DNA of 64,000 nt from the NCBI GenBank assembly GCA_021852345.1, contig JAJZNL010000036.1, positions 99,940-163,939 on the forward strand, read 5' to 3'. Source of the stretch: Actinomycetes bacterium. GTDB taxonomy: Bacteria; Actinomycetota; Acidimicrobiia; Acidimicrobiales; JABEUL01. The notes beneath the pieces are model-generated. The model was not told the origin of the DNA, did not search any database, and saw only the letters and a program-made list of their open reading frames with translations. Both the position numbers and the translations under genes were made by a program. Of the stretch, positions 1 through 64,000 are shown piece after piece (the first letter of the stretch is position 1; each line of letters begins with the position of its first letter).

Positions 1-915
1 CGCCGTCGACGATTTCTCTTTGAACGTGAAGGAAACGACATTCGATTTCGTAGGGGTCTCGGTGCTCTATCAGGAACAAGGGAACTTTTGACAAAATCGA
101 CATTAGCCTTGTCGGCGGTTAGTCGTTTCGATGAGCCTGAGGTAAGGCTCTTTGCAATGTCACTTACTGAAATCAGCTCGGTCGGATTACGGAGAATGTC
201 ATTAAATCGTAGCTCGATAAATAAGTTCGGGTTTTACGCTACGGTGAGACTTTTGGATGACCGTGATTCCAGGTCATCTGCTCCGTCTTTATTTGGTGAT
301 CCCGACACTGTTCATCGTTGGACTCCCGACACTGTTTTGGCGCTGCTACGGTTCGCAGATCTGGGGGTCGAGGACGTACGGATCGACGACGATATTGATG
401 ATGAGAGCCAAGACGTAGGGTATCGTTCCCGCTATCGATACGAGAATGTGAAATTTATACATAGTCATCGGGGACAGGAAGTTCAGTTTGAAATTGAAGA
501 TGAGTCTGCGGGCACCCAGACTTGGTTTTCTATTATCGGACTGGTGCTGAGCGCTCTTCGAAGTGGTCAAATTCTCATATTAGATGAGCTTGATGCAAGT
601 TTGCATCCTAAGTTGTCAGTACAATTGCTCAAATTGTTTAATGACCCTGAAACAAATCCAAATGGCGCCCAGCTTATCTTTACTACGCATGACACGAGCC
701 TTCTTGGTCATTTAAACCGCGATGAAATATGGTTAACCGAAAAAGATGACCGTGGAGCGACTGCACTGACAGCTTTGGCGGAGTATAGCGGCGATAAGGT
801 GCGAAGATCGGTAAATCTTGAACGGGCGTACCTTCAAGGGAGGTTCGGAGCCTTACCGGATCTCGATCAATTTGCACTCCGTCGGGTTTTGGGACGTGAC
901 GCCGATGGTTTTTAA
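1..915 (+). CDS. RloA-like AAA_21/ABC-type ATPase (5' partial; frame is open from base 1)
   Basis: Signature-like ESAGTQ, Walker B LILDELDASLHP, H-loop QLIFTTHD and C-terminal YLQGRFGALP are typical of RloB-associated AAA_21 ATPases; no stop codon between 1 and 88 in this frame. Confidence 0.85.
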   Translation, partial: RRRRFLFEREGNDIRFRRGLGALSGTRELLTKSTLALSAVSRFDEPEVRLFAMSLTEISSVGLRRMSLNRSSINKFGFYATVRLLDDRDSRSSAPSLFGDPDTVHRWTPDTVLALLRFADLGVEDVRIDDDIDDESQDVGYRSRYRYENVKFIHSHRGQEVQFEIEDESAGTQTWFSIIGLVLSALRSGQILILDELDASLHPKLSVQLLKLFNDPETNPNGAQLIFTTHDTSLLGHLNRDEIWLTEKDDRGATALTALAEYSGDKVRRSVNLERAYLQGRFGALPDLDQFALRRVLGRDADGF

Positions 916-1544
916 TGTCTAGAAATCGCGAGAGCAATCTTAAGCGAGTAGTAGGAAAGCGCCAACCACGAAAGACTTTAATGATCTTCTGCGAAGTCAC
1001 GAAAACCGAACCGGAATACTTTAAAGCCCTTAAACGGCAACCATGGGTCCGTGATGTCGCATCCGTAGACCTACTGGTAGATACTTCGCGCGGAATGGAA
1101 TCTGTGCCGACTTCTCTTGTGCCACTCGCCATCAAAGTACGTAGTCAAGATCGTGATGAAGGCAATGAGATCGATGAATTCTGGTGCGTGTTTGACGTCG
1201 AATGGCCGGTTAATCATCCCGGGCTTATGGAAGCCTGTATTAAGGCCAAAAATAATGGGATTAAGCTTGCCATTTCTAATCCTTGTTTTGAGTTATGGCT
1301 GGCAATTCATTTTCAAGATCAGACTGCGTGGCTTGATAATGATCATGCATGCCGACTTATTCGGGTACTCGACAAATCTTACAGCAAGAAAATTGATGGA
1401 ACAAAATATATGCCCAATATACACGATGCCGCAAAACGAGCAGAAGACCTGGACAAATTGCATAAAGGCAATTCCACAGTGTTTCCAAGTGATAATCCAT
1501 CGTCGGGAATGTACAATTTAATTCGTACTATCAGTGAAAAGTAA
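915..1544 (+). CDS. rloB: RloB-family protein
   Basis: IFCE.TKTEPEYF, WCVFDVE and SNPCFELWLAIHF motifs; start overlaps the ATPase stop (TAATG). Confidence 0.85.
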   Translation: MSRNRESNLKRVVGKRQPRKTLMIFCEVTKTEPEYFKALKRQPWVRDVASVDLLVDTSRGMESVPTSLVPLAIKVRSQDRDEGNEIDEFWCVFDVEWPVNHPGLMEACIKAKNNGIKLAISNPCFELWLAIHFQDQTAWLDNDHACRLIRVLDKSYSKKIDGTKYMPNIHDAAKRAEDLDKLHKGNSTVFPSDNPSSGMYNLIRTISEK

Positions 1545-1680
1545 TATTAACTGACTTAAAAACCTAAGACTAAACAGTAAATATTTGGCTCAGGTCTTAA
1601 CGTATTTGGTTAAAATCGTCAGGGCTTAAAACTGTAAGCTATCTTCTAGATAGCCCTTAACATATCTAGCGAAATTGGCT

Positions 1681-1716
1681 AAGTTAGAGAACTAACATAG
1701 AGAACCAAGTTAGAGA
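1681..1716 (+). repeat. Three 10-bp direct repeats at 13-bp period (AAGTTAGAGA / AACATAGAGA / AAGTTAGAGA), candidate TnpA-binding sites at the IS left end
   Basis: Copies start at 1681, 1694 and 1707, immediately before the tnpA ATG at 1718. Confidence 0.6.
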
Positions 1717-1717
1717 T

Positions 1718-2359
1718 ATGCTTGTAAGCATTAAAGTGGCAGCCGAGGAATTGGGGGATCCATCCTGAAACTCTGCGCTGGTGGGAAAGAACGGGATAAA
1801 ATCTAACCTCTTGAACGTGCTCCTGGAGAAAAACTACGCTACGACCTCGCCAAACTGCATCACCTAACTCCGCATAAATCGCCTTCAGAACGTAGGACAA
1901 TTCTATATGCGCGAGTATCAACCAGTGGACAAAGAGAAGGACTTGGTACGCTAGCGAGCGCTACTGGAGAGTTTTGCCATCGCCAATTAATGGGCATACG
2001 AAGTGATCGAAGACGTAGGCTCAGGACTCAATTACAATAAGCGTAGGCTTCGCCTGCTCATCTCGCGCATCTGTTCAGCAGATGCGAGCCGGCTGGTACT
2101 CAGTCACAAAGACAGGTTGTTACGTTTCGACTCGAAGCTGGTATTCTCTCTCTGCAAGCACTTTGATGTCGAGGTAGTCATTATCAATGCATCCGCCGAG
2201 TCTACGTTTGAAGACTGTCTGGCGCAAGATGTAATCGAGATCGTAACGGTGTTCTCTGCTCGTTTGTACGGTTCTCGAAGTCATAAGAACCACAAAGTAA
2301 TGGAGGAGCTGCAACAGCCGACAAGCCAAGTGGCTTCTATAAATGACTCACTCCTGTGA
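1718..2359 (+). pseudogene. tnpA: IS607-family serine recombinase TnpA (MerR-type HTH + resolvase), broken by frameshifts and stops
   Basis: Reconstructed across frames: MLVSIKVAAEELG-IHPETLRWWE, ERAPG..RYD, ILYARVST.GQ (catalytic Ser at 1918-1920), EVIEDVGSGLNY, HKDRLLRF, AQDVIEIVTVFSARLYGSRSHK; frameshift in the G5 run at 1753-1757 plus further shifts and in-frame stops. Confidence 0.9.
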
Positions 2360-2807
2360 TACGATAACTATGATGAGACGTACCGCCAGACTTGCCACAA
2401 TTCCGCTCAATACGAACAAGATTGCTTATATTCGTAACCTGGAGCGCACCTACGCAGACGCCAAGGATCGCTTTCTTCTCGCTCTCGCCCCTACAACCAT
2501 GTGGCACCACCTCTCAAACAAGCGATCATTTCGTGACTGGGCAAAAGTGAATGACCTCTATCCCGCCGGGGTGAATGTGCATCTTCTAGACCAGGCGGCA
2601 TTTGATGCGGTAGATACCTGGGTAAGACACATCGAGTCTGTAATAGCCATCTCCAGACTGAAAGCGAAGATCTATTGCAGATTTAAAAACGATGCCAGAC
2701 ATTACGCCTACTCTGTGTTGAAGTCCTATACGGACATCGGAATGTTGCTTCGGAGAGAAGTACCAGAAAGAACGAAGATCCCCGTCTCTGTCAAGGAGAG
2801 AGAATAG
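2343..2807 (+). pseudogene. Probable N-terminal fragment of an IS607-associated TnpB-like accessory protein
   Basis: Overlaps the tnpA 3' end as IS607 second genes do; basic N-terminus (RRTARLATIPL); ends at TAG with no RuvC or zinc-finger motif. The call rests on position, not on a recognised motif. Confidence 0.5.
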
Positions 2808-3524
2808 GAGGCACTAACAGGGATCAACCTCAATATATGGTTTTAGCGAAATAGCTTAGAAAATTGTAAGACGGTACTTCAATTAAGCACCACAATGACG
2901 CTATCAATGCAAATGGGATCAGGCTCTGATTGCTTTTCATGACGGCGACGAAGCAGTCAAGCGAAAGAAGACTCGCATCCAGCTTAATAAATGGACTTGA
3001 CGGCGACGAGCGGCGGCATATAATTTGAGCAAAGAGCCTGATCCGATGCTCCTTTATGATGAACGTAGTTCCGTGCTCATTTAATGAGCGAATAAAACCA
3101 TTTGAATCTATAGATCGGCTGATAATTCTACCGCCATAGAACCGCATTTAACGTATGATTCACTAACAGTGCCGACTCGCTGATTCCGGTTCATGCGGTC
3201 AAGAACCGGGGAGACTCAGCGGCTGGAGAGCGATCCAAAAGGATGCTTAGAGATGTCTAGGTATTCTAAAGCGGATCAAGAATTTGAAGAAGGCAATGTA
3301 CCATACCGATAAAACCGATTTCTGTTAGATGCGTTAGAGAAATAAGTGAAAAATTGAAATAGTTCGACACGCATCCTTATAAAAACATGCCTAAGTGTAT
3401 TTAACGGACAAACAAATTGACACTTTCGAGTAATAAGAGGGTTAAAATTAATAACGGTCATTCAACTGTTATTTCCAAATTTTGGATGCAGTTCGGTAAA
3501 ATCTTATTTTAAATAAAAATTAAA

Positions 3525-4925
3525 TTGCGTAATTCCCCAAAAGTCAATATCGATATCAAACAGCAATCAGGGAAAATCAAAAGTTATTGGATCCAAACAT
3601 TGGGTTGTCCCAAAAATCAGGTTGATTCCGACAAAATAGAGTCAGGATTCAAGAATAACGGTTTATTGAAATCGTCCAGCGCAAAAGATGCAGACTTAAT
3701 TGTCGTAAATACATGCGCATTCATTGAAGAAGCCAGAGAAGAATCAATTGAAACTATCTTCGATTTGGTTGATAAAAAAAAGCAAGGGTCAAAAATAGCT
3801 GTAACTGGGTGTATGGCAGAGAGGTATACTCAACAACTCAAAAAAGAGTTAAAAGAGGTAGATCTAGTCGGAGGTTTTGGTACTGACATATTATCGGCAT
3901 TCGCGACAACCGAAAATTCGTCAAAAACGGTGGTTTCCAATATTTCACGGTTACCAAAACTTGATCTTTTAAATTTGACTAGGGTTAATCTTAAACCCAA
4001 ACAGCCCTGGACTTACATCAAAGTTGCCGAAGGCTGTGACAAAAATTGTGGTTTCTGTGCTATTCCTTCGTTTCGCGGAAGACAAGTATCTAGACATCCG
4101 AATGTGATATTAGACGAAATAAATCATATGGCACCAATAGAAGCCATATTGATCGCACAAGATATTGGTTCTTACGGGAAAGATATAGCTGACGCCAAGG
4201 CACAAGGAATAAATTTAAAGAATCTTTATAAGAGTGCGTCTGAATTGGTTCCGTGGGTTAGGGTGTTTTATATCTATCCGACCAGCTTGACAACATCGTT
4301 GATTGAGATGATGGCAAGTAGCCCAGTTCCATATTTTGACTTGTCTCTGCAACATGCGTCTCAAGGGGTATTAAAGTCCATGCGACGATATGGGTCGATG
4401 GAAAAGTTTTTGGAAAAGATAAAATTCATTCGTTCGTTAAATCCCGACGCTGTGTTCAGAACCTCCTTTTTAGTCGGCTATCCGGGCGAAACTGAAAACG
4501 ATCACGATATATTGCTTCAATTTGTCTTGGAGGCACAACTGGACTGGGTCGGATTTTTTACGTTTTCGAGAGAGAAGGGAACCCTCGCCGACACAATGTT
4601 GAATCAGGTTAGTCCAGAGTTAGCCAAAGAAAGGTTGAGGGAGGTAAAGTCAATTCAGGATGACATAACTCTGTCAAAGCGAAACGACCTTATCGGCACT
4701 ACAGCTACCGTATTGTTGGATAGTCCGACTACAGGTAGATCCTACCGAGAAGCTCCTGAAATTGATGGCTTAATAAAGATAGTTTCCGATGTAAGTGGTG
4801 AGGAGTTGAATGGTTCAGACAAATTCGCAAACAAGTCTATGGACAAAGTGCTCAAACCTGGAAGCTTCGTAAAGGTTAAAATTGTGGGATCTCAGGGGGT
4901 TGATCTGATTGCGGTCGCTATATAA
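3525..4925 (+). CDS. rimO: Ribosomal protein S12 methylthiotransferase RimO
   Basis: TLGCPKNQVDS, VNTCAFIEEAREES, radical-SAM CDKNCGFC, C-terminal TRAM-like domain with APEIDG; upstream of pgsA. Confidence 0.92.
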   Translation: MRNSPKVNIDIKQQSGKIKSYWIQTLGCPKNQVDSDKIESGFKNNGLLKSSSAKDADLIVVNTCAFIEEAREESIETIFDLVDKKKQGSKIAVTGCMAERYTQQLKKELKEVDLVGGFGTDILSAFATTENSSKTVVSNISRLPKLDLLNLTRVNLKPKQPWTYIKVAEGCDKNCGFCAIPSFRGRQVSRHPNVILDEINHMAPIEAILIAQDIGSYGKDIADAKAQGINLKNLYKSASELVPWVRVFYIYPTSLTTSLIEMMASSPVPYFDLSLQHASQGVLKSMRRYGSMEKFLEKIKFIRSLNPDAVFRTSFLVGYPGETENDHDILLQFVLEAQLDWVGFFTFSREKGTLADTMLNQVSPELAKERLREVKSIQDDITLSKRNDLIGTTATVLLDSPTTGRSYREAPEIDGLIKIVSDVSGEELNGSDKFANKSMDKVLKPGSFVKVKIVGSQGVDLIAVAI

Positions 4926-5175
4926 GTCAACATATCTTAGTGTGATGTTGAAATTAAAAATTCAAAGTTGTACAAATCAATCCTGCCACAGTGATAAAAC
5001 GGTTTGAACTTAGAAAGCTCACAGAAACAACTTTTTAAATCTCACATTCGTTTGGTTCAAGTTTGAATATACCTTTAAAATTATGGTTATATTGCGTTTG
5101 CGGTACTAGTATTAATAGAGATAAAAATTAATTCATAGCCTTCATCCCTAACTTAATTTACGTAAATTTTTTGCA

Positions 5176-5766
5176 GTGACTTCATCGGACAGACTCTCCC
5201 ATCAAAACGACGCCGAACATAGCTTCGGTCCTACCGCTCTATTGACACCCGCTAATTTGTTGACTCTGTTGCGAATTGTTTCGGCTCCGCTTGTAATCTA
5301 TTTGATTGTCAAATATAATACCAGCTGGACACTTATGGGGATATGGGCGGTTGTGTCATTTTCGGACGGTTTGGATGGTTATGTCGCAAGAAGGATGGGC
5401 GCGACAAGGTCGGGTGCATTTTTAGATCCCTTGGCAGACAAGTTTGCCGTCATGGGTGCACTTTTTGCCTACGTCTACGTCGGAAGAATTAATTTAATTG
5501 TCGCAGTTTTAATATTTACCAGAGAAGTTGCAATGAGTATCTATAGAACGGTAATGGGAAAACATGGCGTGTCGATACCGGCGAGATTTACTGCAAAAGT
5601 TAAGACTTTCGTTCAAGACTCAGCCATTGGTTTGGCAACCATGCCGATATTGTTTAAATATAATTACGTTATTACTGCAGCAATTCTTTTGGCGTTGGCG
5701 CTGACACTTTATACAGGAATTGAATATTTCATGGATGGTATGAAGGCTTCAAAATCAAGCAAGTAG
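5176..5766 (+). CDS. pgsA: CDP-diacylglycerol--glycerol-3-phosphate 3-phosphatidyltransferase
   Basis: PANLLTLLRI; D-G-x2-A-R-x8-G-x3-D-x3-D motif (DGLDGYVARRMGATRSGAFLDPLADK). Confidence 0.93.
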   Translation: MTSSDRLSHQNDAEHSFGPTALLTPANLLTLLRIVSAPLVIYLIVKYNTSWTLMGIWAVVSFSDGLDGYVARRMGATRSGAFLDPLADKFAVMGALFAYVYVGRINLIVAVLIFTREVAMSIYRTVMGKHGVSIPARFTAKVKTFVQDSAIGLATMPILFKYNYVITAAILLALALTLYTGIEYFMDGMKASKSSK

Positions 5767-5788
5767 ATCAAGGATATTATTAGGTAGT

Positions 5789-7063
5789 TTGGTGAGAACT
5801 GAAATCTTAGCTATTGGGACTGAAATTTTGCTCGGGCAGATTGTCGATACAAATTCAGTCCATATTGCACAGGAGCTGTCCGACAATGGTATATATCTTT
5901 ACGGGACTTCGACGGTAGGTGACAATTTAAACAGAATTGTTGAATCTATGAGATATTCATTGTCCAAATGCGACGCGTTAATTGTTACGGGGGGATTGGG
6001 TCCGACTCAAGATGATATAACCAGACAAGCTGCATCCATAGTTATGGGTGTTGAACTTGAACAAGATCCGCAGCTAGTAAACATCATTGAAGGTTTTTTT
6101 AAAGCTAGAAACAGACAAATGCCAGCTAATAATCTTCTTCAGGCTTTAGTTCCCAAAGGTGCTTCATATATCGAGCAGAGACAAGGAACGGCACCTGGCT
6201 TAATCTGCGGTATCGGAAATAAAGTTATGTACTGTCTGCCGGGCGTACCGCACGAAATGAAAGAGATGCTTTCTCGTGCAGTGATACCTGATTTGCTTCT
6301 CCGAGATGGCGAAAAATGGGCGGTGAAGTATTCAAACATCATGACTTGGGGAATGAGTGAATCGGCCATAGCAGCTAAATTATCTGAAGAATTCGATCGT
6401 TTGGAAAGAATGCAGCTTGAAAATGAACTAAATACTCCTTCAATTGCTTTTTTGGCCAACTTGACAACTGGAGTAAAAGTTAGGATTTCCGTCAGCGGCC
6501 AAAACACGCCAGAGCTAGACATCGCTCTAAACAACGAGGTTTCTAAGATATCAGAAATTTTAGGAGACTGTGTGTTTTCTACAACAGGTGAATCAATCGA
6601 AGACGTAGTAAAAAACACATTTATTTCGAGAAACTTAACTTTGAGTGTTGTCGAGTCTTTAACTGGCGGACTTATCGGATCCCGGTTGGTTGGCGTTCCC
6701 GGAACGTCTTTCTACTTTAAAGGATCATTGGTAGCTTACCAATCTGAAATTAAACATTCAGTCCTAAAGATTAAGTCTGAATCCGTAGTTTCCGCACTGG
6801 CAGTAAACGAAATGGCAAAGGCGGGGTTGAGTCTGTTTGATAGTGACGTATGTTTGGCAATAAGCGGAGTGGCCGGACCCGATTCACAAGAGGGCAAAGA
6901 ACCGGGAACAGTATACATTGGGCTTTACTGCCACGGTGACAAGCTGAGTACGGTTAATGTCGAACCAGTTGAATTAAAATTGTTCGGAACCCGTGATTCA
7001 ATCAGACAAATTGCTGCAACAAGTGCTCTTGATCTGCTGAGAAAGCGAGTAGGATTAATTTAA
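5789..7063 (+). CDS. cinA: Competence/damage-inducible protein CinA (MoCF-biosynthesis-like domain + PncC domain)
   Basis: IGTEILLGQIVDTN, GGLGPTQDDITR, LPGVPHEM, ESLTGG, SGVAGP motifs. Confidence 0.93.
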   Translation: MVRTEILAIGTEILLGQIVDTNSVHIAQELSDNGIYLYGTSTVGDNLNRIVESMRYSLSKCDALIVTGGLGPTQDDITRQAASIVMGVELEQDPQLVNIIEGFFKARNRQMPANNLLQALVPKGASYIEQRQGTAPGLICGIGNKVMYCLPGVPHEMKEMLSRAVIPDLLLRDGEKWAVKYSNIMTWGMSESAIAAKLSEEFDRLERMQLENELNTPSIAFLANLTTGVKVRISVSGQNTPELDIALNNEVSKISEILGDCVFSTTGESIEDVVKNTFISRNLTLSVVESLTGGLIGSRLVGVPGTSFYFKGSLVAYQSEIKHSVLKIKSESVVSALAVNEMAKAGLSLFDSDVCLAISGVAGPDSQEGKEPGTVYIGLYCHGDKLSTVNVEPVELKLFGTRDSIRQIAATSALDLLRKRVGLI

Positions 7064-7647
7064 AATAGGGTAAAATTTAAAAGTTGTGACGAAGCTAATC
7101 TACAGAATAAGCGGTTGTGGCGCTTAATTCATAATCGTAAGAAGTTGTTGTTTTTTTGCGATATTAAGATTTTATGCAAAGGCCGTCTTTTTTTTGATCT
7201 TGACCCAACAAAAGATTGAATCCAAAAAAACTAGATCAAAGCAAAAAACATATCTATAATATTGAACCTTTGACTTCTGGTCTTAGCTGATGTAGTGGTC
7301 ATTGTCTGAACTACTAATCTGTTCACTTTTTTCTGGCGACCGTTAAAGAACGGCTTAATAATTCTAAGATTCGATCCAATTTTAGGCAGAACGTGTCGCT
7401 AAATTGGATAAATCGCCGATATTATCACGGTCGAATTAAAAAGGTGGAAAATGTCATCGATAAACGATCTAAAATTTTACTAAATGCTTGAAAGCTACAG
7501 CCTGTCTTCCTAAAATTTAAGGACAGCTAAACATTTCGGTAAGAAATTTACGAAATGTTCTTGCTTTAGACTCAGAAGTTAAGGGGTCGCTTTGCCGATA
7601 GTTTAGTGCTATGTATATAATTTAAATAAGTTGAAAGGATATTTGGG

Positions 7648-10600
7648 TTGACTTCTTCTCGAAACGGATTCGTTCACCTACACACTCACACCGAATATTC
7701 GATGCTTGACGGCGCTGCTCGTATAAATGACTTGGTGCGGATAGCAAAAACCGACGGCCAAATCGGAATAGGTATCACCGATCACGGTAACATGTACGGC
7801 GTTCTGGATTTTTATAAGGCCTGTAGGGCAAATGACATTAAACCAATAATTGGGATAGAAGCCTATATGGCTAGGGACTCGAGATTCGAAAAACCACAAA
7901 GAAAGCCACGTAGCGAATTAATGGATGACTCCGCTGACGGAGGCAAACTTTATTATCACATGACCCTACTTGCCGAAAACAACGAGGGATATAAAAACTT
8001 AATGAAGCTCTCTTCCAAGTCCTACCTTGAGGGTTATTACTATAAGCCTAGAATTGATTTCGAGGTTTTATCACAGTATTCGAAAGGAATCATAGCAACT
8101 TCAGGTTGTTTAGGAGGTCTTGTCCTCCAGTCGTTGCTTGTCGGTGATTCTGAATCCGCTAAAAAATATGCCACTACGTTTCAGGATATCTTTGGCAAAG
8201 AGAACTTTTTTATTGAAATCCAAGATCACGGAATTGACAAGCAAAAACAGACTAATCCTCAACTGATAGAACTAGCACGGAAAATCGGTGCTCCGTTGTT
8301 GGCGACCAATGATTCTCATTACTGCAGAAGAGAAGATTCCAGTTCGCACGACGCTCTTTTGTGTGTGCAGACAGCGTCATTCATCTCTGACACCAATCGA
8401 CTTAAATTTGACGGAAGCGAACATTACCTAAAGTCAAACGATGAAATGCGGGAGTTGTTTGCCGAAGTCCCCGATGCATGTGATAATACTCTTGTTATAG
8501 CAGACAGAGCTTCGGTCGAAATAGAGTTTGGACGAGCAAATTTGCCGCATTTTAAAGTACCGAGCAACTTTGTCTTAGGGGATCAGTCTGAATCTGAAAA
8601 GAGTTATTTGAGGCATTTGGTTTTTGAAGGAGCGCGCGCAAGATACGGTGATTCGGTGCCCGAAGAGGTTGTTTCAAGGTTGGACTACGAGCTTTCGGTC
8701 ATCGAAAGCATGGGATTCAGCTCCTATTTTTTGATTGTTTGGGATTTAATCAGGTTCGCCCGGGAAAGTAAAATTAGAATAGGACCTGGACGCGGGTCTG
8801 CGGCGGGATGTTGCGTTGCCTACTGTTTGAAAATAGTAGATATCGATCCGATCAGGCATGGGCTCTTTTTTGAACGTTTTCTAAATCCGGGACGTAAACA
8901 GATGCCCGATATCGACATGGATATTGACGATCGCTACAGATCGGACATGATTAAGTACGCATCTTCGGTCTACGGAGAAGATCATGTTGCTCAGATTATT
9001 ACGTTTTCAACAATTAAAGCCCGAGCGGCTGTGCGGGATGCAGCAAGGGTTTTGGGATTTCCTTACTTTTTGGGCGATAAAATAGCTAAGCTGATGCCGC
9101 CGGTTGTAATGGGTAGGGATACGCCATTATGGGCATGTTTCGAGGAGGTTCCCGAACATATTGATGGCTATAAGGCGGCCAAAGATTTAAGGAATCTTTA
9201 CGAAACCGATTCTGAAGCAAAACAAGTTATTGAAGTAGCCAAAGGGTTAGAAGGCCTATGTCGTCAGGACGGTATCCATGCAGCCGCAGTGGTAATTTCA
9301 GGTGAAGAGCTTACAGAATATCTTCCTATTCAGCGTAAACCGGACAGTTCTCAGGATGCAAGTTCGGCACCAATAGTAACTCAATATGAAATGCACGGTG
9401 TTGAAGAGCTCGGGCTGTTGAAGATGGATTTCTTGGGTTTAAAAACCCTCGGAGTCATCGACAAGGCATTGGAAAACATCGAGTACACCTCAGGACAGAA
9501 AATAGATATCATGTCTGTTGCCTTAGATGACGAAAAAACATACGAAATGCTTAGGAAGGGCAACACCGCCGGCGTGTTTCAACTCGAATCTGGCCCGATG
9601 AAAACGTTAATTAGAAGGCTGTCGCCGACCCGATTTGACGACGTGGCGGCATTGGTGGCTCTATATCGGCCGGGTCCCATGGCTGCCAACATGCATCATG
9701 ATTATGCTGACAGGAAGAACGGTGTTCAACCTATTACCTATCCGCATCCAGATTTGGAGGAATTGCTTAAAGAGACTTACGGACTGATGATTTATCAGGA
9801 ATCAATTATGCAGGTAGCTCAAAAGTTTGCTGGCTATACATTGACAGAAGCTGATAATTTGAGAAAAGCTTGCGGTAAAAAGGACAGGGAATTAATTCAA
9901 GCCGAACGACAGAAATTCGTTCAAGGCTGTATCAAAATCGGATATGGTGAAAGAATCGGAACTGAACTGTTTAATATCATCGAGCCGTTCGCCGACTATG
10001 CATTTAATAAGAGTCATTCGTACGGTTACGGACTTATCGCATATCAAACCGCTTGGCTCAAAGCAAATTATCCCGAAGCGTTCCTGTCTGCTATTCTAAG
10101 TTCAGTAGCTGACGATAAGGATAAAACGGGCTTCTATTTGGCAGAATGCAGGGACATGGGTATTAAGGTACATGTCCCTGATATTAATACTTCTGCGGCA
10201 GACTTTACTCCGAAAAATTATCCCGACAAGGAAATATTGTTTGGTTTAACTGCAATTAGAAATGTTGGAGAGCAACTTGTGGAGCGCATAATTAAAGAAC
10301 GTGACGCAAACGGCGAGTTTAAAGATTTTTTGGATTTTTGTACTAGGGTCGATTCGACTGTTTTGAACAAAAGAGCGTTGGAATCTTTAATTAAAGCAGG
10401 TTCTTTCGATTCCATGGATTATACGAGACAGGGCCTTCTGGTAAGTTATGAAAAGGTCGTGGATTTAGTTGTCGCAAAAAGGAAAGACAAAGAAAGCGGA
10501 ATGACTTCTTTGTTTGATGACCCCGAGATGTCAGGTTCGATTATGGATGTTTCCGTGGAGATTCCCGATATTGAATTTGACAGGCGAGCATTATTGAATT

Positions 10601-11232
10601 TTGAAAAGGAGATGCTTGGGAGATTCGTTAGCGACCATCCTCTTTTGGGGTATGAAGAGGCCTTAAAAAATTTGGGAGCAACCCCAATTGAAAATTTTAA
10701 GGTTACCGATGAATCCGATGTCGTTATGGGATCAGCGTCATCGTATACGAACATGGCTACGGTCGCTGGGTTGGTTACGTCAATTGAGAAGAGGACGACG
10801 AAAAAAGGGGATCAAATGGCCAATATTGCATTGGAGGATCTAACTGGAAGCATTGAGGTGGCGGTAATCCCTAAATATTATACGAAATTTTCGGAAATCT
10901 TGACTCCAGATGCCGTACTTTTAATTACTGGTAGGTTGGATTCCCAGGATCGAGAGGCCAAACTTGTCGCAAACGAAATATCCTGTGTAGATATCTCCAG
11001 GTTGACGATGGGACGATTGCCGGTTAAATTAAAGCTTCCCTGTAAATTTATGACGAGGAAGCGTCTGGATGTTTTGAAAAATATTTTGACGGAGCATAAA
11101 GGTGATACACCAGTAAATCTAATCATTGAACGTCAGACGTGGCGATTGCCTGCAGATTATTGGGTCAGCTTGGATTCAAATCTGTTTTCTGAACTCAGAG
11201 TTAATTTCGGAGACACTGTCATAAGCGCATGA
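7648..11232 (+). CDS. dnaE: DNA polymerase III alpha subunit
   Basis: PHP domain HLHTHTEYSMLDG, GPGRGSAAG, MPDIDMD, KMDFLGL, YAFNKSHS, OB-fold; SD-like AAAGGA before TTG; no intein seen. Confidence 0.97.
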   Translation: MTSSRNGFVHLHTHTEYSMLDGAARINDLVRIAKTDGQIGIGITDHGNMYGVLDFYKACRANDIKPIIGIEAYMARDSRFEKPQRKPRSELMDDSADGGKLYYHMTLLAENNEGYKNLMKLSSKSYLEGYYYKPRIDFEVLSQYSKGIIATSGCLGGLVLQSLLVGDSESAKKYATTFQDIFGKENFFIEIQDHGIDKQKQTNPQLIELARKIGAPLLATNDSHYCRREDSSSHDALLCVQTASFISDTNRLKFDGSEHYLKSNDEMRELFAEVPDACDNTLVIADRASVEIEFGRANLPHFKVPSNFVLGDQSESEKSYLRHLVFEGARARYGDSVPEEVVSRLDYELSVIESMGFSSYFLIVWDLIRFARESKIRIGPGRGSAAGCCVAYCLKIVDIDPIRHGLFFERFLNPGRKQMPDIDMDIDDRYRSDMIKYASSVYGEDHVAQIITFSTIKARAAVRDAARVLGFPYFLGDKIAKLMPPVVMGRDTPLWACFEEVPEHIDGYKAAKDLRNLYETDSEAKQVIEVAKGLEGLCRQDGIHAAAVVISGEELTEYLPIQRKPDSSQDASSAPIVTQYEMHGVEELGLLKMDFLGLKTLGVIDKALENIEYTSGQKIDIMSVALDDEKTYEMLRKGNTAGVFQLESGPMKTLIRRLSPTRFDDVAALVALYRPGPMAANMHHDYADRKNGVQPITYPHPDLEELLKETYGLMIYQESIMQVAQKFAGYTLTEADNLRKACGKKDRELIQAERQKFVQGCIKIGYGERIGTELFNIIEPFADYAFNKSHSYGYGLIAYQTAWLKANYPEAFLSAILSSVADDKDKTGFYLAECRDMGIKVHVPDINTSAADFTPKNYPDKEILFGLTAIRNVGEQLVERIIKERDANGEFKDFLDFCTRVDSTVLNKRALESLIKAGSFDSMDYTRQGLLVSYEKVVDLVVAKRKDKESGMTSLFDDPEMSGSIMDVSVEIPDIEFDRRALLNFEKEMLGRFVSDHPLLGYEEALKNLGATPIENFKVTDESDVVMGSASSYTNMATVAGLVTSIEKRTTKKGDQMANIALEDLTGSIEVAVIPKYYTKFSEILTPDAVLLITGRLDSQDREAKLVANEISCVDISRLTMGRLPVKLKLPCKFMTRKRLDVLKNILTEHKGDTPVNLIIERQTWRLPADYWVSLDSNLFSELRVNFGDTVISA

Positions 11233-11424
11233 ATGACATTTACTCTTAGGCTTTGTGAGGTAAAACTACGATGGTAATATCGAGGGTGCTCACGATATTG
11301 GGTGTTCACGGCAAAATATTTGTTAACTGTAAGTTCGAATCCGTGAAACCTATTTTTGTACTCTGAGTGGTCATTTAAGAGCGCTTTCAAAACTCTTACT
11401 TAAATTTTTACTAAAATATAGGTT

Positions 11425-12096
11425 ATGTCTTTTATCCTCGAGACCAAAGATGCCGCACAATTGTCAGATTCAGAGATTGAAGAGATGGCGAATCTGGCAG
11501 CGCATACTCAAGATAAGTTTGATGTTGGGTATCTGTCAAAGCAGGCCGAAGAATGGGTTTTGGTTACCAGATGTCATGAGGGCAGTAAACTTCGGGCGTG
11601 GTGTCTTTATTCCCTGGAACGCATCGGAGGAACTCCAGCGATGATCCTAGGACTTGGCTACGTTGAGTGTAATTCTAAATCGGAGATTTATCTAAAGCAT
11701 CTTTTGGGAGATCAATACCGTAAAGCCCTCTTGGCATTTCCAGATGAAGATGTTTTGGTAGGTACCAAGGTAGTAAAGCCAGAATCTTTTAAGATATTTA
11801 CCGGACTTCATGATATTATACCTGCTCCAGGACACAAGCTTACGGGCGAAGAGAGAGCGTGGTGTCGAAGACTTGCAAAGCGGTTCAATCGAGAGTCGTT
11901 CGTGGACGATCGAACATTTTTGATAACTGGCGCCGATGATTTAGGTGTATTTTTTGATTTCTGCGGACCTAAGGTTACCGTGGACAGTCACATTGCTGCA
12001 CAATTGAAACCTCTGAAAAATAAACCCAACGACGCGTTGATAGTTTGCGGTTGGGCCATGGCTGAGGATTTGGCGGCTAACAAACTTGGTTTGTAA
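11425..12096 (+). CDS. Conserved hypothetical protein (possibly GNAT-like fold)
   Basis: Clean 223-aa ORF with TAAAAT 7 nt upstream; LSKQAEEWVLV..LERIGGTP resembles an uncharacterised protein I associate with Acidimicrobiia; function not recognisable. Confidence 0.6.
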   Translation: MSFILETKDAAQLSDSEIEEMANLAAHTQDKFDVGYLSKQAEEWVLVTRCHEGSKLRAWCLYSLERIGGTPAMILGLGYVECNSKSEIYLKHLLGDQYRKALLAFPDEDVLVGTKVVKPESFKIFTGLHDIIPAPGHKLTGEERAWCRRLAKRFNRESFVDDRTFLITGADDLGVFFDFCGPKVTVDSHIAAQLKPLKNKPNDALIVCGWAMAEDLAANKLGL

Positions 12097-12196
12097 TTTG
12101 CGCATGTAGTTAATTACGTTTTGTCTAACCGCGTCTTCAGATATATTTTTTGTTTAAATCCACTACTGCCGATATATTTTCTGTAAGACTGCAATA

Positions 12197-13138
12197 ATGA
12201 CTTTTTACTCAGCTAAATCAACCGCACTTGTATTGGGTGCAGGAGGGTTGGCGGGGATGGCATATCACGTAGGGGTACTCAGAGCTTTGGAGACTTTTGG
12301 CTTTGCTCCCAACGACTGTGATCTTATAATCGGTACCTCTGCTGGTGCTGTGATAGGGGGATATTTGCGTAAGGATTATACTGTAAATGATCTTTATGGT
12401 ATGGCAGTTTCAGGTAACGGTAAAAATATGCCCAAAGTATTAAATCGGGCTGGAAAAAATCCGGTGGAATCGTTACCAAGATTGGTGGGGTCTTTATTTG
12501 TGGCTTCCCAGAGCTTGCTTAAACTGAATGCTGACAAATATGCCAATACGCTGTTGGAAAAACTTCCGGCCGGAGCATTTTGGTTGGGGGATGGAAAAGT
12601 TAAGCTCGAGCTAGATTTGGGGCAGGATTGGCCTAAAAATAAGTTTTGGGCAGTCAGCCAAGATTTTGCCAACGGTAAACGCTTCGTGTTCGGTCATGAC
12701 AATGATAAACAGGTAAGTATTTGTGACGGAATAAGTGCGTCGATCGCAATTCCGGGCATCTATCCTCCTTATTTGTATGATGGAAGATATTACGTGGACG
12801 GAGGGGCATATTCCACTTCTAATTTAGATTTAGCGGTAACTAGCGGATACACTTCCATAGTTGCAATTGTACCTATGGCCTTTGATCCATTGCGCGCTCC
12901 AAATGCCACTCAGCGACTCTTTCGATCGTTTGCAGTTAGACCACTGAGCAAGGAATTGCATCTTGCAAAGAGTAATGCCATTAAAGTAACGATGTTTAGG
13001 CCCTCCAGTGCAATTTGTGAATTGCAAGGAATTAACCTAATGAAATCAGATAATTTGGCGGCGGTTGAATCTGCTGCATTTGACGAGACGATTATGATGG
13101 TAAATTCGGGTCGCATATCTAATGTATTTGCGGCCTAA
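12197..13138 (+). CDS. Patatin-like phospholipase
   Basis: LGAGGLAG glycine loop, GTSAG nucleophile elbow, YVDGG catalytic Asp. Confidence 0.9.
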   Translation: MTFYSAKSTALVLGAGGLAGMAYHVGVLRALETFGFAPNDCDLIIGTSAGAVIGGYLRKDYTVNDLYGMAVSGNGKNMPKVLNRAGKNPVESLPRLVGSLFVASQSLLKLNADKYANTLLEKLPAGAFWLGDGKVKLELDLGQDWPKNKFWAVSQDFANGKRFVFGHDNDKQVSICDGISASIAIPGIYPPYLYDGRYYVDGGAYSTSNLDLAVTSGYTSIVAIVPMAFDPLRAPNATQRLFRSFAVRPLSKELHLAKSNAIKVTMFRPSSAICELQGINLMKSDNLAAVESAAFDETIMMVNSGRISNVFAA

Positions 13139-13301
13139 TATAAGATAACATTTACAAAGGTTCAGCAGTAGCCCGGTGTAAAATTTTAGATAGTAATAGA
13201 TAAGAGCTGTTTGATTTCTAGGCATCGACGGATGCTAGAGTGATCGTCTATATTTTTAATATCTTGGGCTGTATTGAAGACTGTATTGAAGGTTGTATTG
13301 A

Positions 13302-14141
13302 ATGAAGGTAACTGGATTGACTAAGTTGGGGATGGTAATAGGGTCGCCCATTAAGGGTTCTCTGTCTCCGATTATTCATAACGCGGCCATTGAGTCGTTG
13401 GGCTTAGATGCCATTTTTGTTCCTTATGAGCTTAGAGAAGATCACTTTAATCAATTCCTGAGCAGTGTTTGCGATGTAAATTTGTTTGGAATTTCCGTGA
13501 CCATGCCTTTAAAAACAGTTGCTGCTCAAAGTCTGAATCTTACAGATACGGCCAAACAACTTAATGCGGTAAATACAATTTGTAGTAGCGAAGGTGAGCT
13601 AATAGGCGATAATACCGACGGCAAAGGATTCATAGAATCCTTAATATTTAAATTTGATATCAAACTTAAAGATAAATCCGTATTTATCTACGGAGCTGGT
13701 GGCGCCGCTCGAGCAATTGTATATTCGTTGGTCAAAGAGGGATGCAGAAGTATTCATATCTGCAATCGTTCCGAAGACAAAGTAGCTGATTTAATTACAT
13801 TGAGCGAGAACGTCGCCGTGGCCGCCCAATTAAATGACGCATCGAGTTGCGATATTGTTGTTAACTGTACATCTGTGGGAATGAAAAATACGTCGGCTCA
13901 AGATATCGACCCGTTTAAAGATGTCGATTTCAGGGATCATCAAATAGTCTATGATATTGTTACATCTCCCACTGAAACTGCTTTATTGAAACATGCGATA
14001 AGCCAGGGAGCTCAGATAGCAGAAGGGTATAACATGCTGGTGTTTCAAGGTGTTTTGGCGTTCACAAAATTTAGCGGGATCGAAGCTCCTGTGTCCGTAA
14101 TGCTACAGGCCGTTGCGGATTGGCTAGAGTCCCAAGTTTAG
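13302..14141 (+). CDS. aroE: Shikimate dehydrogenase
   Basis: GSPIKGSLSPIIHN, SVTMPLK, AVNTI, GDNTDGKG, GAGGAARA, NCTSVGM, MLVFQG. Confidence 0.93.
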   Translation: MKVTGLTKLGMVIGSPIKGSLSPIIHNAAIESLGLDAIFVPYELREDHFNQFLSSVCDVNLFGISVTMPLKTVAAQSLNLTDTAKQLNAVNTICSSEGELIGDNTDGKGFIESLIFKFDIKLKDKSVFIYGAGGAARAIVYSLVKEGCRSIHICNRSEDKVADLITLSENVAVAAQLNDASSCDIVVNCTSVGMKNTSAQDIDPFKDVDFRDHQIVYDIVTSPTETALLKHAISQGAQIAEGYNMLVFQGVLAFTKFSGIEAPVSVMLQAVADWLESQV

Positions 14142-14377
14142 CTGTAAGTTTTGTCATACAATCGGAGAATCTTGCATCGACTTCTTCATTGGTGATTCTT
14201 TGATCCTATTAGTAAACGTTGTCGAAATTTTTGGAAAAATAGACGCTGAGGAATCCTTTATGCGGAAGACAATTAGATATATATTGTAATTAAACCACCG
14301 AAAAAAACCAAATTCACGTAAGTATTTAAGTATTTGCAAATAACAGCAATTTATTGAAACTGCTTAAATTGGCTAAT

Positions 14378-15088
14378 TTAAAAATCGTGAGTTAATTTAC
14401 GTGTTTTGTTGCCCAATTTTCTAATATCCCCGTTTGCAATGTACCAGGTAACCCCTTCTTCATCAAGAAGAACCGTAGATCGAAAACTCACCGAAGTAAC
14501 GGTTCCCGTAACGTCTAAAACGGTAATTACATCGCCGATAATAATTTGATTTTCCATAAGCAACAAAAATCCGGAAAGATAATCTTTAACTAAATTTTGA
14601 GCCCCAAATGCGAGTGCGGCTCCTACAACCGTAGCCCCCGTTAAAATCGGTGTTAAATTTAGTCCAATTACACCTAACGCTGTGACTATGGCTATGGACC
14701 AGATGAATATATCAATTATATGTCTGACTGCAAGTGTTAAGGTTGCCACCCGTTTGGCAATATCTTTTTGAGCTGCTTCGCTGTCTATGTGCCTGGACAG
14801 TATAGTTTTAACAATAAGCGTTGAACTTTTTGATCCAAAATATGTCAAAAAGACTGCAATTAAAAGAATTAGAATTAAAGAGAGAGGTTTGTATACAAGA
14901 GTCTGAATTCTTTCGGCTTGGATTGGATTAACTCCCAATTCGTTTAAAAGATTTGCCAACCAACCTGAGGTCGTCTGTAGCTGAGTTGACAAGATGTGAA
15001 ATGCAGTCGGTCGCAATGATGTTTGATATAAAAATAGAGTATTCATCTTTATCATTATTAAGCTTAATTGAAATATGAGCAGAAACAA
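14378..15088 (-). CDS. Small-conductance mechanosensitive channel family protein, short form (true start may be downstream of 15088)
   Basis: GAALAFGAQNLVKDYLSG TM3 motif and IGDVI..GTVTSVSFRST beta-domain. Confidence 0.82.
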   Translation of the reverse strand: MFLLIFQLSLIMIKMNTLFLYQTSLRPTAFHILSTQLQTTSGWLANLLNELGVNPIQAERIQTLVYKPLSLILILLIAVFLTYFGSKSSTLIVKTILSRHIDSEAAQKDIAKRVATLTLAVRHIIDIFIWSIAIVTALGVIGLNLTPILTGATVVGAALAFGAQNLVKDYLSGFLLLMENQIIIGDVITVLDVTGTVTSVSFRSTVLLDEEGVTWYIANGDIRKLGNKTRKLTHDF

Positions 15089-16256
15089 TAAATCGATATT
15101 TTATTATTTAAGACACGTAGATTATCTACTTTTGATGTCGGCAGTCGCCCTCTCTTTAATAGGTCTTGTAATGATATATTCAGTAACCAAAGCACAGGCT
15201 CCCTATTTGGGGGTGGGTCCTGATCATTATCTGATTCGGCAAGCATTGTTCTTGGTTATTGGATTTATAGTCATGTTTATGTTCATAGTGGTCGACTATC
15301 GAATTTTAGAATTCTTCGGAGTGTTGATTTACGGTTTTGCATTGTTAATGTTGGTGGTGGTAATGACTTCAGTTGGAAGTGTGGCCTTGGGTGCTCAAAG
15401 GTGGTTTCAGCTTGGTCCAATTCAAGTTCAGCCATCTGAATTTGCCGTATTGGCAGTAATTTTTATAATCGCTTATTTTGCCAGCAAAGAAGAGCAGATT
15501 GGCTTTAAGGCTTTAATAAAAATATTGGTTTTTGCGGGCATCCCCATACTTCTCGTATATAAGCAGCCTGATTTAGGAACAGCGATTATTTTAGGCGTTA
15601 CGGCATTTACGATGTTGGTCGTGGCCAATACAAGGGCTTTGCATCTTTTTCTGATGTTTGTCGCATTGATATTAGCCATTGTAATAGTGCTAAATCTGGG
15701 AATTCTTAAGCAGTATCAGGTTGACAGACTTACGGCATTTTTACATCCTAAGAATGCCCCGCCAGCCACCGTTTATAATCTTCAACAATCTGAAATAGCA
15801 ATCGGCTCGGGCGGAGCTTTTGGAACTGGCTTCGGAAAAGGTTCTCAAACAAATTTGGCTTTTGTGCCAGAACAGCAGACTGACTTTATATTTACCGCAG
15901 TCGGCGAACAGCTAGGTTTTGTCGGTTCGGCGACCGTGATCGGATTGTTTTTTATTATGGCTTGGCGATTAATCAGAGCCATATCTTTGTCGCGTGATTC
16001 ATACGGAAGGTTACTTGTAGCAGGAGCTTTGGGGTGTATTGTCTTTTCGGTGTTCCAAAATATGGGCATGACCATTGGACTTATGCCGATAACAGGAATA
16101 CCGTTACCGTTTATGAGCTATGGTGGTTCCTCCACGGTAGTGTTTTTTACAATGATTGGTCTGGCTTTAAATGTTGAAATGAGAAGAAAGTCTGGAAATA
16201 TTGGCAGGTTTATGCCACTAAAAGCGAATCAGGAACTTGAGCCCGTAATTAGATAA
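15075..16256 (+). CDS. rodA: Rod shape-determining SEDS peptidoglycan glycosyltransferase RodA
   Basis: GAQRWFQLGPIQVQPSEFA, QPDLGTA, YNLQQSEIAIGSGG, PEQQTDFIF, GIPLPFMSYGGSS. Confidence 0.9.
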   Translation: MSRNNKSIFYYLRHVDYLLLMSAVALSLIGLVMIYSVTKAQAPYLGVGPDHYLIRQALFLVIGFIVMFMFIVVDYRILEFFGVLIYGFALLMLVVVMTSVGSVALGAQRWFQLGPIQVQPSEFAVLAVIFIIAYFASKEEQIGFKALIKILVFAGIPILLVYKQPDLGTAIILGVTAFTMLVVANTRALHLFLMFVALILAIVIVLNLGILKQYQVDRLTAFLHPKNAPPATVYNLQQSEIAIGSGGAFGTGFGKGSQTNLAFVPEQQTDFIFTAVGEQLGFVGSATVIGLFFIMAWRLIRAISLSRDSYGRLLVAGALGCIVFSVFQNMGMTIGLMPITGIPLPFMSYGGSSTVVFFTMIGLALNVEMRRKSGNIGRFMPLKANQELEPVIR

Positions 16257-16290
16257 TAAATTAGGCAGATATATTTAAATTAAAATCGCA

Positions 16291-16878
16291 ATGGCTAAAT
16301 TAGAAAGTCAAGATGATATGATAGGTGAAACCGACGGCACAACATCTGAAGATATTGATCAAATCAATTCGGTTGACACCGGTTCAATAGAAAATGCCCA
16401 TTTAGAAGACGGCGAACTTGTTTTGGATAAACAAGATAGTACCGAACCTAATAATACGGGAGTTGACATATTGGCCACACGGGAGTTCGTTCAGGTCGAA
16501 CTTTTGAATATAGAAACCGTGTATCCTGATGTATTTCCAAAATTAGTACTACGGGCAGTAGATGACCCTAACTTGGAATTTGCATTTTCGGTTGGTTCTT
16601 TTGAGGCGGTTGCAATTGCGAATGCTTGGAGGAATTTAAAATCTCCGCGCCCATTGACGCACGATTTATTCGCAAACGTTCTTTATGAAATAGGCGCTAC
16701 AGTCGAAGAGGTCAGAATTTTTCCTAAAGAGCAAGGTAATTATGTCGGTCAGATATTAATTACTTATTCTAAAGGACCCAAAATGTTTGACTGTCGTCCA
16801 TCGGATGCCATAGCTTTAGCTCTTAGGCAGAAATTGACAGTTCCTATAATGTGCGCACCTCAACTTTTTGAAGAATAG
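16291..16878 (+). CDS. Bifunctional nuclease family (DUF151) protein with acidic N-terminal extension
   Basis: EAVAIA, PRPLTHDLF, DCRPSDAIALALR motifs. Confidence 0.85.
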   Translation: MAKLESQDDMIGETDGTTSEDIDQINSVDTGSIENAHLEDGELVLDKQDSTEPNNTGVDILATREFVQVELLNIETVYPDVFPKLVLRAVDDPNLEFAFSVGSFEAVAIANAWRNLKSPRPLTHDLFANVLYEIGATVEEVRIFPKEQGNYVGQILITYSKGPKMFDCRPSDAIALALRQKLTVPIMCAPQLFEE

Positions 16879-17196
16879 GTGACGTTCACGAAGTTTATGC
16901 GACAACTTTATAGTGAAATATCACAAGACTAGCGGGATGGGACTTCAAATTAATTTGTTGCAGTTGTTTCAGATGTTTAAATTACTTTGCGAAGGAGCAG
17001 TTCTAAACTTTAAAATCACAAGGCATGAGTTGTGATTTACGGCATCGAACGAATTCGTTTAATCCCATAAGCTGACTATTCTGAAAATTGATACACGGAA
17101 TAATTGTCGAGAATTTTTGTTTCAGTAATTGTCGGCTAATTTGTTACTTTAACATTTAACTGACATTAGAAGATAGAACGTGAAAGGAAGTAGGCT

Positions 17197-17397
17197 ATGA
17201 AAAGTTTCGTTGGATTTATGTCTTCTGTCAACGGCAGAATTTTAAGGGTTGTTTTGGGTTTGATTCTTATTGGAGTCGGAATGTACATAGGAGGTTTTGG
17301 TCTGATTATATCGGCAATAGGGCTTATTCCTTTAACTTTAGGAATGGCTAACAAATGCTTACTTAGTCCAGTGGTTCATCCTAAGTTGCAACATTAA
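17197..17397 (+). CDS. DUF2892 (YgaP-like) small membrane protein
   Basis: GRILRVVLG..two TM helices..GMANKCLL; SD AAAGGAAG upstream. Confidence 0.75.
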   Translation: MKSFVGFMSSVNGRILRVVLGLILIGVGMYIGGFGLIISAIGLIPLTLGMANKCLLSPVVHPKLQH

Positions 17398-17573
17398 GAA
17401 ATTGCAAACGAACCGAGTAGGTCATTAATTGGGCGCCGTAAATTTCCAGTAATGTTGCGTGCGCTAGGTAGCTGACGATTGCATAGACAATTGCTAATTA
17501 ATTCGTAATTATATTCACGCAATTTAAAACACTAAAAGGGATGCTCGATAATTGTTTATTGGCTGTTTTTAAT

Positions 17574-18947
17574 TTATACCGTATTTAGAATGTCGTCTAA
17601 ACTTCGATCGTTTGCTTCCGTCGAAATTCTCATCAGAATGGCCAGTAAAAAATAGTTAGAAATCAAAGAAGATCCTCCGTAGGACATCCAAGGAAGGGTA
17701 ATTCCAGTTAGTGGTAGCACTCGTTCAATGCCAGCGAGAATAAAAAAAGTTTGGAATCCTATTAATATGGTCAACCCGGCAGCCAGAAGCTTGGAGAATT
17801 CAGATCTTGCTGTTGCGGCTATTCTGAGCCCTGAACCTACAATTAATAAAAATCCGACTAAAATAGCGGTTGCTCCGAACAATCCAAGTTCTTCGCCGAA
17901 GGCCGCAAAAATATAGTCGCTTTGGGGTACTGGAACATAGATACCCGTTAAGCCAAGTCCCCATCCTTTACCTCCAATACCACCTCGTGCCAACGATACC
18001 ATACCTTGTATAAGTTGATACCCCGAAGGTTTGTTGGGAATTGTCCCAAAAGGGTTCGAGTACGGATGTAACCACCCGAATATTCTTGCGTTGACTTGAA
18101 CCAATACGTGCGATCCGACAAATGTACCGACGGCAAATAAAACTAAACCGACTACAACGTAGCTTAATTTTCCCGTAGCAAGCCAGATCATCGAGACAAA
18201 CAATACAAATAAAAGAAGTGAAAATCCTACGTCATGTTCGGTGCCAATGGCGAAAAGGGATAACGCAAGTGCTAACGCCAGAGGACCAAAAGGTCTTAAA
18301 TCGGGTATCATTCTGTTCCCGAAGCGCTTGGTGGAAATGGTAAGCATCTCACGTTTTTCGACAAAATATGACGCGAAAAAAATTGTCAACGTAAGTTTTG
18401 CTATTTCGACGGGCTGAAAAGCTAAACCTCCTATTACTACCCAGAGTCTGGCTCCATTAATGTCAGCTCCTACGCCGGGAACCAGAGGAGAGGCAAGCAA
18501 AATAATAGATGCCATCAGTAACAGATATCTGTAGCGATCCAAGTCTCGCGAGCGTTTGACTATGGCCATCGTTGCAATGTAAACAGTTACTCCAATGACT
18601 GTCCATAGTAACTGGTTGGGTGCTTCTGGTCGTTTATTAAATACGTCTAATCGATATATCATTACGTAACCCAAGCCGTTTAGAAGTAGTACCACAGGTA
18701 AAATTACACCATCGGCTTTGGGAACTAAAATCCAGTTGGCTACATGAGCCGCAAGACTGATTAACAATGCAACCAGAATGAATAGAAATAAATTTGATGG
18801 TATTTTGGAATGAAGAGATAGATTTACCAAAATATATGCGGAATCGACAATTAAGTTGGCGAGCAAGATCAAGCCAAGCTCACTGCGACGCTTAAAGAAC
18901 TGATTCTTTTGTTTTATCTCAATCGAAGGCGGACTGGTGGTTATCAT
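17574..18947 (-). CDS. FtsW/RodA/SpoVE-family SEDS protein (actinobacterial RodA type)
   Basis: NGARLWV, FQPVEIAKL, GYQLIQG, QSDYIFAAFGEELG, TGITLPWMSYGGSS; N-terminal RRSELGL typical of actinobacterial RodA. Confidence 0.88.
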   Translation of the reverse strand: MITTSPPSIEIKQKNQFFKRRSELGLILLANLIVDSAYILVNLSLHSKIPSNLFLFILVALLISLAAHVANWILVPKADGVILPVVLLLNGLGYVMIYRLDVFNKRPEAPNQLLWTVIGVTVYIATMAIVKRSRDLDRYRYLLLMASIILLASPLVPGVGADINGARLWVVIGGLAFQPVEIAKLTLTIFFASYFVEKREMLTISTKRFGNRMIPDLRPFGPLALALALSLFAIGTEHDVGFSLLLFVLFVSMIWLATGKLSYVVVGLVLFAVGTFVGSHVLVQVNARIFGWLHPYSNPFGTIPNKPSGYQLIQGMVSLARGGIGGKGWGLGLTGIYVPVPQSDYIFAAFGEELGLFGATAILVGFLLIVGSGLRIAATARSEFSKLLAAGLTILIGFQTFFILAGIERVLPLTGITLPWMSYGGSSLISNYFLLAILMRISTEANDRSLDDILNTV

Positions 18948-19009
18948 AAAAAATCTACTAAAATAGGCTAGCGCAATATTTATACCTATATGCGACTAGC
19001 CTGGAATAT

Positions 19010-21094
19010 ATGGAAACTATTTACAAGATAGATCAATCACATTTTTTAAACAGAGAAGTTTCCTGGCTGCGTTTTGCCGAGCGATTAATTGATTTGGCCG
19101 AAGACACGGCTATGCCTCTGATGGAACGAGTCAAGTTTTTGGCCATATATGGTTCAGGAATGGACGAATTTTTTCAAGTTAGAGTTGCGGGACTTTATGA
19201 TCAGTTGGAAGCTGACATCAGAGCTAGATCCACGGACGGCATGACTCCGCTGGAGCAAATTAAGCTCATAAGGGAGATCACGTTGGATCAACAGGAAAGA
19301 ATTGATGCCGTATACCTAAATTCTATAGTTCCCTCTCTGCGCGATGCTGGAATTCAAATTGCCGATTATTGCGACCTGGACTCAAACGACAGCGAATATC
19401 TTGATGGGTTGTTTAATGCAAAGATTGCACCAGTTCTGACTCCGTTGGCGGTGGACCCTAGCCACCCATTTCCTTACCTTTCTAACTTGTCGCTTAATCT
19501 GGCAATTATAGTGGCGGACCCCGTGACCGGGTCTCAACGCTTTGCCCGAGTTAAGGTACCTCAGGAAGTATTGGAAAGATTTGTTTTACTTCCAGACAAA
19601 AATCGATTTGTAACCGTAGAGCAGGTAATTGCCGCACACCTTCCAGAACTATTTTCAGATATTGCAGTATTGTCTCATTTTACATTCAGGGTCACCAGAA
19701 ATGCTGACCTGACTTTAGTTGAAGAAGAAGCTGACGATCTTTTGGAAGCAGTCGAGATGGAACTCAGGCGACGAAGATTTGGTAGGGCCGTAAAACTTGA
19801 TTTACAGTGGGGCGCAACAGATTATATTAAAGATTTTCTGACCAAGGAGTTGGAGCTGACCGAAGAGGATGTATATTTCTCTAAGTCTCCGTTGGACTTA
19901 AATTCACTTATGGCGGTCTATGCAATTGACAGACCGGATTTGCATCAAAAACCTTTTAAGTCAGTGCCTTCTGCTGATTTAATGGGGAAACATGCTAGTG
20001 CTAACGAATTATTTAAGGCCATTAAATCCAAAAATATCATGGTTCAACACCCCTATGAGTCATTTACGACATCGGTCACTGCACTAATCGAAAGAGCTGC
20101 ATCCGATCCTAAGGTTTTGGCGATTAAGCAAACACTTTACCGAACGTCGGGAGATTCTCTCATTGTTAAGTCTCTCATAAAGGCCGCCGAAAATGGCAAA
20201 CAGGTAGCGGTTCTCATCGAGCTAAAGGCAAGATTTGACGAGCAAGCCAACATCGAATGGGCAAAGGTAATGGAAAGAGCGGGGGTACACGTAGTCTATG
20301 GCCTTGTCGGGCTAAAGACTCATGCAAAGTGTGTTTTGATTGTGAGACACGAGCAGGATTCCTTGGTTAGATATTGTCACATTGGCACGGGAAATTACAA
20401 CTCTAAAACCGCCCGGATGTATGAGGATTTAGGTATTTTAACGGCTGACGAAGAGATCGGAGCGGATCTGTCCGAATTGTTTAACTACCTGACCGGATAT
20501 TCGAAACAGTCTAAATATCGAAAGTTGGTAGTTGCACCCTCAAACTTAAGACGGTTCATAATCAATAAAATCCAAGAGCAGGCTCAACTTAAAGATCAAG
20601 GTTACATTGCTATAAAGGTAAACGGACTTACCGACAGAGACATAATAGAAGCTTTATATAGGGCCTCTTCTAGCGGCGTTAAGATCGACCTTCTCATCAG
20701 AGGGGTCTGTTCTTTGTTGCCTGGTCTTAAAGATGTCTCCGATAATATAACTGTCAGATCTATAGTCGGCAGATTTCTTGAACACTCGAGAATTCTTAGA
20801 TTCGGCAAAGAAGATCCGGAATATTTTATTGGGTCTGCGGATTTAATGGAAAGAAACTTGGATCGTCGGGTAGAGGTATTGCTGCCCGTTAAAGACGAAG
20901 AAATAAAATCGAGGTTGGAAGGGATATTAGAAATTGAGTTGGTAGATGATGTAAATTCATGGGAGCTACAACCAGACGGAACTTATAAAAGAATCAGTGG
21001 TCTTAAAAGAGTAAATTGTCAGGAAATTTCAATTGACATGGCTAACGACCGTGCCTTCTTGGAAAATCATATGGCCAAATCAGACAATTTCTAA
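19010..21094 (+). CDS. ppk1: Polyphosphate kinase 1
   Basis: NREVSWL, DEFFQVRVAG, HPFP, HPYESF, IKQTLYRT, ELKARFDE, KTHAK, HIGTGNYN, RFLEHSR, GSADLMERNLDRRVE. Confidence 0.97.
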   Translation: METIYKIDQSHFLNREVSWLRFAERLIDLAEDTAMPLMERVKFLAIYGSGMDEFFQVRVAGLYDQLEADIRARSTDGMTPLEQIKLIREITLDQQERIDAVYLNSIVPSLRDAGIQIADYCDLDSNDSEYLDGLFNAKIAPVLTPLAVDPSHPFPYLSNLSLNLAIIVADPVTGSQRFARVKVPQEVLERFVLLPDKNRFVTVEQVIAAHLPELFSDIAVLSHFTFRVTRNADLTLVEEEADDLLEAVEMELRRRRFGRAVKLDLQWGATDYIKDFLTKELELTEEDVYFSKSPLDLNSLMAVYAIDRPDLHQKPFKSVPSADLMGKHASANELFKAIKSKNIMVQHPYESFTTSVTALIERAASDPKVLAIKQTLYRTSGDSLIVKSLIKAAENGKQVAVLIELKARFDEQANIEWAKVMERAGVHVVYGLVGLKTHAKCVLIVRHEQDSLVRYCHIGTGNYNSKTARMYEDLGILTADEEIGADLSELFNYLTGYSKQSKYRKLVVAPSNLRRFIINKIQEQAQLKDQGYIAIKVNGLTDRDIIEALYRASSSGVKIDLLIRGVCSLLPGLKDVSDNITVRSIVGRFLEHSRILRFGKEDPEYFIGSADLMERNLDRRVEVLLPVKDEEIKSRLEGILEIELVDDVNSWELQPDGTYKRISGLKRVNCQEISIDMANDRAFLENHMAKSDNF

Positions 21095-22180
21095 CATCCT
21101 GTCTAGAGCAAGTTTAGCCATTGCCTTTGTCTTTTCATTTACCTTTATTTGGTTGGTAACTTGACCTTCGACCAAGAGTTCCAATATCCAGGCAAGATGT
21201 TTTAAATCTATTCTGAACATCGTCGCACACGGGCAAATTAACGGGTCCAAAGAAATTACAGTTTTATCGGTGTTTTCGTTTGCCAAGCGGTTTACCAAGT
21301 GAATTTCAGTACCGACACCGAATATTGCGCCAGCTGGAGCTGCGGTAATTGTTTTAATAATAAAATCGGTGGACCCGGCTAAGTCTGCTTTTTCTACGAC
21401 TTCATGCGAGCATTCTGGATGTACTATTACCTGCCCGGTTGAGTATTGTTGTCTAAATTCGTTAATGTTGGCAACGCTAAAGCGTTGATGAATCGAACAG
21501 TGCCCTTTCCACAGAATAAACTTTGCTTCGGTTAGCTCTTTTTTATCGTTTCCGCCAAGGTCCAACTGGGGATCCCATAATACCATATCGCTATGATCGA
21601 ACCCAAGTTCAAAAGCTGTATTGCGACCCAAATGTTGATCCGGAAAAAATATGATTTTAGAGTCGGGTGATTTGTCTAAGGCCCACTTAACTACTGATTT
21701 TGCGTTTGATGAAGTACAAACACTTCCCCCATTTTGTCCTACAAATGCTTTTAGGGTGGCAGCTGAGTTGATGTAGGTAATCGGAACTACGTTTTGTATG
21801 TCAACGATGGCCTGTAAATCTTGCCAGCATTGCGAGATTTGATCTATATCTGCCATATCCGCCATTGAACATCCGGCATTTAGATCAGGCAAAATAACTA
21901 TTTGATCATCTAAAGTAAGTATGTCTGCGGCTTCTGCCATAAAATGAACTCCGCAGAACACTATGTATTTTGCCTTGGCTTGTTTGGCCGCTAATTTTGA
22001 TAACGCGAGAGAGTCCCCTTTTGCGTCGGCAAACTGAATTATTTCGTCTCGCTGATAGTGGTGACCCAGTATGAAAAGTTTTTCGCCGAGAATATCTTTT
22101 GATTTCTTAATGGAGTCAATCAATTCAGAATTATCAGCCTCACTGAATTTTGACGGAAGCGGTTTCTGCATCCGAAACAT
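21080..22180 (-). CDS. nadA: Quinolinate synthase A
   Basis: ILGHHYQ, VFCGVHFMAE, GCSMADM, YINS, CTSSNA, VHPEC, GTEIHLV, CPCATM; SD GAGGT. Confidence 0.95.
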   Translation of the reverse strand: MFRMQKPLPSKFSEADNSELIDSIKKSKDILGEKLFILGHHYQRDEIIQFADAKGDSLALSKLAAKQAKAKYIVFCGVHFMAEAADILTLDDQIVILPDLNAGCSMADMADIDQISQCWQDLQAIVDIQNVVPITYINSAATLKAFVGQNGGSVCTSSNAKSVVKWALDKSPDSKIIFFPDQHLGRNTAFELGFDHSDMVLWDPQLDLGGNDKKELTEAKFILWKGHCSIHQRFSVANINEFRQQYSTGQVIVHPECSHEVVEKADLAGSTDFIIKTITAAPAGAIFGVGTEIHLVNRLANENTDKTVISLDPLICPCATMFRIDLKHLAWILELLVEGQVTNQIKVNEKTKAMAKLALDRMLEIV

Positions 22181-22636
22181 CGTTACCTCACTTTAAAACA
22201 AGGATCTCAATTCCGTCGGCAGAGTTATCTGGAACCTCTGCGGATATGGCGACCATGAGATCAGACACCGTTGTTTTATCCAGACCGGTACTTATATTCT
22301 AGTGTTGTTTTTTAGAATCAGCTGTCATATTTACATTAAATTTTGCGTTGGAAGGTTTCCGCCTTAAGGTGCTCTATTGGCCAATGAATGCAAAAATAAT
22401 TACTAGAAACAGTTAATTGTAATCGTCGGTTCGTTGTGGTTATAATCGTGTTGGTCTTCTTTGAATGTGAAATTAAAGGATTTAATGAGTAAATAGTCAT
22501 TAGTATAAATTTACGTATCGGATTTAATTTTGTCTTGGGTCGTGGCTAGCCAGTGGTTAGCTAATTGATGTTAGAGTATATCCACTTGAGCCAACAAGAT
22601 ATGATGGCTTTGCTGATCCGCTACAATTATGAATAT

Positions 22637-24499
22637 ATGGAACGTCCCGAAAATATACCAGATGCGCCAGGATCTTATCAATTTTTGGATTCAGATAATC
22701 GAATAATATATGTCGGCAAAGCAAAGTCTTTAAAAAATCGGCTCGGGAGTTACTTTAATAATCAATCCAGCTTAGATCCTAAGACTTCACAAATGTTGTC
22801 CAAGGCTACAAAGGTAGAGTGGATCCAAGTAAAAACCGAACAGGATGCTCTCATATTGGAAGACAGCCTTATAAAGCGCTACAGTCCTAGGTTTAATATT
22901 CGTCTTAGGGATGATAAATCATACCCAAGCGTTGCAGTCAATATTAAACACGACTGGCCAAGGTTGTTTGTAACTCGAAATTTAAAATTGAAAAATTCAA
23001 AGTATTTCGGGCCGTATGTAAATGCGGGAGCGATAAAAGAAACCCTGGAAACTTTACAAAAAATATTTCCCACTCGAAGTTGTACCGATGCTGATTTGGC
23101 ACAGCATATTAAGTCAAATAAGCCCTGTCTGATGTATCATATCAAACGATGCAGCGGACCGTGCGTGGGTGAAATCACCTCATCAGAATATAGGACTCTT
23201 TTAAACGGAGCCATGAAGGTGCTCGGAGGTGAAACTCAAGCCATTAAGCTAACCCTTCAATCAAAGATGGAGGAGCTATCAACAAACCTTAACTTTGAAC
23301 AGGCGGCTAAGGTGAGGGACCGAATATCTGACATCGGTGAAATTGAAAAAAGACAAACTATTTCTATGTCCAATAATATTTCGGCCGATGTATTTGCAAT
23401 AGCAGTAGGACAGTTACATGCAGCCGTTAAGGTATTTACGGTTAAAAATGGTTTATTGATCGGGCACAAAGGTTTCTTTGTCGACAGAGTTGAACCTCTA
23501 AGTGGCGAAGAGCTTATTGCTAAAGCGGTTGTCTCGCACTACTCTGAACAGGCAGATCCAGAAGTTGAGTTTGAATCAATACTCGTAAGCCATATCCCAA
23601 CTGATGTTAAGTTGCTGCAGCATTGGCTTGCAGAAAAGTTTGGCCATACTATCTTATTGTCATCTCCCAAGAGCGGAGCCAAGTATGAACTGTTGCAGGT
23701 GGCAATAGATAATGCTAAAGAGGCCCTAGAAAGACAGACCTTTAAGCGAGCTTATGATTTTAATTCAAGATCCGTACTTTTGACTGACTTAAAAAATATT
23801 CTTAAATTAAAAAATGTTCCCTATAGAATCGAATGTTACGATTGCTCTCATCTGTTCGGAACAAATTACGTAGGGTCAATGGTAGTTTTCGAAGACGGGC
23901 TACCTAAAAAAAGTGACTACCGAATTTTTAAGGTTAATACTAATAAGAATGATGATTACTTAGCGATGCACGAAGTTTTAACAAGAAGATTTAAAAGGAT
24001 GATTTCAGATACTTCAAGCGACGCAAGTTTTCGACTAAAACCGGACTTGGTGGTAATTGACGGAGGCAAGGGTCAGCTTAAAGTAGCTTATGAAGTATTG
24101 AGTGATTTAAATATAGATGTTGGTTTGGTATCGCTGGCTAAACAATTCGAGGAGATATTCTTTCCTAATCAATCTCAGCCGCTTAGGATATCCAGAAACT
24201 CCGAATCGCTTTTTTTGCTTGAACGTCTCAGGGACGAATCTCATCGCTTTGCAATAAGTCATCACAGGAAGTTAAGGTCTAAATCCGCTATAGTTTCGGA
24301 GTTACGAAATATATCTGGGGTGGGGCCGAAAACCGAAACTTTATTGTTTGATAAATTTAGAACGGTTTCCAAGATTAAAGAAGCTTCGTTGGAGGAGCTA
24401 ATGCAAACTGAATCGTTGCCCGAAACCGTTGCCAAACAAATCTATTCTTATTTCCATGACGACCTCTCTTTTCACCATGATACTTCGGGTGCGATTTAA
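22637..24499 (+). CDS. uvrC: Excinuclease ABC subunit C (ORF open from 22565; likely start MERPENIP at 22637)
   Basis: GIY-YIG (PGSYQF..IIYVGKAKSLKNRL), DDKSYP, RIECYDCSH, DLVVIDGGKGQL, RDESHRFA, HhH GVGPK. Confidence 0.96.
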   Translation: MERPENIPDAPGSYQFLDSDNRIIYVGKAKSLKNRLGSYFNNQSSLDPKTSQMLSKATKVEWIQVKTEQDALILEDSLIKRYSPRFNIRLRDDKSYPSVAVNIKHDWPRLFVTRNLKLKNSKYFGPYVNAGAIKETLETLQKIFPTRSCTDADLAQHIKSNKPCLMYHIKRCSGPCVGEITSSEYRTLLNGAMKVLGGETQAIKLTLQSKMEELSTNLNFEQAAKVRDRISDIGEIEKRQTISMSNNISADVFAIAVGQLHAAVKVFTVKNGLLIGHKGFFVDRVEPLSGEELIAKAVVSHYSEQADPEVEFESILVSHIPTDVKLLQHWLAEKFGHTILLSSPKSGAKYELLQVAIDNAKEALERQTFKRAYDFNSRSVLLTDLKNILKLKNVPYRIECYDCSHLFGTNYVGSMVVFEDGLPKKSDYRIFKVNTNKNDDYLAMHEVLTRRFKRMISDTSSDASFRLKPDLVVIDGGKGQLKVAYEVLSDLNIDVGLVSLAKQFEEIFFPNQSQPLRISRNSESLFLLERLRDESHRFAISHHRKLRSKSAIVSELRNISGVGPKTETLLFDKFRTVSKIKEASLEELMQTESLPETVAKQIYSYFHDDLSFHHDTSGAI

Positions 24500-24837
24500 A
24501 TCTTAAATCCCAATAATGGATTCAACGGTAATTGAGTCGTGCCTGCCTCGGCAATATTATTGTTAGTACGATTTCAAAAATTGTCTCTAAAATGTCATCC
24601 CGGTGAAGACATTTCTTGTTTCGTCGTCGGTCATCGTCGTTTGTCGGCGGCACGGATTTACATTGAATTCTTAGAATGGGACGCTTAATAAAACTCAAAG
24701 CCTGTATGCATCAGTACTGATAAGAATAATTCGTTAGATCTAATTAAAAAATTGACACCTTTAAATTAGCGCCTATAAACTAAAACTAGGAAACAAAATG
24801 TTATGACAGTTATGAAAGTCAATTACCAAATTGTAAA

Positions 24838-25731
24838 TTGGTTGTAAAGGTACCATATCAGATGCCAAATGAAATTTTAATTGTGGTGGGAATGTCAGGT
24901 GCCGGTAGGTCTACCGCCGCCGATGTCTTAGAAGACCTCGGATGGCTCGTAATTGATAATCTTCCAAGCTCGCTGTTAGAGAAAATCGGTGATTTGGCGA
25001 TGAGTTCTAAAAATGAATCTCGTAATATAGTTTTGGTGTTGGGCAGGAGCACACCCTTTGAGTTTGGAGAGCTTCTGATTGCTTTAGACGAACTTAAAGC
25101 GCGAGAGAAAACAATGAAGATTCTTTTTTTGGATGCGACAGACGATATTCTATTGCGCCGCTTTGAAGGTACCAGAAGAAAACACCCTGTTGAAGGCTCC
25201 ACTCTTTCTGAGTCAATTCACCTTGAAAGAGAGAATTTATTTGCACTCCGAGCCAAAGCGGATGTTGTAATCGATACAACTGAACTAAACGTGCATCAAT
25301 TTGCTGACAAGATTAAATCGCTGTTTAGCGACGAAGACACGGTTGGTCTGAAAGTCCAAGTGGTTTCGTTTGGTTATTCTTACGGAATCCCCATGGATGC
25401 CGATCTTGTAATGGATGTAAGATTTTTGCCAAATCCTTACTGGGAGCCAACACTTAAAGAAAAGACCGGTCTGGATAAACCGGTGTCTGATTTTGTATTG
25501 AAGTCGGAGGCGACCCAAGAATTTGTGGATCGCTTTACCAAATTGCTTGATACGGTAATCCCGGGTTATAAAAATGAGAGTAAAAGTTATCTAACCATTG
25601 CCATAGGATGCACTGGCGGCAAACACCGCAGTGTAGCTTTAGCGGAATTCATTGGTGGCTATATTCAAGGGAGTGGTTTAAAAGTCGTGATAAAGCATCG
25701 AGACGTCAATCGCGGGGCACCCATTCATTAA
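24838..25731 (+). CDS. rapZ: RNase adapter RapZ / YvcJ P-loop NTPase (start may be ATG 24859)
   Basis: GMSGAGRS P-loop, IDNLP, SFGYSYGIP, DVRFLPNPYW, IGCTGGKHRSV. Confidence 0.93.
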   Translation: MVVKVPYQMPNEILIVVGMSGAGRSTAADVLEDLGWLVIDNLPSSLLEKIGDLAMSSKNESRNIVLVLGRSTPFEFGELLIALDELKAREKTMKILFLDATDDILLRRFEGTRRKHPVEGSTLSESIHLERENLFALRAKADVVIDTTELNVHQFADKIKSLFSDEDTVGLKVQVVSFGYSYGIPMDADLVMDVRFLPNPYWEPTLKEKTGLDKPVSDFVLKSEATQEFVDRFTKLLDTVIPGYKNESKSYLTIAIGCTGGKHRSVALAEFIGGYIQGSGLKVVIKHRDVNRGAPIH

Positions 25732-25732
25732 C

Positions 25733-25759
25733 TCAGGTAAATTGATTCAGGTAAATTGA
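25733..25759 (+). repeat. Tandem 13-bp direct repeat TCAGGTAAATTGA x2
   Basis: Exact copies at 25733-25745 and 25747-25759 right after the rapZ stop. Confidence 0.7.
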
Positions 25760-26107
25760 ACCGGGCCTTAAATCTTGACCGCGGGAAAGCTAGGAAATGA
25801 CGCACGTCAATTGTAGTTATTGTAATAGTGTGGTTTTAGCGTCGGATGGTTTTGCGGTTGTCGGTGACTTAGATATCTATTGTCAGTTTCAAATTTCAGC
25901 GGTTTAAATTTAAATCCGTTACCTGTTTGGTTGCAAATTATCTGTTTTATAAAGTGATAGTTAATGGTGTTAGGTATCACTTTTAGCTATCTCAGCAAAG
26001 TTAATAATGATACCTGAAACTGAAAAAAAGATTATTTTAGTTAAATTATTTTCAAATAATGCTAATAGGCACTAAAATTGCTAAGGCTTAAGATTTTAAA
26101 ATCATGA

Positions 26108-27157
<1,050 letters not shown>

Positions 27158-27169
27158 GGCGGTTGTTGA

Positions 27170-28321
27170 ATGCTTAAAATCCCCACAATCAGAGATTTGG
27201 ATGATTTACAAAACAAGCGAGTTTTGTTGCGAGCGGATTTTAATGTCCCTCTGAAAAAAGATTCGGATGGCAACATTAAGGTTGCAGACGATTTTAGAAT
27301 CAGGGCAGCATTCCCGACAATTGACTATTTGTTGAACAAAGGCGCAAAAGTTACAATTTGTACCCATCTAGGTAGACCTAAAGGCGAGCAAGTCGACAAA
27401 TGGGTAATTGCTCCGGTAGCAGAGGTTTTGCACGAAAAATACCCCGACGTGGATATCATGGAGAATTTAAGATTTGATATCGGCGAGGAAAAAAATAATC
27501 CTGATTTTGTTCAAAAGCTTATCTTTGGACAGGATATTTATGTAAACGACGCTTTCGGAGTGTCTCATCGAGAGCATGCCTCTATCGTAGGTCCTCCAAA
27601 ATTTTTACCGTCGGCTGCAGGGTTTTTAATTGAAGAAGAGTTGAGCGTACTTTGTAGACTTTTGCACGGACCTCAGAAACCTTATATTGCTATCGTCGGC
27701 GGAGCAAAAGTTTCCGATAAATTGGGAGTGGTGGGTTCATTGGCAAAAGTTGCCGATTATGTTTTGATCGGCGGAGCCATGTCGTTTTCGTTTCTAAAGG
27801 TACAAGGTCATTCCATCGGAGAGTCGATGATAGAAGAGCATATGCTTGACGAATGCTCTCAACTTTTGCAAAATTTTAACAATATCTTGTTACCCGAAGA
27901 TTTTGTTGCATTATCATACGACGGTAAATTTGGAGATGCAGGTCAATCTGGAGAGGTTAGAATCTTTAACGGTGACATCGAAGATGGCTACAGAGGGCTT
28001 GATATTGGATCATTCACGATTGAAAAATATCTGAAATACATTAAAGAAGCCGGTACGATATTTTGGAACGGTCCGATGGGCGTTTGTGAAGACACAAGAT
28101 TTTTTAATGGGACGTATCAAATCGCTCAAGGCGTAATCGATTCGAAGGCCTACAGCGTAATTGGCGGGGGAGACAGCGCAAAGGCGCTGGCTGATTTCCA
28201 TCTAAACGGTCAACCCGATTACGTTTCGACCGGCGGGGGCGCAAGCATGGAATTTTTGGAATATGGTGATTTACCGGGCATCAAAGCATTACGTGAAGGT
28301 ATGACTGTCAAGAACAGTTAA
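27170..28321 (+). CDS. pgk: Phosphoglycerate kinase
   Basis: RADFNVP, HLGRP, ENLRF, VNDAFG..HR.HAS, GGAKVSDK, WNGPMG, GGGDS, STGGGASMEFLE. Confidence 0.96.
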   Translation: MLKIPTIRDLDDLQNKRVLLRADFNVPLKKDSDGNIKVADDFRIRAAFPTIDYLLNKGAKVTICTHLGRPKGEQVDKWVIAPVAEVLHEKYPDVDIMENLRFDIGEEKNNPDFVQKLIFGQDIYVNDAFGVSHREHASIVGPPKFLPSAAGFLIEEELSVLCRLLHGPQKPYIAIVGGAKVSDKLGVVGSLAKVADYVLIGGAMSFSFLKVQGHSIGESMIEEHMLDECSQLLQNFNNILLPEDFVALSYDGKFGDAGQSGEVRIFNGDIEDGYRGLDIGSFTIEKYLKYIKEAGTIFWNGPMGVCEDTRFFNGTYQIAQGVIDSKAYSVIGGGDSAKALADFHLNGQPDYVSTGGGASMEFLEYGDLPGIKALREGMTVKNS

Positions 28322-28395
28322 TATTTTAAGATCGATATGGTTATTGTTACGACAATCGGGCAATTAACCTTTATAAATTTATACATTATACAATA

Positions 28396-29181
28396 GTGAC
28401 ATCGGAAAAAATATTTAGAAAAAAAATAGTTTGCGGAAACTGGAAAATGAATCACAGCCATTATGAAGCTGTACAGACGATTCAGCAGCTTAAAGCAACA
28501 CTCTCGGAAGCCGAACTTACTAAAGTCGACGTAGTCATACATCCACCCTTTACGTCGCTTAGGTCACTTCAGACTATTTTTGAAGCTGAAAAATTGGGTA
28601 TATTCTTGGGGGCTCAACACTGTTACTTTGAAAAAAGCGGTGCCTATACGGGTGAAGTTTCTCCGGACATGCTTGTTAAGTTGCATGTTAGTCACGTGAT
28701 TGTAGGGCATTCTGAAAGACGCACTCTGTTTTATCAAACTGACGAAATAGTTAACAAAACAGCAAAGGCGATAGCCGAAGCTCAAATGATCCCGGTGGTT
28801 TGTGTGGGGGAAGCTTTGGATGTAAGAGAGTCAGGTGAACATTTTAATTTCGTGACCAGCCAACTTGAAGCAGCACTTAAAGGAATAAAAGTGGAGATTG
28901 TCAAAAAGATGCTCATTGCATACGAGCCAATTTGGGCTATCGGAACGGGAAATAATGCCATCGCTGACGACGCTCAGGCAATGTGTCAGTCAATTAGAGC
29001 CAAGTTGGCTCAACTATATGACGAGGACACTGCTAGTTTGTCACGTCTATTGTATGGTGGGTCAGTTAACGAAGATAATGCAGGTTCTTTTTGTAAGAAA
29101 ACCGACGTTGATGGACTTTTGGTCGGTGGTGCATCCCTGGATGGAGTAAAATTTGGTAACGTTATTAAGGCAGTAATTTAG
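28396..29181 (+). CDS. tpiA: Triosephosphate isomerase
   Basis: GNWKMN, GAYTGEVS, GHSERR, AYEPIWAIGTG, LYGGSV, LVGGASL. Confidence 0.97.
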   Translation: MTSEKIFRKKIVCGNWKMNHSHYEAVQTIQQLKATLSEAELTKVDVVIHPPFTSLRSLQTIFEAEKLGIFLGAQHCYFEKSGAYTGEVSPDMLVKLHVSHVIVGHSERRTLFYQTDEIVNKTAKAIAEAQMIPVVCVGEALDVRESGEHFNFVTSQLEAALKGIKVEIVKKMLIAYEPIWAIGTGNNAIADDAQAMCQSIRAKLAQLYDEDTASLSRLLYGGSVNEDNAGSFCKKTDVDGLLVGGASLDGVKFGNVIKAVI

Positions 29182-29226
29182 CCTTTCTTTCTTTCGTGAA
29201 ATAATTGTTTAGTTCTGGAGTATGCG

Positions 29227-29457
29227 TTGTTAACCGATTTTATAGTTGCTATTAATGTATTGTCCTCATTAGGTCTAATAGTTCTGGTGCTTTTACACTC
29301 TGGTAAAGGTGGCGGTCTTTCTGACATGTTTGGTGGATCGGTAGGAGCAGCAGCAGCAGGTTCTACAATGGTTGAAAAAAATCTTGATAGATTAACACTG
29401 GTATGTCTCGCGCTGTTTGCATTTACAACTGTTATCGTAGCATTACGTTGGTCGTGA
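29227..29457 (+). CDS. secG: Preprotein translocase subunit SecG
   Basis: LVLLHSGKGGGLSDMFGG..VEKNLDRLT; canonical position after tpiA. Confidence 0.95.
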   Translation: MLTDFIVAINVLSSLGLIVLVLLHSGKGGGLSDMFGGSVGAAAAGSTMVEKNLDRLTLVCLALFAFTTVIVALRWS

Positions 29458-31211
29458 ATTTTAAGAGAAGAAGTTTTTTTAAAAAACGAAAAGCGTTTTC
29501 AATAAGATTACTGATTATCTTTGTTGTTGCTCTCACGGGTTCTTCATTTCTGGCAGGTTGTTCGTCACCAGTGACCTCGGCTCCCCAGGTGCCGATTGAG
29601 ACAAATGCAACCGTAACTGTCGCTGTTCCAAATCTTCCTACAAACTATAATCCAAACGTTCCTGCAGGAAATAATTTTTTAACCCAGCAGATAATGGATT
29701 GCCTTTGGCCTCAAATTTTTTCATATGACGGTAATTATGAAACAAATTTGGATACTGCAGTAATATCGCAGGCTGAATTAATTTCAATTGATCCTCAGAA
29801 AGTTCAATATACTATTGCATCTAATGCGGCGTGGTCAAATGGAACCCCGATTACGGTTTCCGATTTTGTATATAATTGGAAGGCTCATGTCGGTATCGGA
29901 CTTGATTCGGGCAATAAGCCCTATCAGGTCGTGCAGCAGCCAGGCTATAATGACATTGCCTCGATTGAACCTACGCAAAATAACCAGATATTTACGGTTA
30001 CGTTTATTAAACCTTTTGCTGATTGGGAATCACTGTTTTCAAATTTGGTTCCTTCTCAGGTTGCTCAGAAAGTGGGTTGGAGTACCGGGTTTACTAATGT
30101 TTCTCCGGCTACGGAGGTATCTGCCGGGCCGTTCGTGATAAGTGGATATGTTCCAAATCAATCTTTGACCCTGACAGTCAATAAGAAATTTAATGGTACT
30201 AAGCCTCACATAGCCAGACTGATTTTTAAAGTATATCCATCGGCTCAGTCAATGTTACAGGCCGTAGAGTCAAATCAGGCTCAGCTAACTATTGGCCAAT
30301 ACAGTCCGTTAACAGTCGCAAATTTAAATAAGATTAATGCCTTAAACGTTGAAACTCATAAGTCATTGGCTGCTGTAATGATGACCTATAACCCGGCTTA
30401 TCCGGTGTTTGCCACCAGTCAGTTAAGGCAGGCTATCAGCTCTCTTGTCGACTACAATCAACTTGCCTCTGATACCGAAGGATTGTATAATCCAGGGGCA
30501 TATCCGCTCACAAATATGATTTTTGCTCAAAATCAATCTGGATATACCAATGATGCCGGTAATTTGGCTTCCCCAAATACACCGGAATTGACCCAAATGC
30601 TAGCGGCTGCTGGTTTAAGCTACAATTCGCAGGGCGTGTTGGTGTTTAATAATCAACCTGTGAGCTTTACTTTGGGTTACGATTCCAACGATATGTTGCA
30701 AGCTACCGCCGCATCAAACTTGCAAGCACAATTTCGAGATGCGGGAATAAACGTAACATTAACGCCGTATCAAAACAGTGGAACGGAACAGACGGCTTTA
30801 CAGGCAAACAATTTTCAAATGACAATAGAAAAAGTTACTTTAAATCCTTATGCATCGTACTCTACTGCCTCTTTAACTCAAGACCAAATTTATAATCAAC
30901 CAAACGGCTCATGGCCAATCGGACAGGGAGTAAACCCATCGGTTGTGGAAAAAACTACTCCGCAAATATCTACCTTGATTGATCAGGCAGATTCCTCTCT
31001 GGATACTCTAAAGTCTCAAGATCTCTATCAACAAGCCGATCAACTTTTGTGGGCAACTTATCTTACGGTTCCGCTATTTGAAGAACCGTATTCAATTGTG
31101 ACAAATAACCTATTGCAAAATGTCCAGTTCAACCCCTCGGAATTCGGTCCATTTTCGTCAGTATCAAATTGGGCAGTGGTAAATGCTACAGCGTTGACTA
31201 CATCTACTTAG
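29454..31211 (+). CDS. ABC transporter family-5 (peptide/nickel-type) substrate-binding lipoprotein
   Basis: Likely GTG start overlapping the secG stop (GTGA); RRSFFK, hydrophobic stretch and lipobox LAGC; AAWSNGTPITVSDFVYNW, SAGPF, YLTVPLF family-5 motifs. Confidence 0.82.
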   Translation: MNFKRRSFFKKRKAFSIRLLIIFVVALTGSSFLAGCSSPVTSAPQVPIETNATVTVAVPNLPTNYNPNVPAGNNFLTQQIMDCLWPQIFSYDGNYETNLDTAVISQAELISIDPQKVQYTIASNAAWSNGTPITVSDFVYNWKAHVGIGLDSGNKPYQVVQQPGYNDIASIEPTQNNQIFTVTFIKPFADWESLFSNLVPSQVAQKVGWSTGFTNVSPATEVSAGPFVISGYVPNQSLTLTVNKKFNGTKPHIARLIFKVYPSAQSMLQAVESNQAQLTIGQYSPLTVANLNKINALNVETHKSLAAVMMTYNPAYPVFATSQLRQAISSLVDYNQLASDTEGLYNPGAYPLTNMIFAQNQSGYTNDAGNLASPNTPELTQMLAAAGLSYNSQGVLVFNNQPVSFTLGYDSNDMLQATAASNLQAQFRDAGINVTLTPYQNSGTEQTALQANNFQMTIEKVTLNPYASYSTASLTQDQIYNQPNGSWPIGQGVNPSVVEKTTPQISTLIDQADSSLDTLKSQDLYQQADQLLWATYLTVPLFEEPYSIVTNNLLQNVQFNPSEFGPFSSVSNWAVVNATALTTST

Positions 31212-31340
31212 AACAGGTTATTAACCGCCATAAATTTATATCGAGATGTTTAATCGGTGTTATCATATAATAACGAAGTCTGACGATACAACTGCCGTTG
31301 AAATTATAGATCGTCTGATCGGTTATAGCTTATTTTAAGA

Positions 31341-31424
31341 GTCGGAGTGGCGGAATAGGTAGACGCGCTAGCTTGAGGGGCTAGTACCCGCAAGGGTGTG
31401 GGGGTTCAAGTCCCCCCTCCGACA
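31341..31424 (+). tRNA. tRNA-Leu (anticodon GAG), CCA not encoded
   Basis: Acceptor GTCGGAG/CTCCGAC; anticodon arm CTAGC-TTGAGGG-GCTAG; long variable arm ACCCGCAAGGGT; T-loop GGTTCAAGTCC. Confidence 0.95.
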
Positions 31425-31882
31425 CGCTTATTTGTTAGTGCATATATATAATTGCGCGCAGTTATGTTGTCACATGCTTTTCAATTACGTATAGGTGGGT
31501 GGTTGGTAATCAGTGAGTGAATTAGCGTTTCGGAAACTAACGGTAAAACAATATTTAATTCATGCGCAAAGGTTTGGCATTGGTTAAAAGGTCACGTAAA
31601 GCGAATTGACATCAGCCAAACAGTCTTTTGTGTCACAGCATTACAAAAAGCTCAGGGTAAGCACGGCTATCTAGCTTCAATGGTATGTGTTCTGCTAGCA
31701 AGTGTCGATATTTATTAGTCTAAATAAATTTGTTTTGAGTACACCATAAGTTTTGTTGTTGGCACTTGATGTTTCTGATTATTAATGTTATAATTAAATA
31801 CAGGCCAGTTCAAAAGTACGCAGTTTGTATTTTTTGATTTAAAATACGTAAATTATGATTTACAGTCATAAATCCATTTTGC

Positions 31883-34800
31883 ATGGGAAATAATAGTTTT
31901 AAAAAAAATTTATTCCGAAATGTTTTACTAAGTTCAGAGTCGATATCCAATGTTGCGGATGATAGTAATTCGAGCTTGAATAAAGATTGTAACGATTTAA
32001 ACGTTTACCCCAATGATGACTTAAGTATATCTAATCCACCAAGCACAAGGGGGGAATACACTACTTTGGGTTCTTGGCTGCGCTCTTGCGGTGTTTTACT
32101 CCTTGTCGGTGTCTTGATATTTGCATTTACACCGGCCATAAATGAATTGTATCTTGGTAGTTCTGCAACAAATGGAAACTTAATCCCTAAGGCGAATTCT
32201 GGAAAAAACAATTTACATAACAAGAGGCCTAACCTAAAATCGAATCGGCTTAAATCGGGTAGGTTAAGACGCTTTACAAAAATGAAACCGGTTGTAAGCG
32301 CAGCGAGTCTCGGGGCTGGATGTAGCTCAAATGGGGTCACCGTTGTTTGTAATTATTATCCTACCGGTTCGTCTCAAACTTTAACGGTTCCCGTACCAAT
32401 TACTTCCATAAATTTTAGTCTATATGGGGCGCAAGGAGGAGGCGCAAACGGAGGGGACGGATCTTATTTGTCTGGAAGCATGGGCATAAGTGCTTCTAAT
32501 GACATGATAACCATTAACGTCGGAGTCGGAGGTGGGATGAATGCAAATGGTACAAATGCAGCACAACAGTCCGGAGGTTGGCCTAATGGAGGTTCTGGGG
32601 GTTCCAGCAGTTCTAACTCGGGGTGCGGAGGTGGCGGAAGTACTACCTTGGTCGAAGGGGTAAATACTGTTATAGCCGCGGGCGGCGGAGGCTGCGGCGG
32701 TTTTTCCAGAAACGGATCTCCGTCGTCTGGCGGTACAGGTGGAGCCGATAATTCAACTGGAGGCAATGGTCAAACTGGAGGCAATGTACATGTACCTTTT
32801 TGCGGTGGCGCAGGCGGCGGTGGCGGTAGCTCAGGGGTGAACGGAGGCGGCGGTGGCGGTGGTGGCTCGTGTGGCGGTTCAAACGGCGGGAATGCATCCG
32901 GAAATTCTGGCGGCGCAGGCGGGAATGGATATAGCGCCGCATCTCCATATGGCGGAGGCGGAGGAGGCGGAGGCGGCGGCTGGGTCGGAGGCGGCGGCGG
33001 AGGCGGCGGCGGAGACGGCGGAGACGGCGGAGGCGGCGGCGGAGGTCAAGACGGTTGGATCGGCGCCAATGTCGTAGACTATGTTGGTCAGGGTGCGGGA
33101 TACTCGTCATATCCATACGGTCGTAATGGATTTGCTCGAATATCTTGGAATTTGGTTTCCTCTACAGTAACTACATCTTCTTCTATAGTTAATGTTGCCG
33201 CTGGAAACTCTATTCCTTTATACGGTTTGGTGGCTCCTACTGTTGCAACCAATCCTACCTATATCCCTACGGGAACCATAAATTTCGTAAATACCAATAC
33301 AAATATATTGGCGTGCTCGGCGAGCGTTATAGGCTACTCTCAAAATGGATTGGGCGAATGTTATATTTCAGCAACTTCGTTAGGAGAATCCCAATATTAT
33401 GTAAATTATTCGGGTGACGGAGCAATTCAGCCGAGCTATGATTCAGTTATCGAAACGGTTGACGTCACTCCAGATCCCACATCAATTCAGCTTGCTACTC
33501 CTGTTGTAAACAATACTAATCAGAACATCTCGCTGTCGGCAACCGTAACCCCAACTAGCCCTCAAGTTATGCCACTCAGCGGAAGCGTAGACTTCAATTA
33601 TTCGACTTCGAATTTTTCGGGTCCTTTTACTAATTTGGGTTGCAGCCAGACAGTATCTACGACGCTGACGATTGGTCAGACCGCTCAAGTTACATGCAAC
33701 TTTAACGGAATTCCCGGAAGTTCATATTACATCCAGGCAACGTATGTACCAACTTCTGGTAATACTAACGGCTCATCTACATCTAACGTTACAACGTCTA
33801 TCTTAAATAAAATATCTACTACGACTCAGGTGTCGCTCAATACGTCATCGGTTGTGTACGGAAGTAACATTACCGCATCGGCTCTTGTCAAAAATATACC
33901 CAGCTCAACAGACACTTCACCTACGGGTACCGTAACTTATGAGTATTTTGATTCAGCTACAAATACTGTGTCTAACGTTAGTTGTATAGGATCGCCAAAC
34001 CCCGCTCTGGTGACATCTTCTGGTGGTGTTCCCTCGTGTACCTTCATGCCTTCTGTTGCGCAAAATGCGATTGAAACATACTATTCCGGCGACGCCCAGA
34101 CACTTTCAAGTACTTCTGCTGCCGCTAATTTCAGCGTGAGTCGGGCAAGTCTTTCTCTCTCCCTTTCTGCGATTTCGACAGCGAGCGCAAACTATATTGG
34201 AGTACCAGTTGTCGTCACTGCAACGTTGAAGAATTCTTCGAATTCGGGGTCTGCTCCGTCTGGTCCAGTTGAGTTTTTGGAAAACGGAACTCCGATTACT
34301 GGTTGTACCGCAGTAATACCGACCGTTAGTTCAACGGCGGGAACCTCGACCGCTCTTTGTACAGGCGCAACTCCACCGACAAACTTAAGTCCTATTGTGT
34401 TCACTGCAAGTTACTGTTCTTACTCAAGCAATAGCGACTGCCAGAACTGGAATTTGCCGATTGCCGACGGTACGTTTAGTTATGTTGCGGTGCCTGATCC
34501 AACGCAAGTCGCATTATCTCCAGTTGACTCTTTGGTTCATCCGATACATATAAGTGCTGGCACTCCAGTTACCGTGACGGCTACGGTTTCTGACACATTT
34601 GGAAATGTGCCACCCACTGGTTTAATTACGTTTTATGAAAATGGGCAGGTGATCAGCGGCTACAATTCGACGAGTTGTCAAGGGATAGCACCCACTTCTG
34701 GAACCAATAATACGGCAACGGCAATATGTGAATTCGTACCCCCTTCTGGAACCGCGGTGTCCGTAACGGCTAGCTATAACTTGGGTACGGATAACACCGA

Positions 34801-37800
34801 TCCGTTAACAACGGGTTCAAGTTCAAACCTTACTTCGGTATTGTATTATGTCGTAGGTGGTGCCACTACTTCGGTGGTGCCGTCTGTAGAGACTCTGTCG
34901 GGTACTCAAATTTCGACAACTACACAGATACCGTACGGAGAAAATGTTTTGCTTGCCGCAACCGTAACCTCCTCAGGCACAATTGTAAACGAAGGCACCG
35001 TAGATTTTCTTGTCAACAACCTACCCATTACTGAAAACGGAGTGCAAGTTTGCCAGAATATATCGGTGTCTAACGGTATTGCCGTGTGTAGCGTTCCCGT
35101 TGGCCTTGATTCAGGTTCGGTTACAATCGGTGCAAGTTATTCCGATGCTGGTACTGCTTTTAATTCAAGTTCGGGAAATCAAATGTATAGTGTGGTCGCC
35201 GCTACAACAACAACTTCGTTAAATATAGGACCTTATAGCTCAACTTCAATTTACTTAACTGCAACTGTAAATACGCCAAGTTCAAATATTGCGCCGTTGG
35301 GAACGCTGAGTTTTTATGAGAATGGAACTTTATTGAGCGGTTGCACCAATATGCCGGTAACGTCAAGCGGATCGAGTTCGTATGCCACGTGTATAATTCC
35401 AACTCCTGCCGGGTCGAATAACTACTATGGGCAATTTATTTCCAGCAGTACCGCAGATTTCATCGGTTCGACCTCGCCTACGGTGTCGTACCCCGTTATA
35501 TCAAACTGTACTAGCGGATCCGTTTATTCTACAATATGGTCGGACGCTCAAAGTTCGTCGACTTTGACATTCGGAGTCGGACCTCTGGGGACCTCGGTGG
35601 ATAGTTTAAAATTAAACATTGTAGCTCCTACCGGAACATGTAGTACTGGAACCCCGATCTTATTTAACTCTGGAAGTTTCACTTTATTTGGTTCGACTTT
35701 AGCATCTTCGTCTAACTTGTCCGGTTACATTCTTCAATCTTCTTCAGGCACGGTTCAGATTGAGATAACTGGGGGCACAATTAATTTTCCCTCGGGTTGG
35801 CATTTAGGGTCGGTTACTTTTTCACCGTCTACTTCGATCTCTTTTAATTTATCATCAGCAACTACCGTATCGTCACTGGCATCAGCACAATTTGCGGTAC
35901 CGTTAACCGCGCTGCCCTTCGGAATACCAGATTCTTCTTTGAGCTACCAAATGATTGTTAGCATTCAATCAAATTCTTTAATTTCAGTTTCAATAGATCC
36001 GGTCGGATCACCGGGTTCAGTTCCTTACGTAAGCGCAAGTATCAACATAAGCATGAGCGGAACCCAACCGTCGTTGTCTTCCAGTGCGGTAATTGGCAAT
36101 TTACCGTTAGGGGGACCAGTTACGGTAAGTCTTGCGGTTTCTCCCGGCTCTACGGGTTCTGTTGCAGCAAGTATAACGGTGCCTATTACAGGGAGTTCGG
36201 CGACTACTTTGGTGCCCGGACTTTCAGTGTCAAACGTTATTGCAACTTTGTCAAACACATCGGGGCTTACCATTACAGCAACCGCCCAATTTGCCAATTC
36301 AAGTGCACCAGTTACATTGAATCTATCGGGAAACTATTTGAATTCTAAGTGGACATTAAATGTCAGCACAACCACCATAACTTGGTCGCCGTTTGCTTCT
36401 TTGACTATTTCTGCAACATTCAGTGGATCTGTGATAATTTCTACGAACGGATCTATTGAGTATGATATCGAAGCGGGTACGGCACCTACGTCATTAACTT
36501 CACCAGTGCTTGCAACATGGTCACCGACGGCGGGACTGACTATATCAATTAACTGTATTGCTTTGGCCTACGGTATGACGCCTGGCTGCGGTGCAAATCT
36601 TAGTGGTCCGACTCCGACAGACCCGCAGCTTGTTATTCTTGCGGCTATAAATGTCGGCGGATCTACTTATGGTTTGACGGCGGGTGTAAGTGCATCTATT
36701 GATCTAAAGACAGGTGCAATCAATGCCGTTAACGACCCGTCAATTAGCCCCACTTCAATTTCAATCGGGTCGGCAATTACAGTTAATATTACTTCACTGT
36801 CAATTACCGGCATAATAGGGTCTAGCGTAAGTTTTTCCGCATCGGCTTCAGCATTAATTCCGTCGTTGAGCTATGGCTCTTCAAATCCACTTACGGTCAG
36901 CATTTCGGATCAATCAGGTCAACTTTTGATAGTCGTTTCAAATGTTAGTTTTGCAAATGTTGGGTTGCCCTTAGTTGGGTTGTTTATATATAGCTCGGGT
37001 TCGATTTCATCTTTTAGCACAAATGACTCAAATTTCCCGACGGTGAATATAAATCAAGGATTTAATGCCTGGGCGGTTTACACGCCTTCGACTGGGGTAA
37101 TCAATACTCTAAATCAGGCCGGATTTTCGTTGTCGGCCGGTGATACTGTAGTATTTAACGGATCCTGGTCACCTGGTTCGCAACCTACATTTTATGCTGC
37201 ACTTACTGCTCCGACTGGATTCCCATTTTTGAAGTTACCTGGCGGGGCTACCATTAATTCATTTGAATTAGAGTATTCAAACTCCAACTTAACAATTTCA
37301 GTTACAGCGTCGATTCCGCTGCCGTCTGCTGGTACCGCTCAAGTTTTGCTTTCGGTTGTCATTAATGCGGACGGTTCTTTCAGCGGTACGGCAACTATTT
37401 CGAATTTAGTCGTATTTGGGCAGACGTTTGGTTTAACCGGCACCATATCAAAGAGTTCATCTGGAACAATAACGGCAAATATCTCAACTTGTCAACCCAC
37501 ATCTACGGGATGTACTCCAGGGGCAATCGCAGGTCCGATTTCGCCATTTTCGTCAGTGCCGATTCAATTTTCTGATCTTAATTTTTCGTTAGGAACTTCT
37601 GGACTCACGTTCAGTGCCACGATGAGTGTAAGCTCCTTGGGGTCCCTTACGGTAACGGGAACGTTTAATTCGCTTTCAAATTGGACATTTACCGTCTCGT
37701 CATCGATGGCAGAATCTTTTTCGCCGGTTCCTCAGATAACGATAGATGCTGCTTTCAGCGGCACTTTGGCCGATGCTAACGGTGCCATAACATTTAATTT

Positions 37801-40800
37801 AACCGCATCTGGTCAAAACGGAAACCCATTGCTATTGGTAAGTATTAATGGTGTTACCTTTAGCATTGATTCTGTAGAGTTTGGCAACAGTGTACCTCCG
37901 AGCGGATGTTCGATTGCCAATGCGGGAGATCTTTGGTTGAATGCTTTAGGCAGCTTGTCTTTAACACTTGGAAATTTTTCGGGATCGGTAAATGCCGGTG
38001 GTTGTTTTGATATCTCCAATAAGTCCTTTTCTCTGACAGCTACAGATTCTTCATTAAGTTACACTTCTCCTGACGGTTACGTTACCGTTGGTTCGCCGGA
38101 GATTTTGCTAACAGAATCAAACGGAGCCTTATCTGTGTCGGTTCAGGCTAATCTTTCCATTAAAATGCCTGATGGAGGGGCATTCACTTCGACTGTAACG
38201 GTTCAGTTCCAAAACGGTGGTTTTATTGTCGGTTTGGCAGCGAATTTGTCCAGTTGGTTGGGATCTACAGGCGATTCGGTCTATGTTTACTTTTCAACTG
38301 TAGCTGTATCTAGCTTTAATACGGGAGCACCCACGATCGGAACCATAAGTTTGCCAGAGGGCATTACCTTTGCGTTAACTTTAAATGTCCCTCAATCAGT
38401 CTTAAATGCACTAGCGGCTGTAAACATTAATCTTCCAACCGGTACGGGTCTGGTGGCCATAGGTTCGGTGGATTTCGCAAATCATACCTTTGATTTTACG
38501 ATATCGGTTAGCTTTGGTACGGGGATTCAGATATTCAATCTGTCAGGCACCAGTTTGGAGTTGACTTCAGGGTTTTTGTCTGTTACGATTTCTACTTCTC
38601 AGGTAATTTTTGGGATTGGGCTACACGCGACCTTAACATTGCCTGCAGGCGAATCTGGAGGGTCGCCCTCTTCGGTAGATTTAACCGGCGAATTGACTAT
38701 ATCCACGAGCGGAATAAACGTATCGTTAGCGATGGGGAATTGTGGTTCGCCGACCGACCCGGGTTATACAAACGCCTTCGGTATAACTGGGCTTACAATA
38801 AAGTGTGCAGCTCTTCAAGGAGGAATTAGTTTAGACCCACCCTTCCCAAACGTTGGATTCTACGGAACAATAACTTCTTTGCCTGCATCAATTGCCAATA
38901 CTTTGGGTTATATCGAAGGTGCCCCCATAACGTTTGCATTTAACTTGGATCCTTTCTTGTTATCACTTTCTATCGGAACTCAAAATTCGACCACTCCCGC
39001 ACTGGAACCGTTAATGGCCTTTGGTCAAGGGAGCCTCATAGAAATTAACTATGCCTCATTTTATGTATGTCCCTTTGGGGCAACCATTGCCGGAACTGTA
39101 TATCAGCCTGGATTTGGCATGGCTTTTAATGCGGTATTATTTGGGGTAACCGTAGATATTACTGCAGATATAGGGTTTTCGCCACCGAGCATTTATTTCA
39201 GCGGTTATGTATCTCAGATAACGGTGGGCTCTCTATCGATAGGACCAATATCAATTCTTTTGTCCGCTTCTCCTTCCAGTTTCGAATTTAAGTTTAGTGG
39301 TGCACTTAATTTGGGCCCGGGTAATGTACAAATTGGGCCGGCTCTGCAAATCGGAGGCGCGTTAAATGCAAACGTGGAAATTGATTTGAATACCAGTGGC
39401 TTTTCTGCATACATTTGGGGCTCAATATCGGTTACCGTGGCAGTAAAAGTTGCGACGTCAACTTGCTATTGGCATAAGGTTGTTCCCTATCCGTGTAATT
39501 GGCAGTGGAGAGGTACCACGGGAAGTTTTACTTTATCTAAGACGGGATTCAGCGTTAATTCGTCGGGTATTACTTTGTCTGCCGACGGATATGCTCTTAC
39601 ATTTTCTTTCTCAGGCGGGGGTGTTTCCATAAGCAAAGCTTCCTATGAGACGGGTAGTTCAAAGATCCAGAGTCTGCAGTACTCCAAAGGGCATTCAAGC
39701 ACAACGCATGGATCATATCTGTTGATGGCTTACGATAAGGTATCAAACAAGCCGGTAGTAGCAGGTAGTCTGCAGGGCGAACAAAGTGCCAGTGGTTTAA
39801 GTTCCAGAGTTTTAAGTGCCAGTGGTTTGCAATCACAATTAGTCGCTACGAAATCAGTGGTTCCTTTCAACAGTACCCAAGATACGGTAAATCTGAATTA
39901 TGTTACGGGCATAGCTCATGTTATTCCGACTCCAAATGTAAGTCAGAAATTCAATGCCGCTCCGACAATGGGTAATCAAGTGGGTGAGTGGTCGGTATCT
40001 GCTAATTTGCCGACACCAACGGGAATGCCTATGTCAGTTGTTTTAAAGAATGGTGATGTCTTGGTGGCTGGCGGGATTAATGGTAGCGGTACGATTCTAA
40101 ATTCCGTAGAAATATATAACCCAAAGACACAACTATTTACGTCTGCTCCCTCCATGATCTTTGATACCTTGGGCGGAACGATGACTCTGTTAAAGAACGG
40201 CAATGTTTTGGTATCCGGTGGATTTAACAATAGCGGGGCGATGTCTCAGGCAGAGTTATATAACGCCAGCAATCAATCCTGGTCGCTAACTGGATCACTT
40301 CTATCTCCGGCTGCATACAGCCAGTCGATTTTGCTTAATAGTGGAGAAGTCCTGATAGTGGGAGGTGTGAACTCCAACAATTCGCCGGTGGCTAAAGCAG
40401 AACTATATAATCCCGAAACACAAAAATTTAAATCGGTGAGTAGTATGAACTTGCCGAGAGCCGAATTCATGTCAGCCGCTTTAGACGGCAATGAAGTTCT
40501 GGTAGCCGGCGGGGTTACATCCCACGGTAAGATTACTGATACTGCCGAGATCTATAATGTATCGACAAATACCTGGTCATTTACTGCGAACATGACCCAG
40601 TCTCACTACTTAGGGCAGGCCATCTTACTTAAGAATAAGGAAGTCTTGGTTTTAGGTAACTCCGTTTCGGGTGATATATATAATCCCGTAACAAGAAAGT
40701 GGTCTCAGACCGCTGGAGGAGACAGCATTTTGGTGGCCTCTTCAGCAGTTCTATTAAATAACGGGCAGGTACTTGTTGTAGGGGGAAGCAGTCTCGGCCA

Positions 40801-47847: not shown

Positions 47848-49268
47848 TTCTTAATAGTAGGTACTTCCAGTATAAAACGAGCCCCGTGGTTTGGGCTAGC
47901 AAGCGATGAGGCTTCAAGAGTAATGTTCATCTTATTTGCAAGTTCTTTTGCAATCGTTAGTCCTAATCCCGAACCGGAAATGTTTGAGGGCTGTGCTTTT
48001 GATCGATAATATTTGTTGAAAATATGGGATATATCCGAAGCCGGTATTCCCGGTCCGTCGTCGGTTATGTATATCTGTACTCTATTGCCGGGCCCAGACA
48101 TCATGCATTTAATTTCGATTGTGGAGTCTGCATATTTCGATGCATTGTCAACAATATTGGAGATAATCTGCTTGAATCGATCCGTATCCAACATCGCATT
48201 TACATTAAAATCTCCTATGTCTGCAATAATATTTAAATGCCTGTCAGATATGGATTTTGCCCTTTTAAATCCTTCGACAATTTCGGTTAACTTTACAGAA
48301 ACGTTTTCGGGGGCCAAACTAACAGCAAACTGAGCACTTTCCAGTTTCGCCAAGTTTAAAATGTCTTGAACTAGTCTTTGCAGTCTTATTGCTTGGTTCT
48401 TGATAATAATCGCATCGTTTTTAACGTTATCTGAGATATCATCGGCTATGGCTTCGGCATAGCCGAGTATCGAAGTTAAAGGAGTATTTAAATCGTGAGA
48501 TATGTCTAGGAAAAATTCTCTTTCCATCTGCTTACTTGATTCCAACGACGAAGCCATCTGATTTATTGCTTGAGAAAGTTCTTTTAGTTCGTCAAAGTCC
48601 TTGGGCTCAATGGGCACTCTAGCTGACAGGTCGCCTTTTGAGATGTCATCGGTGGTTTTTGCCACCGTTATTAGCGGTTTGGATATTCGTGTACTCAGGT
48701 ACAAAGCTATGATTCCTGCAATGACTAGAGATACCAGTGCGGCAAACAAGAAATAGCCGGCATTGGGAAATATCGGTTCAATGCTTCGGATCAAAATTAC
48801 AACGGGTGTATTGTTTTGAAAAAGCCTTATCGATAAGTTAGTTTTCTGTAGCGGTATTGCAGCAAATGCCGAGCTATTCCCGATTAAACCCGATTGAGGT
48901 TTTCCGGCAAGTAATTCGTTAATTTGCAACATCGAATAAGTGATGTTTTTAGGTAAGGTTCCTTTAACTATCTGTCCGCTCGGATCAAATAGCACTAGGT
49001 CTGCGTTGTCGGCTCGTTCAAAAATCTTAATCCTAATTAAAAGCTTGTTAAGGCAAGCTGATGAACCAGTATTTCTCCTGCAGCTATTTAGTGCGAATAG
49101 TGTCGCTCTGTTATCAAACTGCTTAATTAGAGATGTTGCCGCAGCAGTTGCTTGTCTTCGTGCCGTTAGGCTGGCCTGTCGACGCGACAACAGATAGCCC
49201 CCGAATCCCGAAAGGACTAACGCAAAAAGGGTGACGCCTATGAAAGCGTAGAGCAGTCTTTTCTTCAT
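47844..49268 (-). CDS. HAMP-domain sensor histidine kinase (BaeS-like)
   Basis: Two TM helices, HAMP, H-box DISHDLNTPLTSILGYAE, N-box, DDGPGI, GSGLGL. Confidence 0.92.
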   Translation of the reverse strand: MKKRLLYAFIGVTLFALVLSGFGGYLLSRRQASLTARRQATAAATSLIKQFDNRATLFALNSCRRNTGSSACLNKLLIRIKIFERADNADLVLFDPSGQIVKGTLPKNITYSMLQINELLAGKPQSGLIGNSSAFAAIPLQKTNLSIRLFQNNTPVVILIRSIEPIFPNAGYFLFAALVSLVIAGIIALYLSTRISKPLITVAKTTDDISKGDLSARVPIEPKDFDELKELSQAINQMASSLESSKQMEREFFLDISHDLNTPLTSILGYAEAIADDISDNVKNDAIIIKNQAIRLQRLVQDILNLAKLESAQFAVSLAPENVSVKLTEIVEGFKRAKSISDRHLNIIADIGDFNVNAMLDTDRFKQIISNIVDNASKYADSTIEIKCMMSGPGNRVQIYITDDGPGIPASDISHIFNKYYRSKAQPSNISGSGLGLTIAKELANKMNITLEASSLASPNHGARFILEVPTIKN

Positions 49269-49271
49269 AAA

Positions 49272-49976
49272 TTAACCGAATCGGTATCCGACCCCCCAAA
49301 TCGTATGTAAAAGATCCGAGTGATCGGACAGTTTTTTTCTTATTTGTCTAATATGAACGTCTACAGTCCTTTCGTCTCCGAACCAATTGTCGCCCCATAT
49401 CGAATCTAATAGTTGCTGTCGAGAAAATACTACTCCTTTGTTTTGAGCAAAATGAGCTAACAAGTCGAATTCTTTTGCGGCAAGTTGAATATTTTGCCCT
49501 TTTAGGGTAACTTCTCTTGCAACTAGATCAATTCTAAGGGAGTTGAATTCCAATATCTGTTGGCTTTCGTGTTTATCGCTCGTTCTTCTGGTAATCGCTT
49601 TAATTCGAGCAACTAATTCTCTCGGAGAAAACGGTTTTGAGATATAGTCATCGGCGCCTAGCTCCAAACCCATAATTCGATCAATCTCGTCATCTCGCGC
49701 TGTAAGCAAAATGATTGGCAAAGACGAATTAAGTCGTATCTGTTTAAGTAACTCCAATCCGTCTTCGTCGCCCGCCAAACCTATATCCAATATTGCAAGC
49801 ATGGGATTGCTCGCAGCTATCAGTTCTTTGGCCCTTTTGGCATTATTGCATTGGAGAACTCTATAGTCGGCTTTGCGAAGATACAGATCAATAAGGTCAC
49901 TTATATTTGGGTCGTCCTCTACAACGATTACCGTTTTAGGCGTTGAAATCTTCGCAGTGTTGGAATCAATTGCCAT
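49272..49976 (-). CDS. OmpR/PhoB-family response regulator
   Basis: VVEDD, ILDIGL, LLTARDDEIDRIMGLELGADDYISKPFSPREL, winged helix ERTVDVHIRQIRKK..TIWGVGY. Confidence 0.95.
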   Translation of the reverse strand: MAIDSNTAKISTPKTVIVVEDDPNISDLIDLYLRKADYRVLQCNNAKRAKELIAASNPMLAILDIGLAGDEDGLELLKQIRLNSSLPIILLTARDDEIDRIMGLELGADDYISKPFSPRELVARIKAITRRTSDKHESQQILEFNSLRIDLVAREVTLKGQNIQLAAKEFDLLAHFAQNKGVVFSRQQLLDSIWGDNWFGDERTVDVHIRQIRKKLSDHSDLLHTIWGVGYRFG

Positions 49977-50356
49977 ATTATATTATATGACTGAGTGACT
50001 TTATTTTAAGTGGATCTGAACGTATTTTCTATTGAGGTGTATCAAAGTCAATTATGCAAGATCTATTAACTGAATTGCATCAGCAAATATGAAAATAAAT
50101 TTACCAAATAAAATTTACGTCATTTCGGTAAATAGCTCATAACTTATTGTCTACTGCTTAAGTGTCGGCGGCATTGAAATTATGCATAAATTATAGTAAT
50201 ATTTAATGAATCGGTAGGCTTTAGGTTTTAGGAATAAGTAAGGTAATATTTTTACAAAACAACTTGACGTTCTTGACGTTTAGAGTGTAGTCATTTATCG
50301 ATTTTGTAATCGTAGGCTATATTAAGTTTAAGCTTCGATAATTATGGGGCGGTTAA

Positions 50357-53300
50357 ATGGCGGTTAATAAAAAATATCTAAAGACGAAGCTCGTGCTGGT
50401 TTTTAAATCAACGTTAATGATGATTGTGGTGATCTTTTCTTTGGTCAATTTAAAAAGTAGCCCGCAATCTCTTCTGGGAATGAAAAATACCGCCGCCACG
50501 CTTCCATCTTGGCAGATTACGCAATCTTATCCTATGGCAGTATATACATTAAGCGACGTATCCTGTGCCTCATTAACGTTTTGCGAAGCTACTGGGGATA
50601 ACTATGCCGGAAATAATGTCGATTTATTGACTTACAACGGTTCGAATTGGTCGACACAGACCTTCCCGTCAGGTATTAATGAACTTACCAATATGTCATG
50701 CATTTCATCTACATTTTGCGGAGCAATAGGTGTATCTAATTTAGGTTCTTCTAGTCCTTTATTGTACAATGGTGCTACCTGGTCAACGCAGAATCTACCG
50801 TCAGGCGTCAGCAACGCTGTGTATCTATCTTGCGGTTCGTCAAGTTTTTGTGAAGTCAGTGCGACTTACAGTTCAGGCATGCCCGCAGCTCTAATGTTCA
50901 ATGGCTCGAGTTGGTCAACTCAGACCCTTCCGTCAGGTATTGTTGAATTGTCTAATATCTCATGCATCTTTTCAGGTTTTTGTGTGGCGATGGGAGCACT
51001 TAGCTCAGGCGTAGCGGTTGCTTTAACATACAATGGCTCGAGTTGGTCAACGCAGGCTTTACCGTCGGGTGTCAATCCGAGCAATCAACTATCATGTTCT
51101 TCATCGACCTTTTGTGCTACTTATGGGACAGACAGCTCAGGTAACCTAATTGCGCTAGTTTACAACGGGTCGGGTTGGTCAATCCAGAGCCTATCGTCAG
51201 AAATTCTTGATATCAACTCTATCTCATGTTCTTCATTGACCTTTTGTGTGGCTGTTGGGGATTTTCTAAACGGAAACAAAATGAATGGTTTAGCTCTTAT
51301 ATATAACGGGTCGACTTGGACAATACAGGCGCCTTCGCCGTCGTTATTTTTTCCTTCTACGGTGTCATGTACTTCATCGACCTTTTGCCAAGCTGGAGGT
51401 CCCAGTGATATTTCTTTGATGTACAACGGATCAACGTGGACAACTCAACCCTTATCTGCTGGATTCGTTAATCTGAACTCCGTATCGTGCAGTTCTAATT
51501 CTTTTTGCGAAGCTGTCGGACAAGACAGTTTAAACACCGCAGTTGCATTGATGTACAAAGGATCAACGTGGACAACACAAACTTTACCTTCAGGAAATGG
51601 TAGTCTAAAGGCAGTATCCTGTACTTCATCGACATTTTGCGAAGCTGTCGGACAGAATCAGTTGGGCGATCAAGTAGTATTGGCGTACAATGGATCAACG
51701 TGGTCAAATCTGGCCCTTCCGACGGGTATTGTTGAATTAAATAGCTTATCGTGTACTTCATCGACATTTTGTGAAGCTGTAGGGTACTCTGTTTCTGGGG
51801 TTACACTAGAAGGTGTAGTCGTAGTTTACAAAGGATCAACGTGGACAACACAAACTTTACCTTCGGGAAATAGTAATCTAGAGGCGGTATCCTGTACTTC
51901 ATCGACATTTTGCGAAGCCGTGGGATACTCTGTTTCTGGCCCTTCCGAAGGTGTAATTGTTGGCTACAACGGCTCGACATGGTCAAATCAGTCGTTGCCG
52001 ACGACAAGTGGTTACTTCACTGGAGTATCCTGCACCTCTTCGACCTTTTGTGAGGCAGTCGGCGCAACTTTTAACGGTTCGACGTGGTCAGCTCAGACTT
52101 TGCCACCGGCAAGTAACGGCGTCAATTCAATATCATGTGTATCATCGACTTTTTGCATGGCAGTTGGGAACTCTTCTGGTGCAACTTTTAACGGTTCGAC
52201 ATGGTCATCGGATTCAATGCCGACGGGAGTTTCTCACCTTAATTCTGTTTCGTGTGTTTCATCGACCTTTTGCCAGGCAATAGGGTTTACGGCATTAGAT
52301 GTTGTTATAGCTACTTACTCTCTGACTCCGTCTATAATGGGTCTGTCGCCAAATTCGGGACCCGCCTCAGGCGGAACGGCTGTTACTATTTCGGGAGCTA
52401 ACTTTAGCAATGCCGATACAGTTGATTTTGGAAATACTTCTGCCGTGTCTGTGAGTCATGATTCAGCTACTCAGCTTACTGCTGTGTCACCACCAGGTAC
52501 GGGTTCTGTTCTAGTTACGGTTGCATACGGCTCGCAAATATCCAACGGCATGTTGTTTGGTTACAATTCTCTTTACGTTCCTGTTTCTCCGACGCGAATC
52601 TGTGATACCAGGCCGGTAGGATTGGGTGTGGCCAGCAATCAATGCAATAACGGTGCTACCGGCGAAACTGGCCCGGTAGCTGGCAACCAAACCTTAAACA
52701 TTAATGTTCAGGGTACTTTCGGATCGGTGACCATACCTAACAATGCAACAGCGGTGGCTTTAAATATTACTGTCACTGGGACAACGCAAGCAGGAGGATT
52801 CTTAACCGTTTTTCCCAGCGGTGCCGCACAACCAAATACATCTGTTATAAATTTTGGGGCCAATGATTTCACTAACTTCGGGGCTAACGACACCGTTGCC
52901 AATCTAACTCAAGTTGGTATCGGGCAAAACGGACAGGTATCTATCTATAACTTTGTTGGGTCGACAAATGTAATAGTGGATTTAGAAGGGTATTATGCAC
53001 CGACCATGAGTACGACCGGTATGTTTGTTCCCATATCTCCGGTGAGAGTCTGCGATACGAGACCAGTTTCTGGCAGTACCGTTGCAAATCAGTGTAATCA
53101 AGGCGCAAATTCTACGATGAGTTCAAATTCGATTTTGACCGTGAATGTAGCGGGTTCGGGCTCTGGAGGTACGCTGGACGGTGTTCCCTCAAGCGCCACG
53201 GCCGTTATCGCAAACGTCACGGCAACCAATACAACACAAGCAGGAGGGTTTCTGACTATTTATCCCACTCCGTCGTCGACAACTTCGCCACCTACAGCTT

Positions 53301-53878
53301 CAAATCTTAACTTCGGTGCTGGCATGAGCATAGCTAATCGCGTAATTGTTCCTGTCGGAACAAACGGCGATATAAACATCTATAACTTCAACGGGTATAC
53401 AGACGTTATCGTTGATATTAACGGATATTTTACCGGCAGTTCCGTATCTACGGGTGTAACATTCAGTCCGATTGTTCCTACTAGGATATGCGATACAAGA
53501 TCGGCAAACGGTACCGCCGTGGTATCCAATCAATGCGATAACGGATCAGTATCTTCGGGCTCATTAATCCAACAGGGGACCAAATCGGTTCAGGTTACTG
53601 GTATATCCTCAATACCGTCTAATGCTGTTGCGGTAGTATTAAACGTTACGGTAACCAATACCAATTCCAACGGCGGATTTCTGACTATCTATCCTACTCC
53701 CGCTTCTCCTACATCTCCCCCGAACTGTTCAGATTTAAACTGGTCTACGGGCGAAACTATTGCCAATCAGGTTGTCATAAAAGTCGGAAGCTTGAATTCG
53801 GTCAATGTATTTAACTCACTGGGGTCAGCAGATCTAATTATTGATGTCATGGGGTATTATACCTATGCTTATGCTTAG
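50357..53878 (+). CDS. Secreted 1173-aa protein: 14 two-Cys repeats (probable beta-propellers), IPT/TIG domain, three C-terminal PxRxCDTR repeats
   Basis: Basic plus hydrophobic N-terminus; (V)SCxSxTFCxAVG...YNGSTWxxQTLP repeats; LSPNSGPASGGTAVTISGANF TIG; three VP.SP.R.CDTR...VIVD..GY units. Confidence 0.8.
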   Translation: MAVNKKYLKTKLVLVFKSTLMMIVVIFSLVNLKSSPQSLLGMKNTAATLPSWQITQSYPMAVYTLSDVSCASLTFCEATGDNYAGNNVDLLTYNGSNWSTQTFPSGINELTNMSCISSTFCGAIGVSNLGSSSPLLYNGATWSTQNLPSGVSNAVYLSCGSSSFCEVSATYSSGMPAALMFNGSSWSTQTLPSGIVELSNISCIFSGFCVAMGALSSGVAVALTYNGSSWSTQALPSGVNPSNQLSCSSSTFCATYGTDSSGNLIALVYNGSGWSIQSLSSEILDINSISCSSLTFCVAVGDFLNGNKMNGLALIYNGSTWTIQAPSPSLFFPSTVSCTSSTFCQAGGPSDISLMYNGSTWTTQPLSAGFVNLNSVSCSSNSFCEAVGQDSLNTAVALMYKGSTWTTQTLPSGNGSLKAVSCTSSTFCEAVGQNQLGDQVVLAYNGSTWSNLALPTGIVELNSLSCTSSTFCEAVGYSVSGVTLEGVVVVYKGSTWTTQTLPSGNSNLEAVSCTSSTFCEAVGYSVSGPSEGVIVGYNGSTWSNQSLPTTSGYFTGVSCTSSTFCEAVGATFNGSTWSAQTLPPASNGVNSISCVSSTFCMAVGNSSGATFNGSTWSSDSMPTGVSHLNSVSCVSSTFCQAIGFTALDVVIATYSLTPSIMGLSPNSGPASGGTAVTISGANFSNADTVDFGNTSAVSVSHDSATQLTAVSPPGTGSVLVTVAYGSQISNGMLFGYNSLYVPVSPTRICDTRPVGLGVASNQCNNGATGETGPVAGNQTLNINVQGTFGSVTIPNNATAVALNITVTGTTQAGGFLTVFPSGAAQPNTSVINFGANDFTNFGANDTVANLTQVGIGQNGQVSIYNFVGSTNVIVDLEGYYAPTMSTTGMFVPISPVRVCDTRPVSGSTVANQCNQGANSTMSSNSILTVNVAGSGSGGTLDGVPSSATAVIANVTATNTTQAGGFLTIYPTPSSTTSPPTASNLNFGAGMSIANRVIVPVGTNGDINIYNFNGYTDVIVDINGYFTGSSVSTGVTFSPIVPTRICDTRSANGTAVVSNQCDNGSVSSGSLIQQGTKSVQVTGISSIPSNAVAVVLNVTVTNTNSNGGFLTIYPTPASPTSPPNCSDLNWSTGETIANQVVIKVGSLNSVNVFNSLGSADLIIDVMGYYTYAYA
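50550..52290 (+). repeat. Fourteen ~40-47-aa tandem repeats, each with C-x5-C
   Basis: SCASLTFC, SCISSTFC, SCGSSSFC, SCIFSGFC, SCSSSTFC, SCSSLTFC, SCTSSTFC, SCSSNSFC, SCTSSTFC x4, SCVSSTFC x2. Confidence 0.88.
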
Positions 53879-54210
53879 AGGGTCGAAGCAATTCTAATGC
53901 GACGGACTTGGCTATTTGTATGATTTGACAGAATACGACTAGTCGCAAGCATGATTTCAGGTCCTTTTGGTTGTCGATTGTATGTTTGATGAATCATCAA
54001 TTTGTATTTGACGCATTTCAGGTCGACACTAAGAAGGTAGCCCATGCTATGGATAGATTACAAGCATATAATTAATTGGACTGTTTTGCAATTTCCGTCT
54101 TGAGTTTACATCTTATGATTTGTTGCTAACTTAGGGAACAATTTGTGTTCGGTTAAATTTAAGTTAAGTGAGAATATCCTGGCTTTATTATTTAATAGAC
54201 TTGATATGAA

Positions 54211-54987
54211 ATGAAAACATATCTGGACGAAATTATTAGGTGGCATTTAGATGAAAAAATAACTGCTGACTTAAATGAAAATGAAATTTTAAGAATTTCT
54301 TCGTCGACGTCACCTTCCAAATCATTTTCTTCTGCGATTATATCTCAGGAAAATATATCTGTTATTGCCGAAATCAAAAAAAAGTCACCCTCGTTGGGGT
54401 ATATAAACAAAGAGGTATTGGTAGGCAGACAAGCTCTTCGGTATAAGAGGGGAGGAGCGGCATGCATCTCGGTATTAACCGATGGCAACTTTTTTGACGG
54501 GAAAAATGAAGATCTTCTAACCGTACGATCGACCGTGGATTTGCCGATTTTGAGAAAAGACTTCGTGGTACGGCGATCAGATGTATTTGAATCTAAGGTT
54601 ATCGGAGCCGATGCAATCTTATTGATAGTGGCAGCTCTATCGGATTCGGATTTGAAGGAATTTATCTCATTAGCTAAAGAATTGAATATGGAGGCTTTAG
54701 TCGAAATCCATGATTTAAACGAACTCGACCGTGCCATTGATGCTCAAGCAGAAATAATAGGAGTCAACCAACGAGATCTATACACTTTCGAAGTCGACAG
54801 ATCGCGAGCTCTGAAATTAGCCGAACAGATTCCAAATACCCTTGTAAAAGTCGCAGAGAGCGGAATAAAAGACAGGTCAGATATAATTGAACTGGAGTCT
54901 GCCGGTTACGATGCGGTGTTGATTGGCGAGCTTTTGATGAAGTCTGAGGATTGCGAAGCCGAATTAAGAAATTTAATGGTTCGCTAA
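54211..54987 (+). CDS. trpC: Indole-3-glycerol phosphate synthase
   Basis: VIAEIKKKSPS, ISVLTD..FF.G, LPILRKDF, GADAILLIVAAL, IGVNQRDL, VAESGI, LIGELLM. Confidence 0.96.
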   Translation: MKTYLDEIIRWHLDEKITADLNENEILRISSSTSPSKSFSSAIISQENISVIAEIKKKSPSLGYINKEVLVGRQALRYKRGGAACISVLTDGNFFDGKNEDLLTVRSTVDLPILRKDFVVRRSDVFESKVIGADAILLIVAALSDSDLKEFISLAKELNMEALVEIHDLNELDRAIDAQAEIIGVNQRDLYTFEVDRSRALKLAEQIPNTLVKVAESGIKDRSDIIELESAGYDAVLIGELLMKSEDCEAELRNLMVR

Positions 54988-55047
54988 CACATCCGGTACT
55001 CACGATAAACTTTAAGTAGTGTTTAAGCTAAGCGAAGTGAGGCTGGG

Positions 55048-55713
55048 TTGTTTGTAAAAATCTGCGGTATTACCTCTGAGGAGGACGCGTTGTTTGCCGT
55101 ATCGATGGGTGCGGATTCGGTGGGCTTTATTTTAGCGCCTTCGCCGCGACAAATTTCGGCCGATGAGGTTGGTCACATAAGTAAAAGGATTCCTTCAGAG
55201 ATTATAACCGTCGGTGTTTTTAAAGACGAGCTTAAAGAGAATGTCGTCAAAATCGTTAACAAATTGGGCTTGTCTGGTGCTCAACTGCACGGTCATGAGA
55301 CCAAAGATGAGACTCAGTGGATAGCCGACAGAGTTCAGTTCGTAATAAAAGCATTTAAAGCCGGCCAGCCAATGGTAAAAGAATTCATAGATTACGGAGC
55401 GGATGCATTATTGTTGGATTCGCATGCACCGGGTTCGGGTAAAGTCTTTGATTGGAGTCTTGCCGAAGATGTTGAAGATAATTCTAGGCTTATATTGTCC
55501 GGAGGTCTTACTCCGGAAAATGTCGCTGACGGTATAGTGGCAACAAAGCCGTGGGGTGTTGATGTTTCTACGGGCGTGGAGAAAGCTCCCGGAATTAAAG
55601 ATCCTATTAAAGTGAAAGCATTTATCGAAGCAGCCCGATCTGTTAAGTTTGATGACGGGTTATCGCCAAACGGAGGCGATCTCTATGATTGGAGTAGAGA
55701 TGTCGATTTTTAG
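55048..55713 (+). CDS. trpF: Phosphoribosylanthranilate isomerase
   Basis: FVKICGIT, SPRQI, QLHGHE, LLLDS..PGSGKVFDW, LSGGLTPENV, GVDVSTGVEKAPGIKD. Confidence 0.95.
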   Translation: MFVKICGITSEEDALFAVSMGADSVGFILAPSPRQISADEVGHISKRIPSEIITVGVFKDELKENVVKIVNKLGLSGAQLHGHETKDETQWIADRVQFVIKAFKAGQPMVKEFIDYGADALLLDSHAPGSGKVFDWSLAEDVEDNSRLILSGGLTPENVADGIVATKPWGVDVSTGVEKAPGIKDPIKVKAFIEAARSVKFDDGLSPNGGDLYDWSRDVDF

Positions 55714-55731
55714 CTTGGGAAGTCGAAACCA

Positions 55732-56955
55732 GTGTCCGAAGATTTAAGTAAATATTTAGAGTCTTATACGCCTTTGTTGCCCGACGATAAAGGGAAATTC
55801 GGTCAGTTCGGTGGGAGGTTCGTCCCCGAATCTTTAGTAAACGCCTGTGAGCAGCTTCAAATTGCTTTTGATAAATTTTGGTCCGATCCTGAATTTAGAA
55901 ATGAGTATTTAAATCTGTTGCACTCATACGGTGGAAGACCTACGCCTATCACGTTTTGCGGAAATCTATCTGAACTATTAGGAATTAAGCTTTACCTAAA
56001 ACGGGAAGATTTAACTCACACAGGTAGTCACAAGATAAATAACGTAGTTGGACAGGCGTTACTGGCCAAAAGAATGGGCAAAACCCATTTGATAGCCGAA
56101 ACTGGCGCTGGTCAGCACGGTGTCGCTACTGCGACGGCAGCAGCACTTTTTGGACTTAAGTGTAAAGTCTATATGGGACAGGTTGATGCCAAAAGGCAGG
56201 AACTCAACGTATTTAGAATGAAACTTTTGGGTTCCGAAGTGCAAGAAGTGATTTCGGGTTCTATGACCCTTAAAGACGCAGTGAATGAAGCTATGCGCGA
56301 ATGGGTGTCTCGAGTGGATACTACTCATTATTGTTTAGGTTCAGTAATGGGCCCTCACCCGTTTCCTTATATGGTTAGAGAATTTCAAAGTATTCTGGGG
56401 AACGAAGCCAAAATACAGTTTAAGGAATTAACTGGCGATGATCCCGATTATGTTGTAGCGTGCGTGGGAGGCGGTTCTAACGCCGCTGGGACTTTTGCGG
56501 GTTTTATAAATACGGATTCCAAACTTGTTGGAGTAGAGGCCGCAGGCGGTGCGGCGCTCTCATACGGACGTACGGGTGTAGTGCACGGAATGACCTCTAA
56601 GTTGCTGCAGGATGAAACAGGTCAGATCAACGAAGCTCATTCGATATCGGCAGGTTTGGACTATCCGGGTGTGGGTCCAGAACATGCTTACCTACAAGAT
56701 ATAGATAGGGCGAGTTACGTTGCCGCTAACGACGAAGAGGTTTTGGAGGCATTTTTAATGCTCTCAAGAATGGAAGGCATAATTCCAGCGCTTGAAAGTG
56801 CGCACGGACTGGCATGGATAATCAGAGCCGCTAAAGCTGGTGAAATACCCAAAGATAAAACGGTACTTTTGACGCTTTCTGGGAGAGGGGACAAAGACGT
56901 GCAACAAGTCCTATCGATTCTGCAGCTTCGCAAAGACGAAAAAGGCAATTTTTAG
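55732..56955 (+). CDS. trpB: Tryptophan synthase beta chain
   Basis: FGGRFVPE, KREDLTHTGSHKINN, AETGAGQHGVA, VGGGSNA, SISAGLDYPGVGPEH, EGIIPALES, LSGRGDKD. Confidence 0.97.
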   Translation: MSEDLSKYLESYTPLLPDDKGKFGQFGGRFVPESLVNACEQLQIAFDKFWSDPEFRNEYLNLLHSYGGRPTPITFCGNLSELLGIKLYLKREDLTHTGSHKINNVVGQALLAKRMGKTHLIAETGAGQHGVATATAAALFGLKCKVYMGQVDAKRQELNVFRMKLLGSEVQEVISGSMTLKDAVNEAMREWVSRVDTTHYCLGSVMGPHPFPYMVREFQSILGNEAKIQFKELTGDDPDYVVACVGGGSNAAGTFAGFINTDSKLVGVEAAGGAALSYGRTGVVHGMTSKLLQDETGQINEAHSISAGLDYPGVGPEHAYLQDIDRASYVAANDEEVLEAFLMLSRMEGIIPALESAHGLAWIIRAAKAGEIPKDKTVLLTLSGRGDKDVQQVLSILQLRKDEKGNF

Positions 56956-57005
56956 TTTAGAGTTTTATAATTAAGTAAAAAATATTTGAGCTCCTTTAAT
57001 CTATC

Positions 57006-57788
57006 ATGAGACTTTCCGAATTAACAGCAAAAAAAACTTCTAATCAAAAGATACTTGTTCCGTACATAACAGCCGGGATTACTGACAACTGGGGAGATCT
57101 GGTACTTGCCGCAGCCGACGGGGGAGCCGATGCTGTTGAAATCGGTTTACCGTTTTCGGACCCTATGATTGACGGGAATATAATTCAGCTGGCCTATAAA
57201 AAGTCACTCGATGCCGGTTATAATACGCAACTTATATTGGATGGAATTAATTCGCTTAAAGACAGAGTGGGAATTCCTTTGATAGTCATGACATACTACA
57301 ACTTATTGTTTGCGAGAGGATTGGCTAAAGTCGCATTTGATTTATCTACGGTCGGAGTTGCCGGAACGATAGTTCCAGATCTGACAATCGAAGAGTTGGA
57401 TCCCTGGAGCAAAGAATCACAGGCAAATAATTTAGATAATGTGCTTTTGGTGGCTCCGTCTACTCCAAGGGCGAGAACCGCTCAGATAGCAAATCTTTCA
57501 ACGGGATTTATATACGCACTCGGGGTAATGGGAACCACCGGCATCAGAGATTCGCTGTCCCAAGACGCGATTGCAAATGTCACTAAAATAAAAGAACTCA
57601 CCGATAAGCCGGTTTTAATCGGAGTCGGCGTGTCAACACCCCAGCAGGCTCAGCAAGCAGTTCAATATTGCGATGGAGTAATTGTTGGCTCCGCTTTAGT
57701 AAAGCTTATATTGGACAAGCTTGACAAACCCGAATTACCTAAATTTGTCCAAAGCTTTGTCACAGACTTTAAAACAGCGATTGCCTAG
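57006..57788 (+). CDS. trpA: Tryptophan synthase alpha chain
   Basis: PYITAG, EIGLPFSDPMIDG, MTYYN, LVAPST, GTTG, GVGVST, DGVIVGSALV. Confidence 0.96.
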   Translation: MRLSELTAKKTSNQKILVPYITAGITDNWGDLVLAAADGGADAVEIGLPFSDPMIDGNIIQLAYKKSLDAGYNTQLILDGINSLKDRVGIPLIVMTYYNLLFARGLAKVAFDLSTVGVAGTIVPDLTIEELDPWSKESQANNLDNVLLVAPSTPRARTAQIANLSTGFIYALGVMGTTGIRDSLSQDAIANVTKIKELTDKPVLIGVGVSTPQQAQQAVQYCDGVIVGSALVKLILDKLDKPELPKFVQSFVTDFKTAIA

Positions 57789-57805
57789 TCCGAGAGAGCC
57801 GAAGT

Positions 57806-57844
57806 ACTGGGATTTAAGACTGGGATTTAAGACTGGGATTTAAG
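57806..57844 (+). repeat. Perfect tandem repeat ACTGGGATTTAAG x3
   Basis: Three exact 13-bp copies between the trpA stop and the argC promoter. Confidence 0.9.
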
Positions 57845-57851
57845 GCCAAAG

Positions 57852-57892
57852 TGTATAAATATGCATTTTAGTGTAACTTTATGTACTATAAT
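57852..57892 (+). promoter_or_regulatory. Tandem ARG boxes overlapping a TATAAT -10 of the arg operon
   Basis: TGTATAAATATGCA (57852-57865) and degenerate TGTAACTTTATGTA (57872-57885) at 20-bp period; TATAAT 57887-57892 lies 6 nt before ATG 57899; argR is in the operon. Confidence 0.65.
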
Positions 57893-57898
57893 GGATTT

Positions 57899-58903
57899 AT
57901 GACTATCGCAACGGGGATAATGGGTGCCACGGGATTTACGGGCGTCGAATTGATTGACATTTTAGGCCGGCATCCAGAGTTTGAACTGAGAGTTGCCGGT
58001 TCCAACTCATCCGCCGGGGAGCTAGTCGCATCTCAAAATCCTTTCGTTTCTAATTTAGCTAAGGACTTAAAGTATACAGACTTAAGTTTGGAAAATTTTG
58101 CCGGGTTAGATCTTGTATTTGCGGCCCTGCCTCACAATACGTCTGCGAACATTATTCCAGATCTTATTGAAAAATATGGGGTCCGTCGCGTAGTGGATTT
58201 AAGCGCAGATTTTAGGCTCAAGGATAGCGGTCTTTACGAGAGCTATTATGGGTTTAATCACCCCAGAAAAGATTGGCTTCAGAAAGCTGTTTTCGGAATA
58301 CCCGAGCTGTATAGGGATAACATGAAAGATGCCCAATTGGTTGCCGCAGCGGGCTGCTACGTAACTGCGGTTACGCTTGCTGTGCATCCCTTTTTAAAGG
58401 CCAAAGTTGTCGCAGATACAATAATTGCTGACTGTGCTTCGGGGGTGACAGGCGCAGGTAAAAAACTTGCTCCCGCGACACAATTTACGACGGTAAATGA
58501 GAACTTTTCAGTTTACGGGTTAATTAATCATCGACACCGACCCGAAATAGAGCAAGTTTGCGAAAATAAGGTCTTATTTACTCCGCATCTGTTGCCAATT
58601 GACAGGGGGATTCTGGCAACCTGTTATTTTAAGGTGACCCAAGGCGTATCGGTGGGCAAACTTCAAAGCATCTTGTCTGATTGCTATCAAGATGAAAGCT
58701 TTGTTAAAGTGCTCAACAGCCCGCCGGATTTAAAGTCGATTTGCAATACTAATTTTGCGGGCATTTTTGTTACGTTGGACGAAGCTACCGACACTGCCAT
58801 CGTAGTCAGCGCCATAGATAACTTATTGAAAGGTGCGTCGGGTCAAGCGGTTCAGTGCGCTAATGCAGTGTTCGGATTAGACGAAAGCATGGGGTTAAAT
58901 TAA
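57899..58903 (+). CDS. argC: N-acetyl-gamma-glutamyl-phosphate reductase (ORF open from 57881)
   Basis: GATGFTGVEL, VDLSADFRL, FGIPEL, AAAGCYVT, SGVTGAG, HRHRPEI, FTPHL, DNLLKGASGQA. Confidence 0.96.
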   Translation: MTIATGIMGATGFTGVELIDILGRHPEFELRVAGSNSSAGELVASQNPFVSNLAKDLKYTDLSLENFAGLDLVFAALPHNTSANIIPDLIEKYGVRRVVDLSADFRLKDSGLYESYYGFNHPRKDWLQKAVFGIPELYRDNMKDAQLVAAAGCYVTAVTLAVHPFLKAKVVADTIIADCASGVTGAGKKLAPATQFTTVNENFSVYGLINHRHRPEIEQVCENKVLFTPHLLPIDRGILATCYFKVTQGVSVGKLQSILSDCYQDESFVKVLNSPPDLKSICNTNFAGIFVTLDEATDTAIVVSAIDNLLKGASGQAVQCANAVFGLDESMGLN

Positions 58904-58904
58904 T

Positions 58905-60113
58905 ATGAAATCAGAATTTAATGCAAGTGTTGTTAACGATGAAATATTCATTCCCGAAGGGTTTGAATTTAACGGAATGCATTGCGGCATAAAGTCTTCT
59001 GGCAATAAGGATTTAGCGTTGGTTAAAACCGTTGACAATTTGCCCGTATTAACAACGGCAGTCTTTACGACAAATGAATGCTGTGCCGCACCAGTCATCT
59101 ATTCCAAAGAGGCGTTGATGAAATCTTCCAACAAGACTACTGCCGTATTGCTAAATTCGGGGAACGCTAATGCCGCAACGGGAGAAGGCGGATTGAAAAC
59201 GGTTGAAGAATCGGTTGTCGAATTATCAAAAATTCTTAGATGCGATAAAAGCAACGTACTTGTTTGCTCTACCGGGTTAATAGGAATTCCCCTGGATTCG
59301 ACTCCGATTGTATTATCAGCTCCAACCTTGGTCAAAGAAGCCACAGGAGATAGGTCAAGTTTTAAGAAAGCGGCCGAAGCCATATTGACTACCGACACGG
59401 TTTCAAAAGTATTTTCTTTGAAATCGTCATCGGGAACATACACTATAACGGGTTTTGCCAAAGGAGCTGCGATGTTGGCACCTTCGATGGCTACAATGCT
59501 GGCTGTAGTTGTTACCGACGCAGATTTAAGCCTTCACAATCTAAAGGATAGTTTGATAAACGGTGTCCAAAATAGTTTTAATTCTATTGTCGTCGACGGC
59601 TGTATGTCAACAAATGATACAGTCATTTTAATGTCTTCGGGAAAAAAACAGATTGAAGATATTAACGAGTTCAACTGGTTGCTTCAAACCGGGTTACGGT
59701 CTTTGGCATATCAAATGGTCAAAGACGCGGAAGGCTCCACCGTGACTGTGCATTTAACAGTCGAAGGTTGTTATGACTATCAACAGGCTAAAGCCTTGGC
59801 TCATCAGATAGCTCAAAGTGTATTGGTAAGATGTTCGATAAATGGCAAAGACCCGTATTGGGGGCGAATTATTTCTGAGTTAGGAGCGGCGGGGGTAAAC
59901 ATAAAACCTGAAAATGTTTCGATTTTCTATGGCGATTTTGAAGTGGCAAGAGGCGGCGTCGCATTGGCGCACGACGAGGATGCCTTAAGTAAATATATGC
60001 AAGACGATGAAATCGAAATAACCGTCAAGATGAACTTGGGTGAAGCATCTTATAGCATTATGTTTTGTGATATCTCGCACGCATATATTGATGAAAACCG
60101 GAAAACATCGTGA
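58905..60113 (+). CDS. argJ: Ornithine acetyltransferase / N-acetylglutamate synthase
   Basis: GIK..DLAL, NSGNANA, STGLIG, TTDT, KGAAMLAPSMATML autoproteolysis motif, DGCMSTNDT, DAEG. Confidence 0.95.
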   Translation: MKSEFNASVVNDEIFIPEGFEFNGMHCGIKSSGNKDLALVKTVDNLPVLTTAVFTTNECCAAPVIYSKEALMKSSNKTTAVLLNSGNANAATGEGGLKTVEESVVELSKILRCDKSNVLVCSTGLIGIPLDSTPIVLSAPTLVKEATGDRSSFKKAAEAILTTDTVSKVFSLKSSSGTYTITGFAKGAAMLAPSMATMLAVVVTDADLSLHNLKDSLINGVQNSFNSIVVDGCMSTNDTVILMSSGKKQIEDINEFNWLLQTGLRSLAYQMVKDAEGSTVTVHLTVEGCYDYQQAKALAHQIAQSVLVRCSINGKDPYWGRIISELGAAGVNIKPENVSIFYGDFEVARGGVALAHDEDALSKYMQDDEIEITVKMNLGEASYSIMFCDISHAYIDENRKTS

Positions 60114-61051
60114 ACGCTCAATACGAACAAAATTCAAATAACACTCAAAATTTGAATCCAAGTCAGCTTGTGGGAATACTTTTGGAGGCTCTGCCATATA
60201 TTCAGAGTTGGAAAAATAAGATCGTCGTCATTAAGTATGGGGGAAACGCATTCTTTTCCACAAATTCTGATTCGATTGAGAGCGCTGGGTCAGGCGATGT
60301 TGACAATACAGCCGGGGTATTAACTTCGTTTGCAAATGACGTAGTTTTGTTGAGATCCGTAGGCATGCATCCAGTTATTGTTCACGGAGGCGGACCTCAA
60401 ATCGGAGAGTTGATGAGAAAGCTCGGCAAAGAGCCGTCATTTGTCAATGGTCAACGTGTAACCGATCAGGAAACTCTAGAGATAGCTTCTATGGTCCTCG
60501 TCGGTAAAATCAATAAAGATATCGTTCGAGCCATTAATGTTCTAGCTCCAGTTGGGGTTGGGTTATCTGGTGAAGACGCTGGCTTGATTAAGGCCGAAGC
60601 CCTCGAGGAATCTTTGGGTTATGTTGGAAACATTACCGACGTAGATCCGTCTATTTTACTTCGTCTGATCGAACAGGGATTGATCCCAGTTGTGGCCACT
60701 ATCGGATCGGATGTATTGGGACAAGCCTACAATATAAACGCAGATACCGTTGCAAGCGCTATTGCTCAGGCTTTGCTAGCGGAGAAATTGATATATCTTA
60801 CCAATATAAGCGGAATTCTGGAGGATACCGACAATCCCGAGAGTCTCATCAGCACGTTAAATACAGCCCGGGCAGTTGAAATGATCAACTCCAAGGCGAT
60901 TTCAAGTGGCATGATTCCAAAAGTGGAAGCCTGCGTAAAGGCCGTACAAAATAGTGTCAAATCGTGCCACATACTGGACGGCAGAATCGAGCATTCCGTT
61001 TTAATTGAACTTTTTACCGACTTAGGTTTGGGGACTATGGTGACAAAATGA
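60110..61051 (+). CDS. argB: Acetylglutamate kinase
   Basis: VVIKYGGNA, VHGGGPQI, GQRVTD, NINADT, GMIPKV, DGRIEH. Confidence 0.96.
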   Translation: MNAQYEQNSNNTQNLNPSQLVGILLEALPYIQSWKNKIVVIKYGGNAFFSTNSDSIESAGSGDVDNTAGVLTSFANDVVLLRSVGMHPVIVHGGGPQIGELMRKLGKEPSFVNGQRVTDQETLEIASMVLVGKINKDIVRAINVLAPVGVGLSGEDAGLIKAEALEESLGYVGNITDVDPSILLRLIEQGLIPVVATIGSDVLGQAYNINADTVASAIAQALLAEKLIYLTNISGILEDTDNPESLISTLNTARAVEMINSKAISSGMIPKVEACVKAVQNSVKSCHILDGRIEHSVLIELFTDLGLGTMVTK

Positions 61052-62256
61052 AAGAAGAATATTTAATGCCGACATACTCTCCGGACGATGTTTGCTTTAT
61101 TAAAGGCGAAGGAAGTTGGCTTTATGACGACAACAATAAGGCTTATTTGGACTTTCTGTCTGGAATTGCGGTAACTTCATTGGGGCATAATTTTAAGCCA
61201 GTTACCGACGCAATAAAAGATCAAGCAGAGAATCTGCTTCACGTCTCCAATCTCTTTAAAAATAATCTCTCAAATAAGCTGGCCAAGACGATAGGTGCTT
61301 TGATCAACGGAATACACGGTTTTGATGAGATCGCCGATGAGAGTGATGTTGATTACGGTAAAGTATTTTTTTGCAATTCAGGGGCAGAAGCTAATGAGTG
61401 CGCGATAAAGCTAGCCCGTAAGATAAAAGGTTCGCAAGCGCATAAAATTATTTCGATGGAGAATTCATTCCACGGTCGAACGTTGGCTACTTTGGCAGCC
61501 ACAGGACAGAAAGCCAAACAGGTACCATTTGAGCCACTTCCGCCAGATTTCGTGCAGGTACGATATGATGATATAGATGCAGTTGCCGATCAAATTGACT
61601 CAGCCACTGCTGCTGTGCTAGTGGAGCCAATCCAGGGCGAAGCGGGTGTAATTGAGCCGTCTCAATCCTATATCAAAGAGTTATCGGATCTTTGTAGTAA
61701 AACAGGCGTTTTATTGATCGTCGATGAGATTCAAACCGGGCTGGGAAGATGCGGATCTTGGTTTAAGTTTCAAGATTCTCAAATTATGCCCGATATCGTC
61801 ACGTCGGCAAAGTCATTGGCTAACGGTGTTCCGATCGGGGCCTGTTGGGCAAAGACTCAAATAGCTAACGAATTTCATCCAGGTGATCACGGTACAACTT
61901 TTGGCGGACAACTGTTGGCATGCCGAGCTTCATTAGCAACTCTTGAGGCTCTCATGTCCATGAATGCTCCCAATCAAACTAAAAGATTGGGTGAGATGAT
62001 TAAAGATAAACTAAAGGATTTCTCTGAAATTCAATTAATTCGTGGAGACGGGTTGCTGTTAGGGATTGTATTAAGGGATTTGGATGCAAAACAGGTTCAG
62101 TTAAATGCACTGCGTCATGGGTTAATAGTAAATGCTCCAAGACTCGACACAATTCGAATAGCACCATCGTTTTTGATAAGTGAAATTGAAATAGATACGT
62201 TTTTAATTAAATTTAGACAGGCAATCGATGATACCAAGCAAGATGAAAATTCATAA
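61048..62256 (+). CDS. argD: Acetylornithine aminotransferase
   Basis: YLDFLSGIAV..LGH, CNSGAEANE, SFHGRT, EPIQGEAG, DEIQTGLGR, AKSLANG, HGTTFGG. Confidence 0.95.
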   Translation: MKEEYLMPTYSPDDVCFIKGEGSWLYDDNNKAYLDFLSGIAVTSLGHNFKPVTDAIKDQAENLLHVSNLFKNNLSNKLAKTIGALINGIHGFDEIADESDVDYGKVFFCNSGAEANECAIKLARKIKGSQAHKIISMENSFHGRTLATLAATGQKAKQVPFEPLPPDFVQVRYDDIDAVADQIDSATAAVLVEPIQGEAGVIEPSQSYIKELSDLCSKTGVLLIVDEIQTGLGRCGSWFKFQDSQIMPDIVTSAKSLANGVPIGACWAKTQIANEFHPGDHGTTFGGQLLACRASLATLEALMSMNAPNQTKRLGEMIKDKLKDFSEIQLIRGDGLLLGIVLRDLDAKQVQLNALRHGLIVNAPRLDTIRIAPSFLISEIEIDTFLIKFRQAIDDTKQDENS

Positions 62257-62288
62257 ATCAAATATTTTAAATCAACGTTGCGTCAACT

Positions 62289-62320
62289 CCTTAAATCTTG
62301 TTGTACCCTTAAATCTTGTT
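62289..62320 (+). repeat. Direct repeat CCTTAAATCTTGTT x2 (18-bp period) in the argD-argF spacer
   Basis: Exact copies at 62289-62302 and 62307-62320. Confidence 0.75.
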
Positions 62321-62495
62321 TTACTTTGGGGTTTAGTGGTAAACAGGAGGGAACCTGTAACGACATCGCGACAAATACTGGAGTCATAATATTTGGGTAA
62401 ATTAAACTTAAGGGAACTGCTGACTATAGAAATGTTAAAACAGTAATATTTAAAAGATCGATATAAGAAAAGTAATAAAAAATTAAGGATAATAA

Positions 62496-63473
62496 TTGAC
62501 TTATCGTCACATTTTGGATGTAGATTCGTTATCAAAACAAGAGTTTTTAAATTTGTTGGGCTATGGGTTGAGTCCTTTAAACGTAAGTTTGAAGGGACGC
62601 CTTTCTGCGGCACTCCTATTTGAAAAACCTTCAAATAGGACCAGGCATTCCATGGAGACTGCAATAAATAAGCTCGAAGGATTTTCGGTGTATGTCAGAA
62701 AAGATGAAGTTGACATTGGCCAAAGAGAATCTATTGAAGACGTGACGAGAACATTGGCATGTTATCACAGCGTTATAGCAGCCAGGGTATTCAGTCACAC
62801 CACATTGATTAAGATGGCAGAAATTTTGGATTTGTCGGGATCCTCAAGTTCGGTGGTTAATTTATTGTCGGACTATAGTCACCCGCAGCAGGCGATAGCA
62901 GATGTTTTGACTATTCATTCAGAATTGAAAAAACGAGGCGTCTCTTTTGAATTGTCAGCTGGCGAACTTGAATCTAACAAGAGTATAAAAGTTGTTTACA
63001 TCGGAGATTTTAATAACGTGACAATCTCCCTGCTTAAGGCTCTAACCTATCTGGAGTGCTCGCTAGTGGTGTGTACCCCAAAGGGTTATGGTCCGAGCGA
63101 GGATTTTATTGCAACCCACGGGGAATTTGCAAAAAATATTGTATTAAGCGAAGATATCGACACTGCGGTAAGCAATGCCGACGTACTCTATACGGATACT
63201 TGGGTTTCCATGGGGCAAGAAGAGCATGCGAAAGATAAACTGAAAGATTTCGCCGGTTTTGGATTGAATACGGAAGTTATGGCAAAAGCCAAACAGACAG
63301 CAATATTTATGCATTGTCTACCCGCACACCGAGGTTTTGAAGTTACAGATGAACTGATTGATTCAAGTTTCAGTGTTGTGTTTCAACAAGCCGCTATGCG
63401 TCAGAATGCGGCAATAGCTTCGCTATTGTGGTTATTTAAAGATCAGAATACGGGTGAAGTAAAATGGCCATGA
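62496..63473 (+). CDS. argF: Ornithine carbamoyltransferase
   Basis: FEKPSNRT, HPQQAIAD, YTDTWVSMGQE, FMHCLPAHRG; inside the arg operon; SD AAGGA before TTG. Confidence 0.9.
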   Translation: MTYRHILDVDSLSKQEFLNLLGYGLSPLNVSLKGRLSAALLFEKPSNRTRHSMETAINKLEGFSVYVRKDEVDIGQRESIEDVTRTLACYHSVIAARVFSHTTLIKMAEILDLSGSSSSVVNLLSDYSHPQQAIADVLTIHSELKKRGVSFELSAGELESNKSIKVVYIGDFNNVTISLLKALTYLECSLVVCTPKGYGPSEDFIATHGEFAKNIVLSEDIDTAVSNADVLYTDTWVSMGQEEHAKDKLKDFAGFGLNTEVMAKAKQTAIFMHCLPAHRGFEVTDELIDSSFSVVFQQAAMRQNAAIASLLWLFKDQNTGEVKWP

Positions 63474-63940
63474 ACAGAATCCAGCGACATTTTAGGATCA
63501 TCAATATATTGGCCGAAAACGTGGTTACTTCTCAAACTCAGTTGGTCGAATTGCTAAATGATATGGGGGCCGAAGTAACACAGGCAACCGTAAGTCGAGA
63601 TTTAGACGAGTTGGGTGCCATTAAAATTAAGGTTAAGGGCAATATAAGTGCCTACGCAATACCTGACAGTATCGGATCAGCGCAAGTAACAGATGATCAT
63701 TTGAGTCGAGTTTTGGGGGATTGGGTGGGAGAGGTAAAAGCCTCTTCGAACCTGGTTGTTTTAAAAACTCCGCCTGGTAGTGCCCATGTCGTTGCCTCGG
63801 CTTTGGACAGATCCAACTTAGATAAAATAGTAGGGACAGTTGCTGGAGATGACACTGTTTTGTTGGTTGCCGACGAGTCTTACGGCGGAATGAATCTTGC
63901 CAGGGACATCGCTAAATTGTCGCAGGTGGAAATAGGGTAG
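63464..63940 (+). CDS. argR: Arginine repressor
   Basis: SQTQL, VTQATVSRDL, VLKTPPGSAH, GTVAGDDT. Confidence 0.96.
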   Translation: MAMNRIQRHFRIINILAENVVTSQTQLVELLNDMGAEVTQATVSRDLDELGAIKIKVKGNISAYAIPDSIGSAQVTDDHLSRVLGDWVGEVKASSNLVVLKTPPGSAHVVASALDRSNLDKIVGTVAGDDTVLLVADESYGGMNLARDIAKLSQVEIG

Positions 63941-64000
63941 TAGAGCTAGTAGCAATAGCGGCCTTAGGTGGTAGCGACGGTTGGATTATCAAAATATAAT

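Follow-up and report, generated by a model that had tools for sequence, protein, structure and literature searches.

What a very long, beta-rich core is doing in a giant actinobacterial protein is the question raised by this locus. An earlier note on the window (the whole stretch of 64,000 nucleotides analysed here) had proposed that the core conceals an internal duplication, that it consists almost entirely of amphipathic strands, and that it might form a lipid-bridge groove like that of AsmA/TamB/VPS13 or a DUF6603-type protein, unexpected in a monoderm host. According to our analysis, the ancient duplication, the all-beta amphipathic hairpins and the monoderm host all stand, while the assignment to AsmA/TamB/VPS13 or to DUF6603 is not supported.

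Module layout of the giant ORF

The features of the giant ORF are listed below; the N-terminal segment, the linker and the C-terminal anchor were read from sequence.

31883..41167, + strand: giant ORF P0001, 3094 aa, a single open frame for a predicted membrane-anchored surface protein
32084..32140, + strand: N-terminal hydrophobic segment (aa 68-86), signal anchor or signal peptide
32330..33142, + strand: Gly-rich region (aa ~150-420, 39% Gly), defined by composition and conserved in homologues
33170..35422, + strand: stalk of about seven bacterial Ig-like (Big_3_5) domains (Pfam PF16640, seven stretches, E = 1.3e-9)
35435..36046, + strand: N-terminal part of the beta-rich core (aa 1185-1388), unrelated to the repeat unit by hhalign
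36047..37354, + strand: unit U1 (aa 1389-1824), first copy of the ~440-aa all-beta unit (hmmsearch module map, hhalign, AF2)
37355..38722, + strand: unit U2 (aa 1825-2280), second copy (alignment, hhalign, module map)
38723..39616, + strand: module CM (aa 2281-2578), C-terminal module after U1-U2 (module map, secondary structure, conserved columns)
39617..39979, + strand: Ser/Thr/Gln-rich linker (aa 2579-2699), poorly conserved in the alignment
39980..40972, + strand: Kelch beta-propeller of ~6-7 blades (aa ~2700-3030; Pfam Kelch_1 E = 1e-36, Kelch_6, Kelch_4)
41048..41119, + strand: C-terminal transmembrane anchor (aa 3056-3079), followed by KRRKK

The layout recurs in nine homologues of full or nearly full length (42-82% identity). 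Their N-termini are signal-peptide-like, and the topology assigned to aa 68-86 is a predicted one. A C-terminal hydrophobic stretch with an RRRR tail is kept in all of these homologues, and an LPXTG motif is absent. The blade repeats of the Kelch propeller were also found internally by BLAST. The protein is probably extracytoplasmic and exposed at the surface, because it combines an Ig array and a Kelch propeller with an Arg-tailed C-terminal transmembrane segment and conserved Cys pairs.

With its signal or anchor segment, sevenfold Big_3_5 array, Kelch propeller and C-terminal membrane anchor with basic tail, the giant ORF has the features of Ig-stalk giant surface proteins with a Kelch or lectin head, and it also shares with them heads that vary among relatives and the lack of conserved operon partners. 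It differs from them in its middle, where ~1400 aa (the N-terminal core part, U1, U2 and CM) cannot be assigned to any described domain family and where the unit model is without a PDB or BFVD neighbour. The Gly-rich region has no match in Pfam and NCBIfam, nor has aa 1185-1388 in Pfam and PHROGs.

Internal duplication and all-beta architecture

The motif pairs from which the earlier note had derived a hidden ~440-aa duplication were all located: LTITATAQF at aa 1462 (nt 36266) recurs as LTFSATMSV at aa 1908, the Trp residues of SKWTLNVS (nt 36350) and LSNWTFTVS (nt 37682) lie exactly 1332 nt (444 aa) apart, and FIYSSGSISSF (aa 1701) and VYFSTVAVSSF (aa 2135) are spaced by 434 aa (1302 nt). 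Smith-Waterman alignment of aa 1400-1849 with aa 1850-2299 scored 225, compared with 100 +/- 14 for 300 composition-preserving shuffles (z = 9.0; 0 of 300 reached 225). U1 and U2 are tandem copies, ~22% identical, and align collinearly over ~420 residues. Profile-profile comparison of the two halves, built from 10 homologues, gave a probability of 99.8% (E = 3e-27, 400 columns), hhalign of U1 against U2 gave 99.5-99.8%, and windowed hhalign detected the repeat from aa ~1389 to ~2280 at a constant offset of 434-446 aa. The duplication is thus confirmed, and since there is no DNA-level repeat at ~440-aa spacing, the word hidden is apt.

There is no third copy of the unit; aa 1185-1388 and CM are not detectably related to it (hhalign probability <= 6% for aa 1185-1388 against U1, U2 and CM), and hhalign found no sub-repeat inside the unit. 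A tree built from 92 copies of the unit places U1 and U2 in clades of their own, each with 100% SH-aLRT, and its branching indicates that the duplication is older than the Kelch-type family.

The earlier note was equally right to describe the core as made up nearly entirely of amphipathic strands with short turns between them. According to the AF2 models, 62% of the residues lie in strands and 4% in helices, and 69 strands reach a length of 5 residues or more over the 1197 aa; L/I/V/F/A make up 71% of one strand face and S/T/G/N most of the other, and the mean Kyte-Doolittle difference between the two is 2.6. The hairpins run nearly uninterrupted across 1200 aa, and CM has long beta-hairpins with strands of 16-26 residues. 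The single-unit (U1) model reached pLDDT 85.7 and pTM 0.80 with about 31 strands (33 elements when those of at least 3 residues are counted); about half of its strand connections are at least 5 residues long, and connections of at least 10 residues occur at irregular intervals over the 440 aa. In direct-coupling analysis of 149 unit copies, sequence-adjacent strands had a mean z of 1.46, and 34% of them exceeded z = 2, compared with 2.4% of distant pairs. This signal supports the hairpins independently of AF2.

The three-module model of 1197 aa had a pTM of only 0.45 against 0.80 for the single unit, which fits U1, U2 and CM being self-contained units. Within this larger model, U2 has pLDDT 70-88. 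The U1/U2 junction is without a flexible linker and the first U2 strands are modelled confidently only in the context of U1, so that U1 and U2 may form one continuous sheet.

Searches of Pfam, NCBIfam, PHROGs and PDB sequences returned no match for U and CM. Foldseek found no neighbour of the single-unit model in PDB and BFVD (best E 0.12, TM <= 0.20), nor were beta-sandwich or beta-helix domains of recognisable type seen, the outcome that the earlier note had named as speaking against a groove. U is an undescribed all-beta domain of ~440 residues and CM an undescribed all-beta module of 300 residues; given a confident AF2 model that lacks a structural neighbour, the single unit is a candidate new all-beta fold.

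Comparison with lipid bridges and other beta-sheet systems

AsmA-like/RBG bridge-like lipid transporters include TamB, YhdP and AsmA as well as VPS13 and ATG2; their unit consists of about five antiparallel strands and a crossing loop, with more variation among bacteria, and their N-terminal transmembrane helix is followed directly by Chorein-N and the groove domain (PMC10345924). The protein described here resembles them in its very long antiparallel beta structure, amphipathic strands, membrane anchoring and internal repetition. It differs from them in a repeat unit of 440 aa that is recognisable by sequence, and in a host that lacks an outer membrane, Omp85 and TamB. Acidimicrobiales are the source of the homologues, and both Omp85 (PF01103) and TamB (PF04357) are absent from the window's genome (94% complete), while both were found in diderm controls, in agreement with the monoderm host assumed earlier.

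Kinship to the AsmA/TamB/VPS13 group could not be recovered. Pfam scans of the whole protein (E <= 1) and of four core pieces (E <= 10) gave no match to AsmA, AsmA_2, TamB (DUF490), Chorein_N or DUF6603, and an hhalign profile of 25 core sequences matched E. coli TamB with a probability of 0.3%. DUF6603 proteins (PF20248) are likewise large, uncharacterised, beta-rich and bacterial, and they give strong matches in two genomes from the host's order, but PF20248 matched neither the protein nor the window's genome, and hhalign against two DUF6603 proteins of that order gave 0.3% each. Among the best 50 Foldseek matches listed for the unit model (pLDDT 86), none was a TamB, VPS13, ATG2 or LptA/LptC structure, the solved grooves compared being TamB 963-1138, the Lpt jellyroll, and VPS13 or ATG2 fragments.

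The Lpt beta-jellyroll bridge, LptD and the ApoB100 beta-belt are amphipathic antiparallel meander sheets as well. With the 1197-aa model, Foldseek returned LptDE at E = 6.6e-4 and TM 0.07-0.10 and the ApoB100 lipid-binding beta-belt at E = 1.3e-3; TM for these matches spans 0.07-0.14, which is noise; the top weak rows had E 6.6e-4 to 5e-3 and rmsd 38-49 A. With the single unit, such matches dropped to E >= 0.3, and LptD chains appeared at E 0.34-0.75 and TM about 0.1 beside other outer-membrane barrels. The LptD alignments cover ~1000-1200 columns and therefore presumably run through the 26-strand barrel, beyond the jellyroll. Every one of the weak best matches (outer-membrane barrels, LptD, the ApoB100 beta-belt) is a meander sheet of the up-and-down kind, a result that a large open curved sheet would be expected to produce as well. 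An RHS/YD-repeat beta-cocoon, as in Tc toxins and teneurin-like proteins, was rejected, with no RHS/YD Pfam match and TcdB2-TccC3 at E = 1.1e-2 and TM 0.06.

These data bear on the possibility that U1-U2-CM, perhaps with the N-terminal core part, is a long open amphipathic sheet with a concave L/I/V/F side that would screen lipids or other hydrophobic compounds on their way between cytoplasmic membrane and wall or surface, as a sequence-unrelated analogue of AsmA/TamB/Lpt. The strong amphipathicity, the nearly unbroken hairpins without a U1/U2 linker, the membrane anchoring and the LptDE and ApoB100 matches are in its favour, but the last are at noise level and the alternation is compatible with a groove and a sandwich alike, being equally expected in any two-layer beta structure. 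The unit model has no regular five-strand-plus-loop period, although the bacterial definition of that period is loose, and its long connections fit a groove poorly. The N-terminal transmembrane segment is followed not by Chorein-N but by ~1100 aa of Gly-rich sequence and about seven Ig domains, which separate the anchor from the would-be groove; moreover, there is no second membrane to reach and no conserved partner gene. We therefore regard a groove conduit as unlikely, and a new class of beta-sheet conduit in a monoderm acidophile, unrelated in sequence to AsmA/TamB/Lpt and convergent with them, as quite improbable.

Family distribution and probable role of U-U-CM

The family is small, with 223 clusters among 1.84 billion representatives. 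All organism-named matches are from Actinomycetota, mostly Acidimicrobiia, and every named relative is annotated as hypothetical protein. Within the class, 12 of 401 sampled genomes carry the family, and the window's genome has a single copy; the giant ORF has no conserved gene neighbours. Of all parts of the superfamily, CM has the widest distribution: it follows U in nearly all relatives, many distant relatives match CM alone, and it carries a conserved W-x-x-A-F-G-I-x-G-L motif. Its high conservation hints at a function more specific than that of a spacer.

Among distant relatives, 10 of 26 combine U/CM with a ricin lectin, and others with PKD, Big_9, cadherin-like, MBG or pentapeptide domains; judging from these architectures, the C-terminal binding module (Kelch, ricin lectin or PKD) is interchangeable. 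Secreted relatives, with their constant body and exchanged ricin-type lectin at the C-terminus, recall lectin-targeted toxins, and together with the 16-26-residue strands of the amphipathic CM hairpins and the weak Foldseek matches to transmembrane barrels, this architecture could point to a membrane-inserting or cell-attacking module, targeted by its lectin or Kelch head and acting like a toxin or in contact-dependent antagonism. We consider this improbable, as the similarity to barrels does not exceed TM 0.2, Pfam and NCBIfam give no toxin-domain match, the unconserved gene context includes no immunity-like or secretion-system neighbours, and the C-terminal anchor would tie the Kelch-type proteins to their own membrane.

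Many secreted glycoside hydrolases and lyases of actinobacteria end in a ricin-type lectin or PKD module. U/CM might by this token be a novel carbohydrate-active enzyme, with ricin (CBM13-like), PKD or Kelch modules binding the substrate. Conservation across the superfamily is confined to G, P, W, L, F, A and C columns and a single Asp (81%), the only charged one; among 149 U and 119 CM copies, none of the conserved columns is His, Glu, Lys, Arg, Tyr or Ser. Since Gly, Pro and aromatic columns are of non-catalytic types, the best reading of the alignment is that U/CM is structural, not catalytic; with neither a CAZyme-type Pfam match nor an enzyme-fold structural match, an enzymatic role is very improbable indeed.

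The ectodomain is extremely charge-depleted throughout (4.7% D+E+K+R), and this content is 4-9% in close homologues compared with 13-16% in distant relatives. Mine drainage is the sample source of the window and of several MAGs with close homologues. As the depletion extends over the whole ectodomain and the close homologues, not to distant relatives, it looks like a trait of environment or lineage and not like a lipid-binding signature. A charge-poor, Ser/Thr-rich ectodomain in a mine-drainage host would also suit self-association of this large, membrane-tethered, all-beta protein into an S-layer-like or fibrillar coat against acid, metal-rich water. The low incidence in the class, the single copy and the higher charge of distant relatives argue against such a lattice, S-layer proteins are rarely 3000 aa long or doubly anchored, and we hold this explanation to be rather remote.

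On balance, we favour a rigid structural or adhesive scaffold, neither enzyme nor lipid conduit, as the role of U-U-CM. It would form the unvarying body of the giant extracytoplasmic proteins in this small family, placed in the acid-mine-drainage Acidimicrobiales host between the Ig-domain stalk and the Kelch propeller and tethered to the cytoplasmic membrane by a C-terminal, probably also an N-terminal, transmembrane segment. Its strands most likely form a compact multi-strand antiparallel hairpin structure in which, if burial is assumed, the L/I/V/F faces are hidden and the Ser/Thr faces exposed. Such a rigid, acid-stable body could present interchangeable heads, Kelch in this protein and ricin lectin or PKD in relatives.

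Altogether ~1200 residues define two domain families, U and CM, for which Pfam, NCBIfam, PHROGs and PDB have no entry. The cultured Nocardioides yefusunii carries a distant relative (WP_164878716.1), and the question is therefore open to experiment. Should the less likely reading as a hydrophobic conduit prove right, lipid transport of the bridge type would have to be extended to the monoderms. U-U-CM is what stays constant in these giant surface proteins, which occur mainly in Acidimicrobiia, many acid-mine-drainage lineages included, and what it does matters for how these uncultured acidophiles build or use their cell surface.

The internal duplication and layout of the giant protein

The region at window 35500-39650, for which the earlier note proposed a hidden duplication, corresponds to aa 1206-2590 of a giant ORF, the features of which are listed below.

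Features of the giant protein (aa, residues of the ORF)
Window 31883-41167, +: giant ORF, 3094 aa
aa 68-86, +: hydrophobic N-terminal segment
aa ~150-420 (window 32330-33142), +: glycine-rich region, 39% Gly, Gly runs up to ~10, conserved Cys
aa ~430-1180, +: Ig-like array, ~7 Big_3_5 domains (Pfam)
aa ~1185-2580, +: beta-rich core, ~1400 aa, no match in Pfam or NCBIfam
aa 1389-1824, +: U1, first copy of the duplicated all-beta unit (sub-profile mapping on all family matches)
aa 1825-2280, +: U2, second copy (same mapping)
aa 2281-2578, +: CM, C-terminal module of the core (same mapping)
Between beta core and Kelch propeller, +: Ser/Thr-rich linker
aa ~2700-3030, +: Kelch propeller (Kelch_1, E = 1e-36)
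C-terminal end, +: transmembrane segment, then KRRKK

The glycine-rich region, which lies at the distal end of the protein and is conserved, matched nothing in Pfam or NCBIfam. The sequence preceding the C-terminal anchor has neither an LPXTG nor an LAXTG sortase signal.

All the motifs quoted as recurring were found at the positions assigned to them; the Trp codons at 36350 and 37682 are exactly 1332 nt apart, and the second motif pair, placed about 1300 nt apart, is separated by 1302 nt. The ~440-aa duplication itself was borne out by Smith-Waterman alignment of aa 1400-1849 with aa 1850-2299 (score 225, collinear over ~420 residues). Because the region is compositionally biased, a composition-preserving control matters here; 300 such shuffles scored 100 +/- 14, which places the real alignment at z = 9. 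Half-versus-half hhalign with profiles built from ten homologues gave a probability of 99.8% (E = 3e-27, 400 aligned columns), and the offset in sliding-window hhalign stayed constant at 434-446 aa from ~1389 to ~2280. U1 and U2 share 19-25% identity, orthologous unit copies are 37-46% identical across genomes (79% in the closest relative), and no DNA-level repeat was found at the duplication spacing. Together, the alignment and profile scores, the low U1-U2 identity and the lack of a DNA-level repeat indicate that the duplication is real, ancient and visible at the protein level only.

There is no third copy; neither aa 1185-1388 nor the segment past aa 2280 has detectable kinship to the unit, and searches for cryptic copies (N-terminal core or CM against the unit) and for sub-repeats inside the unit were negative (best probability 27%, 64 columns). 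Both units keep one Cys at an equivalent position (C1569 in U1, C2009 in U2). The probable partner of this Cys is found 11 residues upstream of it in U1 (aa 1558) but 32 residues downstream in U2 (aa 2041), so the pairing of the disulfide apparently changed once the unit had been duplicated.

Predicted structure and the lipid-bridge interpretation

The AlphaFold2 model of U1, based on a 50-row alignment of both copies from 25 genomes, reached pLDDT 85.7 and pTM 0.80, and the single unit is thus predicted as a confident, self-consistent domain. A longer model of aa 1389-2585, built with 25 sequences (mean pLDDT 76, pTM 0.45), is 62% strand and 4% helix. Counting strands from 5 residues upwards it has 69, mostly arranged as consecutive hairpins, and the longest strands (16-26 residues) are those of CM. 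No linker is present at the U1/U2 junction, and the first ~50 residues of the unit have pLDDT 81-89 in U2 of the long model versus 56-78 in U1, where they form a free end; since the unit start is confident only beside a preceding unit, U1 and U2 probably abut tightly. Mean-field direct-coupling analysis of 149 unit copies (Neff ~119), which is independent of AlphaFold2, gave a mean z of 1.46 for sequence-adjacent strands, with 34% of pairs above z = 2 compared with 2.4% of distant pairs, supporting the hairpin-meander topology of the unit. Only this adjacent-hairpin coupling is clear; the coupling between first and last strand (z 3.3) and the few couplings two or three strands apart are too weak to tell a single sheet from a layered structure.

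No match was found for the core pieces that was relevant in Pfam (E <= 10), NCBIfam or PHROGs, nor did the 25-row and 50-row profiles match any PDB sequence. Foldseek searches with the unit model yielded a best E of 0.12 against PDB (TM <= 0.20) and of 0.16 against BFVD. The best rows for the long model were LptDE (E = 6.6e-4), ApoB100, SprA, TcB-TccC and assorted porins, with query-normalised TM-scores of 0.04-0.14. We take these noise-level matches to meanders and barrels to mean no more than a general likeness among up-and-down meanders. The Foldseek matches listed include no Ig-like, jelly-roll/CBM, propeller or parallel beta-helix structure, and the discrete beta-sandwich or beta-helix domains that the earlier note named as speaking against its proposal were likewise not seen there. 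The confident unit model has no structural neighbour among solved (PDB) or viral-predicted (BFVD) structures, and on this comparison the unit may provisionally be regarded as a new fold.

The core had been described as almost entirely amphipathic strands, and this description holds, since besides the high strand content 71% of one strand face consists of L/I/V/F/A and the other face carries S/T/G/N. Such faces would be expected in a groove, but equally in every kind of layered beta structure. The assignment of the core to AsmA/TamB/VPS13 bridges or to DUF6603-type proteins was not supported by profiles, Foldseek or genome content; the original interpretation is partly supported. [quoted passage not shown] In the giant protein, ~1100 aa of other domains follow the N-terminal anchor, AsmA, AsmA_2, TamB and Chorein_N Pfam matches are absent even at E <= 10, hhalign against E. 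coli TamB gave a probability of 0.3%, and the strand/loop pattern of the unit model has no regular period. TamB, VPS13, ATG2 and LptA/LptC are missing from the listed top 50 Foldseek rows of the unit model, in which LptD chains appear at noise level only. Neither Omp85 nor TamB is present in the genome carrying the window (94% complete), and the diderm controls were positive for both. A hydrophobic conduit formed by U1-U2-CM is improbable.

DUF6603 identity is not supported either: the domain is absent from the genome carrying the window, and hhalign against it gave a probability of 0.3%. Two Acidimicrobiales relatives (genomes G373 and G379) do encode DUF6603 (PF20248) proteins of ~1180 aa (loci L032 and L033, E = 1e-141 and 1e-124, same order), which are unrelated to the core of the giant protein.

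Distribution of the family and exchange of modules

Nine homologues with 42-82% identity possess the entire architecture, the one named being from an Acidimicrobiales MAG, and a genome scan added 21 further loci, all labelled as Acidimicrobiales, Acidimicrobiaceae or Actinomycetes/Actinomycetota MAGs. The giant protein occurs once in the genome that the window comes from; two full-length paralogues (loci L023 and L025) occur on different contigs of Acidimicrobiales MAG TC-S_metawrap_bin.20. A match was present in 12 of the 401 genomes sampled within the class, and, when 401 genomes were sampled across the phylum, in a single genome from outside the class. HMMER with the core profile, run exhaustively against 1.84 billion representative proteins, returned just 223 clusters at E <= 1e-3. 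Cluster members were looked up for ten matches, and the named proteins were a 'hypothetical protein' or 'MBG domain-containing protein' of Acidimicrobiia, together with one from Nocardioides yefusunii. The latter (P0110, WP_164878716.1, 3006 aa) is a distant relative from a cultured actinomycete and carries part of U2 and CM; N. yefusunii is the sole obviously tractable organism found for the superfamily. A description of the family was looked for in the literature, and none was found.

Three sub-profiles were placed on all matches to map the modules. In distant relatives, CM invariably comes after the U-like units, of which there are one or two, and many of these relatives match in CM alone. 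A tree built from 92 unit copies separates the U1 and U2 copies of the Kelch-type family (close homologues with U1-U2-CM and a Kelch propeller) into two clades, both with 100% SH-aLRT support. In the ricin-type relatives, the upstream and downstream units form sister groups of their own, a pattern suggesting that the unit was duplicated a second time, independently. A ricin-type lectin was found in 10 of the 26 relatives scanned, and the other flanking modules are PKD, Big_9, cadherin-like, MBG, pentapeptide or DUF11 domains. Ten distant relatives (P0050, P0057, P0060 and seven others) are ~1300-1600 aa long and end in a ricin-type beta-trefoil lectin, without a C-terminal anchor.

The gene neighbourhoods of the nine homologues had nothing in common. 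The ORF downstream of the giant gene (338 aa, window 41396-42412) had no Pfam match at E <= 10, and the gene following the 82%-identical orthologue (locus L001) encodes a Caa3_CtaG protein unrelated to this ORF. Synteny therefore lends no support to a two-gene lipid-handling system with the 338-aa ORF as an LppX-like partner.

Charge depletion and possible function of the core

Charged residues (D+E+K+R) make up 4.7% of the core versus 25% of neighbouring housekeeping ORFs. Since the Ig region is equally poor (4.8%), the depletion spans the ectodomain (window 32330-40972, including 36047-39637; K+R ~1%) and is not confined to the core. Low charge as a lipid-binding signature was rejected, because the Ig region shares it and distant relatives do not: charged residues account for 4-9% in close homologues, 13-16% in distant relatives and 21% in E. 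coli TamB. Several close homologues come from MAGs apparently of a mine-drainage survey, and 100% of the window's sampled words occur in four runs labelled 'mine drainage metagenome'. Low charge is probably a trait of lineage and environment, an adaptation to acid exposure common to the close homologues.

Among the columns conserved in at least 80% of copies (149 of the unit, 119 of CM), Gly occupies 18 of 32, followed by Pro, Leu, Ala, Trp, Phe and Cys, with a single Asp. These are turn and core positions rather than catalytic residues, and a novel enzyme is the remotest of the readings considered. It is also unlikely that U-U-CM is a membrane-inserting antagonistic module, and we give an equally low estimate to a lattice or sheath former.

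Giant surface proteins are already known as a kind; the duplicated 440-aa unit and CM are undescribed domain families. U-U-CM lies between an Ig stalk on one side and a Kelch head on the other, the C-terminal membrane anchor is kept in homologues, and the conserved Cys pairs fit an extracytoplasmic location. Considering these features, the lectin or PKD head exchanged among relatives, the lack of partner genes and the non-catalytic nature of the conserved columns, we somewhat favour the reading of U-U-CM as the body of a giant surface protein, rigid and with a structural or adhesive role.
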